IMG/VR virus record: IMGVR_UViG_3300021387_000199
Span: 1 to 64,000 of that record
DNA length: 64,000 nucleotides
Source of the DNA: a virus
Lineage: Duplodnaviria > Caudoviricetes
Strand: one strand, 5' to 3'
Positions 1-64,000 of the stretch are shown here, piece after piece. A program made the translations under genes and the position numbers. The notes under the pieces were generated by a model, which worked only from the letters and a program-made list of their open reading frames with translations, did no database searches and was not told where the DNA came from. Within the stretch, counting starts at the first letter, position 1. Each line of letters begins with the position of its first letter.

Positions 1-1370
1 CCGCCATATCCGTTCTCTTCAGCCGCCAAACGAGTTTCATACCACTCATCAGTCTTTCCTTGATTGTACGGAACGTATTTTCCATCAGAATCATATCTCG
101 GGTCGTTATCCACGGATTCCTGAAGAAGAGCGATTTCATTCCGGTAATAAGCCAACGACTTATTCAGAGCTTCTTCATTCAGTCCGTCCCAGTTTTTCCA
201 GTAGTTCTCATCAGCCGGGACTCTCAGTGTGAGATCCGCTATTTCATCATTGATTCGAATTGCTTCCGCAGCCAGTTCCTTATACTCGGCACGTTTGCTT
301 TCTATTAACTCCTGCCATGCCAGAACCTTGGCAGCGGTTTCTTCTGTCATATAAGGCTCATGAGCAAAATAGGAGAGATCGTAGAGACGGGTAGAACCGT
401 AATTCAAATCCAGAAAATTCAGACCTTCTCCGCCTTCACAGTTAACACGGGTCACGACAGAGTCTTCTTCTACATTCAAATTAACGTTGTTTGCCAGATT
501 TCTGAAACCGATGAAAATACCAGTGTCATATTTGACATCGTCGTGTTCCAGAGAATACTTGCTGACAGCATGGATCAACCGGCGTTCCGTGTCGAAAAAG
601 AACAAACAGCCGATCTTTGGACCAAGTGTGGAAGTGAGAAAGGCGTAGATAGAAACATTATCCTAACTGTAGATGCCTACAGACTTCAGTTCATATTTCG
701 GTTCCTATTTCAGGGTATTATCATACACGAACTCACAGTCATCGGTATACATCCATCGTCCTGAAGAAGTAAAAGTTTGTGGAACGTCCTATCCAGTAGT
801 AGACTTTTTCGTTTCCCGTATAAATTCACCAGCGTCGTTCATTTTCCTGTAGATATAAGGATCTACGTAACCCACCGACCACAAAGGAGTCTTAGAAATC
901 AGGATATTCAGGAGAGAGAAGCGCTCGTCGTAGGGATTATAAAACGAGATCAGTTTCTCTGGCATCGCGTAAGCCGTTACGTTTCCCTCGATCAGCATCT
1001 CCTGAGAGTCTTCCTCTGCTGTATTTATCTTCAGGCCCACCCAATCAGTATTAAACACTTCCTTTTCCATTGAGTAAGCCGTGACACTTTTCGTTTCTTT
1101 CATCCCATCGTTACTTAACGATGGATATTCCATACGGAAAAATCCGTAGTCTTCGACGTGGAGATACATCGCTACGTTCAGCAGTTCATACCCGTTCGAC
1201 TCGACTAGTTCGCCGTTGATGCCAACGTAGCGATCCACAGTAAACGACAGTTCGTCGAAATCCTTAACGTGCCTGTTAATACTCACGGAATCTGTCTCGA
1301 CCCCGTTCAGCTAACAGATAGGAGACAAGTTCGGGCGGCACAGGTATATCTTTCTTACTTTATTACTCAA
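1..1370 (-). CDS. Tail protein downstream of Dit (Tal/tail-tip-like), runs off window end; TAG readthrough
   Basis: Frame stays open through TAGs at 1311, 789, 705 and 663; probable TTG start at 1370 (MSNKVRKIYLCRPN...); position after Dit. Confidence 0.7.
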
Positions 1371-2184
1371 ACCATCCACCTACCTTCTTATACGGCATCT
1401 CGTAATCAATGATCACAGTGCCAGTTCCTTTTAATTCCAGTTCGTTCTTTCCTTCACAGAGCCTGAGCCAGACGATATCTGAGACTTTAGTCCAGCCGAT
1501 TTCCGTAAAGGTCAGAATTTTTTTATTCGTCAAATCCAGAACGAAGCAGTTTTCACAGTCTATTGACAGGTCGCTGCCCGTCGGCAAGCCGGTAAGCTTC
1601 ATGACTGGTTCCCCGGTCGACAGGTTTTCTATAGATAGGCTCCCGCCATGATCCTTCAGGGTAATCACTGGATAAATATATTCATCCTGATTATTTTTCG
1701 GGATCTGTATCTTCTTGTTGGAATCTCTCTTCAGTTCTATCTTTATAGTTCCTTTCATAAACGGGTACACCGTAGTCGGCATAAACGTAAGCTTAACCGA
1801 CTGAAAACCTTTTCTTCCCGGAATCCACTCTGTCTTAGTAAACACGCCGTAATAGTAAGGAATGGGGCCTGTAATAGTCTTTTTTCCATTCGGAACAAAA
1901 TACAGCGGAGTAGATAGCTTCGGAGCGGTAAGCCAGGTTTCAATTTTAATCTGCTCTTCCTGAGAGAACACAGCCCCGTTGCATTTCAATAGCGCGAACT
2001 CTATCTCATGGGGGCTATCCAGAGTTCCGTACTCATTCGGAATCGGACGGAAGAGAGTAGGAGTACCCGCCTCCATTTCTCGGTCCATTCCGTAACCGTC
2101 CGGAGATCCGTCGAAGAATGCCACCGTGATATTATCAGGAAGATAGTCCTCTGTACTATGCCCCGCGTATATAAATCCTGCCAA
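1363..2184 (-). CDS. Distal tail protein (Dit-like)
   Basis: 273-aa intact ORF immediately downstream of the tape measure gene; C-terminal LSIDCEN...WLRLCEGKNEL resembles siphovirus Dit. Confidence 0.7.
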   Translation of the reverse strand: MAGFIYAGHSTEDYLPDNITVAFFDGSPDGYGMDREMEAGTPTLFRPIPNEYGTLDSPHEIEFALLKCNGAVFSQEEQIKIETWLTAPKLSTPLYFVPNGKKTITGPIPYYYGVFTKTEWIPGRKGFQSVKLTFMPTTVYPFMKGTIKIELKRDSNKKIQIPKNNQDEYIYPVITLKDHGGSLSIENLSTGEPVMKLTGLPTGSDLSIDCENCFVLDLTNKKILTFTEIGWTKVSDIVWLRLCEGKNELELKGTGTVIIDYEMPYKKVGGWFE

Positions 2185-2212
2185 GTTGCCTCACCCCTTT
2201 CTATATAGAAAT

Positions 2213-2242
2213 AGGACGGCAAGCTGTGACACCTACCGTCCT
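2213..2242 (-). terminator. Hairpin after tape measure gene
   Basis: aggacgg...ccgtcct inverted repeat; loop motif shared with the hairpin at 23233. Confidence 0.5.
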
Positions 2243-2247
2243 GAAAA

Positions 2248-5200
2248 TTAATATTTCTTCCTCATTCCTCCCTTCAGGGCATCCTGAGCAAGTCGTTTCT
2301 GAGTATATGAATAGCTTTCCTGAAGAATCGTCTTAAGACTCGGAAGGACTTCCTTATCAACGTTGCCGTTAACTGTCAGAAGTGAACCATACGAAACCGT
2401 CACATTAGACTTCGATCCAGAACTCTGAATGTTCGGAAGTTCAAAGTTGGCCGCAGTCGGGGTTACTGGGTATTCTCTCGCCATTTCAAAGAGTTTCTCT
2501 GTAAGCTGAGCGGGAACAACACCATCGCCGGCTTCAAGCGGTACCAGAACGCCATCTTTGGTCGTAATGATTTCGCCACCATTTTCCTGAGTCATATAGA
2601 TGTCGTCTTTATTGATCGACATCGTACCAATCTTTTTCCCTTTGTTTCCTTTCTTCTTAGTTGTACCTTTATTACTACTCTTTTTCTTAGCTTTCGAATT
2701 CTTGCTAGAACTGTTTGCTTTTTTGGATTTAGACGCAGAAGAACCCTTTGAATTCTTAGAGCCTGTTTTTATAGATGTGGATACATTAACAGAGCTTTCC
2801 TCAATTGCATCTATAACCGCTTTAATTATTTTGCCAATATCTATCACCGCCGACTGAATGGCAGATACAACACTACCATCTGAGCCGCTGATAGAAGCGC
2901 CAAGAGCCTAAGCTTGGGTTTGAATCGAAGCAGCAATTGATCCTGCGGCATTATCTATAGAATCAATACCAGCATTCTGCCCAACAGCAATATCTCCCGG
3001 AAGAGAATTAGCTGTTTCATCAAGAGTGGCGAGATTCTCAACTATTGTATCTCCGGTAGAGTCAAGCATCATGTTCTCAATCACTGTAGCCTATCCAGCT
3101 GTTGTAAGAGTCGTCCACATATCTGCCATCTTGTTAGTTACAACATCTGATACTGGGCCTTGCCAAGAAGCAATTTCCTGGGCCTGTTTATCTGCGTTGG
3201 CAGCCAAAGCAAGATCGTAAGCAGATAAATCTTGAGTGAAAGCATTGAATGATCCGGTCATGCCAGTTACAGCGGCAGTAGTAGCGGAATTAGCAGTAGA
3301 AACTGAGATACCCATCTGAGCCATGTTGGTGCCGAAACTTGCCAGCATAGAATTCATGGTATTAGACATTTGTTGCGACGTCATCTGAGTGCTCTGCATT
3401 ACCGCAAGCTGTTGCTGAGAGTTGGCTTCGAATTCCTGAGACCAACGTTCATAATTCTCTTGCATAGTGTTCTGAAGATCAGAAAGACCTTCGGTCTGAA
3501 GAGACACGGTATGATCTCTGATAGTATCTTGTTGAGCCTCTCGTTTCTGAGCAATTTGCGCGTCAATACGAGCTTTCATCGCTTTCGATTCAGCGTCTGC
3601 TACGCCTTCAAGTGCGCGAGACTGTGCCTCAAGGAGGGCTATCTACTTATTAGAATTCTTCAGCTGCTTATCGTAGTTATGATATTCCTGTTCTTTCTGA
3701 AGTGCTTCCTTTCTCTTATCTATGACTTTGTTCAGCGCTTCAAGCTGCTTCTGGGCAGTAGTTTCAACCGTCTTAGTGAAAGATTCCAGGGCAGACTTAG
3801 CCGTCTGGAGATAAGACATCTGCTTCGAAGTAAGTTCCTTGATATCATCATCGTAAGCTTGCTGGCCGTATGATGCGTCATTTCTGAGCCTTTCAAGGAG
3901 TTTCTCTTTTTGAGTAGCGACTGTCTGTATCTCTTCAAGTGCCTGATTGTAAGCCTCTTTATCAACCACCATCGTGAGTTGACCTTGCTGAGTAAGGTTG
4001 CCGGTATCATAATCCCACTTAGCGGCGTCATTAATGAGACCGGCCATCGTGTTCAAGTTACCGATAAAGGCATCCTGTTTGTCAAGAACTCTGTTCAAAG
4101 AATCAATCTCAAACTGAATCCTTTCAGCTTCAAGTTTAGCAATAGCGTTTTCTGAGTCGTAAACCTCTTTCCAAAGATTATTAATCTCGGTCTGCTTTGC
4201 TATATAAGAATCTGATCCTTTGACGAAAGCGGGGCCAATAGTATCTCCATTTGCCGCTTTGCCGGACATCTTCCAGAATTCAAGCTGTGCTTTAGTGGCT
4301 TCCTCTCGTTTTTTGTTTCTGATAGCTTCTTCTTGGGCGATCTGCTCTGTGTAGTAAGACGCCTACTTATAGTTCCCTACGATCTCGTCACGTTCGTTCC
4401 AGACATTGTTCAGATCCTTAATGGACTGCATATACCCGATGATCTTTTCAAAATGATTCGAAATGTCTTCAAGCTTCTTGATCTCAAGCTGTTTGATCTC
4501 AACACCAAACTGATGAGCTTCGGATTTTGCTTCGTTGATCTTTTGTTGCATTTCAAGCCACTCTTTAGAGCCCTGTTTAATAGTGCCGGAATTGACCCCG
4601 GTATCCAGTTCCCTCTGAAGAGCATTAGCCTACCGCTCTTTATATGCTTTATTGATAGCAAGATCATTCTGTTGTCTGGTTCGATCCGCCGCTTTGATTT
4701 CATCACCAAAGGTCTCAGCGTCCTCAATATACTGTTCGTTCAGCTTATTCAAGGATTCTTGATAAGAGAGCTGAGTTTCGTAAGCTTCGTTAATGTAATC
4801 AAAATTGTCACGTATCTCCTGAACTTTTTGAGCCGCCAGCTCCGCAGCGGATACAACCTGATCGGTCTGAGCAGATTCCAGAGCGTCAAGGAAGGATTGT
4901 AAACTAGCAGAAGCGTTGCCGACCATCTCTTGGGCAGTGGCCACATCGTTGACTCCTTGACGGGTAGTCGTAGTGGTGACTGTCTTGTTAGTCATCTTTT
5001 TCGATTTTGAAGACTTGTTATTATATTTTTTGACGGCTTTCTTGAGATTTTTGCCGCTCTTGCTCTTACTCTTTTTCTGTTTCGCTGTCAGTGTTACTTC
5101 ATTACCGGCTTTCAGATCTTTCTTTTGCTGTTTTGTTAACTTCTTAGAATACTGTTTAGCAATGCTGGCACCAGTCTTTCTGACCTATGTCTGCGCTTTA

Positions 5201-8200
5201 TAAGCCTTTACATACTCGTTCTGTTGCTTAACAGCGGCCTTGGCGGCTTTGTTACTGATTTTCTTGATAGAGACAGACTTTCCTGCTTTAAGAGATTTCT
5301 TCTGCTGCTTTGTAAGCTTCTTGGAATACTTCTTAGCCACCTTTGTACCGGCAGCCTTGATGTCTGCCCGAGATATAGAAGCCGTACCTTCTTCAGAAGA
5401 ACTAACACGCGTTGTGGTCTATGGGGCACCGGTTCCTCCTACAAGTGTAGACTGAAGCTGTTTATTCTGAAGTTTTTGATAATCTGAAGCATTTTTCGCA
5501 ATCCTATCAAGTTCGATATTTCTCTGCTCAAAAGCTTTAATATAATAAGCAGTTTTCTGAGCATTTGCAGTAGCATACTCGCGATATCCAGCCCCGCTAA
5601 GGTTAACATAATTAGCATTAGACATGCCTTTCTTGCCAGTCAACTGATCCAGAAGGGCCTGAGTAGAACCACCCTTGGATGCCGTGTCGATTCTGGTCTC
5701 TGCGACTTCAAGACCTTTTAAGCCCTTGGTTAAACGCTCAATCTGCTTCTCGGCTTCTTCAGCCGGGGCTTTCGCCCAAGTATCGTAAAGCTCGACCAAA
5801 GAGCGATTAAGGTTGTTTATATTATTGGACGCTTGTGTTGCCGCGTCTGCGTACTGCTGATAATCCTGAATGGCTTTAGCTAGTTTCTCGTCTTTGATGG
5901 TTTCGATGTCAATCTTATAACCAGCGTCTATCATTTTTTTAGTCTCTGTGAATTTACTGTTTGCCTGTTCCTGCGCTTTATTCTTCGGATTCTCATAAGG
6001 ATTCTTTACTGCGTTAGCCTCCTGACGATAACGAGCGGCACCCGCACGATTGCCGGCGATTTCATTCAATAGGGCCTGAAGCTGACCGCCAACAGACCTT
6101 CCTGCAGAGTCCTTCCCGGCTTTGATATTACCGTTTGAATCAATCTTTCCAACAAGATTCGCCATCTTGTCTCCATACGAAATGAAGTCGGTGATAGCAT
6201 CCGCGAACTTTGCAGTTTGATCAGCGAGATAGGAGAGGCGTGAAGCCACCCAGTCAAAGACTTGTCCTTCTTTCTATTTCTCTTTCGTGTTATCTTTGGT
6301 TGCTTTAGTGTTTTTCTATGTGGCATCGCTGTTCTTATTCTGAGCTTTGGAGTTGTTGTCTCCACCACCGTTCTTTTGATTTTTAGCTGTTTGTACCTAT
6401 AATCCACCTTTCGCTACGGTTCCGGCGTAAGCATTTCCTGAAGCATAAGCATCTCCGCTGATAAATGTGTTAGGATCTTCGAATGGATCGTACATTTCTA
6501 ATCCAGGAACAGTGCCGTCGTTATGAGCCATTGCACCATATTGGTTAGTGTGACCACGTTTCATCAAATCCTAAGTCTGCTTTGCATTAAATACAATCGC
6601 ATCCTTCGGGAGATTGATCATCTGCGGACCATTCTATCCAACTGTATGCCATTTACCCTCATGGGGATCAATGTACATTTCAGTGCCAAGCTCTCCGATG
6701 AGGTCAGGAGCAGTCCCCTCGGCGTGGGCTTTCTTCTTTTTCTTTTTCTTCTTGGCGACATTAGAAGATTTCGCTCTTTCTATAGCATCAGATACACTGT
6801 GCATTTCTCTTGATGTGTTAGGAGCAGTATCTCCAACATCCGCGATCAAGCCACGAGTATCAAGAGCAAGAAGATCTTCTGTAGTCCAATCACCAGACGC
6901 AGCCACTTTGTCTACCAGTCCCTGAATGTACCGATACACAGTAGCACTATTAAGAAGAACTAGCTTATTACCAACCTGTTGGAACGGAGAAAACGCAATC
7001 GGTATCCCGTTAAATCTCTACCACATTCCCAACACCGTGGAGTAACTACCCTTTTTAGGATGTTCACCCCAACTAGCAAGCTGTTTCTTGTATTTCTTCA
7101 GATTCTTCTTTGTCCATTGGATCTTAGCTCTGTTGTTGAGATCAATATTTCCATATGTGCCGTTAGCAAAAGCTTTAAATTCTTTATCACTTACCGTTCC
7201 AGATGAATGAGCTTTAACAGGTATTCCCTGTCTTGCCGTCTTACCTGAACGGATAAGATCAGCAGTCTGTTCGGCATTGAAGATAATGTCATCCTTGTCA
7301 AGTTTCTCCATGTGAGGCCCACCGGGGAGAAGTTCCCAAACGCCATTGTGAACACGGGATTCTTGACCAACCTCATTAACCAATGCTGTCTCATTCTGAC
7401 CAACAGTAAAGTCTTTGCCTCCTGCGCGAGCAGTACCAGAAGCGTGAGCAGTACCGAGAACTGGGCCAGATTTTCCTGCGGAAACGTGATTGGTTGTGAT
7501 AGTCACAGACTTACTTTGAATCCGAGCAAGAGCAGAAGCAATAGCATTGATATTGGACAGTGTCGGATTTATATTGTCTGCCTATACAGAAAACTTCTTG
7601 TCGCTTATTGTTATATTGCTTAACTGATATGTATTCCGAAGGGTAGAAGAGAGGTTTTTGGCTATAACAGAGAACTGTTTATCTCCGATCTTGAAATCTT
7701 CAAGAGTCTGAAGATCATTAGAAGCATCGTCCTGAAGCTTGATTCCTATGGATGTATACTCGGATCCGTCCTGAGCTTTCAGTTGCTACAGAATAGAAAA
7801 CGCAGTACTGTTTTCATCAACCTCAACGCCGATCTTCATCATTACTTCGCTTTCGCCCTGAATCTTTTCAACCAACGAATCGATTTCAGCCTGAGCTTCT
7901 GAGGTATCAGCGCCAGTCTTTATGGCGATTTCTTTGTTAGTCTGGGCATTATACAAAGCCTGAACATCAGAAATAGCCTGGGCAGTCCCATCGTCTTGAG
8001 ATTCCTGAGGTAACTGAGACGTATCCACTTGCATTACTACGGGCTTTTCAAGCTATGCCATCTGAGCAACGCAATAAGCGATGATCTGATTGAGTTCCTC
8101 TATTTGGGTAGCGTCAACCTAAGGATCCAGATGAATCTTCTTTTGGGTCAACTGCATTATTGTGCTTTCGAGCTTAGAGACAGCATCATCTTGGTCAAGA

Positions 8201-11200
8201 CCTTCGATGTCAATGTCTACCTGTGTACCATCAAGAATTTCAAGGGCATTCTTAGCTTTTCCAGCCTAGTCCCTGATATTAGAAAACGAGGATTCAGTAT
8301 CACCAAATTTATACTTCGATGCTTCATCAAAAATGTATTCGTTCGCCTCGCCAAAAGCAGCCTAAACAAATCCTTCTCCGACGTTCAAACCATCGGCAAT
8401 TTCCTTCATGGTATGTTCACCAATCATCTTATACTGACCGTCTTCAACTTTGGCAAAGCCTTTGTCAACGAGATCATTGAAGAAGTTGGGTAGATTCAGC
8501 TATTTTGCAGTCTTGCCGTCATCATCAAATGTCAGGTATCTCTTAAGAGTGTTTTCCTGCCATTCTTTAATAGCCGCAGGATCCGTGTCAGCATCATCCG
8601 GCATCAGGAAATCAGCGGCAGTCTTGAACTTCTCAGTTCCGTATTTCTGATACGTGTCAGATTCGGGGTTGAAAGCATCGGAGAGTTCCTGCCACATAGA
8701 TTTAGTGTCATCAAACATATCACCAGATTCAGGTGCGCTCTGAGCATCCTTCCATGCCTGATACTTGCTGATAGACTCGTCAATGGCGGCGTTCAGTAAG
8801 TCAATGTGCGTTATGTTGTCCCTGATGATATTGTTGTCACTCATAAGTTTGGAAATATGAGCGGCGACCGATGTTGCGTTTTCCCCTTCAGCAAAAGAGT
8901 TGGTCTCCACCTGTCTTGTAAGATCGGCGATCTCCCTTGCGTTCTATCTGTATTCAGCCTACTTCTGAGCCTTAACGGCTTTATTCGCCGCCTTAGCTTC
9001 TTCGGCCTTTGCTTTATTCAGCTTCTTTACTTCGTTATAATTGTATTTGATCGAGTCAGAAGTATATTCCAGAGCCTGTTTGTAATCCTACAGCTCTTTC
9101 AGGTTATAATCCTCAATTGACACAGACTGACCAGCTGTCGCGCTGTTCATCTGTTCGCCGATTGATCCGATTTGGTCAAGGTACTTCTGGGATGTTTCTG
9201 TCGCCGTCCTGAACGACACATCAATCGTGTATCCGTCCATAGCGTTCTGGAACATCTCGTGATAGTTTGCCGCAGCCTAATCAACTCCTTGTGCATCCAA
9301 GGACATCTTCGCTTTTACAGCGGCCTCCCTCGAGATCGGGTTCCTGAGAACCTCTTCAGCGATCTCAGCGTTCTATCCGAGAATCTTCTGTGCCTCTTCA
9401 AGCGTAAGGTTCCCAAGGGCGGTATTGGCGATAGAAGTGAGCTTCCCGGCACGGCTTACCCTGTCGTTCTGTACGAATTTCCAGAGCTTATTCGCCTGAA
9501 CATTGCTGAGAACCGACTTCAGCTGTTCTGCGTCGTCAAGGATCCCGTCCATATTCATGTCAGTGAATTCATATCCGAGAGCAGAAGCCTCTTCAAGGAT
9601 TTCAGGCATGGACTGGGAGAGTGAGAGGATGCTGTCAACAGTGATGTCTCCAGTAGCAATCTCGTCAAACGCACCCTGAATGGATGACATTTCAGAATTG
9701 AAATTAATACGGGCATTTACATCAGCCACGAGATCCCTACGGTTAATCTTATCCTGCTCATCATGGAGCTTATCCATTACATCGGAGTCATCGATATCCC
9801 CTTTCAGGAACACCTTCATGATGGCCTCTGCCGAAAATTCACCTTTTCGGAATCTTTCGTTGACCTGTTTCCTGAGATCTGCGTCGTCTATTCTCTGTAT
9901 CACGCTTGAAGCCTGAGCAGTAGAAGTACCGCTTAGATCAGCAAGCCCGGCCATATAGCCCTTGAGAGCATCCTGAAGGGCAGTATTATCAGTTACGTTT
10001 TCGATTTGCTTGAACTGCTTTTCCAGATTCTCAAGAGTAAATGAATTAGCAGCGGCCTGAAGACCGTCAATACTCGTGATCGTTCCGTCAAAATTGGCGG
10101 ACTCAATCATCTGAGCCAGGGCGTCACCGGAATTCAACGCGAGTTCAGGCGTCTCCTGAAGAAGAGAGAGAAGCCCGTCTACGGTAGCTTCACCGGTCGC
10201 GACTTGATCCGCGAAACCAGAAATCTGATTATTCTTGGATGAGAGATTGGTAAGGACTTCGAGATTTGTCTGAAACTCCAGATTAGTGTCCTTGCCGGCT
10301 GCTTCAATGGCAGCCTGTGTAGCGGTCCCGAAATCTTCGTAACCATCATAGGTAGTGATCAGATTAAGTCTCACGAGAGCGTCGTATTCTCCGGCATCCA
10401 AAAGTTTTTGAATACCCTTGAGGTCTATAGCCTCACCGTTTTCTGCCCTCTTATTAAGGGCTTCAAAAGCAGCGCGGCCTTCAGCCTCACCTATCCCGGT
10501 AAGGCGTGTGGAATTAAGAATCGCCTGTTGTGCAGAACCAGACAGGGATTCGTTCTTGGAGAAGAACTGGCTAAGCTTATCAAGCTTAAGCTGGTTGATA
10601 AGAGCGTTAGCGGCCTAAGCATCTTGTACCAGACCATCCATGTTGAGGGAAGAGTAGATCGCGCTAAGCTGTTCGCCGGAGATATTCAGATCCCCAAACT
10701 GCTCTTCGAGGGAAGCAATGTCATCAATTCCGAACTCGCCGGCCATTATTGACTGAGAAGCGGAAGAGAGTGAAGACATTGAATCGGAAAGATTCTTGAC
10801 CTGGGCCAAGCCTTTCTCGACACCATTCCTTATCCCCTGAGCACTGGAATCATCGATTATTTTCTGGATATCACGCCCGACCTCATCGGAATTTGCGTAA
10901 ACGAAATGGATCCGCCCCATGATGTCCAAGCCTTCAGCCGTGTCAAGGTCTATATTGCTTAGATCATAACCGGATTCCTGTATCTGCGACTTCCATGCCC
11001 CGGCAAGTTGCCTGTTCGTATTGGAGAAGTCGATGGAGTTAGCTAACCCCTGCACGACCTCCTGAGGCGCGCTATCCAACTGTGAGAGCACGTTCTTCAG
11101 GTTCATCTAAGCAATCTGCTGAAGAAGAGCCTGAAGAGTAGAAGCATCAGTTACCGCGCCGGTCAGAGACAGCTGTGAGAATGCCTGTCCGAGGACGTCG

Positions 11201-14200
11201 GTTTCCTTCAGAAGATCCGGAAATGTCTCGACTAATCCGAGAATGTCCCCGGATGTTGCTTCGCCAGAGGCTACTTTTTCACCGAAAGCGGAAACTTCAT
11301 CGGCCATCGACTGGAAGGACTGAACAGCAGAAATCTTTGCCTTTTCAGCACGGGTTTCAACGATGGAAAACGCCTACTCAAAGGATGCTCCCATACCGGC
11401 CGCAACGGCAGCAGCCTCACGCTCGAGCTAATTGGCACTGTTCGCCATGTCATGAAGTTTCTGATCTGAGTCAGCATACTTGCTCACAATTTCATCAGCG
11501 TCAGTGGCAGAAATACCAGAAAGATCAGCAGTTGAGAAAGCTGATTTTCTTAAGAGGGCTTGTGCGTCCTAAGACAGATCATTAAGCCTTGCTACTTCGT
11601 CAACGCCTTTCTCGATGTTCTCATACTTCAAATGAGCGAGAGCCTCATTGACTCCTTCGATGTTCTTAAGAGTGCCGTCAGCATTCGGATTGTCGAGCAT
11701 CTTTGAGAGTTCTGCTCCGGCTTCTTCCGCGGCTTTTGGAGCATCTTTCAACAAAGAAAGAAGATCATCCGAAGTTGCTTCATTTTCTTTAAGCTTATTC
11801 GTGAAGTCATTAATACTAGAATTACTACTTCCAATTTCAGAAATAATATCCACACCGACTTTTACGGATTCAGATACGTCTTGTGTATAAGCCTCAACAG
11901 CAGAATCCAAATCAGACTGAAACTCATCTGCATTCTAAATTTTAGGGTAGAGCGACAAACGAATAATGGCACTGTATTTACCCTATTCGTAAAGCTTCTG
12001 GATCTGCCCCATGTCAACATTCTTGTTGGCGGACAGCATCTGAGCGGCAGCCCTAGCTTCGGCTTCAGTAGCTCCAGTGAGGCGGGTCTGATTTACCATG
12101 TTACGCTGTGCTTCTTTTGTGAAAGTTCCAGCTTCTTTCTGATCTCCTATGAATTTCTGTAACTTAGCAATTTTGAGATCGTTAATTAACGCAACAGCAG
12201 TTTCAGCATCTGATACGAACCCTTCCATGTTAAGACTGCTATAAAGAGCGTCTAACTGAGAACCATCAGTAATCAGATCACCGAATGATTCATGAAGACT
12301 ATCAAGGTCACTAGCAGTAAGTTCACCAGAGAGAGCTTTATTCATATAGTCATTAAGAGAAGAAGATGCAGAATCAAGTGCCTTTATATCAGACATGGAC
12401 TTCTTCAAACCATCAGAAGCGCCCTGGCTTACAGAATCATCGACAAGGCTCTTAAGGTTAGTAACCTGTGCATTTTCTACGACAAAGTTGATGTGACCAA
12501 TGATATCTCGTCCTTCCGCAGTAGAAGTGTCATACTGGCTTAAGTCAAGACCATATTGTTCTCTAATGCGATTCACATACTCATCGGCATCTTCTTTCGA
12601 GATAGAGGAAAAGTCAATCTGTCTTGCCATGCCCTGAACGATATCCTGATCATTGATCTTATTCTCTTTCAGGTATTCGGCAAGTTTCTTCTACTGAATC
12701 TATGTGAGAATCTGCTCGAGCTAAGAAGCGTCACTCAATGCTCCAGACATCGAAAGACTGGAAAACGCCTGACCGAGTACATCTGTGTACTCAAGAAGTT
12801 CTGGGAATGTTTCAACTAAACCAAGGACATCATCAGAAGTAACAGAATCCGAAGCCGATTTTTCTTTGAATGAGTCAATAGAATTACTGATGGAATCAAA
12901 TGACTTTATAGTATTAATAGCTGTCTTTTCAGCCCTTTGTTCGACGATATTAAAAGCTTCCTCGAAACTAATCTGCATACCTTGGGCTATTGCTGCCGCC
13001 TATACCTATAAATCAGAACCGGATTCGGCAATCTAAAGAAGGTCTTCTTTGGTTTTACCCGCAATATTATAGTCGCGGGTGTCTGACCCAATAAGACGTT
13101 GAGCGTCCTCTGTAGATATCCCTGAAAGATCCGCCTGAGAGTAGGCTATAATCTGCTCAATGTCTGTTTTAGCAGAAGATAATGAATCCTCCAAATTTGT
13201 AACGCGAATATGAGCGAGCACATCAGACAACTCTTCAGCCCCGCTAATTGTTCCATCTAGACTTTCACCTGACAAGACTTCTGATATAGTGGAAGAAATG
13301 GACTCAAACTCTGTAGGATAAGTATCAATTAATCCGAGAAGATCTTCCGCAGTAGCCTTTCCGGATTCAAGGCTAGACTCAAAGGATGTGATTTTATCAT
13401 TTTTCGACATCATATCCTGCGTTGCCTGTATTGATTCTTTGAATTCCTTTACCGGGGCTTTTATTTTCACTTCAACTTCTTCATTTTCGATCTGAGATTT
13501 CCATTCTTCGAAATCCCATGTAGCTGATTGATCGTCTAGAAGAAGTCTGGCTACAACTTCGGCGCCATATTCATTTTCGTTTGCATATTCTCTCAGATAT
13601 TGCCTGATTTTTGGCTTATCTTCTTTATTTAAGCCAGCTTTATATACCTGTTTACTTACTTGATTGGCAGAAATATCAGAAAAGTCAAGGCTATCAATTA
13701 AAATATCTCTCTGAGCACGAATAGCTGCGCGGGTCGCGTCATCATAGGAATCTGGATCTGAGAGCTATTCATTTATCTTTTGGATAGTGCTAGTGGCGGT
13801 TTTATAATTGAGGTTAGCCAATGCCCGATCAACGTCTTCAGAATATCTAACAAAACCATCGGCATTTAATCCGTCTGTCACAGACTGCAAGAACTGAGTA
13901 TCAGATGCAAGATCAGGGAACTCTTGGAATAGATCTGTCAATCCAGCCCGATCCACTTCGCCTTTACGGAATTTTTCACCCCAGTCTTCAAGCGATGAAC
14001 TCTTACTTTGAAGCTCATCGATTAACTCGGAGAATGTTTTATTGTTCTGAGAATCAGCAATAGTTTCCAAAAAGCTGGAAAAAGAACCATCAGCTTTCTT
14101 AGCCGCCTTCGCAGCTTCTTCGCCAAAGAACCCAAGTTTTTCAAGCTGATCAGCTAACCATTCGATCTGAGACCTGTCCTTTGTATCTGTGATATATCCT

Positions 14201-17200
14201 TGTGATAACGCTTCTCTAAGAGTGGCCTGAACCATTGACTCACCACGTTGGAATCCCGGGGTAGTTGCGGCACCTTCGAATGTCTATTTTGACATTTTTA
14301 ATTCCTGGAAGTGTCCGGAGATACCCTTAAGGGTATTATTCTTGCTATAATCACGAGCCATATTATACGCATTGATATCCTGAACATTAATTGAATTAAT
14401 AATTCCATCCATTAACAACTGATAATCGTCAAGGGCAGTATCACCTGATTTATGCATCTATTGAATTTTGTCAGACCATGCTTTTTGCATAGTTTCAAAT
14501 GAACTTTTTGCTGACTATTTAGCTTCGTCATCTGTTCCTTTTAATGCCTTAGCATATTCGTCTGCTGACTACTGGAATCTATAATAGAAACTACCTAAGT
14601 TACCGTTAGAGACCTCTTTGCCATCATATGAGTAATTGATCCCATTACGCTCATCACTTAGTAGTCTCATGTTCAGGTATTGCATAAATGTATCTTCATG
14701 TTCAGCAATTATCCCAGAATAATATTGAGTGGTTTCATTTATCCAACTCTAAAGTTGTTTATAATTATCAGTGTCTTTAACTTCGTCATACTCTGGAATA
14801 TCTTGTAGATGCTCACCCATTTCTTTTACTATTTCGTAAATTTCCCTTGGGGTTCCAGTTACGGACAAAGACTTATCACTACCAAATACTCCATACTAAT
14901 CTATTTTCAGCCCTTTGCCTGTATAATCCTACGCCCATTTTAATATCTGCGCCATTCCACTTGAATCAGGGTCGAAATACTATGATAAAGCAACAAGGGC
15001 TTTGTTATCCTTAGTCATTGCGTCATAAGCATATTTAAAATCGCCTTTACCTTCCCCTTGTGCCCCGGCCTATGCTAAAGCATTCTTCGCATTCTCTACT
15101 TTTATTTTCTGCAATTTTTCTATTTGTTCATCCAGTGACCCGTTGACTAAATCAATTCCGCTTGCTTGTTTGCCATAAGAGTCGTTGATTTGATTCTGAA
15201 GATCTAACAACTGCGATTTTATTTGGGCGGATTCTTGCTCAGTTATATTATTTTTAGCCAGAGAATCTGAAAGCTTCGTGTAGTTATCAATCTGGGAATC
15301 TATATCTTTTACGGCGTCTTTAAAGTATCCGGCTTGCTCAGCGGCATTCTCTATGCGGGCTTGCTTTGCTTTTTGATACGCGTTATATATAGCGACCCCT
15401 AAGGAAATAACCGTCGTTGTAATAGTAGCAATACTGGGAATTAAATTAGCCCCGGAGAAAGTAGCTTTTAAAGTGGCTCCTAATCCAACAACTGGTTTTG
15501 AAGCCTATTCCGCAGCTTGACCAACTTGTTTTAATCCAGCTTCTGTTTGAGCAACATCCACTAAAACCGTATTAGCTCCGACAGATAATACGTCACGCTT
15601 CTGAGCGTTAGTCATACTTCCATATAACGGACTATTATTTAATGTATTAATCGCCGCAGCAGAATTAGTATAACCATTAAGTTGACCTTTTAATCTTGTC
15701 ACTTCCTGAGCAACAGAAGCCATACCTTGAGCCTATCTGTATCCGCTCATTAAGCCTTTTACGCCAAATATACCAGATCCAATAAATCCCAAAGTAGAAA
15801 AGCTTCCAATAGCAGAACTAATGTCGTTAAGAAGCTTCAGGAACTGTGTTCCTAAATCTATAACTCCTTTCAGTCCATCAGAACTCATAAAGTTATATGC
15901 GAATTCAGAAGCCTCATTCTTGATCTGTTGCATATGTCCTTCGACAGATTCAAGGTACTTCTGGTTTTCAATCATCGCAGATCCTTCAGAGTCAAGAGCT
16001 TCCTAATAGGCGCTCCTGAGGACATCTGGTGATTGCAGAAGACTGGCTAAGACGTTGGAACGGTTCTTACCCGCCATAGTCTACAGAAGATAGTTCTGCT
16101 GATTTGTACCGTTCTGTTTATCCTGTTCGCCAATCTATTCCCAGATATCAGAGATATCCTGAAGGATAGTATAAGTATTCTTCAGATTACCATTGGCATC
16201 TTCAATGTCTACACCCTTCATACCGTTAGAAGCTACCTTAGTAGCATTCATAATACCAGTACGAAGCTTGGAGACAGTAGTAACCATGCCTTCGGTATCC
16301 TCGCCCATATCTTCAATCTACTGTTTCTGACCCGCAAGACGAAGACTGATAATCTTCATCGCAGCACCTACGTTCTACGGATCCTGAACGACTTGGTTGG
16401 CAGCCGTTATCATACCGATTGATTCTTCGAGAGAGTTTCCTGAAGTGGTAAGAGCAGAAGCTGATCTTTGAAGAGCCTCAGAAAGACCAGAAGTACTAAT
16501 CGAAAAATCGTTACCGACTTTATTTAAAGAATCGATAATATGCGTCTGACTTACATCTTTATAAGCCTGAGTCATAGCAATCAAAGAAGTAGTTGCATCA
16601 TCAATATTATCAAACTCGGAGACATTAAACAGAATATTTGCATTAGCCGCCGACTATTTCGCCTTACCGAGCTATTGTCCAAGCCTCATAAAGTCAGCAG
16701 TACTTTGTTGAATCTGAAGAGCAGTAGTACCAATCTGCTCAGCCATATTAAAGCTTTCTTTTTGGAAATTTTTCAACCGATCAATAGATTCATCGGATAC
16801 TTTTCGCATCTCAGTAAGCGCAGAATCAAATTCAGTAATCTGAGAAATTGCCTGTTTAAATATATCAACAACCCTATAGAAGCTGACAAAAGTAGCGAGA
16901 TAAGTTGTTAAACTTCTCGCATGACTTTTCAGAGAATCAAAGAATTTGTCAGCGGAAGTTTTTGTGGTCACGAACATTGAATTCATCTGGCCAAGGGCTT
17001 CAGATTGAGCATCAAATTCCTGAGTAAGAATCTAAGTTTGTCCTTTTTTATTGGTCACACGTAAAGACGCTCTCATGTTTTTTGTGCCTGAGAAGGTAAT
17101 ATCGCCGGCTTGAGCTGTAGCACCACGGGCAGCGGCGGCGGCCAGAAGATTCTGTCTCATACGCTATTGAACCTGATCCTTGCTCATTCCTGTGAGAACA

Positions 17201-20200
17201 GCAGAAGCCTTTTCGAGAGGATTAAGAAGTTTATTTATTCTATTAGCATATTCTTCGGGTCCAATAGATTTAGAAGCAAATAGTTCATTAAGTTCCATGA
17301 CTTTTTGCTTAAGATATTCAATCTTGTCGCCTATTCCCTAAATATTTGAAGCATCTAGTGTTTCAATTCTAGACCATGCGTCCCCCATAGCTGTTCCTGG
17401 TGAGTTTATTTCAGCATTAATTTGGTCATATATTCTTCGCATTTCATTTGCTTTGTTTTCGGCTTCTTTCACCGTATTGGCTATATCATTAGATCTTCGC
17501 TGTTCTTCGTCGGCTTGGTTTTGAGTAGTGGCTTTAGCTTGTTTATATTCGCGATTTTCTAAATCAATATATTTTTCAGTGAGAGATATAGCCTCTTTCA
17601 ATTCTTGTATTTTTTTATTCTCTGCCGAAGAAAGCTCTTGTCCGGCTTTTTCTAATCCCTTACGCTTTTCTTCTAAGACCAACAGCTCACCGATACTTTT
17701 CTTATAGATTCGTATTGCATCAGTTCTTTTTAATATTGCGTCTTCGTCTGAAGTATATGTTGTCTCTTCTTTTTTTTGCTTTTGCTCAGTGCTTACTTCC
17801 GGCTTAGCACCAGCAGCTATATCAACCTTTTCTCTCGCAGCTTTAACATTTTCAGCAGATTTTTTAAGCACCGTGGCGACATCTTTAAGATTATTTGCTT
17901 GTGCAAGAAAATCTGTGAGTCGATCCATTTCCGTGGTATCGAATCCCTTAAAATCGCTAAGTGCTTCCTTCAGCGGTTTAAGTGCGTCACTAAGATTCTT
18001 AATGTTATTTCCAATGTCCTTATTAACTTTGATATTTGATAAAGAAGTAAAGATATTATTAAGAGTAGTAGCGTCTATATTTGCCCCAGATAGTTTGCTT
18101 AATGCGTCAGATAATTGTTCGAGCGGCGCTATAAGATTTTGGAGATTAGTTGAGATTGCCTTTCCTACTTTGAGCTTAGACATGGAATCTGTTAGTTTTG
18201 AAACATTTTCTATTACCACGTCATCCATAGATCCCAAACTCTTTAAAGTTCTCTTAACGGCTTTAATCTGAGTAATAAAATCCTGCAATGATTGTGCCTG
18301 GTCCTTATTTACTATAAACGGCTTAATCGCATCCCCCATAGACGAAATAGAAGTGGTATCTACCGTCGTCTTTTCACTGTATTTACTTAAATCAGACGTA
18401 GTAGACTTGACCCTGTTAGCATAATTGTATAAATTAGTTGAAGCGTTTTCGCCGACCTCATATGCTTTCAGCGGTTTTACTACTTCATTTAACTTATCAA
18501 AATTAGCGCCTGATATTTCATTCGCAGCTTCAGCGATCTGTTTAAGCGTGTCACAGAGTTCCCGCACCGTTTCTTTAATGTTGTTCGTTGAAGCGGAGAA
18601 CTGACTTTCCTGTTCCGTCATAGCTTTTCCAATTTCTTGGACAGCATTCGGGATTTGCGTAGAAATATCCTGAGCTAAAGAGGAAATCTATTGTTTTTCG
18701 GTTGCTATAGTACCCGTAACGACATCTTGTTCTGCCTGGAAAGAAGCGTTTTTGACATCTATTGCTTGAGGAATTTCTGTCGCAATAACTTGGGCCAATC
18801 CAGTCAATTCAGCTTTTTCTGCTTCGACCACGCCCGTTACGACAGCTTGTTCATGCTAAAATTCCTAATTTTTCCTTCTAATCGCCTGAATAACATTGCT
18901 TTCTATGTCGCTTGCTAACCCATTCATTGCTTCGCGTTCAGAAGATCCAGAAGAATCACCTGACGTGTCGTCTGCTTTTTGAGCTTCTCTACGGGCTTCC
19001 GCTGCTTTTTTTTCTGCTTCAGCTTCACGTTCCGCATTCTTAGCTGCTTCCTCAGCATTTACTGCGCCTTTCTAACCATTAGCATCAGTACGACTCTTCG
19101 ATTCGGCTTCAGCTTCATTGGCTTTTTTACGCGCCTCAGCCTCTTTTTCTAAGGCTTCGGCATTTTTCTATGCTGTATCAGCGGTAGAAGTATCGGGCTC
19201 TGTTTTAGCTTTAGATTCTGCTTCCGCAGCAGCAAGTTCTCGTTGGGCATCTGCTTCTTTCTTTTTGTCTTCAACAGCCTTTTCTGACAAACCATGGAGC
19301 TCTTCGTAATGAGCGATTAATCCTTCGTCGTCAAGATTATTTAAGGCTTCAATATCTTTTTCATCGGCGTCGTCACCCAAAAGATCTCTTGCCGATCCGC
19401 CTAAAGCACGAAATTCATTCCATTTCTCAATAACCGCGTCTTGTTCATCTTGAAGATGCTCGAGCTGTGATATTTCACTTTCAATAGCGCCACCATAACC
19501 GGATTCGTCCTAAGCGTCGTTATACTATTTATGAAGACTGCCAGTCCCAGTATTAGCACGTTCTCTGGTTTCTTCAATCATTCGATTTAAATCTTCTTTA
19601 AGTTCGTTTTGCTTTTCTTGTAAAGCTTTTTGGCTTTGTTCTTGTGTCTGTTCTGCCGATTCAGCTTTAGCAGCCTTGTTTTCACGAACTTTTGAAGTAT
19701 TTTCATCAAGAGCGGCATTTTCTTCACGAAGAGCGCTAAGGTATTCTTCTGATTTGACAGTAGAAGACCATTTATCTTCCATGCGTTTTTTGAGATTTTG
19801 ATCCATCATCTCAAAATAATTTTTGCTTGCTCCATATTTCTGTAGATGAGATAAATCGCCACCTAATGCCTTAAATTCAAAATAGTCATTGGATTTTTGA
19901 CCTATAAGATTTCCTTGAGATCTTAACCCCATGTCTCTCTCAGTATTTAAGGTCGCTAAAGAATCTTCGAGTTGCTTTTTGCGCCTTTCAATAGCGGCGG
20001 CTGTTTCTGCTTGAGTATCTTCTTCACTTTTTAATTCTGTTTTCTTAGCTTCAGTCGATTTCTGACTCGCCGTAGTAGATTCATCCGTTTTAGCTGCGTT
20101 TTCTTGTTTGAGTTGGTTATTTCTTTCTAACTACTGATTTTCTTCCTTTATAGCCTCAGTTTCTTCACCAATAGATTTTGCATATTCCGGTGTAGCAACT

Positions 20201-22683
20201 TGTTTTTTCCATTTTTGAAAACCTTGAGTTTGCTGAGCTCTAGAATAAACATCAAATGGATTATTTCCATTTTCATCTTTGAATACGGTTGACATACCAC
20301 CTAGTGCTTTATATTCACTATACTTGTCTAACAATTCAGCATTGTCTTTCGAAGCGTTCTTTGCATTTTCGCGAAGATATTCCTATAATTCTTTTTTCCT
20401 CTTTTCTCTAGGCGGAATAGCAGGAACGGCTTCTTCCTTTTTTTCTTCCTGTGGTTTTTGTCCAACTTCAGATTCCTATTTCTATTTAGCGGCCTAACGT
20501 TCCTCCCGTCTTTTCATGGCTGCCTTTAGTTTTTCTGCGAAGCTCTTTCTTTCCTCAGCCGCTTGTTTCTATGCCTCACGCGCTTGTTCTTCCGCCTCAG
20601 CAGATTCTTCCTATTCCTAAAGATCAGCAAGTCTTTGAGAATAAAACAGCTCTAATTGTTTGTCATATCGCTGCCTTTTCTGCTCTGCATCCGGGGATTG
20701 ATCGCCCCAAATTTTTCTGTACCGATTTCTAACGTCCTCAGTACTCCCACCTTTTTGTATGGCATTGAAGTAACTGGCTTCAAACGGATTAACTTGTCCC
20801 CACTATATCTTGCTACGATCACCACCTAAAGCCAACCATTGATAATAATCATCTCTAATCTGATAATCATTTCCTTCACCATAAGCACCATGTACAGAAA
20901 ATTCGCGCCCCTATTGATTTGCTTTCTTAGCGGCTTCAAATACAGCAGTCAGCTTAGATTCTAATTCATTTTTAAGTTGTTCTCTACCGGGTTTCCCTTT
21001 AGGAACTTCTTTTGATATTTTTTCTAATTCCTCTCTGACTAAGCTTTCAATATATTTAGCATCTTCTTGTTCAGTAGTGTTTGATGTTTTTGGCTTTACA
21101 TAGTGTTCCCCACGCGCAATTTGTCTTTCCAAGGATTGTTGGTGAGATTGCGCTTGCTCTGCATTCCAGCGGTCATAATCATCTTGGATACTTCTCTGGA
21201 ATTTCTTGGTTCGCAGCCCTTTTGTTTTCCAATTATGACGATTTTGAGGAGAGGTGTATTGCTGAAACGGAAGATCCCCGCCAAGTGTCTTATACCTTTC
21301 CTCATTACCACCGGTTCCTAGATAAATGCCATATTCTTTATCTAATTTCTGTCTTGCGTCTTCATTCATTTGAGACAACACTTCAGACAAAGATTTTCCT
21401 TCTCCCTATGCTTGCTTGACTAAATCGTCTAATGCTTTCTGAGCCATCTATCTTCTTAGCAAATAGGCTTCTTGAAGACTTCCTTTGAGATCTTCCGGTA
21501 GAACAAAATTTTCAGGTGCCATCGATAAGTCGATTTTGTCCATTCCCTGACGTTTTAATTCAGCAGCGTAAGCATCGTTTCTTTCCTTAACATATTTATT
21601 GGTATAGGCTGACTTTTGCCAATGTCTTCTTAATTCCTTAGCTGTCTTGCCACCTTTATCTGGGGTTATTGTTTCAAAATCCAATTCGCCGGCTTCGCCC
21701 ATGTACCTAGCTTTATTTCCTGTTAGTCTAAGATATTCTTCATAATCTGACATTGCCTTCTAACGATTGCCTTTGCCTAAAACTTTATCAACAGCCTAAT
21801 CCATAGATTTCGCCTTGCCTTCCAGATATTCATTAATTATCTGGTCTAATTCGCCCTCTAATTCTTCAACTCTATACTGAATTGCATCCATAGAAGCTTT
21901 TTCTGTACCAGGTTTTCTAAATTGATTAATGTCGATAGCCTTCCCTTTGAGTAGGTCAGCAGTCCTTGCACTAGAAGTCTGAACATCAGACGGCGTACCT
22001 TTTCGCATTCCTATTGTTTTCAGAAAGTCGTCACCGACAAGATATTTCATGTTCATCCGAAAATTCTGCTCGGCATTCTTCATCGTTGCAATAAAATCTC
22101 TAAAAGCCTTAGCAGAATAATCTTGACTAATAGTTCCGTATTTGCTCTTGCCGCTATTAACATCGCGCACGAGTTTTGCCATTTCCTTAACAGCGTCGGC
22201 GGAACCAAATCCTTGCACTAGAGCTTCGTTTGTACTAGCAAGTTTTCCACCCTGAGCGCCGTTGTATGCATTCGCCCATCTGGTTAAACTTTTTGCCTCG
22301 TCAGCGGCTTTAGATTCATTCCCAGACGCCACAGCTTTCTGATACTTCCCATACGCCTATGCCATTTTATTGATTGCTTCTGTCTGAGTAGTAAAATACT
22401 GATTCTTTCCATTGCCAAGCCCCTTGTTCAGGGACTGAATCATGTCAGATATTTCTTCTTTGGTTTTTCCGGCAGACTTTCCGGCAGCGGCTAATGCACC
22501 AACGAGAGCTTTACCACTATTACCTAATTCTTTTGATGCTTCACCTATGGTGTTAATAGCTTTAAGAGGTTTGTTTATCGCATTCGAAAAACTTTCCCCC
22601 GCTTTTACTAACGTCGCCAGACCCTTCGGATCTACTTCCGGCTATATTGTCACACCAATCACTCTTTTACTTTGCACTCCCAC
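2248..22683 (-). CDS. Giant tape measure protein, ~6,811 aa with TAG readthrough
   Basis: 29 listed ORF fragments share one frame; 28 end in TAG and the last in TAA; GTG start behind GGAGGTG; TP901-type tape-measure core at ~15,900-16,900 (FDSALTEMRKVSDES...ADFMRLG...LNKVGNDFSISTSGLSEALQRSAS). Gaps were spot-checked, not all read. Confidence 0.9.
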
Positions 22684-22705
22684 GGGTTTTCACCTCCTTC
22701 AACTA

Positions 22706-23203
22706 TCACCAACTTGCACCAAAATATCTCTCAAATAGATCGGCACTACGTTCTTCATTCTTTTTATTTATTTCATCTATACCTTCATTTATCACGTTGA
22801 TAATGGCCGGATCCCACGTCGCAGGATCTCCCCATTCGGAAAAGTTGTACCCGGTACGCCAATTTATTCCCGATGATCCATCGCCCGGAGAACCACCATG
22901 GTAGCCCAACGCAATAACTATTTCAGAGACTAAATCATTGTTCTGATGAGATGATATGTTTTGATTAAAATCAACAAAAAAGTTATCACCTTCCTATACA
23001 ATTGAATATCTTTCCAAAGCCCCCGATCGATCATAAGAATCCGGTCCATATCCACCATACCAATCTGCAACCGCTTTATCCGAAAGACGCTTTATCTAGT
23101 TCTTTGTCTATTCTTTAGACTATCTTTCCGCCCGTTCTTTTGCCCGATTAGCTTCATTTTGAATAAATTGAACCAATTCATCGATTCCCGTAACTCTAGC
23201 CAC
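22706..23203 (-). CDS. Virion morphogenesis protein (hypothetical), 165 aa, TAG readthrough
   Basis: GTG start after G-rich RBS, TGA stop, several in-frame TAGs. Confidence 0.65.
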
Positions 23204-23232
23204 TTTGACGCACCCCCCTTCCATAAAAATAA

Positions 23233-23258
23233 GCTCCGTAGCTATGACACCACGGAGC
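23233..23258 (-). terminator. Intrinsic terminator-like hairpin
   Basis: gctccgt/acggagc stem followed by a T-rich tract on the minus strand. Confidence 0.6.
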
Positions 23259-23273
23259 CTCAGATAATTATTC

Positions 23274-23852
23274 TTATTTATTTACCTGAAGTGAGGAAAT
23301 ATACTCCTTTAATTCAGGCGAAGATAGAAGAGTAGTAATATCACTCATGCTAACCCCCGCTTTTTCTAAAGCCGGCATAATGAGCTGACTAACAATTGAG
23401 ACACCATCACTAAATCTGTTTCTAACATAAGCGCCTACTTCATATTCGTTTTTAATTACGTCGTCTTTTATCATGTTAAGAACAGAGTTATACTCACTAA
23501 ATTCAGATTTTGGTATTAGAGCTAAAATCTGAGCAAGTATCCCCGACTTTCTAAGCGCGTCGTAATCTTCAACAATTTTAGTTCCTTCCCATTGAGGATT
23601 TATATCTGTATATTCAGAAACTAATTCCATGGTAAACATTACGTATAAATTAGGGGAGTTGATAACTAGTCGCTTAATATTGGTAACAGGATCTGTTTTA
23701 TACCAACAACTATTAACTAAAAGCTAACACCGTGTCATTTTCTCCAAATACGGGATATATGCATTTGTCATATGCTCTTTTATAAAATTAATTCCCCCGT
23801 CTTTGATTTTGTTGGCAATCCTATAATCATGTACGAATTTTTCAACCTTCAT
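23274..23852 (-). CDS. Conserved hypothetical phage protein, 192 aa
   Basis: ATG 23852, one in-frame TAG, TAA stop. Confidence 0.7.
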
Positions 23853-23876
23853 CCTTTTATTCCTATCCTTTCTTCC

Positions 23877-24344
23877 TCAATTCTACTTATTTCGTTTGGC
23901 TGCTCGTTTCTCTTTCATATATTTATCCCAATTAACCCATTCACCCCTGGAATAACAAATCCACTAAAAATCAAGGTCGGGGTAGTAGTAGTAGACAAGC
24001 TTACGCTTTATCTTCGCTACCGGATCCACGAGATAACCGGATCCTTTTACGTCTTTCACTTCGACCCGTCCATCCTTGAATTTCAGCCAGAAGTCGGCCA
24101 CATAATCGATTCTCCGTATATGTTCGCCATTCTTACGATCAAAAGCCGGAAGTAATTCATATCTTCTCTGAAGATCGTAATCTATGATCTATCCCTTCCT
24201 GAACATTGGAATCACGTACTAATCGTAGTAACGCTTCTCTACGGCGCTATCAAAAGTAATCGTTTTTCCAGTGTGCTAATCTGTCACAGTCCGCGAATTC
24301 TTCGCCTTCTATGAAAGGTTTACTTTATATTTACTGTAGCTCAT
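23877..24344 (-). CDS. DUF1064-like PD-(D/E)XK endonuclease, 155 aa
   Basis: FDSAVEKRYY...DLQRRYEL...YVADF...EVKDVKG motifs; missing from the ORF track because of multiple TAGs. Confidence 0.8.
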
Positions 24345-24386
24345 TGTTTCGTTCCTTTTTTAAAAAGCGGAGGGGGGAAAGAATCT

Positions 24387-24417
24387 TTGCCCCCTCTACT
24401 TTTCTGTGGTATGATAA
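24387..24417 (+). promoter_or_regulatory. Sigma-A-type promoter (TTGCCC...TG-G-TATGAT)
   Basis: -35-like and extended -10 elements upstream of a strong RBS and small antisense-oriented ORF. Confidence 0.5.
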
Positions 24418-24460
24418 CCACGCAACCCGTTGTTCTGCTCCAAGAAAGGAGGTGACAGAA

Positions 24461-24625
24461 GTGAAAGTATTAGCGATACTTAAACTACTGGCTACTCCGG
24501 TCTGTGCACTCATCTAGAAAGTTTGTGTTCAGCGTAGTAAGGTCTAGGTGGCCAAAATGGTCATTTAGAACGCTTATCGGCTTTCCGATGAGCAGACCGA
24601 AGCCATCTGCAAGATGATGTGTTGA
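24461..24625 (+). CDS. Small protein, 54 aa with three TAGs (18 aa in standard code)
   Basis: AAAGGAGGTG RBS, GTG start, TGA stop, own promoter and terminator. Confidence 0.6.
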
Positions 24626-24695
24626 GGTCACCGACCGATCCCTCTTCGGAGGCAGTGTAGTGTGAGAATCCTGTACCTTACTCAGAGATTCTCCC

Positions 24696-24738
24696 AACCT
24701 AGAGAGGAGTGTAATGTCTGCCTCTCTAGGTTTTATTT
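24696..24738 (+). terminator. Terminator between small gene and endolysin
   Basis: aacctagagagg...cctctctaggtt followed by T tract. Confidence 0.65.
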
Positions 24739-24762
24739 CTCAATTGAGCTTTTATCTAAACC

Positions 24763-26403
24763 TTACACCTGATGCTCTTTAATGAAACAATCGATATTCT
24801 TCCCTTTCAGTAAAGCCTACCTCTATGCCGCTTTAGCTTTCTTCTCAAACGATCCGCAGAAAAGATAATACCGTCCACCAGAAGATTCATAGAAACAATC
24901 AAGTCCGGTCATATTCTTGATCTCTCGAACCTTGTTCTCTCTACTCGCCACAGTAGTAAAGGCTCCAACCTGAACACGATAAACAGTTCGTTTTCCAGAA
25001 GGAGCGGGAGCAGGAACAGGAACTGGAGAGGGAGTAGGAACAACCGGAATCACAGAATCTCCGCCTTCCTGAACCAACTTAAATGCCACCTTATCAAAAC
25101 GTGTCAAATCATTTTCTTTGATAATTCGCATATTATTGGTTATATAGGTCACACCCGTCGCATAGCCATTATTACGAATAGTAGTAATAACTTTCTCAGG
25201 ATCCGTCATACCTACCACTTCACGATATTTATACTGGGTTGCTGTCTTTTTGACATGCGTCAAAAACAGTTCGTAATCCAATATAGAATATGCATAATTT
25301 GGGAAAACCCTGAACCAGTCAGTAATAGTTGTAGGAACTCCGTTGTAGACTTCAGGAGTTCTCTTCCTAAACTTCTCGCCATTCCACACTGTCTGATCCT
25401 GCCATGTGCTATTGATGAGGTCTGCCTTTTGTCCGATCAGATTAGACCTTTTCGTTAATTCGATGGCATCAGACGCAATTCCGTAACCATTCTATAAACA
25501 GGCTTGGGCAATAACGACAGACGGAAGTATAAGTGTATACGGATACAGCTTTACAGCGATCTCAGACACCTTATTGATATAATCTTCTTTCGAACTCGGA
25601 AGTCCTTTATAATCTGGGAGAGTAGAGAGAAGAGCTAAGCTCTTAGCCTTCGTCTGATTGGCAATGGCAGCCTCAACAGGCGGAAGTCCTTTGGATGTGT
25701 ACAGAGCCTTCCCTGAAAGGTCAAATACAGTATAGCCGGGGTTTTCATCGGCTTTTTCTACGGCTTTGTCGTACTTGATATAAGCGCCGAGCTGCGTTTT
25801 TTCATTATCCCAAGTAAGGCGGACTTTATACTTAATTTCTTCTACCTGACCGCCAATTCTTTTCTTAAAATCAGCCCACTTGCTCTCATCCCCGGAATCC
25901 TTATTCCACCCGATCACGCCCGGGCACGGTTTCCCGTTAACATCGTAATGCCGGATCACATGCTCCGCATCGATCCCATACAGCTGCATCAGATACTTCA
26001 CAGCCTCTATGGCCTTCTCCAGCACTCTATCCGTAAAGTAATACGCCGGATCATTCGGAACCGTAATCTTCCCCTTCGTGTTCCCGCTGCAGATCTCAAT
26101 GCTGACACAGTTGGAATTCTTTGCCACTCCAAACAGCCTTCCGCCCTGTGTATTATATCTTGGTCCGCCAACCGCATGGCAATACCGGTTTTTGGGATCC
26201 GGGTTATACTGCACAAAAGTCTCCTCATCTACAATATAGTCGGCAGACCCGCCGGCATTCGGGTTGGCAAACCATGAGGCGCACCCTGAAGCGGATCCCT
26301 TTTTGCAGCTCACCCCGGCAGTATAATGGACCGCCAGATAAAGAATCTGTCTCCCCGGAGCGGAAGTGGTATTCGCCGTTCCAATTTGTTTTATAATATT
26401 CAT
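24763..26403 (-). CDS. Endolysin: Amidase_2 + GH73 glucosaminidase + SPOR domain, 546 aa
   Basis: HYTAG...SIEIC...HYDVNGKPCP amidase motifs; AQACL*NGYG...GYAT GH73 motifs; YRVQVGAF SPOR; three TAGs. Confidence 0.88.
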
Positions 26404-26415
26404 TAAGACCCCTCC

Positions 26416-26826
26416 TTAAGCTGACACATCAACCGTAAGCTTAGTCTCTCTTACCAAAGCTTCAATCTGTGCATTGATATACGCATCGAAATCATTGTAC
26501 AGAACCACGATGGCATTTTTCGAAGCGCTAGAAATCAACTCTTTAGCCCGAGCAATTGCCATATTCTTCGCAGTTTCCTGAGCTTCAGGCGTAAACTTAC
26601 CGGCCTTCTTCATAGCGTCTACATACGTCTGGCTAACACTGAGAACGATAGAAGCGATGATATCATTCGCGTCTTCTACGTATTTTCGAAGTGTTTCATT
26701 TTCAGTCTTCTCGGCCAGCTCTTTTGTTTTAGTGTTTAGAAAAACTACCAGATATCTCACTACAATCGGCAGTATGAATACGATCAGTGCGTATAAAATC
26801 TCGTGTAAAGCAGTTTGCCAATCCAT
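26416..26826 (-). CDS. Holin-like membrane protein
   Basis: N-terminal TM helix, VSQTYVDAMKKAGKF motif, adjacent to endolysin. Confidence 0.75.
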   Translation of the reverse strand: MDWQTALHEILYALIVFILPIVVRYLVVFLNTKTKELAEKTENETLRKYVEDANDIIASIVLSVSQTYVDAMKKAGKFTPEAQETAKNMAIARAKELISSASKNAIVVLYNDFDAYINAQIEALVRETKLTVDVSA

Positions 26827-26838
26827 ACCTTATCCTCC

Positions 26839-27246
26839 TTATCCCGGGAAATCTTCTCCGGACTCATCCTGATTGGAAAATCCTTCGTCGTCATCATATT
26901 GAGAGTTTTCTCTCATAGCTGTCTAAAATGTAATTCCTCCTGCAACATTCTCCCTCGCAGACTTATCAAAATACTTCCACACAATGGGTATCATAGCTGC
27001 CGGGATTCCTATCAAAACATAAAGAGACGAAAAGTCCCCATATTTCCACATGATTGCTTGAGCAAAAATGACGATCTGAAACATTATTGCCATCATTATC
27101 CACAAAGCCAGTTTGCTCGTGGTTATTTTCTTCTTCTTATATTTTTTCCTTTCTTCCTTGAGCTTCTAAACTTTTAGCTTAAATTCATTTTCTCTTTTTA
27201 TTTTCTGAAGCCTCCGTTCATACTCACGGTCGCTAATATAGCGCAT
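26839..27246 (-). CDS. Two-TM membrane protein (holin/antiholin-like), 135 aa
   Basis: ATG after GGAGGTG; two hydrophobic segments; ENVAGGITF*TAM; TAA stop. Confidence 0.7.
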
Positions 27247-27260
27247 TGGACACACCTCCC

Positions 27261-27497
27261 TTACTTGTTTTTGGGGTTATTATCCATCCATTCCTTAAAA
27301 GCCTTGGCGGTCTTATCTTTCTCAAAAAGCATGACAATCACGTCGTTTCCCTTCGCGTCAGGACTCCCGCCGTAAATGTCTACCGGCTGTATACCGTACT
27401 TGCAGATATAAAGACATTGAAGTCTTCGATCTGCGACTCTCGCCAAGCTTCTCAAGTTGTAGGCCTTGCCCGTTAGCGGGCTTGTGTATTTATCCAT
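27261..27497 (-). CDS. Hypothetical protein
   Basis: Intact 78-aa ORF with GGAGG RBS. Confidence 0.7.
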   Translation of the reverse strand: MDKYTSPLTGKAYNLRSLARVADRRLQCLYICKYGIQPVDIYGGSPDAKGNDVIVMLFEKDKTAKAFKEWMDNNPKNK

Positions 27498-27663
27498 ATC
27501 CGTTTATCCTCCGTAATAAATAGAAAAGAGCGGTGTGACCCGTTCTAATCTGCAACTAAATCGAAAAAATAGGGTCCCTACAGCCTTTATCCAAAGCGGT
27601 AGGAACCCTACAGTATTTTTAATGTGAACGCCTTTTATAATTGGTTCATCTACACTTTAGATA

Positions 27664-27936
27664 TTAATTCTCTGTGTCTGCCGGAGCCGGTGAAACACTA
27701 AAGAGGTCTTTGATCTGAGCCTTAATATCTTCATTGAATTTTTCCAGTTCGGAAAGATCGAGTTCATTGAGCATTTCCTTCTTTCCCTCATCAGACATAG
27801 AAGAGGACATCACCTCAAAAATGTCATGACAATTCTGGGATTCAAAAATAGCCTTCCAACTCGGGGTTTCAGGATTACAGCCCTTGCAGTATTCATATAT
27901 CTTTCCGCATACAAGACACTTTCTTTTCGTAACCAT
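27664..27936 (-). CDS. Hypothetical zinc-binding protein
   Basis: CxxC...CxxC; RBS; next to major tail gene. Confidence 0.7.
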   Translation of the reverse strand: MVTKRKCLVCGKIYEYCKGCNPETPSWKAIFESQNCHDIFEVMSSSMSDEGKKEMLNELDLSELEKFNEDIKAQIKDLFSVSPAPADTEN

Positions 27937-28014
27937 TCCTTTTCCTCCTTAAAATAGAATAGAGGGGTAGAGGAACTTCCCCTATACCCCTCAGAAAGTC
28001 AGGTTAGATTACGA

Positions 28015-28824
28015 TCAGATCTTCTCCTGCTCAAGATCATCATCAGCCCATGTCAGGATGTACAGAGCCTTGTCATCAGAGCAGTAGTCAACCTGAGCAT
28101 CACCAGTGAAATCGAAGGTCGAATCTGTGGTCAGCTCAAAACTTACCTATGGTGACGGCTGAAAACTGGGGAACTGCACATACAGAGCCTTAAGTTCTCC
28201 CAGATGGCACGGATCGACAGCGAGGCACTTAAGGGTGAGCTTCACCGTGCTCGGGAAGTCGTCCGCAGAGTTAACAACCTTAATACCCTTGGTGACCGTA
28301 CGGTCATAGGACATCAGATACTTCGTAACATCAGCATCCGGACTTGTCGGAGCAACAAACTTATCATCGGTGATCGCAAACGCCTTCGCGGCCGCAGCGG
28401 AACCCAGAGTATAGGTCTCAACGATAGAGTTGTTGTTGTTAACACCAGCGACAGAAATCGTTCCCTCGACCAGATCGCCAAGGTCATAACCGACAGCATC
28501 AGCCTTCTTCAGGACGACAACCTTCGGGGCGACAAAGCTCGAATTGGAATCATTAGCGATAGACTTCGCATGATCACCAGACTGACCCGCAATGGTGTTC
28601 AGGTCCAGGAGCGCGTTCGTCGCAGAGAAGGTAGCAGCCTTGGACTGATAGAATCTCTTAATCAGCGTCCCGTTAGCGTCAACAGCGTCACGGGTATCAG
28701 CAGTCGTATCAACAGTAGCAGTATTCAGCTGAGTCAGGGTATACAGAAGAGAGTCATCAACAAGAGACTCCGCGACCGCAATCTGGATGCGGTCGATCAC
28801 GACACCGTTAAGGTTAAAAGCCAT
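28015..28824 (-). CDS. Major tail tube protein, 269 aa
   Basis: Highly biased codon usage, position in tail module, reads through TAG at 28147 (FQPSP*VSFELTTD) to TGA. Confidence 0.75.
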
Positions 28825-28901
28825 AGCAATATCCTCCTTTACAATAATTATTTTTTGAGTAATAAAAAACCGCCGGGATTACCCGACGGATATCAACCAG
28901 C

Positions 28902-29672
28902 TTAAATTTCTCTAAACCAATTAAGCTATTTTTCCGTATCAATTTTCGACGTATCCAAGAAGCCTGAGTACATCCCTTGCATCAAGGACTCAGTAGACTT
29001 CCAGATTTGGAATCTTGACACGTACTCCATGAATTCGACGATGTTACACTACTTCAGTTCGGACTTCTTATACTTGAAGCCCGGTGTGATTAACATCGTT
29101 GAAATCAGAGAAAATAAATAGGAAGAAGATTCTTTCTCCTTCCCCATACGAACCATTCTCTAATGGTTCCGAATATTCATGCGATCTTCGTCTATAATCG
29201 CCAATTTCGTCTGCTTACCACGAGCCTTTTCCAGCTTAGGATACTGATTAAGAGCCATACGGATATATTCGCGCATAGCGATATATGTAGCTCTATCTAT
29301 TACCGTGTCCGTTGCAGGGTCATAAAGAACCCGCTCCTCGGTATCTTTTCTCATCATCAGTTGAAGCCTGGTGAAGTCGAATCTACCGAAGACAATACAG
29401 GTGATTTCCGGCGGGACTGAAGGCATAAGCATACAGAAGAGATCGAAATCATCGATCTAATTCCAGTCAACACCCAAATCCCAGAGTTGAAGCCTGTACG
29501 TAGTAGGGTTTCCGACAAATGGTGCAACAGCCTCGAAGAAGTACTTCTCCCCGAAGTCGACGATGTCGCCAACTGAACATTCGTATATAGTGATTGCTTC
29601 ATTTATGACATAGTTCTCCCCGAAGAACATTTTCAACTTGTCATAACCACAGTCAATCGGCGGCTCAGTCAC
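28902..29672 (-). CDS. Tail assembly-associated hypothetical protein, 256 aa
   Basis: Fragments 29457-29672 and 29160-29432 are in one frame and joined by TAGs; TAA stop. Confidence 0.7.
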
Positions 29673-29688
29673 GGTCGTTTATACTCCC

Positions 29689-30243
29689 TTAGTCAAACCG
29701 AACCTTATTTACGACATTCCCCAGATTCGAGTAACCATTCGGGGTTGTTTGCTCGAAGATCAGAGTACGAAGGACATATTTGTTACTATCCACCGCATAG
29801 GGTCTGTCGCTTACAAGATGTACCTGAAAACCAAAATCGTTAGACCAGTCAAACTCGTCCTGGATAAGAGCGGCAATCAAGTCATGCCGGGCTATTCCGG
29901 TCTCACGGTCATAGATGTTCTTAGGGTCGGCCAGAATGTAGAAAATAATCTGCTGATACTTCTGAGTCGCGTTACCCCGCGGCTGCTCGGTCATCGAAGT
30001 CTCGAAGCAGATAATATTCTGAGCTTGAGTCTTAACCTCAGGAAGGACGTAATACGGAATAATGTACTTACCCACATAAGCGTCCGGGTCTTCCTCAGGA
30101 TCCAAGTCCGGCGCATCAAGCGCGGTCAGAATCAGCGGGTTATTCACCAGCTTCTTCTTGATAATCTCCTTATAGAAGATATTCTCGCGCCCATTCTACT
30201 TCTTGTACTGGATCATCTCTTTAATCTTCTCAAAATTCTGCAT
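29689..30243 (-). CDS. Tail terminator/completion-like protein, 184 aa
   Basis: ATG 30243 after GGAGGTG, one TAG; RHDLIAALIQDEFDWS motif; neck-module position. Confidence 0.65.
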
Positions 30244-30256
30244 GAGGCACCTCCTC

Positions 30257-31492
30257 TCACATATAGATTATGTCAAAGGATTCTTCGCCCTGAACTTCGG
30301 AATCTTCGACGGTAACAGTACAAGTCGCTATTATCCGTCGCCCGACATAGGAGTCGTCTCCTAAGAATTTCACCTTGATCTTATTATCTGCTGCGCCGGG
30401 CTTCGTTTCTACCTCAGCTTCAGTTCCGTCATCCATCCTGAATGACCAGTTATAAGAATCTGCCGGAATCTCTTCCCCTTCTTCTGTGAAGTAGGTAGCG
30501 GTCAACGTTTTAAACGCCCCGCCGATCTTGAAGAGAGCAGTAGTAGAAGACACTACAACTGAGCCGATTGGTACGATGGGTTCCTGAGATTCAGAATCAT
30601 CTGTCTCAGGAGTAGCCGGAAACTTAAAGTAATCAGCATACATCCGCCAATGATCCGGGTCAGATTTGTCTATATAATCGGTTTTGGGATTAAACTGATC
30701 CTGATAAAGATTAATGCCTACAACACCGCGAGGAACCGTGTTTTCAACCTTGGAAATCTGCCAAGTAAGTGGAACATCCATTGGCATACTCAAAATAACG
30801 CGCTGATTATAAAAAAGCTCATTCGAAACACTATTCCAGGGCAGCACAATCTTAGACTGATTCTATGGAACCGTGGTTTTGTCCCAAGAATAGATACCGC
30901 TGTTGTATGCCGGGTTAGTCCTTTGGGCACCCCACATGGAACGTCTAAAACGTCCATCAGGGTTGTTTGCAATCCAATCAAGTTGATGATTACATCTGAC
31001 AACACCAAATTTCGGAAATTGATTAGCAACGTCTTCGTATACAACTAACCATCGCTGGTATACACCTCTATCATCTGGAATATCCACGTAGAGCCCCACC
31101 GGATAGTGGATACCGTGACGTTTGTAATCATCGAAATAAGTAGGAACGATTGTCTGGTTTTCAGGATCCTCAACCACTCTATTCCAATCCGACATAGTGA
31201 ACTGAATATAGTAATCAGGATCATCTTTGGCTAACGATTTATAAGATTTGATCAGAAACTTTAGCTTAACAGGAGTCTTGGCGGAACCTTCTGGCGGGAC
31301 GTACCCGGCCCCAAACTCACATAAATCTCTTGTTGTTGGATCATCATGGAAATAATCATATATATAACAGAGACGTGTGGTAGGATCTAAATCAAAGGTT
31401 TCATCCATTATACGGTCGGCCTAAGCTTTGATCTGTTTACCGATCATAGCCTGAGCTCCGTAATAATTCTTTAAAGCGCTCAGAGATGCCAT
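30257..31492 (-). CDS. Head-closure/adaptor-like protein with C-terminal Ig-like region, 411 aa
   Basis: Two same-frame fragments joined at TAG 30863; ATG 31492 with RBS. Confidence 0.65.
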
Positions 31493-31493
31493 A

Positions 31494-31826
31494 TCACACC
31501 TCCTTTAGTTTCCCGATCTCAGCCCCGGCGGTAAGGATGCAATTTCTATACGTAGAGAAATCAAAGTCCCCCCTCATATACTAATCCTTAGCAGACTCGA
31601 GCCAGCTCATACAGCTGACTACCTCGGGCTGACATAATAGTAACTCATTCATGCCGCCTAAACGGCAGAGCAAGTTAGTAAACGTTTTTTCAACATTTAC
31701 CCCTGGATAATTCGCCGAGGTTTCAGGATCCACGGCAAGGAGCAAGAAGAAAATAGAACTCCTAAGCCGTTTCTTTTCCTCCGCGATCTGTTTGGGCTTA
31801 AATTCGCCGTCGTATTTGTGTAACAT
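31494..31826 (-). CDS. Hypothetical neck-region protein, 110 aa
   Basis: Reads through TAG 31581 to a TGA abutting the next start. Confidence 0.7.
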
Positions 31827-31830
31827 AGAG

Positions 31831-32283
31831 TTATCCTTCTACAGCGGCGTTAAAGAACCCGTGATCTCTTATGAAACGTTTAAGCTACACCTCGCGGCGC
31901 TTAAGCTGCGCAATGTTTACGCTCAACGTATTCTTCAGAGCTTTTTCTTCTTTTCCGCCGACGATGTACGGAGTGAGTGAAACAGAATTATCCACTTGTG
32001 GATACATCCACTCGATCACCATCGCCTGTACGATCACGTCTTCTACGAAAGCGTCCTCTGAAGCGGAATCACCACTGTTTATCCGCGTCCTGAGGACGTA
32101 AGATACTTCTTCGAAATCGTCGTCCTGAGAGACAGAAGAGAAGAGTCTGCGGACCTCAGGTCTCGCTAAACCTCTTCTCAAATAGTCCCCAAGGATAGAT
32201 TTCCTGTCTTTATTAGACATGGCTAATAGCGAAGGATCCTTTACGCGAGAGAGGAAGCTTCCATAGATATCATTGTATTCCAT
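31831..32283 (-). CDS. Head-tail connector-like protein, 150 aa
   Basis: MEYNDIYGSFLSRVKD start typical of adaptors; TAG 31885 read through to TAA. Confidence 0.65.
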
Positions 32284-32302
32284 AACGGCTTCCTCCTTTC
32301 TA

Positions 32303-32986
32303 TTACCCGAGGAAATCCATTAAACACGTTCCCGTAATATCATCAATCATCTTAATCTTCTGGATTTCAGGATAATTTTCAGCCTTGATCATGGACGTAG
32401 CTGTAACCTGAATGATTGAACGAACAGTACGGTTACCCGTTCTTAAAAGCTCTTCGAACGTCTTGTCTGGAAGACGGAACAGCTCCTCGGGATAATCAAC
32501 CCCGATGAACGGTTTATAGGCTTCAGCAAGGTCTTTCCCCCACTGAGCAACAAGATCCTGATCCTGAATAAGGACAAGAGGCTCCTTGACAATGTCTTTG
32601 GTTCTCCAGGAAAGAAGATCGCCGTAGCGCACATCCTCCTCGTCGCCCCAACCTTCCCATGTATATACACGGCTATGGTCGCTAGAATCCATAATCAACT
32701 TCCACGGTGTAACTGATACACACGTAATCATGTCTTCAGACGAAAACTTCTTCGTAGGTCTCTTTGTTTCAGGTTTCTTAATAGGATTCTTCTTCGTCTC
32801 CTCAATAGCTTCAGACATCTGCTTTGGTTCAGGCTTTTTCTAAAAATGCTTACGAGCAATAGCAATCATGTCATCGGACGCCACCTGAAGATGAGAAGAA
32901 ACCTTATTAAATCCAGCCTCATTCAAATAAGCGATCAAATCTTTATTCTTAACGCCTAGTTCTTTTGATAATTCATTAATTTTCAT
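32303..32986 (-). CDS. Phage protein with N-terminal IF2_N-like domain, 227 aa
   Basis: MKINELSKELGVKNKDLIAYLNEAGFNKVSSHL joined by one TAG to the 171-aa ORF. Confidence 0.7.
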
Positions 32987-33021
32987 TGTCCATTTTTCCC
33001 CTTTTTCTTATCAGAATAAGA

Positions 33022-33703
33022 TCAGCCCGTGATCTTAATCTCACCAAACAGCTGATTAACAACGGTTCCGATACCTTCCTGGTACTGGATCTCACCGTCA
33101 ACTGTCATATCCTTCTTACCACCGTCCGTACCAGTCTCATAGTAAGCAACATCTCCCTCATTAATGAGCTTGATCGGCTTATCAGAGTTCTTCGGCATGA
33201 TCAGAATCTTATTGTTGTCGCTCTGAGAGAACACATTGGTGCGAGTTCCGGCCTTGTTAACCCTCTTCAGCGGAAGAAGATCATAACCTTCCCAGCTACC
33301 GAGCATACCATTCTCATGGCGCTCCTGCTTCATCTCATTCGACCAAATATTGTAACTAACGGTATTCTCAAGCTTCAGAAGAGCAGCCTTAGTACCGACA
33401 AGCGTTACATCCTAACCAGTCACGGAAGTGATGAATTCACAATGCTCAACAATCGCCTGACGAGTATTCTCGGAAACAGCAGTCTGAAGAATCATATCTG
33501 TCGGCAGAGCCTGATCAACAGCCATAAACGCTGTGAACAGAGCATCCCAACGATTCGCTTCGATGGAACGATACATACGATCAACCATCTCCGCAAAATC
33601 AATACGACCAAGCATCATCAGCTCGAAGTCAGCATAAACCTTGATGACATACCAGCTAGTCTCAATTGAGAAAGCCTTACCCGGCTTAAGAGCCTGTCTA
33701 ACA
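33022..33703 (-). CDS. Major capsid protein, exon 2
   Basis: (V)VRQALKPGKAFSIETSWYVIKVYADFE... through TAG 33412 to TGA; spliced product ~367 aa. Confidence 0.85.
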
Positions 33704-34838
33704 CCTTCTGTTTAACTTATATTATTCCCTATTAATAAACTTCCAATGATAACCACCACAAGTATGACGTTCACCTTTACACACCTTAAGAATACAACTG
33801 CCGTCCAGAGATAATTCTTTTCCAGCCGCCGTAGCGTCCTGATATGTCTTTCCTGATTCCACGCAAAGAACAGGAGTAGTATTTCTTCTCCAAGAAACTG
33901 TGCCCATTTTCTTCTCGCTCATTTTCCTTTTGGATTCTTCAGTGTGGTGTCTGCCATACATTCCATTATTTTCACCCATTATCTTCGCTTTTATAGAGGG
34001 ATCAGCCCATTGTTTAAGAGCATTTTCGCTCTGTATTTTCCTTCTATTAGGATCGGAATAGGTCTTTTTAATTGACACACTCATCTTATTCTTAAGTTCA
34101 TCAGAAAAAGAGTTGAAATCCTGACCTCCAGATTTAAGGTTGTATCCTTTATCTCTATCCAATGTGCCATATTTCTCAATGTAATATCTTTCTTTATCAT
34201 TGAGCTATGTTTCGCCACATTCTTCTAAGATATAAAATAAGAACATTTCCTATCCATACTTTATCCACGACTTCTGAAGATAATCGTTATGATGTAAACC
34301 CATATTTAATTCGGAGATGTGTCTTCTCCATCGATCAGCTATGTTTGTAGACTGACCAATATACTTTTTATTATTTACAGCATTTTCAATACAATATATG
34401 CCGCTAATCACTTTTTCCATATTAATCACTTTCTTTATTAGGGAATAATTTTATAGGGTCGCTACACCCCGTCGAGTTAATAACTCCACAAGCTTTTACT
34501 TGTGAGTAGACTATATCTTCCTCTATAAAAGAGGCGCACCATTTCCGATTAAGGGAATTTCACCCGCCCGCTTGGGCCGTACTCCTGTTGTGGTTTCCCA
34601 CCTATGGGATAGTCGTTGAACCTTCCTCTATTCGAGGCTTGGCTGCTGATTTCCTATTCTCAAAAGCACTTAGGATTTAACCTTATGCTATCCAACTGAT
34701 TCTTTCTACTTTCGTAACCATCACACTTAGGCATATTTCATCCTTATGTTGTGGTTCAGTTGGCTTTAAGGGTTTCCAGCAGTTAAATGCGTATTTTTTC
34801 ATGCCGCTCTTGCGACACGGACGCTATTAGACAAGTTA
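33704..34838 (-). mobile_element. Group I intron (IA-like) in major capsid gene
   Basis: Exon ends in U and intron ends in G; P1 GACGU/GCGUC with U.G pair; P10 UCUAAUA/UGUUAGA; core P (AACUGCUGGAAA), Q (AAUCAGCAG), R (UCAACGACUA) and S (AAGAUAUAGUC) elements. Confidence 0.92.
33722..34420 (-). CDS. GIY-YIG homing endonuclease with NUMOD3/NUMOD1-type repeats, 232 aa
   Basis: SGIYCIEN...KKYIGQS; HHTEESKRKMS; CGGYHWK; TAGs at 34250 and 34205. Confidence 0.9.
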
Positions 34839-35260
34839 ACGTCATGGTGATTTCCAGCAAACTTAGACACTGTAAGCAGAGAATCATCAGTTACCCAGAA
34901 CTGATTCAGATCGCCATCAGCGATGTTGATCTGCTCAACATACTCCTGGAAGAACGCATTGTTGGCATTCCAACCAGAGGTCATGCGGTCAACAAGAACA
35001 CGCTCTACGAGAGAGTAAACTTCCGGGGCGTGAAGCCGACGAGCCTGTCTGCGCTCCATAGCACTAGCAGTCTTATAATCCTGAAGACCAAGGATAGCGT
35101 TAAACTGCTTTGTAATAGCCTTCTGCATCTCTTCGCGAGTATACTGAGAGTAATCACGGTTCGCAGCCTGATCAAGCATACTTTCGAAAGCAATAACGTT
35201 GTCAAGTTTTCCTTCAAACTGATTCATAACATGATCAGAAAAAGTCTTAAAAAGTTTCAT
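34839..35260 (-). CDS. Major capsid protein, exon 1
   Basis: MKLFKTFS...SKFAGNHHDV; AGGAGG RBS; joins exon 2 in frame. Confidence 0.85.
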
Positions 35261-35288
35261 AACTTATTCCTCCTTTCTTCAAGATTTA

Positions 35289-35912
35289 TTAGATCTGTAC
35301 ATTCTGAATGCACTGGATCCTGACAATGGTCGTAAGACCAATATTGTCATAAGCGATAGAATGAACCTTACCAATGAAACCATTGGTAGCGCCAGTTTCT
35401 CCAGCCATCTTCGGAGCAGTAGCGGTGGAAGCAACAGCAACCCACATTCCAGTTCCGTCCCAAGTTACATAGTTACCAACCTTGATGTTCGCCTTGGAAG
35501 CATCGGTAAACTGATAATCCGCAACAGCAAAGACCTCATGAGAATCATTGAGAACTTCATAAGCCTTAGACAGACGACCAGCCTTATTCGTGAACTTGGA
35601 CGGAATCTCGTCAGAAGCCACGCGGGCATCCTTCACGACTGCCGGGGTTCCGATGACAGCAATCTTATCACCAACACCAGCGATCTTCGCATAAACCTCC
35701 TGGAGGCCGTTGCCGGTGAAATCCTCAATCTTAACGGCAACACCGTTATCCACTTCAATCGGATCCTTTGTAGTTACAGCGTCCTGACCTTCGCCAGTGG
35801 TATGCGCTACATAAACCAGAGCGTCGTAGATTCTTCCTACGTCTGTGGCCTTAAGCCTAGAACTTTCGAAAATTCCATGGCGGCCATTAGCCTGACTATT
35901 TACATAAGCCAT
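35289..35912 (-). CDS. Capsid decoration/structural protein
   Basis: Intact 207-aa ORF between scaffold and capsid genes. Confidence 0.65.
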   Translation of the reverse strand: MAYVNSQANGRHGIFESSRLKATDVGRIYDALVYVAHTTGEGQDAVTTKDPIEVDNGVAVKIEDFTGNGLQEVYAKIAGVGDKIAVIGTPAVVKDARVASDEIPSKFTNKAGRLSKAYEVLNDSHEVFAVADYQFTDASKANIKVGNYVTWDGTGMWVAVASTATAPKMAGETGATNGFIGKVHSIAYDNIGLTTIVRIQCIQNVQI

Positions 35913-35994
35913 AGTTTTATTCCTCCTTCTTTATTATTTTTCACACACATAAAAAAGAGACGGTAATCCGCCTCTAATGTTCCCGTATTCAATA

Positions 35995-37605
35995 TTACTT
36001 TCTTCCCATCAATCCGTTCAGGAAGTCGTTCGTGTCATCATCCCTCTGAAGGAATGAGAATACCTTCGGCTGCTTCTTAGGCTGATCCTTCGGCTCTTCC
36101 TCAGCAAAATTCTGTTTCTTCGGCTTCGCGCCATCGAACTGAGCCGCAAACGCCAGCTCACACTGAGTCTTCAGTTCATCGAGAGAATAGTTCTCCTTGT
36201 TCTCTCTAAGAGTCTTAAACTCATTAGTGTCAGCGTATTCAGCGTACTTATCAGAATTCAGGATCTCATCTCGCTGAGCATTAAATTCGGCCAGCTCGTA
36301 CTTAGAAACCTTTTCCTGAAGAGAAGAGTAGTTAGCCCTCATTTCATTCAGAGATTCAAGTTCCTCGTCCGTCACGTATTCCGCGTGAAGAGCGTAGCGG
36401 TCACCATCAAGGTTCACGTTGTCGCCGTCTACGGTATACTTAGAACCCCAGATCTGATTAGACCAGAAACCGGAAGCGACAAACTTACCGTCGTATACCT
36501 TATCAATGAAATACCAGTCATTGTCTTCTTCATCCCAGCTAGAGATCAGGTTGTACAGCGCGTACCGGATATCCTCATGAGATATCTCAAAGTTGACGCT
36601 ATAGTTCAGCCCGTCACGAGTTCCTTCTCTATGGATAGAGTAATTCTCTTCTTCGGAAGAAGTGTTCTCGTTCTCTTCAGGCTGATTCTCGGTCTGGGAG
36701 TTTTCCTGAGTCTGAGCGTTTTCTTCAGTCTGAGTATTTTCTTCGTTCAGGTTTTCCTGAGTCTGAGTATTCTCTTCATTCTGATTCTATTCGTTCAGAT
36801 TCACGTTTTCATTTTCCATCGTGTTTTCCTCCTTCCTACTGTTTTTATTCAAACCTTCAAGGGTCTTCTGAAGCTCCTTGAAGGAATTGATCAGAGAATT
36901 CATCTGATCTTCTGAGAAGTTGATAGTGGGTTCCGGTTCACTATAGGCAAAGTCTTCCAGTTGGAGTTTACTACCAACCATACCTTCACCAACATCTTCG
37001 CCGAGAAGGCAACAGCCCGCCACCTCAACATCCGAAAGCTCCAGATACTTTTCCTTCGCGTTATAAGAGCAAGCATTGACCAGAAGTTCGACAGACACCT
37101 TAGTCCCACCTTTTCTCTCGATGATGTTAGCAGCGTGAGTATAATCCCTAGGGATAGCGCACTGAGCATACACGTAGCTCTTCTGATGGTCTTCATCGAA
37201 CTGGATATACGGATCCTTTGCTGTGAAGCAACCAACCTGTTTCTCGATGTATGTCACATTACCATCATCATCTATCTACATATCATGGGCATGGAAGTCT
37301 TCTTCGCCGCTTTCCTCATCTGTAACGATGCTCGCCAGAATGGGCTTATACTTAATGCCGGACAAACAGTTCTTTGCAGCTTCCTAAGTGACGGCACTCC
37401 CATTCCTATTTCTTCCGATGTGGAAGGCGCGGATAGTGGCGTAGAGCATAGTATCCGAGTCAGATTCAGTATCCTATTCAAACCGAGCCGGAACAAGAAC
37501 CCCGATCTTATAGCCGGATTCCTCAGAACTGAAATTTACATTTCGTTTCTTCTTCTCAAAGAAGGAATACAGATCATCCAAAGTCAGTATTTTCTTCCTC
37601 TGCAA
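35995..37605 (-). CDS. Prohead protease/scaffold protein, 536 aa
   Basis: TTG start after GGAGGTG; TKVSVEL...GCCLLG protease motifs; acidic N/E/Q repeat linker; several TAGs. Confidence 0.8.
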
Positions 37606-37623
37606 CCAGATCACCTCCTTTAC

Positions 37624-37818
37624 TTAAAAATTCAACTTGTTAGTAAACGCCGCCTTTTTAAGATCAGCGTCTCCAAAATTCAATTTAGAGTCATTGACAA
37701 ACGTCGCAGTCTTCCCGTCGTCGGCTATCATCATAAAGCCGAGAGAGAGGAGAGTCTGCCGGGTATGTCTGTCCTGAGTTTTAATGAATTTATATTTGTC
37801 AGTTACCTTTTCCATCAC
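37624..37818 (-). CDS. Small hypothetical protein
   Basis: 64-aa ORF overlapping the portal stop. Confidence 0.6.
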   Translation of the reverse strand: MMEKVTDKYKFIKTQDRHTRQTLLSLGFMMIADDGKTATFVNDSKLNFGDADLKKAAFTNKLNF

Positions 37819-39368
37819 TTATTCCCCTTATCCTCATTTTTACCGCTGTCTCTAGTGGAAATACCTTCAGGCGAAAGATCACCTTCGTCCTTTTCAGGAG
37901 CACCGCCTTCCCCAGACTGTGTATAGGAAGTCTGAAGCGGCTTCATATAATCCTGTATACCAAGAATGTCGTTTTCAAACCTGAGCTTGTTAATCGCGGT
38001 CAGCGGATCATCACCGAGAGCGACCAAATAGTCTACCTTGCTTCCGCCTAATGTCGCGGCTTCTTTCTTTTCCGCTACATAATCGTCATGGTTGTAGCGG
38101 GTAAGATCGAATATTTCTAAGCAACAGACTTCAGTGATATTCTTCTTAATGAAGAAATTCAGCCAGCTTTCGATCCTGCGAATCCAGATTGAAATCTTGC
38201 CAAGGTCATTGGCAATGGAATACTTGATACCATTGGCGTTAGACGAACTTCCTGAGCTGATGATCAGTTTGTTGATACCAGCGTTCGCAAACAGATTATT
38301 CATGGCGTTGCCAAGCTAATCAGTGTCCGCCGTAGAAGTAGACTTCTCGAAAGACACCACCTCAACATCACACGGGGTAGTGCCGACGCCAACGTTATTC
38401 GGGACAGCCTCTTCCTCCAGGGCCTGGAAATAATTGAGCATATCCAAAGACACCGCGAAGTCGTCCACGTCCTCAGTGTTCTTCAGGAACGGGATCTTGT
38501 TCAGAATCAGTTTATAATTCTGAAGCTCATTCTTGTTCGCGATTAAGGTTTCGGTATCCAGAAGCTGAAGCAGAGACTTAAACAGTGGCAGGAAATAGGG
38601 GAGCGGCATATAGAATTCATCAGAAGTAGTCGCGATGAAACAAGCGGTCAATTCCGGTGTGAGCTGGAACCACTGGTAATCACGGCCACCATTTTTATAA
38701 TTATTATATCCGTCTACAAAACACGGATCCCAGAGACCGGTGCCTTCGTCGTCACCTTCGGTCACGAAATCCTTATTATTTCCCTGATCAAAATAAGAAG
38801 CGTCGAAATAAACGATCCACTGACCTTCTGCGGTCTTACCGTAAATTCGGCAATACTTGACATCCAGAGGCATCAGGAACATCCCGTCTTCTTCAGAATT
38901 GTACATAAAGCCGACGAACATTCCGTCTCTGAGCATCTGAAAGATAATGTCGTTCATCTCCCCAGCAAGGTCAAAGCCGTGGAAGAGTTGTACCGTATGG
39001 TAGTACTCTTTGAGCTACTTATTGCTCATCGACTTCGTGAGGTCCGTGAGAGGGGTGATATTATATCTATACTCATACATCGACGCGTAGTATTGAAGCA
39101 TCAGTTTATACGGCATAGATACCCGCGTAAGAAAGCGCGAGATCTCGCGGATATTATCCAGGTTATTTAACGGAGACTGAGCATAAGTATCCAGAGATTC
39201 TCTGGTGTACTGGGTAAAAGTCTTCGTAAAGTTCTTAGAGGGATTACGCTGAAGTATCCTGTCAGAGATAGCTTGAAAGAATGTGGGGTCACCCTCCTGG
39301 GCACGATTCCTCTTCAGTTTATTATTGTTATTACTTCCCCAAAAATTTAAAATACCCGTAGCGATCAC
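37815..39368 (-). CDS. Portal protein, ~515 aa (start may be ACG at 39359)
   Basis: Three same-frame fragments joined by TAGs; PLQTSYTQSG C-terminal motif; follows terminase. Confidence 0.8.
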
Positions 39369-39375
39369 CTCCTTC

Positions 39376-41439
39376 TTACGAATATCTTGTTACTTTCACA
39401 GGTCTGCGAATTCGCAGCATATCTTTATAGTTGCTCTCAATTTTACGAGTAGGAATAATCTGTTTCCGACGCTCTAACATGAGGGCAAAACACGCCATTG
39501 CGGACACATAGGCGCGGTCATCATGCATACGTGAAGCCTTTTCTGGAATCAATTCAAATGAATCCTTACCTGACTATCTCCGTTTCCTTACCATGTTCGT
39601 AAGTTCCTATTTGAGAGCGTCCATATTAGCGAGAGCTATCTTATCTTCCCAATCAAGCTTGATAGTTTTCGTTTCAAGCTCTGACGTCAACTCCTACTTG
39701 AGCCGCTTTTCAAAATCTACCTCGTTGAGTTTCTATTTCTTCAGCTTCTCTACGAGTTTAGCCTTCTTCTTAGCGGTTTCTTCCTCGTCGATGTCGAACA
39801 CTGTCAAATGATCTTTGTTATCATAAGGCGCAGTAAAAGACACCTTATCCTGATTCATTAACTCGATCATGGATTCAAACATCTCAGATTTATACTGAGA
39901 CGGGGAGATAAGACGGAGCTTATCTACAGCGTTCGGGAATTTCTTCACGTATTCAGAAGAGTATTCCTTATCAATCAAACCCCGATGAATAATTCCTTCA
40001 GAATCAGTCCAGTCTGGCATAAGAAAGTCGGCTATATTTACGCCGCCTCCACCAGATCCGGCATCAACAAAAACGCCTATGATATTCCCGTAAGCATCGG
40101 CCCCGCCGTTATAAGCGAGAATTACCTTCTTCAAATATTCAATCTGATCAGGCGTTTGCATAGGCGACTTAATCCTTTTACCTACATCAACAAGATTGAT
40201 ACAATTGACAAAACGCATTCGTTTGTCTATGGCGCCATCAATTCTGATAAAATCGTATATCTACGCTACCAGAATCACGGAATTGTCGCGACTTCGGGCC
40301 GGGTCATAACAGATCACAAACTTTTTATCTCCAGTGTCGTTGTATAGAAGAGGCTTTCTGGTCTCTTCATTACGAATGATAACTGATCGTTTGATGATCG
40401 CATCGGTTCCGGCATCTGTCGTGAATTCACAGTAATACTCACGACGGGCTTTGTCAGGATTGGTTCTAAGCTCACTCTAAATAATCGAAGATTCGAAGAG
40501 TGGGTTCATTAATTTACCGTGGATAGTCGGATGAAGTGGGATATCACATGTTATCACAGCCACGAAATATCTTTTATCACCCATGATCATTCTCTTGGAA
40601 AATTCCCTGAAAAAGCTATAAAACTTCGTATCTGTTGAAGAAGCAGAAGATATGTAAAATAATTGGTTAGGTATTTCTCTCGGAAGAGTGCGAAGTCTAA
40701 CGGAGTCAATCATATTTCCGTTTCCGTCGCGTCCTGATTTAAACGATTTGTTAACGATAGCGAAAGCGCCGTAGACGTTCATCATTTCCTAAGACAAGAA
40801 ACCACATTCATCAAAGATTACATTGCCTCGAGCTCCGCGCTTCTTATCAATATTGCTATTTAATGTCTGTGTATAAGACCCATTATACAAATTATAATTA
40901 AATCCGTTCGATGAATGGCTAAAACCGTCGCCGGCACTATTATGAATTTCAACCTCATTTTTAAAAACGTTAAAGGTTGAACCCATAAACGAGTCAATGT
41001 TGTCATTCGCCAATCTTTCCAAAGTTGTAAATGTTTGTTCTGCTTGGCTTCCAGATCCACTGGCTATATATGTCCAATAATTATTCATCAACATATCATG
41101 AGCCATTGTAATAATATCAATTACGGAACTTTTCCCGTAACCTCGGCTTGCGACCAATAAAACATTTGGACAAATCCACGCTTGCTGGACAATCCAAGCT
41201 TGAGAATCTAAAAGCTATACATTAAACCAGTCGTTTATAAACCTAACGGGGTTACACTGATAGTACTTCTGAGCATAGGCGATTTTTATCAAAGACTATA
41301 TCTTTCTCTGAGAAAGGGCATAGATACCTTCCCTGACAAATATTTTATTTCCCTGATAATGGTTTTTCAGTTTATGCTCAGACACTTTACCCTAATCTAT
41401 AAGCGACTGTTTTACTTGTTCAAAATCATCCAGTTTCAT
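39376..41439 (-). CDS. terL: Terminase large subunit, 687 aa
   Basis: Walker A (ASRGYGKS), Walker B (VIFDE), YISSA, YDPARSRDNS and HDDRAY motifs once TAGs are read through. Confidence 0.9.
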
Positions 41440-42712
41440 CAGAATCACCTCCTTCTTCGGCGGCAAATTCTGAATACAAACTTTCAAGATCGATATACTT
41501 ATATCCGGCGATTTCAATATCTTGATCCTTAATAAAATCCCTTAAATCAAGATTCTCGGACAATAATATTCGGGATATCTATATATACTTATCCAAATCA
41601 GACTGAAGCTTGGTAATCATCTATCTCTGCCCAGCAACCATGTCTGACCACTCTGATTCATCCAGCCTAAGCTGCTGTAGAATAGAGGCATTACTTAAAT
41701 CCATGACTTGACGCATTGCCTTCGCGGTTTCAATGTCAAATCCGTTCATACGACCCTGTCTCAAATCAAGATCCTTAATTCGCTTAAGTTTTCCTGACCA
41801 CGTATTCTATCCTTTCTTCGCATTTTTATTGTTCTTCAGTGAGATGCAAGATTCCGCAGCTAGACTAGTAATCTGCGAAGTCAACTTTTGTTTGGAATCC
41901 TGAAGACTCTTAATTGTGGCAGAGTTTCGCTCAATATTCTTCGGATTGGACATCAGATGAGCAATAGTATTATCCAACTTTTGAACCTGAAGAAACCCTC
42001 TGACGATAGAGATACAGGAGGAATTCCTCATCATATCATCATTTTCATCGCCGCCGGCATCAATCAGACCGATCAACTGAGAGTATAGGAACGGCTGATC
42101 TGACACAGCCTCCATGTCAAACGGATCGTACCCTAAAAGCCGGGTAACGTCCTTTTTGTTCTTCTGGTAATCGTCCAGATTCTATGTGCCGACCTGTTTC
42201 TTTATTTTTTCTTCCTCAGGAATTTCGTCATCATAAACGATCTTCTTCTTGTAGAAATCGGAATCAAAATAGGTTTCCCCTACATATTGACCCATAGCGA
42301 CGTTCTTAATATAAGCCGTCCAAACATTGGTCTTTATCTTTCCTGTAATCAAATTCTCGGACTCCTGAACAGATGAGTCCCAGAGAGAATTATGATACGG
42401 TTTATTCAGATACTTCAGTGCCAACTGGACAGATTCCTTAGTCGGTTCGTGTTCATCACCGTTGCGATCTACTCTGAGCGCGATCTTACGAGCGCACTAT
42501 TTACAGATCGGGGTAATCCCCGACTGTATCATCGGATCCGTACTCACGTAAAAATGATCCTTGCTCTTATGTGTATCACACATATAGCAGTAGCCATAAG
42601 TAGAATACTTCGCGAGCTTCTACTTCATTTTTTCGTTTTCTTCTCTTACCTGAGCAATCGGCACCTTCCCAGTTTTCGGTGTCGCTGCCGGCGTAGTTTT
42701 CTTTCGCGGCAT
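41426..42712 (-). CDS. Zinc-finger protein upstream of terL (possible small terminase), 428 aa
   Basis: CYMC...ICK*C; LLGYDPF; same-frame fragments joined by TAGs. Confidence 0.7.
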
Positions 42713-42743
42713 AATCGCCACCTCCTTATCCTTTTATCCTCAA

Positions 42744-42814
42744 CAGCCGATCCACGAATTGAACGTGGCCCTCTTGGGTCAAAGCCAAGTTTGCTCCCTC
42801 TACACTAATCGGCT
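42744..42814 (-). tRNA. tRNA-Gln(UUG)
   Basis: AGCCGAT/ATCGGCT acceptor, CTTGG-CTTTGAC-CCAAG anticodon arm, CCACG-TTCAATT-CGTGG T arm, G73; no encoded CCA. Confidence 0.85.
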
Positions 42815-42953
42815 ACGTGTATATATGCTAACCCCCAGAGCTAGGCTTTATGCCCAGCCCCGAGAGAAAGTCTCTTATTTAGGAAAGACCTGAAAGAAGA
42901 GGAATAATATACGTCCCCGTGATTCCTTTCTTCCCTCAGGTCTATTGTTTTCA

Positions 42954-43232
42954 TTACTTAATGTTCAGGTAGTCCATGACAGCCGGCATAAACTTTACCT
43001 TCGCGACCACCTTCTCCGGGACAATAATCTTCTCACCGTTCTTCGGGTTTCTGCCCTCATGCTCGGGCTTTACCTGAGTTGAAATAGTGGCGAAATTCGC
43101 CAGCTTTACCTGGGAATCACGCTTCATTCCCTCAGTAATCCCCTTGAGTACTGCGTCAATATAAGCAGCCGCATCCTTCTTGGATCCACCGGTCTGCTTA
43201 GCTACTTCAATAATCAAATCTGCTCTAGTCAT
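42954..43232 (-). CDS. hup: HU family DNA-binding protein
   Basis: MTRADLI...GRNPKNGEKIIVPEK signature. Confidence 0.92.
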   Translation of the reverse strand: MTRADLIIEVAKQTGGSKKDAAAYIDAVLKGITEGMKRDSQVKLANFATISTQVKPEHEGRNPKNGEKIIVPEKVVAKVKFMPAVMDYLNIK

Positions 43233-43315
43233 AGTTTTCTCCTTTAATCCTTATAATCCTTTTATAATTTTCTTTTAAAATAGCTACGGCCACTAAAACC
43301 GTAGCTATCACTTAA

Positions 43316-44494
43316 TCATAATTCAATTGGGTAATAAGCCTCGACCCCGTCCTCATTACAGACACATACCATCTGGGCCGGCTTTCCGGTCAGCCTCTTT
43401 TCCAAGGTGTAATTATCTCCTGAGCCACAGAGAGATCCTCCGCGAATCATCTTGATTCCGTTACTCTCAGACACGGCACAAGTATGAAGGTGCCCGTACA
43501 ACACAGCGTACGGAATGTGCCCTAACATCATACAGAGCTTCGACATGCCAGCGGGAGAGAAGTCGTCGTAATCTCCGTGAACTCCCACGTATTCATTCCC
43601 ACGAATAAATATCTGAGAAATACCGGTGTCATAATAATTCGTTCTGTAGGCAAAGTTCTTCACGTTGTTCAGTCTCAAAGAAACTGTCCAGGCGATCAGA
43701 TCATCGAGGCGTTCATTATGAATCGCGTCGTCTTTACGATCTATCCGCGTGTGATTACCCGAAACAGAATGAAAATTCACACATCTGAAACGCTGACAGA
43801 GAAGGTAACAGAAATTCGTAATCAGATCGGACGCTATTTTCACCTGATCAATTACGTTTTCACGATTCGTCACCTGAATTGCTCTGTGGATATTCCCACT
43901 GATGATATCTCCCTGAAGAGACACGTAACAATCCTGGCATTCGTGGCGATCCGCTATGCTTACTATCTCCTGATAAAGCTTCGCGAGTCTCTCCTTAGCC
44001 ACGTCTGTATTGTAATATCCGAAGTTATTATCAAACGTAGCCCCTATATGAAAGTCGGACAGAATCACCAGAAGATCCGAACTGCCCGGCCTGGAGTATT
44101 CCCGAACATCAGGAAATTCAAACCGGCTGTTTTCAAGAAGCCGATCAGCCAGATAATCTAGTTTCTGATCTACTCGCGCCCGAATATAGTTCTGTTTATT
44201 CCAGGCGTTCCGTTCATCTCTGAACCTGATTTTCTCAGCCTCAAGCTCACGAATCTTCTCGTTTAGCTCGTTGATCTGCTCATCAGTGTCACCCAATGCC
44301 GCCCGATTCGCCTCGAACAACTTAGTGAAACTGGTATATTCTTTACGGTATTTACTCTCGCCGTATCTCTTACCAGTTAGCTAATTGAGAACGTCGGCAA
44401 CATCATTCCACGAACCGATCAGATCTTTGTCCTTACATACCCTGAAAATAAGCTCCTCGTCGGACTATCCGGGGAGCCTTTTATACGTAACCAT
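43316..44494 (-). CDS. Metallophosphoesterase, 392 aa
   Basis: SDFHIG, GDIISG, GNH, HGD, GHLH motifs; N-terminal extension via two TAGs. Confidence 0.85.
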
Positions 44495-44498
44495 CGGA

Positions 44499-44717
44499 TT
44501 ATTCCCCCGACGGATCCGGCAAGTCGTCTACGTCCTTGACCGCTATACTCAATTCTACAGGAGCTCCCTGAAAATCAGAAAAGAGAGTAGAGAGTTTTCT
44601 CGTATACCCATCTTCAGAACTGAGATACACGCCGTCTTCTTCAATATCCAGAATACCGACCGCCTTCAAGACGGTAGCAGTAGTTTTCTTGTAGCTTACT
44701 GACTTTGATTTAGCCAT
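44499..44717 (-). CDS. YonK-like small protein
   Basis: Size, sequence style and SPbeta-like context. Confidence 0.5.
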   Translation of the reverse strand: MAKSKSVSYKKTTATVLKAVGILDIEEDGVYLSSEDGYTRKLSTLFSDFQGAPVELSIAVKDVDDLPDPSGE

Positions 44718-44729
44718 AATTGTCCTCCG

Positions 44730-45392
44730 TTACTTTTTACTCCAGATTTCATCCATCGATTTGATAATCTTGCTACAGAGACCTTTTTCTACGGCTTCTT
44801 CAGCATCAATATACCAGTCAGACGAGAAATTCTCCTCGAATTCCTCTTGACTAATCTTAGTCCTAGAAAGAATATACTTACCAAGATTACCAATCTGTCT
44901 TTGATAATTCAAAATGGCCGCGACTACATCTTCATAGTTCCCGGCGAAGCTTCCTGCGCCCTGATGGATGAGAAACTCCGCAGTCGGGAATGTATATCTC
45001 TTATGGCAAGCAAGAAAAATAAAACAAGCAGCCGAAGCAGCCATTCCACAATTGACACCTATAACCGGGGTTCTACTCAGAGTTATAGTATCAACCAAAG
45101 AGTTGTTGATATTAAGATCACCGCCGGGGGAGAGGAAGAGAAGAGTAATCGGAACCCGTTCCTTCACGGGCTTCCCGTAATCTTCCCGATTCCAGTTCAT
45201 GATAAACTTCTCAAGTTCCAGAGTAAGATCATCTATTTCAGCGTCAATCCAGAGTGTCCGATTATCTAGATTCTTGTAATATGTTACAAGAGCCGGATCC
45301 GGCAGACTCAGGTTCTAAGCGCTACAGCCGGCAGATTCCACCGTGATACACGGGATAATGTCGGCCCTCTTTTTCACTTTATTCTCGTTCAT
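44730..45392 (-). CDS. ClpP-like protease, 220 aa
   Basis: SPGG, GMAASAA and FLIHQG motifs; one TAG near the N-terminus. Confidence 0.85.
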
Positions 45393-45407
45393 CCGAAGTC
45401 CTTTCGA

Positions 45408-45842
45408 TTAAGCAGTCTTGACCTTCACAGCAATCGTCTTTTCTCCGGGGTTTCCCTCACGCCGCTTCTCAAGCTTGGCGATTTCCTCGAGCAGATCCTC
45501 TGAGGATTCGAAGATAAATACCGTCTTGTCAGAATTGTCCCTGTCCGGGTTGATATCCACGACCTTATAACCTTCAGTGATAAGCTTCTTAGCAATTCTG
45601 GGACTGCTTACGAGCTTGTACTTCTTATCAACCTCTTCCTCAGTCTTCTCTGTCGCCTTGCCGAGATCTTCTCTCAGCTTATCATCGAGACGGAAAATAA
45701 AAACAGTCTGGTTACGGTTGTGCCTGTTCGGCTCAATCGAGATCAGATCATTCTACATATTGAGAAGCCTCTTGGCGATTCTCTGGTTGAAGATAAGCTT
45801 TCCGGTGACTTCCTTGGTTTCTACTGATTCATTCATATCCAT
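45408..45842 (-). CDS. Protein with two tandem DUF5659-like repeats, 144 aa
   Basis: Duplicated RIAK.L...I.P.R.N...TVFIF unit; one TAG. Confidence 0.7.
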
Positions 45843-45859
45843 TTCTCCTTTGATTTCCT

Positions 45860-46030
45860 TTAATCCTTGTTACTCTGAGACTGCCTGTAATCATCAAGGG
45901 CCTGAAGTATCTTCCTGCCCTCACAGGCATAATATTGTTTACGCTTGCTCCAAGTATGCATAATATCTGAATGCCACCTGAAACCGTTCTGTACGAGGTA
46001 ATGAGCCTCATCTTTAGTGATTTTAACCGT
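45860..46030 (-). CDS. Small hypothetical protein (apparent ACG start)
   Basis: AAAGGAGTG-N6-ACG GTT AAA ATC; TAA stop. Confidence 0.55.
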   Translation of the reverse strand, partial: TVKITKDEAHYLVQNGFRWHSDIMHTWSKRKQYYACEGRKILQALDDYRQSQSNKD

Positions 46031-46499
46031 GTTTCTCACTCCTTTATTTATTATTTCTCGACTGCTCCAGAAAGGACTGAAGCGGGATAATCTTCCCGAT
46101 TTATAATCCGCGGAGTACCCCTCAACAGTCACGGGGAACGCTTCGCGAATCATATCTTAAGATGTTCATCTATAAAGCCTCTAAGCTTTATCCATACCAT
46201 ACAAGACCGAAACGTTTGCCGTAATACCGATTCACGATATTTTGAAATAATGAGCTGTTGTCGTACCGTCATCCCGTATATAGAATCGTTTCCAAACCCT
46301 TCATAATTCTTTCCTTAAACAGAAATTGTTCTGTAAGTTGGAGCGGTTTTACACAACCGCGACGATTTTCTATAGTGGAACTATAGGTGGTACTATTTGA
46401 GCTGTTAGTTCAGCGGCGCATCTACACTTCGTACGCCCGAAGCGGTCAGCTATTATCTTCGTTTCAGTCCTTTACGGAACAGTCGAGATAAGATCTTAC

Positions 46500-47129
46500 T
46501 TAACTGGCAGTGAGGATGTCCTCAATCGAGTCTTCCTCAGACCAGCGCGGTTCAAAATCAACCTGGATATCCAGATTGTACCGATCAATTTCCTTGGACA
46601 TTTCCTTCATCTCGCGATTCAGACGGTTAGCGATTCCCTTGACCTTGTTGCGATCGTAGTTGATCTTTTCAACCGTCGTTATCTTGTAGATAAACGAGGT
46701 CTGCTTACCGTCGACTTCATTCAATGCGTAAAAAGTCCCGTTTCCCTCAGTTTCATGAGCCTTTTTCTTACTCATATTGTTCAAATAAGACGCAAGAACC
46801 TTCTTGTCCTTATTTGTCATACAGGCAGCGTCAATCTGAAGATCAGCCTGAGCCTTCGCTATAGAAATAGCATTTGCCAGCTTCTCCCTTTCACCGATGA
46901 TGTCCAGAGCAAGGTCAACTACCCTCTCAGGGGTAATATAAAGATCATCAAAAGGGCCGGCGACAGTCTCGACCTTATCCGACACAGCCTTATTAGCGTC
47001 CGACATATGATGAGTCTTGACCGTTGTCATGATGAAATCATTGTCTGACAAAAGCAATACAACCTCTGAGAACAGATCTCTCAGATGATTCTGATATCTA
47101 CAGGCGTCATTGAAATCGATCATATACAC
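46500..47129 (-). CDS. Conserved hypothetical coiled-coil protein
   Basis: Intact 209-aa ORF; upstream TTGACT/TATAGT promoter-like elements. Confidence 0.75.
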   Translation of the reverse strand: MYMIDFNDACRYQNHLRDLFSEVVLLLSDNDFIMTTVKTHHMSDANKAVSDKVETVAGPFDDLYITPERVVDLALDIIGEREKLANAISIAKAQADLQIDAACMTNKDKKVLASYLNNMSKKKAHETEGNGTFYALNEVDGKQTSFIYKITTVEKINYDRNKVKGIANRLNREMKEMSKEIDRYNLDIQVDFEPRWSEEDSIEDILTAS

Positions 47130-47250
47130 TTCCTCCTTATAAAATCCTCAACTACACTTCCCTTACCACTATACGGACTTAAGGAAAGTCAAATATTTAC
47201 TATAATTTACAAGCAAATATTTGATCGAAGAGAGGGGATGCGGCTGTAAA

Positions 47251-49998
47251 TTACGTGCCGCCCCTTACAAAATTCTTCAGGAACCTCTCTTTATCCATTC
47301 GGTATAGGCAATTCAATATTTGTCGTGAATACTTAGCATTTTTGCGCTGAAAAGGTTTATTTACTTTGTCGTCGCTGCCCTCAAGGTCCAAAGCTGTCTA
47401 TATAAGGCGATTGATTACCTTCAAGTTCTTGAACCTCAAAGACTTAAGTCTCTACACCGCGATTTCCATGTCTTTACCCATCTTAAACATGGCAGACATC
47501 GGATCATTCCAGTCTTCCACCAAATCTCTCTTTACGGCAGCAGAATAATCTTTGATTATGTCTAATACTTTATTCGTAGTTCGCCAATCGGCTCGGCCCT
47601 TAACCTTAACGAAAAAGTCTTCGGTCGGGATCCAGTCATTTGTTCTGACCCCCTGAATCTTGTTCAGGTAATCTTGAAGCCAGTTCATAGGGCAGACAAA
47701 AGATTCGTCGATCCGGTCGCGGAGTTTGTTTTTGTTTTCTTTGACGATCTAATAGGGGATTTCTTCACCATTCCTGGCTCTGGGAACGTCACGGGTGTAC
47801 TTCATGAATAAGGGGAAGTCTTTTTTCTGGGTATGGATTTTGCCGGAATTGTCTCTGTATTGAACCTATTTGATCATGCAAGGTTCGCGGAGAATACGTT
47901 TTATTTCTTCAAGGCCATCTATTTCATAAACTCTCTTGCAGCCATCTATGATTATCTGAGCAAGCACACTCAATATTATGAAATTCTAATAATAATTTTG
48001 CATATCCTACTTATTAGGATTTTCTTTTGACAATTCTGTCCAATAATAGCTCATACAAAGCTGAGCGGCGTTTGAACTCCAGCCAATTCCCAGCTGGGAA
48101 TGAGCCATCATATTGTCCATACGAGCATAATCAGCCATGGTATTGTTGTATGACAAACCTGATTCTTCGAGGCTATTTACTATAGTGGGATATTCCTCAT
48201 AGCAAATCTTGGCGGCTTTCACCAAAGTGGGATGATTGGACACAAAATTGAAGTCCGAATCAAAATCTTCGCCATTCATCCTAGACTGAATGTCTGTTTC
48301 TATGCAGTTTACCGCCATAATATTGGAACTAAATTCGAAATACTCTTCCATTAGTTCATGTTTTATATTAAGGAAATACCCTAAGTTGTTGGGAGAGTTA
48401 TGAGGGTTGCGTATCCCTAAAAGATACTCACCATCCTAAAATCTTGGCGTATAACACTCGATTACACCTGATCTCGGCCTCAATGTTGGATCTTTTTGCC
48501 AATCTTCGCCAACAGAATAGAGTAGTAGAGCATAAGGATTTCCGCAAACCGTCAGATTATCCCCCTCAACAAAGATTTTCCCATTCCTGAGCTTGAAAAC
48601 GTAGGCATTGATTATCTTCTTTTTCTCGTTCAGAAACCAGCGGGATTTTGCGAAATCGTGGTTATGAGCGTACAAATCAGCCATCATTTCGTAATGATTG
48701 ACCTAATTCGCGTTTTCCCGGAGGAACTCTTCGAATTTATCCGGATCCTTCTTCAGGCTTTCAACGTATTCGATGCTGGTCCGGGCGACTTCGCCGATCT
48801 CTTCCTTACTGAGCGGAAGAGTGTTGACCATCTGGTAAGACATCTGCTGATACCGCCCGATCTTGGACGGGTGATCAGTCTTTACGATCCCCCACTTGCA
48901 ACCGTCATCGCGGATTTTCTGACACCAGTAGTCGTACGCGGCCTTCTAAGTTCCCCCCATTTGAGGGACAAACTTCCGCCATTTCACGGCATTGTCTGTC
49001 GTGATCATCTGGATGTCCTTCAGCCGATGCGAATACCCGAACATATCCTGAACTTCGTAAGTTTCGTAATTATTACCAGTCTTTTCACACCAATCCCGGA
49101 AGAATTTCTGTAGCCGGGTCCTGAACGCGCAAGCCTTGAACATGTGATTCCTGAGCAGACACATTCCGTTGACCCAGTTCGGCAGCGAGAGAGTGTCTAT
49201 AAGCGCCATTCCGTCCCACAATGTATTCTTTACCTACGTCTCTTCATGAGAAACGACGCATTTTTTCGCTATTTCCCCGTTTGACTTGGCGTAATCTTCG
49301 GCTTTTACGACCTCCGCGACAGTCCTGAAGAAAGAATCCTGATCCTTCAGAATCAGTATGTTTTCTACCGGAATATGCAGAGTTCCGACGATTGTAGACG
49401 TGGTCAGCGGGGCATAAGCGCTCATTTCAACGACTTTCGCCCCTTTATCCGGCAATTTTATGCCCATCGTGAGCCAATTGTGGGCTGTTTCGTACAATTC
49501 TTCCCGAATAAACATTACTTCGCCGACTTTAGCCTTCGCCGGCGTCCTGAAGAGCATAACATAGTGGATTTTGTCGGCGTATTCTATGTTTCCGTCTTTG
49601 TTCCGGTACTCATACACTATATCTACGCCTTCTTCGTAGAACTTCGTCCGAATCTGTTCCCGGCTCAGGGGAACGTATTTATCTTTGTTCGCGTCGATTT
49701 TATCCAGTATCCTTCGGATATTTTCGCGCTCTTCATCGGATTTTGCCCGGTCAAACAGCTTTTCAACACGTTTTCGCTATTCTTTATAGGATTTTGAGCC
49801 AAAATCAAACGAGAGACAAACGATATCTCTAGTAGATTCCTCTTTGTAAACCTAAAGCCCGTGATCTCTCATGTAGTAGTAAAAGAGAGAGTTGTTTAAC
49901 ATCGCGTCTGTGTACGCGTAAAACTAGCGGGTTTCCAGATTACACTAATACAACATGCCCGCGGAAAAGTTTTTTATACGAATTCCAAATTCGCTGAT
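47251..49998 (-). CDS. YonO-like single-subunit RNA polymerase, ~915 aa
   Basis: LFRTPAKAKVG, LWDGMALI, LLRNHMFK, RNPHN and catalytic NGEDFDSD motifs across five same-frame fragments joined by TAGs; apparent ATC start. Confidence 0.85.
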
Positions 49999-50014
49999 AA
50001 GACCGCCCCCTTTC

Positions 50015-50275
50015 TCAGTAGCAAGTCGCCGCGAACCGCGGACAACCCTCATCATCGCTTACCAGATCTTTATACCGGGAAGATCCCTGATTCATACAGT
50101 AGTAAACAGAACCTGATTCCCGGCAGTATAAGCAGGAGCCGCAGCGGCGCTCTGTTGCCGGTACTGTCTTTCTTTGTTTTCCATAAGTCTTGATCGACTT
50201 TTTTATGTCTTCCAGTTCGTCGGAATGTAAAACGTTGTTCCTGAACTCGTAAGGTCTAATAGTAAATCCGTCCGT
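50015..50275 (-). CDS. Small Cys-rich protein, 86 aa (apparent ACG start)
   Basis: AAAGGAGG RBS, open frame filling the gap between phoH and RNAP, CGSCLYC...C...C. Confidence 0.6.
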   Translation of the reverse strand, partial: TDGFTIRPYEFRNNVLHSDELEDIKKSIKTYGKQRKTVPATERRCGSCLYCRESGSVYYCMNQGSSRYKDLVSDDEGCPRFAATCY

Positions 50276-50292
50276 GGCGACCCCTCCTTTCT

Positions 50293-59698: not shown

Positions 59699-60076
59699 GT
59701 GAGTAAGAAGATTAGACCTATCACTGTCAACCCTGAGATCGAGGCTTATCTGCTTCAGGTCGGCACCGTCGCAAAGTCCGACGATTTCGAGATCGTACCC
59801 GAGGAGCCCTTCCGCCGGAGTCGCGCTAAGGATCGTTTCATCGCTCAGGAGCGCGCTAAGTCTCGTAAGTCCCGCTCTCTGAACCTGAAGAAGACCCGTG
59901 ATCGTAAGATCTGGACTGACGATGTTCAGCCTACCGGGAAAGATGTCCGTTACTGGGTCGGTGAGACTTTCCCGGGCAGAGACCGCTACCTGATCTATAA
60001 GGTCACAGAGCGTAAGGATCCGTTAAGAGTCCGCCGCGCCCTGGATTCTTCCGCCGAGAAACTCGCCGAGATCTAA
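59699..60076 (+). CDS. Basic hypothetical early protein
   Basis: AAGGAGG RBS, GTG 59699. Confidence 0.65.
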   Translation: MSKKIRPITVNPEIEAYLLQVGTVAKSDDFEIVPEEPFRRSRAKDRFIAQERAKSRKSRSLNLKKTRDRKIWTDDVQPTGKDVRYWVGETFPGRDRYLIYKVTERKDPLRVRRALDSSAEKLAEI

Positions 60077-60156
60077 CCTTCCCTTCTTCAGGGATAGCGT
60101 GAAGCCGACGGCTTAAAGATAGTAGCCGTTAAGAAGAACTTAATAAGAACTAACGA

Positions 60157-60187
60157 AAGCCGTTCTCAGTTCGAGGGCGGCTCTTTT
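60157..60187 (+). terminator. Terminator-like hairpin, paralogous to one at ~59623-59651
   Basis: agccgttctc...gagggcggct followed by T tract at both sites. Confidence 0.6.
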
Positions 60188-60206
60188 ATAAAGGAGGATT
60201 TGATTC

Positions 60207-62105
60207 ATGTCGCAGGAAAGAATATTTGAAACTATCAACGGAACGGAAATCGACGTCACTACGGTCATGGATAAGACGGTCGAATATATCCCGACCGCGG
60301 AAGAAGTCGAAAAGGTAAAGGCCGGCGTTAAGGCTCATCTCGACGAGTTCTTCCCGGGTCTTCTTGACGAAGAGACCGGACTGGACGTCATGTTTAGGGA
60401 GAACGGGGTCTTCTGGAAAGAGAAAGGGTGGCTCATCGCGGCTATGAAGAGCCACCCGGGCTACAACGGAAACCTTCAGATCGTCCTGAAGAAAGACGTA
60501 CTCCACAGAGCTGTTAACTCGAAAGAAGTTTTTGAGTTCTTCGGGTGGGCGGCAGACAAGCTCGTCGAAGAGAAAACCTATCTTTTCAGGGGAAAGGAAG
60601 TCTCTTATGAAGAGTACTATCGGAGGCAAAGGGATATTCTCAACAAGAAGGAGCGCCTCCTCGAAATCAGAAGAAACACGTACTCAGAACAGGTGTTCAT
60701 CAAAACCGGCGACCTGTTCGATCTTCTACATAAAAAATTTAAGGCGTTCACCACCGATCTTAAGTATAAGAAAGAATACGTGGCTCTGGACGTGGTAAGA
60801 GATTGGTTCTGCCAAACTGGAGAAGCGATCGTAGATCAGGAACTCGCCGACAAGGTAAATGACGTATTCTCTGACACACGCTTCACCTGTCCGGGACAGA
60901 AGATCAGCCGGCTCGTCGGGAAGATCGCCAAGAGAACTCCGCTGACAAAGATCGTCGATATTCAGGACGTATCTTTCCTCGACCAGAACGGGGAACGCCA
61001 CTACAAGACAAAAGATTTCGGTTGGAATTACAGATTCGCCGGATTAGGCGACGCTATCAACCCGCTGGAAATCCCGGCGACCACGGTTATTTCGGTTAAC
61101 CCTGTGGACTTTTTACGCATGTCGTTCGGTCACAAGTGGGCTTCCTGCATGACCACCGACAAGAGAAACCGCCGGGGGGCAGATAATAATTACCACGGCA
61201 TGTACTGTGGTGGAACAGAGAGCTATATGCTCGACGAGTCCACGTTCCTGATGTACACACTGCCGGCAGACTTTGAGGGAGACGAACCCGAGTGGGAAGA
61301 CAAACTGAAGCGCTGCAATTTCCACATAGGGGAAGATAAGATCATTCAGGGCAGGGTGTATCCCGACGGAAGAGACGGCGGCGACGCTTCAATCTCCGGC
61401 GATATGAGACGGATTGCCCAGAGAGTTATCTCTGAACTCTTCGACGCCCCGAACTACTGGGATCTGAAGAAGGGAACCAGCGAATGTAGCACCTACACAC
61501 TTTCGAGAGGTGTTCACTATAGAGATTACCTGCACTACGGCGATTGCACCGTCTCACACTGGAAGAGAATCGACGGTTTCAGGAACGGAAAGTATATCAA
61601 AATCGGGCACTCCTCGATCTGCCCGGAGTGCGGAAGGGAACACGATACTGAAGATAACGTGTTCTGTGAAGACTGCCAGAATCCCGGCTATACCTGTGAA
61701 GAGTGCGGCTGTTGCGTAGACAGGGACGACGTCGTCTGGGTCAACGGAAATCCGTACTGTTCCGATTGTGTATTCTACTGCGAAAGATGCGGAGAGTATC
61801 ACTTAGCAGACGAGATGACGTGGATCCCGACGGAAGACGGATACGTCTGTGATGATTGCCGAGACAGGCTTTACGTCTACTCGGAAGAGAGAGACGAATA
61901 TCTCAGGGAAAGAGACGCCGTAGAGACCGAGGAAGGCAACTATTACCGCCCGGATTCCGATGGCTACGGAACCTGTTATGAGTGCGGGGAATATCACGAC
62001 GCAGATAACTTGATCTACGACGACGAAACCGAAGAGTACTACTGCGAAGACTGTTACGCCGAGCTTATCCGGCAAAGGGAAGCGGCGGAAGAGCAGACAG
62101 CGTAA
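60207..62105 (+). CDS. Large early protein with C-terminal tandem zinc ribbons, 632 aa
   Basis: ISVNPVDFLRMSFGHKWASC motif; about eight CxxC pairs at the C-terminus. Confidence 0.85.
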   Translation: MSQERIFETINGTEIDVTTVMDKTVEYIPTAEEVEKVKAGVKAHLDEFFPGLLDEETGLDVMFRENGVFWKEKGWLIAAMKSHPGYNGNLQIVLKKDVLHRAVNSKEVFEFFGWAADKLVEEKTYLFRGKEVSYEEYYRRQRDILNKKERLLEIRRNTYSEQVFIKTGDLFDLLHKKFKAFTTDLKYKKEYVALDVVRDWFCQTGEAIVDQELADKVNDVFSDTRFTCPGQKISRLVGKIAKRTPLTKIVDIQDVSFLDQNGERHYKTKDFGWNYRFAGLGDAINPLEIPATTVISVNPVDFLRMSFGHKWASCMTTDKRNRRGADNNYHGMYCGGTESYMLDESTFLMYTLPADFEGDEPEWEDKLKRCNFHIGEDKIIQGRVYPDGRDGGDASISGDMRRIAQRVISELFDAPNYWDLKKGTSECSTYTLSRGVHYRDYLHYGDCTVSHWKRIDGFRNGKYIKIGHSSICPECGREHDTEDNVFCEDCQNPGYTCEECGCCVDRDDVVWVNGNPYCSDCVFYCERCGEYHLADEMTWIPTEDGYVCDDCRDRLYVYSEERDEYLRERDAVETEEGNYYRPDSDGYGTCYECGEYHDADNLIYDDETEEYYCEDCYAELIRQREAAEEQTA

Positions 62106-62139
62106 AGGAAGAGAGAATTAAGAGAGAGGAGAACTAATC

Positions 62140-63204
62140 ATGAGTAAGAAGACTAAGAAGAACGAGGTCGTAGCCGCTGCCAGAGTAGGCGGAAAGGTAA
62201 AGAAGGAAGGCAATCTGACCATCAGGAGATTCGACGATACACCGAGAAACCGGCGCTTCGAAGAACTCTGTGTGAAGACTCAGGAGGAACTGAAGAGCTG
62301 GTTGAAGTCGTACCTCGCCGGCATCGGAAAGGAAGTGATCGAGGGAGACGGCTGGCTGTTCGTAGACGGATCAACACCGGTACTGCTTACAGCCCACATG
62401 GATACGGTACACGCTGAGAAGCCGAAGGAAATCGTGTACGAGAACGGAACTATTTCCAGCCCTCAGGGAATCGGCGGTGATGATCGTTGCGGAGTTTACG
62501 CGATCATCGAGATCCTGAAAGAGATCGACTGCCCGGCATTGTTCTGCGAAGACGAAGAGATCGGCGGGATCGGAAGCAACAAATTCACGGCAACCGACCT
62601 CTGTGAAGACCTCGGCAAGAGAATTCATTTCGTGATCGACATAGACCGGGCTAACCACAACGACGCGGTTTATTACGAGCAGGCTAACACAAAGTTTGAG
62701 AGATTCGTAGAGGCAGAGTTCTGGAAACAGAGCTGGGGATCCTTCACGGATATCTGCCACCTCTGCCCGGCTCTGGAAGTCTCCGGCGTAAACCTGAGCT
62801 GCGGATATTACAAGCAGCATACGCTGAACGAATACGTCGTTCTGGAAGAGCTGGAGAAAGCGATAAGGGAAACTAAGAAGTTAATCCGCCGAGCCGGGGA
62901 AGAGAGATACGAGTATATAGAGGATACATACTCCCGCTGGGACAGCTTCTACGGAAAGTATTCTTACGGATCCTACGGTTCCTATAAGTCCTTCAAGGAC
63001 GAATTCTTCTATGTGTCATACCTCGGCAATTCAGGGGAAGAGGTCGAGTTCATTCAGGCTTCAAACGAAATCGAAGCTCTCGGGCAGTTCTTCATGGATC
63101 ATCCGACACTGACGTACAACGACGTAATCAGCTACGGATACGAAGACGACTATGATTACGACTTTGGCTACGATAAAGATTTCTCCGCTCTGATCCACGG
63201 GTAA
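62140..63204 (+). CDS. M20/M28-family zinc peptidase-like protein
   Basis: AHMDTVH, GGDDRCG, EDEEIGG, FTDI, NLSCGYYKQHT motifs. Confidence 0.85.
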   Translation: MSKKTKKNEVVAAARVGGKVKKEGNLTIRRFDDTPRNRRFEELCVKTQEELKSWLKSYLAGIGKEVIEGDGWLFVDGSTPVLLTAHMDTVHAEKPKEIVYENGTISSPQGIGGDDRCGVYAIIEILKEIDCPALFCEDEEIGGIGSNKFTATDLCEDLGKRIHFVIDIDRANHNDAVYYEQANTKFERFVEAEFWKQSWGSFTDICHLCPALEVSGVNLSCGYYKQHTLNEYVVLEELEKAIRETKKLIRRAGEERYEYIEDTYSRWDSFYGKYSYGSYGSYKSFKDEFFYVSYLGNSGEEVEFIQASNEIEALGQFFMDHPTLTYNDVISYGYEDDYDYDFGYDKDFSALIHG

Positions 63205-63419
63205 TCTGAGTCCGAAAGCTAAAGACGGTAACCGCTAAACAAGGGAGATCTGAACTTCAGGTCTCTCTTTTTATATAGAAACCGCCGGCGAGAAGAACGG
63301 ATCGGGGATTAGGCGAACAGCCCGGCTCCCGGCACGACGTGACCTACAGACCTACGCAACCAGTTAACCGAGAAGATAAAGATAGAAACAGTTTCTAAGT
63401 TCTGAAAGGAGAAAACACT

Positions 63420-64000
63420 ATGGCTATCAATCAGGTAATCGCTATCAACGAGAACGACGCTCAGTACGCAGACATGATTCAGGAGGTAAAGGAAGGTATG
63501 AACAAAGACAATCTTATCATCATAGCCCGCTCAGAGAAGAACCGGAAGGCAGACGAGATCATCCCGCTGACCGTGAAGAACGGGATCTACTTCTACGTGG
63601 CGTATAGCCTGAAAGGCAAGCTGGTATTCCCCGGCAAGTACGATCTGGAAGACGTAGAAACCGCGAAGAGAAACACGATGAACGAGGCTCGCCTCGGCGT
63701 TATGTTTGAGGTTCTCATTGGCGGAGGTAAGAGACTTTCTGACTGGACCCCGGACGAAGAGCCTATGAACATCGCTACTCTTCAGGGCAACGCAAACGGA
63801 GCCGGCCTTCTTCTCTGCGAAGACTTCTGGAAAGAGATCCGCGAGAAGTTCGACGACGACTTCTATATCCTGCCGAGCTCTATCCATGAGCTGATTATAG
63901 TTCCGAAGTCCGCCGGGATGAGTAAGGCAGATCTCGACGCTATGGTTCGCGACGTCAATAGAACTCAGGTTTCAGATAATGAGTTCCTCGCTGACAACGC
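63420..64000 (+). CDS. DUF5688-like protein (partial)
   Basis: AAGGAG RBS; FYILPSSIHELIIVP...MVRDVN motif; runs off window. Confidence 0.75.
   Translation, partial: MAINQVIAINENDAQYADMIQEVKEGMNKDNLIIIARSEKNRKADEIIPLTVKNGIYFYVAYSLKGKLVFPGKYDLEDVETAKRNTMNEARLGVMFEVLIGGGKRLSDWTPDEEPMNIATLQGNANGAGLLLCEDFWKEIREKFDDDFYILPSSIHELIIVPKSAGMSKADLDAMVRDVNRTQVSDNEFLADN

What the first reader, a model, noticed from the sequence alone, without database searches (positions are those of the whole stretch)
24763..26403. Endolysin's GH73 catalytic glutamate is encoded by the amber codon
The first TAG (25492) falls exactly at the catalytic Glu of the glucosaminidase motif. Termination yields an amidase-only 303-aa protein without the SPOR domain. 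Gln insertion would be the classic inactivating E-to-Q change, so only Glu gives the dual-activity lysin. This is strong evidence for the code and a possible lysis-timing switch.
Basis: partly seen in the sequence, partly recalled or inferred. Interest (0 to 1): 0.8.

Follow-up and report, generated by a model that had tools for sequence, protein, structure and literature searches.

The report
Amber codon encodes lysin's catalytic glutamate
In this ruminant-gut phage the stop codon TAG is read as glutamate, and one such TAG sits at the essential catalytic glutamate of the cell-wall-cutting enzyme, giving a simple bench test of the unusual code; nothing shows that it times lysis.

Summary
Observation confirmed. 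The minus-strand gene 24763-26403 encodes a 546-codon Amidase_2 + GH73 + SPOR endolysin next to a holin. Its first in-frame TAG (25492-25494, codon 304) aligns with the invariant GH73 general-acid Glu (FlgJ E185/E184, AtlA E212).

My own genome-wide test supports TAG=Glu. At 37 TAG sites, standard-code relatives have E 47%, D 25% and Q 2%. Glu fits best and Gln is 35.6 log-likelihood units worse. A 64%-identical sister phage reads TAG as Gln, which serves as an internal control.

All 45 lysin homologs read at the DNA level use GAA/GAG at this column. Seven database homologs show Q there. These are very probably table-15 mistranslations of TAG: one database protein proved to be exactly that, and an independent metagenome contig keeps the TAG.

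The lysis-timing switch is not supported:
- TAG makes up 12.7% of late-gene Glu codons, so a given Glu is TAG about 1 time in 8.
- The lysis cassette is not enriched in TAG (p=0.54).
- The holin has no TAG.
- The nearest DNA-verified TAG=Glu relative has GAA at this site.

Earlier notes of this scan reported TAG=Glu for this genome and for other rumen phage genomes. I tested the claim independently here.

The parts
24763..26403 (-). Endolysin gene, 546 sense codons plus TAA; three in-frame TAGs
   Evidence: frame; Pfam Amidase_2, Glucosaminidase, SPOR; PHROG endolysin/amidase families; AF2 model mean pLDDT 86.8; fold matches to XlyA/PlyL, AtlA/Auto/FlgJ, CwlC SPOR
25492..25494 (-). TAG codon 304 at the GH73 general-acid glutamate (motif AQACL-TAG-NGYG)
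   Evidence: aligned to FlgJ E185/E184; Ala in 3K3T; 3K3T is the E185A mutant; 45/45 DNA homologs GAA/GAG; 72 E, 7 Q; lies in helix 294-308, pLDDT block 93
25351..25353 (-). GAA codon 351, candidate second catalytic Glu on the beta-hairpin (TPEVYNG)
   Evidence: aligned to the VEYENG segment of FlgJ; E351 at least 90% conserved; codon GAA; strands 344-353 and 356-365 form the hairpin
24823..24825 (-). TAG codon 527, in the last helix of the SPOR domain
   Evidence: (GAA in L001 and L115; CAA, AAG, TCG in others): a variable column
24817..24819 (-). TAG codon 529, in the last helix of the SPOR domain
   Evidence: (a variable column, mostly V/A in homologs)
25918..26355 (-). Amidase_2 (N-acetylmuramoyl-L-alanine amidase) domain, residues 17-162, free of TAG
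   Evidence: E 3.8e-13; XlyA 3RDR, PlyL 1YB0, TM 0.74-0.78
25105..25551 (-). GH73 glucosaminidase domain, residues 285-433
   Evidence: E 7.8e-16; AtlA 7QFU TM 0.81, Auto 3FI7, FlgJ 5DN5/3VWO
24778..24987 (-). SPOR peptidoglycan-binding domain, residues 473-542
   Evidence: E 7.9e-7; CwlC 1X60 TM 0.85
26416..26826 (-). Holin directly upstream of the lysin, one N-terminal TM segment, no TAG
   Evidence: phrog_13712 holin, E 7.6e-28; hydrophobic segment at about residues 4-34; 0 TAG
26839..27255 (-). Small protein with two predicted TM segments and 2 TAGs, upstream of the holin; possible second lysis-cassette membrane protein
   Evidence: two hydrophobic segments; no PHROG hit

Best explanation
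The phage reads TAG as glutamate in its late genes, and codon 304 of the endolysin is an ordinary Glu codon of that code which happens to fall on the GH73 general-acid residue. Translation with Glu gives a full-length 546-aa modular lysin: an Amidase_2 domain, a GH73 N-acetylglucosaminidase with both catalytic Glu (E304 from TAG, E351 from GAA), and a SPOR wall-binding domain. It is released through the adjacent holin. Decoding is by the phage's own tRNA(CUA) (genome 118774-118846, in the plus-strand module), presumably charged by a host enzyme, because the record encodes no GluRS/GlnRS or release factor. Shown here: the alignment of the TAG to the catalytic Glu, the genome-wide Glu signature of TAG, the existence of the tRNA, and the domain and fold continuity. 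Inferred: that Glu is actually inserted (no proteomics), who charges the tRNA, and that read-through is efficient. The placement on the catalytic residue is best explained by chance (about 1 in 8) plus inheritance within a small clade, not by selection for a switch.
For: Code: 172 in-frame TAGs in 25 minus-strand late genes, including one 6811-codon frame with 83; all 25 end in TAA/TGA. This phage's TAGs align with E in 137 distinct contexts, D in 45 and Q in 10. With standard-code relatives only (37 sites) the profile is E 0.47, D 0.245, Q 0.022, matching the phage's own GAA/GAG profile (E 0.49) and not CAA/CAG (Q 0.44); log-likelihood is best for Glu, with Asp -12.5 and Gln -35.6. Internal control: sister phage L005 (64% identity) has TAG where this phage has Q at 22 sites (E at 3), while this phage's TAGs meet its E at 24 sites and Q at 0. 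The L082 contig shares 21 TAG sites, and 13 of this phage's TAGs are Glu codons there. Site. Function of the residue: PMC9108991 and PMC4752226. Intact enzyme: E351, Y414 and 30 invariant GH73 columns are conserved; AF2 pLDDT is 90-98 through the domain, with GH73 fold matches. tRNA: CUA anticodon; the D-arm motif TCTAG.GG..AGGA occurs among 195 unique phage tRNAs only in tRNA-Glu(UUC) (8/17) and this tRNA. No aaRS or RF in the record. Chance placement and lack of enrichment. TAG conservation equals that of GAA/GAG sites (47% vs 49% E in relatives), so TAG is not avoided at important Glu positions.
Against: There is no protein-level evidence, so a Glu/Gln mixture or partial termination cannot be excluded. 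Overall sequence identity does not place the tRNA(CUA) in any isotype, and its anticodon loop has an unusual C33. Asp is only 12.5 log units behind Glu. Seven nearest database homologs (79-99% identical in GH73) all show Q at column 304, inferred to be TAG, whereas the TAGs at 527/529 are shared only by the closest three. This deeper retention could hint at selection on this TAG, and I could read the DNA for only one such relative (X3 contig).
Confidence: 0.8

Rival explanations
1. Programmed two-product lysin. The TAG at codon 304 is kept by selection so that low suppressor-tRNA levels give a 303-aa amidase-only protein and high levels give the full amidase + glucosaminidase + SPOR enzyme, tuning lysis strength or timing.
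For: The TAG lies between the complete amidase domain and the GH73 active site, so both products would be folded units. TAG at this codon is kept in an independent sample (X3), and by inference in seven database clusters down to 79% GH73 identity, deeper than the TAGs at 527/529. Borges et al. proposed recoding as a gate on lysis genes (10.1101/2021.08.26.457843).
Against: The lysin's TAG share is 3/31 and the cassette's is 5/55 against 167/1302 elsewhere (p=0.54). The holin has no TAG. There is no 5' bias. L001 (TAG=Glu relative) has GAA at the site. The amidase domain is upstream of the TAG, so the TAG does not prevent synthesis of a wall hydrolase. The 83-TAG gene implies at least about 97-99% read-through per TAG, leaving 1-3% truncated product (inference). 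The seven clusters are close kin, not independent events.
Confidence: 0.1
2. TAG is read as glutamine, as in table 15. The GH73 module then carries E304Q, is catalytically dead and acts only as a glycan-binding module, with the amidase doing the cutting.
For: TAG=Gln is the reassignment reported for recoded phages. A sister phage (L005) does use TAG=Gln. Public database proteins P0002-P0008 display Q at this column.
Against: Gln is 35.6 log-likelihood units worse than Glu genome-wide, and Q is only 2% of residues opposite TAG. This phage's TAGs meet 24 E and 0 Q in the TAG=Gln sister. The database Q is shown to be a translation convention: P0013 equals the L113 ORF with 8 TAGs rendered as Q. 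The rest of the GH73 active site is under strong conservation. No DNA-level homolog has CAA/CAG at the site (0/45).
Confidence: 0.04
3. Standard code: TAG is a stop and the lysin is a truncated gene or pseudogene whose real product is the amidase-only 303-aa protein. The downstream GH73/SPOR sequence is a decaying remnant.
For: Table 11 gives exactly this ORF. GAG to TAG is a single-base change.
Against: There are 172 in-frame TAGs in 25 otherwise intact late genes, none ending in TAG. The GH73 and SPOR parts downstream are 99% conserved in independent samples and score as intact domains. A tRNA(CUA) is encoded. No downstream start could yield a GH73 domain with its catalytic Glu: the next table-11 ORF starts at 25389, after codon 304.
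Confidence: 0.02

Closest known systems
Stop-codon-recoded gut phages using table 15, TAG=Gln (crAss-like, Lak, Garnet, Topaz, phAss-1; Borges et al. preprint 10.1101/2021.08.26.457843; Peters et al. PMC9523058)
   Same: In-frame TAG is confined to late structural and lysis genes; early and replication genes are almost free of it; the phage encodes a tRNA(CUA); the source is an animal gut.
   Different: TAG stands for Glu, not Gln. The lysis cassette is not preferentially recoded, unlike the crAss-like and Agate cases described in that preprint. No paper in the searched library reports TAG=Glu in a phage.
GH73 peptidoglycan N-acetylglucosaminidases with solved structures: E. faecalis AtlA (7QFU), L. 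monocytogenes Auto (3FI7), FlgJ (2ZYC, 5DN5)
   Same: Pfam Glucosaminidase hit; same fold (TM 0.73-0.81); general-acid Glu position in the central helix; second Glu on a beta-hairpin; conserved GYAT motif.
   Different: The general-acid Glu is encoded by TAG. Sequence identity to solved members is only 20-24%. The domain is fused to an N-terminal Amidase_2 and a C-terminal SPOR domain.
Modular amidase + glucosaminidase wall hydrolases, such as the staphylococcal Atl type and two-catalytic-domain phage endolysins (from general knowledge, not tested here)
   Same: Two catalytic modules that cut different peptidoglycan bonds, plus a wall-binding module, in one polypeptide.
   Different: The domain order and the SPOR binding module differ. 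Relatives swap the N-terminal amidase type and add SH3/NlpC modules around a nearly constant GH73 core.
Nuclear codes 30 and 31 (peritrich ciliates, Blastocrithidia), where UAG can mean Glu (from general knowledge)
   Same: UAG is read as glutamate.
   Different: Those are eukaryotic genome-wide codes that also reassign UAA. Here a virus applies the change only to UAG and only in one temporal class of genes.

Membership tests
GH73 (Pfam PF01832 Glucosaminidase) | Sequence match to the family model above the curated cut-off | tested here: met
   59.3 bits against a cut-off of 30.2, residues 285-433, with X at codon 304
GH73 (Pfam PF01832 Glucosaminidase) | Invariant general-acid glutamate in the central helix (AtlA E212, Auto E122, FlgJ E184/E185) | tested here: inconclusive
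   The codon at this column is TAG. The feature is met if TAG=Glu, which the genome-wide tally strongly supports, but the inserted residue was not observed directly.
GH73 (Pfam PF01832 Glucosaminidase) | Second carboxylate on the mobile beta-hairpin (AtlA E246, FlgJ E223/E224) | tested here: met
   E351 (GAA) aligns to the FlgJ VEYENG segment and sits on predicted strands 344-353/356-365; at least 90% conserved
GH73 (Pfam PF01832 Glucosaminidase) | Alpha-lobe plus beta-hairpin fold | tested here: met
   Foldseek: 7QFU TM 0.81, rmsd 2.9; 3FI7, 5DN5, 3VWO at probability 1.00
GH73 (Pfam PF01832 Glucosaminidase) | Endo-beta-N-acetylglucosaminidase activity on peptidoglycan | not testable with these tools
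   Needs an enzyme assay with muropeptide analysis
Amidase_2 (PF01510) endolysin domain | Family match and fold of zinc amidases of the PlyL/XlyA type | tested here: met
   50.3 bits against a cut-off of 26; 3RDR and 1YB0 TM 0.74-0.78; candidate Zn ligands H26, H152 and C160 are present, with the ligand assignment from general knowledge
SPOR domain (PF05036) | Family match and fold | tested here: met
   29.8 bits against a cut-off of 21; CwlC 1X60 TM 0.85
Holin-endolysin lysis cassette | Small membrane protein (holin) adjacent to the lysin on the same strand | tested here: met
   phrog_13712 holin at 26416-26826, 12 bases upstream of the lysin start
Table-15 recoded phages (TAG=Gln) | In-frame TAG in late genes plus a phage tRNA(CUA) | tested here: met
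Table-15 recoded phages (TAG=Gln) | TAG aligns with glutamine in homologs | tested here: not met
   Q is 2% of residues opposite TAG; Gln is 35.6 log units worse than Glu. The same method does recover TAG=Gln for sister phage L005.
Lysis-gene-biased recoding (Borges et al. model) | Lysis genes use the recoded stop more than other late genes | tested here: not met
   5/55 against 167/1302, Fisher p=0.54; the holin has 0 TAG

The most novel reading that the evidence does not exclude
The TAG on the catalytic glutamate is a selected conditional codon. The lysin is made as an amidase-only protein while the suppressor tRNA is scarce and becomes a dual-activity, SPOR-targeted enzyme only once the code change is complete, so the enzyme's chemistry, and not just its amount, is set by the state of the genetic code in the infected cell. 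The apparent retention of this TAG in seven related lysin clusters, with variable N-terminal modules around a constant GH73 core, would be its footprint.
Probability: 0.1. Interest if true: 0.85.

Novelty: new variant of a known kind. Interest (0 to 1): 0.66.

Why it matters
Stop-codon recoding in phages has been described as TAG=Gln or TGA=Trp/Gly. A TAG=Glu code would be a new natural variant, and here it coexists with a TAG=Gln sister lineage at 64% protein identity, so the meaning of one codon appears to have diverged between close relatives.

The lysin gives the cleanest experimental handle on that claim. Glu and Gln at this residue predict opposite enzyme phenotypes (AtlA E212Q is a loss-of-function mutant), and a single tryptic peptide distinguishes them by mass.

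There is also a practical consequence. Public protein collections translate these contigs with table 15, so at least seven lysin clusters carry a false catalytic E-to-Q that would make them look inactive in endolysin mining. More generally, every TAG-encoded Glu in such phages is mis-rendered.

Tried and rejected
I substituted read laying and the exact P0013/L113 match.

2. Pattern scans for the motif with TAG at the catalytic codon found nothing in viral contigs or genome contigs. The metagenome and IMG/VR scans returned no lysin relative closer than 62%.

3. Classifying the tRNA(CUA) by overall identity to 195 phage tRNAs was inconclusive, with the nearest classes all at about 0.5. My variable-loop length estimator was too noisy to use. 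Only the D-arm motif was discriminating.

4. No RNA holder was listed among the sequencing runs, so nothing can be said about expression.

5. In read laying, only X3's differences over 25007-25631 are fully accounted for. For X4, X7 and X10 some differences were not shown, so I do not claim the TAG for them.

6. I considered an internal restart producing a separate GH73-SPOR protein and rejected it: the next table-11 start (25389) lies after the catalytic codon.

7. I looked for phage-encoded GluRS/GlnRS or a release factor and found none in a record estimated 83% complete. Absence is therefore not proven.

8. One family search failed on wrong coordinates, and one words look-up exceeded the word limit.

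Full report
THE OBJECT. The finding's coordinates hold a minus-strand gene (ATG at 26403, TAA at 24763-24765). Table 11 stops it after 303 codons at a TAG (window 25492-25494). Reading TAG through gives 546 codons with two more TAGs, at codons 527 and 529. Pfam finds three domains in one frame: Amidase_2 (17-162), Glucosaminidase/GH73 (285-433, spanning the first TAG) and SPOR (473-542). PHROGs calls it an endolysin or amidase. The gene 12 bases upstream is a holin (phrog_13712, one TM segment), preceded by a small two-TM protein. This is therefore the endolysin of a holin-endolysin cassette.

THE OBSERVATION. phmmer against PDB sequences aligns codon 304 with the Glu of AQAALE(T/S)GWG in FlgJ (2ZYC, 3VWO, 5DN5). 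3K3T carries Ala at that column, and its PDB title is 'E185A mutant'. [quoted passage not shown] AtlA E212Q has one of the most pronounced defects in septum cleavage (PMC4752226, PMC9108991). In 45 homologous loci that I could read as DNA, the column is GAA (22) or GAG (23) and never a Gln codon. An AlphaFold2 model with TAG=Glu is confident (mean pLDDT 86.8, and 90-98 through GH73). It places residue 304 in helix 294-308 and the second conserved Glu (E351, codon GAA) on a beta-hairpin. Foldseek matches AtlA (TM 0.81), Auto and FlgJ for this module, XlyA/PlyL for the amidase and CwlC for SPOR.

WHAT TAG MEANS HERE (my own test). The window is the first 64 kb of a single 134,294-bp phage contig. 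Twenty-five minus-strand late genes carry 172 in-frame TAGs, among them a 6811-codon frame with 83, the terminase with 10 and a phrog_8308 protein with 14. All end in TAA or TGA. Sixteen large plus-strand early genes carry one TAG in 7718 codons.

I fetched 111 related loci from IMG/VR and recorded the codon opposite each TAG in well-aligned neighbourhoods. The result was Glu in 137 distinct contexts, Asp in 45 and Gln in 10; by site majority, Glu at 36 of 56 sites and Gln at 3. Using only relatives with no in-frame TAG (37 sites), the profile is E 0.47, D 0.245, K 0.075, Q 0.022. The phage's own GAA/GAG sites give E 0.49, and its CAA/CAG sites give Q 0.44. The log-likelihood ranks Glu first, with Asp at -12.5 and Gln at -35.6.

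The method is validated internally. The 64%-identical phage L005 has its TAGs where this phage has Gln (22 sites against 3 Glu), so it is a table-15 phage, while this phage's TAGs meet its Glu at 24 sites and Gln at none. A second relative (L001/L082/L085, one contig) shares at least 21 TAG sites with this phage, and 13 of this phage's TAGs are Glu codons there. TAG sites are as conserved as GAA/GAG sites, so TAG is not avoided at important Glu positions.

The genome encodes a tRNA with anticodon CUA at 118774-118846 on the plus strand. Overall identity does not classify it. Its D-arm motif, however, occurs among 195 unique phage tRNAs only in tRNA-Glu(UUC) (8 of 17) and in this tRNA. No GluRS/GlnRS or release factor is encoded in the record, so charging by a host enzyme is inferred. 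One route consistent with established knowledge is a non-discriminating GluRS in a GlnRS-less Firmicute host, with the tRNA body deciding whether GatCAB converts Glu to Gln. That would also explain how sister phages differ. It is speculation and was not tested.

THE APPARENT COUNTER-EVIDENCE. The protein database returned near-identical full-length homologs (P0002-P0008, 79-99% identical over GH73) that show Q at column 304, and in P0002-P0004 also at 527 and 529. Taken at face value this meets the finding's own refutation criterion. It is very probably an artefact:
- P0013 is letter-for-letter the L113/L114 ORF translated with TAG=Gln, and 8 of its Q residues are TAG codons.
- Logan contigs from four other studies cover the GH73 core at about 99% identity. 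For run X3, all six differences over 25007-25631 are listed and none is at 25492-25494, so the TAG is present there. The contig's upstream continuation encodes NQTKEKSIA, which is the P0002-P0005 variant.
- The Q proteins also show Q at other Glu-dominated columns (189, 216, 315).

For those four clusters, TAG is an inference.

IS IT A SWITCH? Chance explains the placement. TAG is 12.7% of late-gene Glu-type codons and 3 of 31 in the lysin, so a given Glu is TAG about 1 time in 8, and at least one of two catalytic Glu about 1 time in 4. The lysis cassette is not enriched (5/55 against 167/1302, p=0.54). The holin, the timing element of canonical lysis, has no TAG. TAGs show no 5' bias (KS p=0.14). 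The TAG=Glu relative L001 has GAA at this codon, and the TAG=Gln sister has GAA too. The complete amidase domain lies upstream of the TAG, so the TAG cannot hold back a wall hydrolase. An 83-TAG gene in the same module needs roughly 97-99% read-through per TAG to yield protein, which leaves only 1-3% of lysin chains ending at codon 304 (inference).

What remains in favour of a switch is that this TAG seems to persist in seven related clusters, deeper than the two SPOR TAGs. These clusters are close kin, and the point rests on inferred codons. A general gate on all late genes, as proposed by Borges et al., remains plausible, but it is not specific to this site.

KNOWN AND NEW. Late-gene TAG recoding with a phage tRNA(CUA) is known, with Gln. 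I found no paper reporting TAG=Glu in a phage. Earlier notes of this scan report TAG=Glu for this genome and for several other rumen phage genomes. I used them as leads and re-derived the result from my own loci. The lysin itself is an ordinary modular GH73/amidase/SPOR endolysin. Its value is as the most assayable single site for the code, and as a demonstration that table-15 annotation puts a false inactivating substitution into a catalytic centre.

Noticed in passing
window 2248-22683 (-): A single 6811-codon open frame with 83 in-frame TAGs, ending in TAA. It is a giant late protein (tail or tape-measure-like by position), and its existence implies very efficient TAG read-through.
   Followed up: partly
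window 34487-34824 (-) and 33722-34429 (-): A group I intron (Rfam RF00028, 58.8 bits) lies next to a GIY-YIG/NUMOD homing endonuclease gene that itself carries 2 TAGs. The intron probably interrupts a late gene flanked by ORFs at 35289-35912 and downstream.
   Followed up: no
window 52428-53607 (-): An array of seven tRNA-like genes, most sharing the acceptor stem CGGAACG/CGUUCCG. Several have 4-, 6- or 50-nt anticodon-loop regions, so they cannot decode normally. One (53201-53270) contains CUA in a sealed 4-nt loop.
   Followed up: no
genome 118774-118846 (+), outside the window (L167:10775-10847): The tRNA(CUA) has the anticodon loop CCCUAAC, that is C at position 33 where tRNAs almost always have U. 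It has a 4-nt variable loop and a tRNA-Glu-like D-arm.
   Followed up: partly
L005:7931-8022 (also L157, L163): The TAG=Gln sister phage carries a 92-nt tRNA(CUA) with a long extra arm, unlike this phage's 73-nt one. Close relatives thus use structurally unrelated suppressors for different meanings of TAG.
   Followed up: partly
genome 76064-76735 (+) and 85963-86553 (+), outside the window: Two early ORFs have a TAG 5-6 codons before their TAA/TGA. TAG may still terminate early genes, with a nearby back-up stop for when suppression sets in.
   Followed up: no
L167:6327-9747, 14855-18389 (genome 114326-117749, 122854-126391): Near the tRNA(CUA) lie the anaerobic ribonucleotide reductase NrdD and its activase, a formate/nitrite-transporter-like protein, a kinase-phosphatase-RNA ligase fusion (tRNA-repair type) and a tyrosine integrase. 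These suggest an anaerobic host, a possibly temperate lifestyle and tRNA repair.
   Followed up: no
P0013 against L113/L114; P0002-P0008: The public protein collection renders TAG as Q for these contigs. P0013 contains 8 such Q residues, and seven lysin clusters carry a false catalytic E-to-Q.
   Followed up: yes
A1 alignment, residues 1-185 against 186-445: Relatives keep a nearly constant middle-domain + GH73 core but swap the N-terminal amidase type and insert SH3, NlpC/P60 or extra repeat modules. This is modular shuffling around the core, also visible as contig break points at 25007, 25631 and 25798 in four metagenomes.
   Followed up: partly
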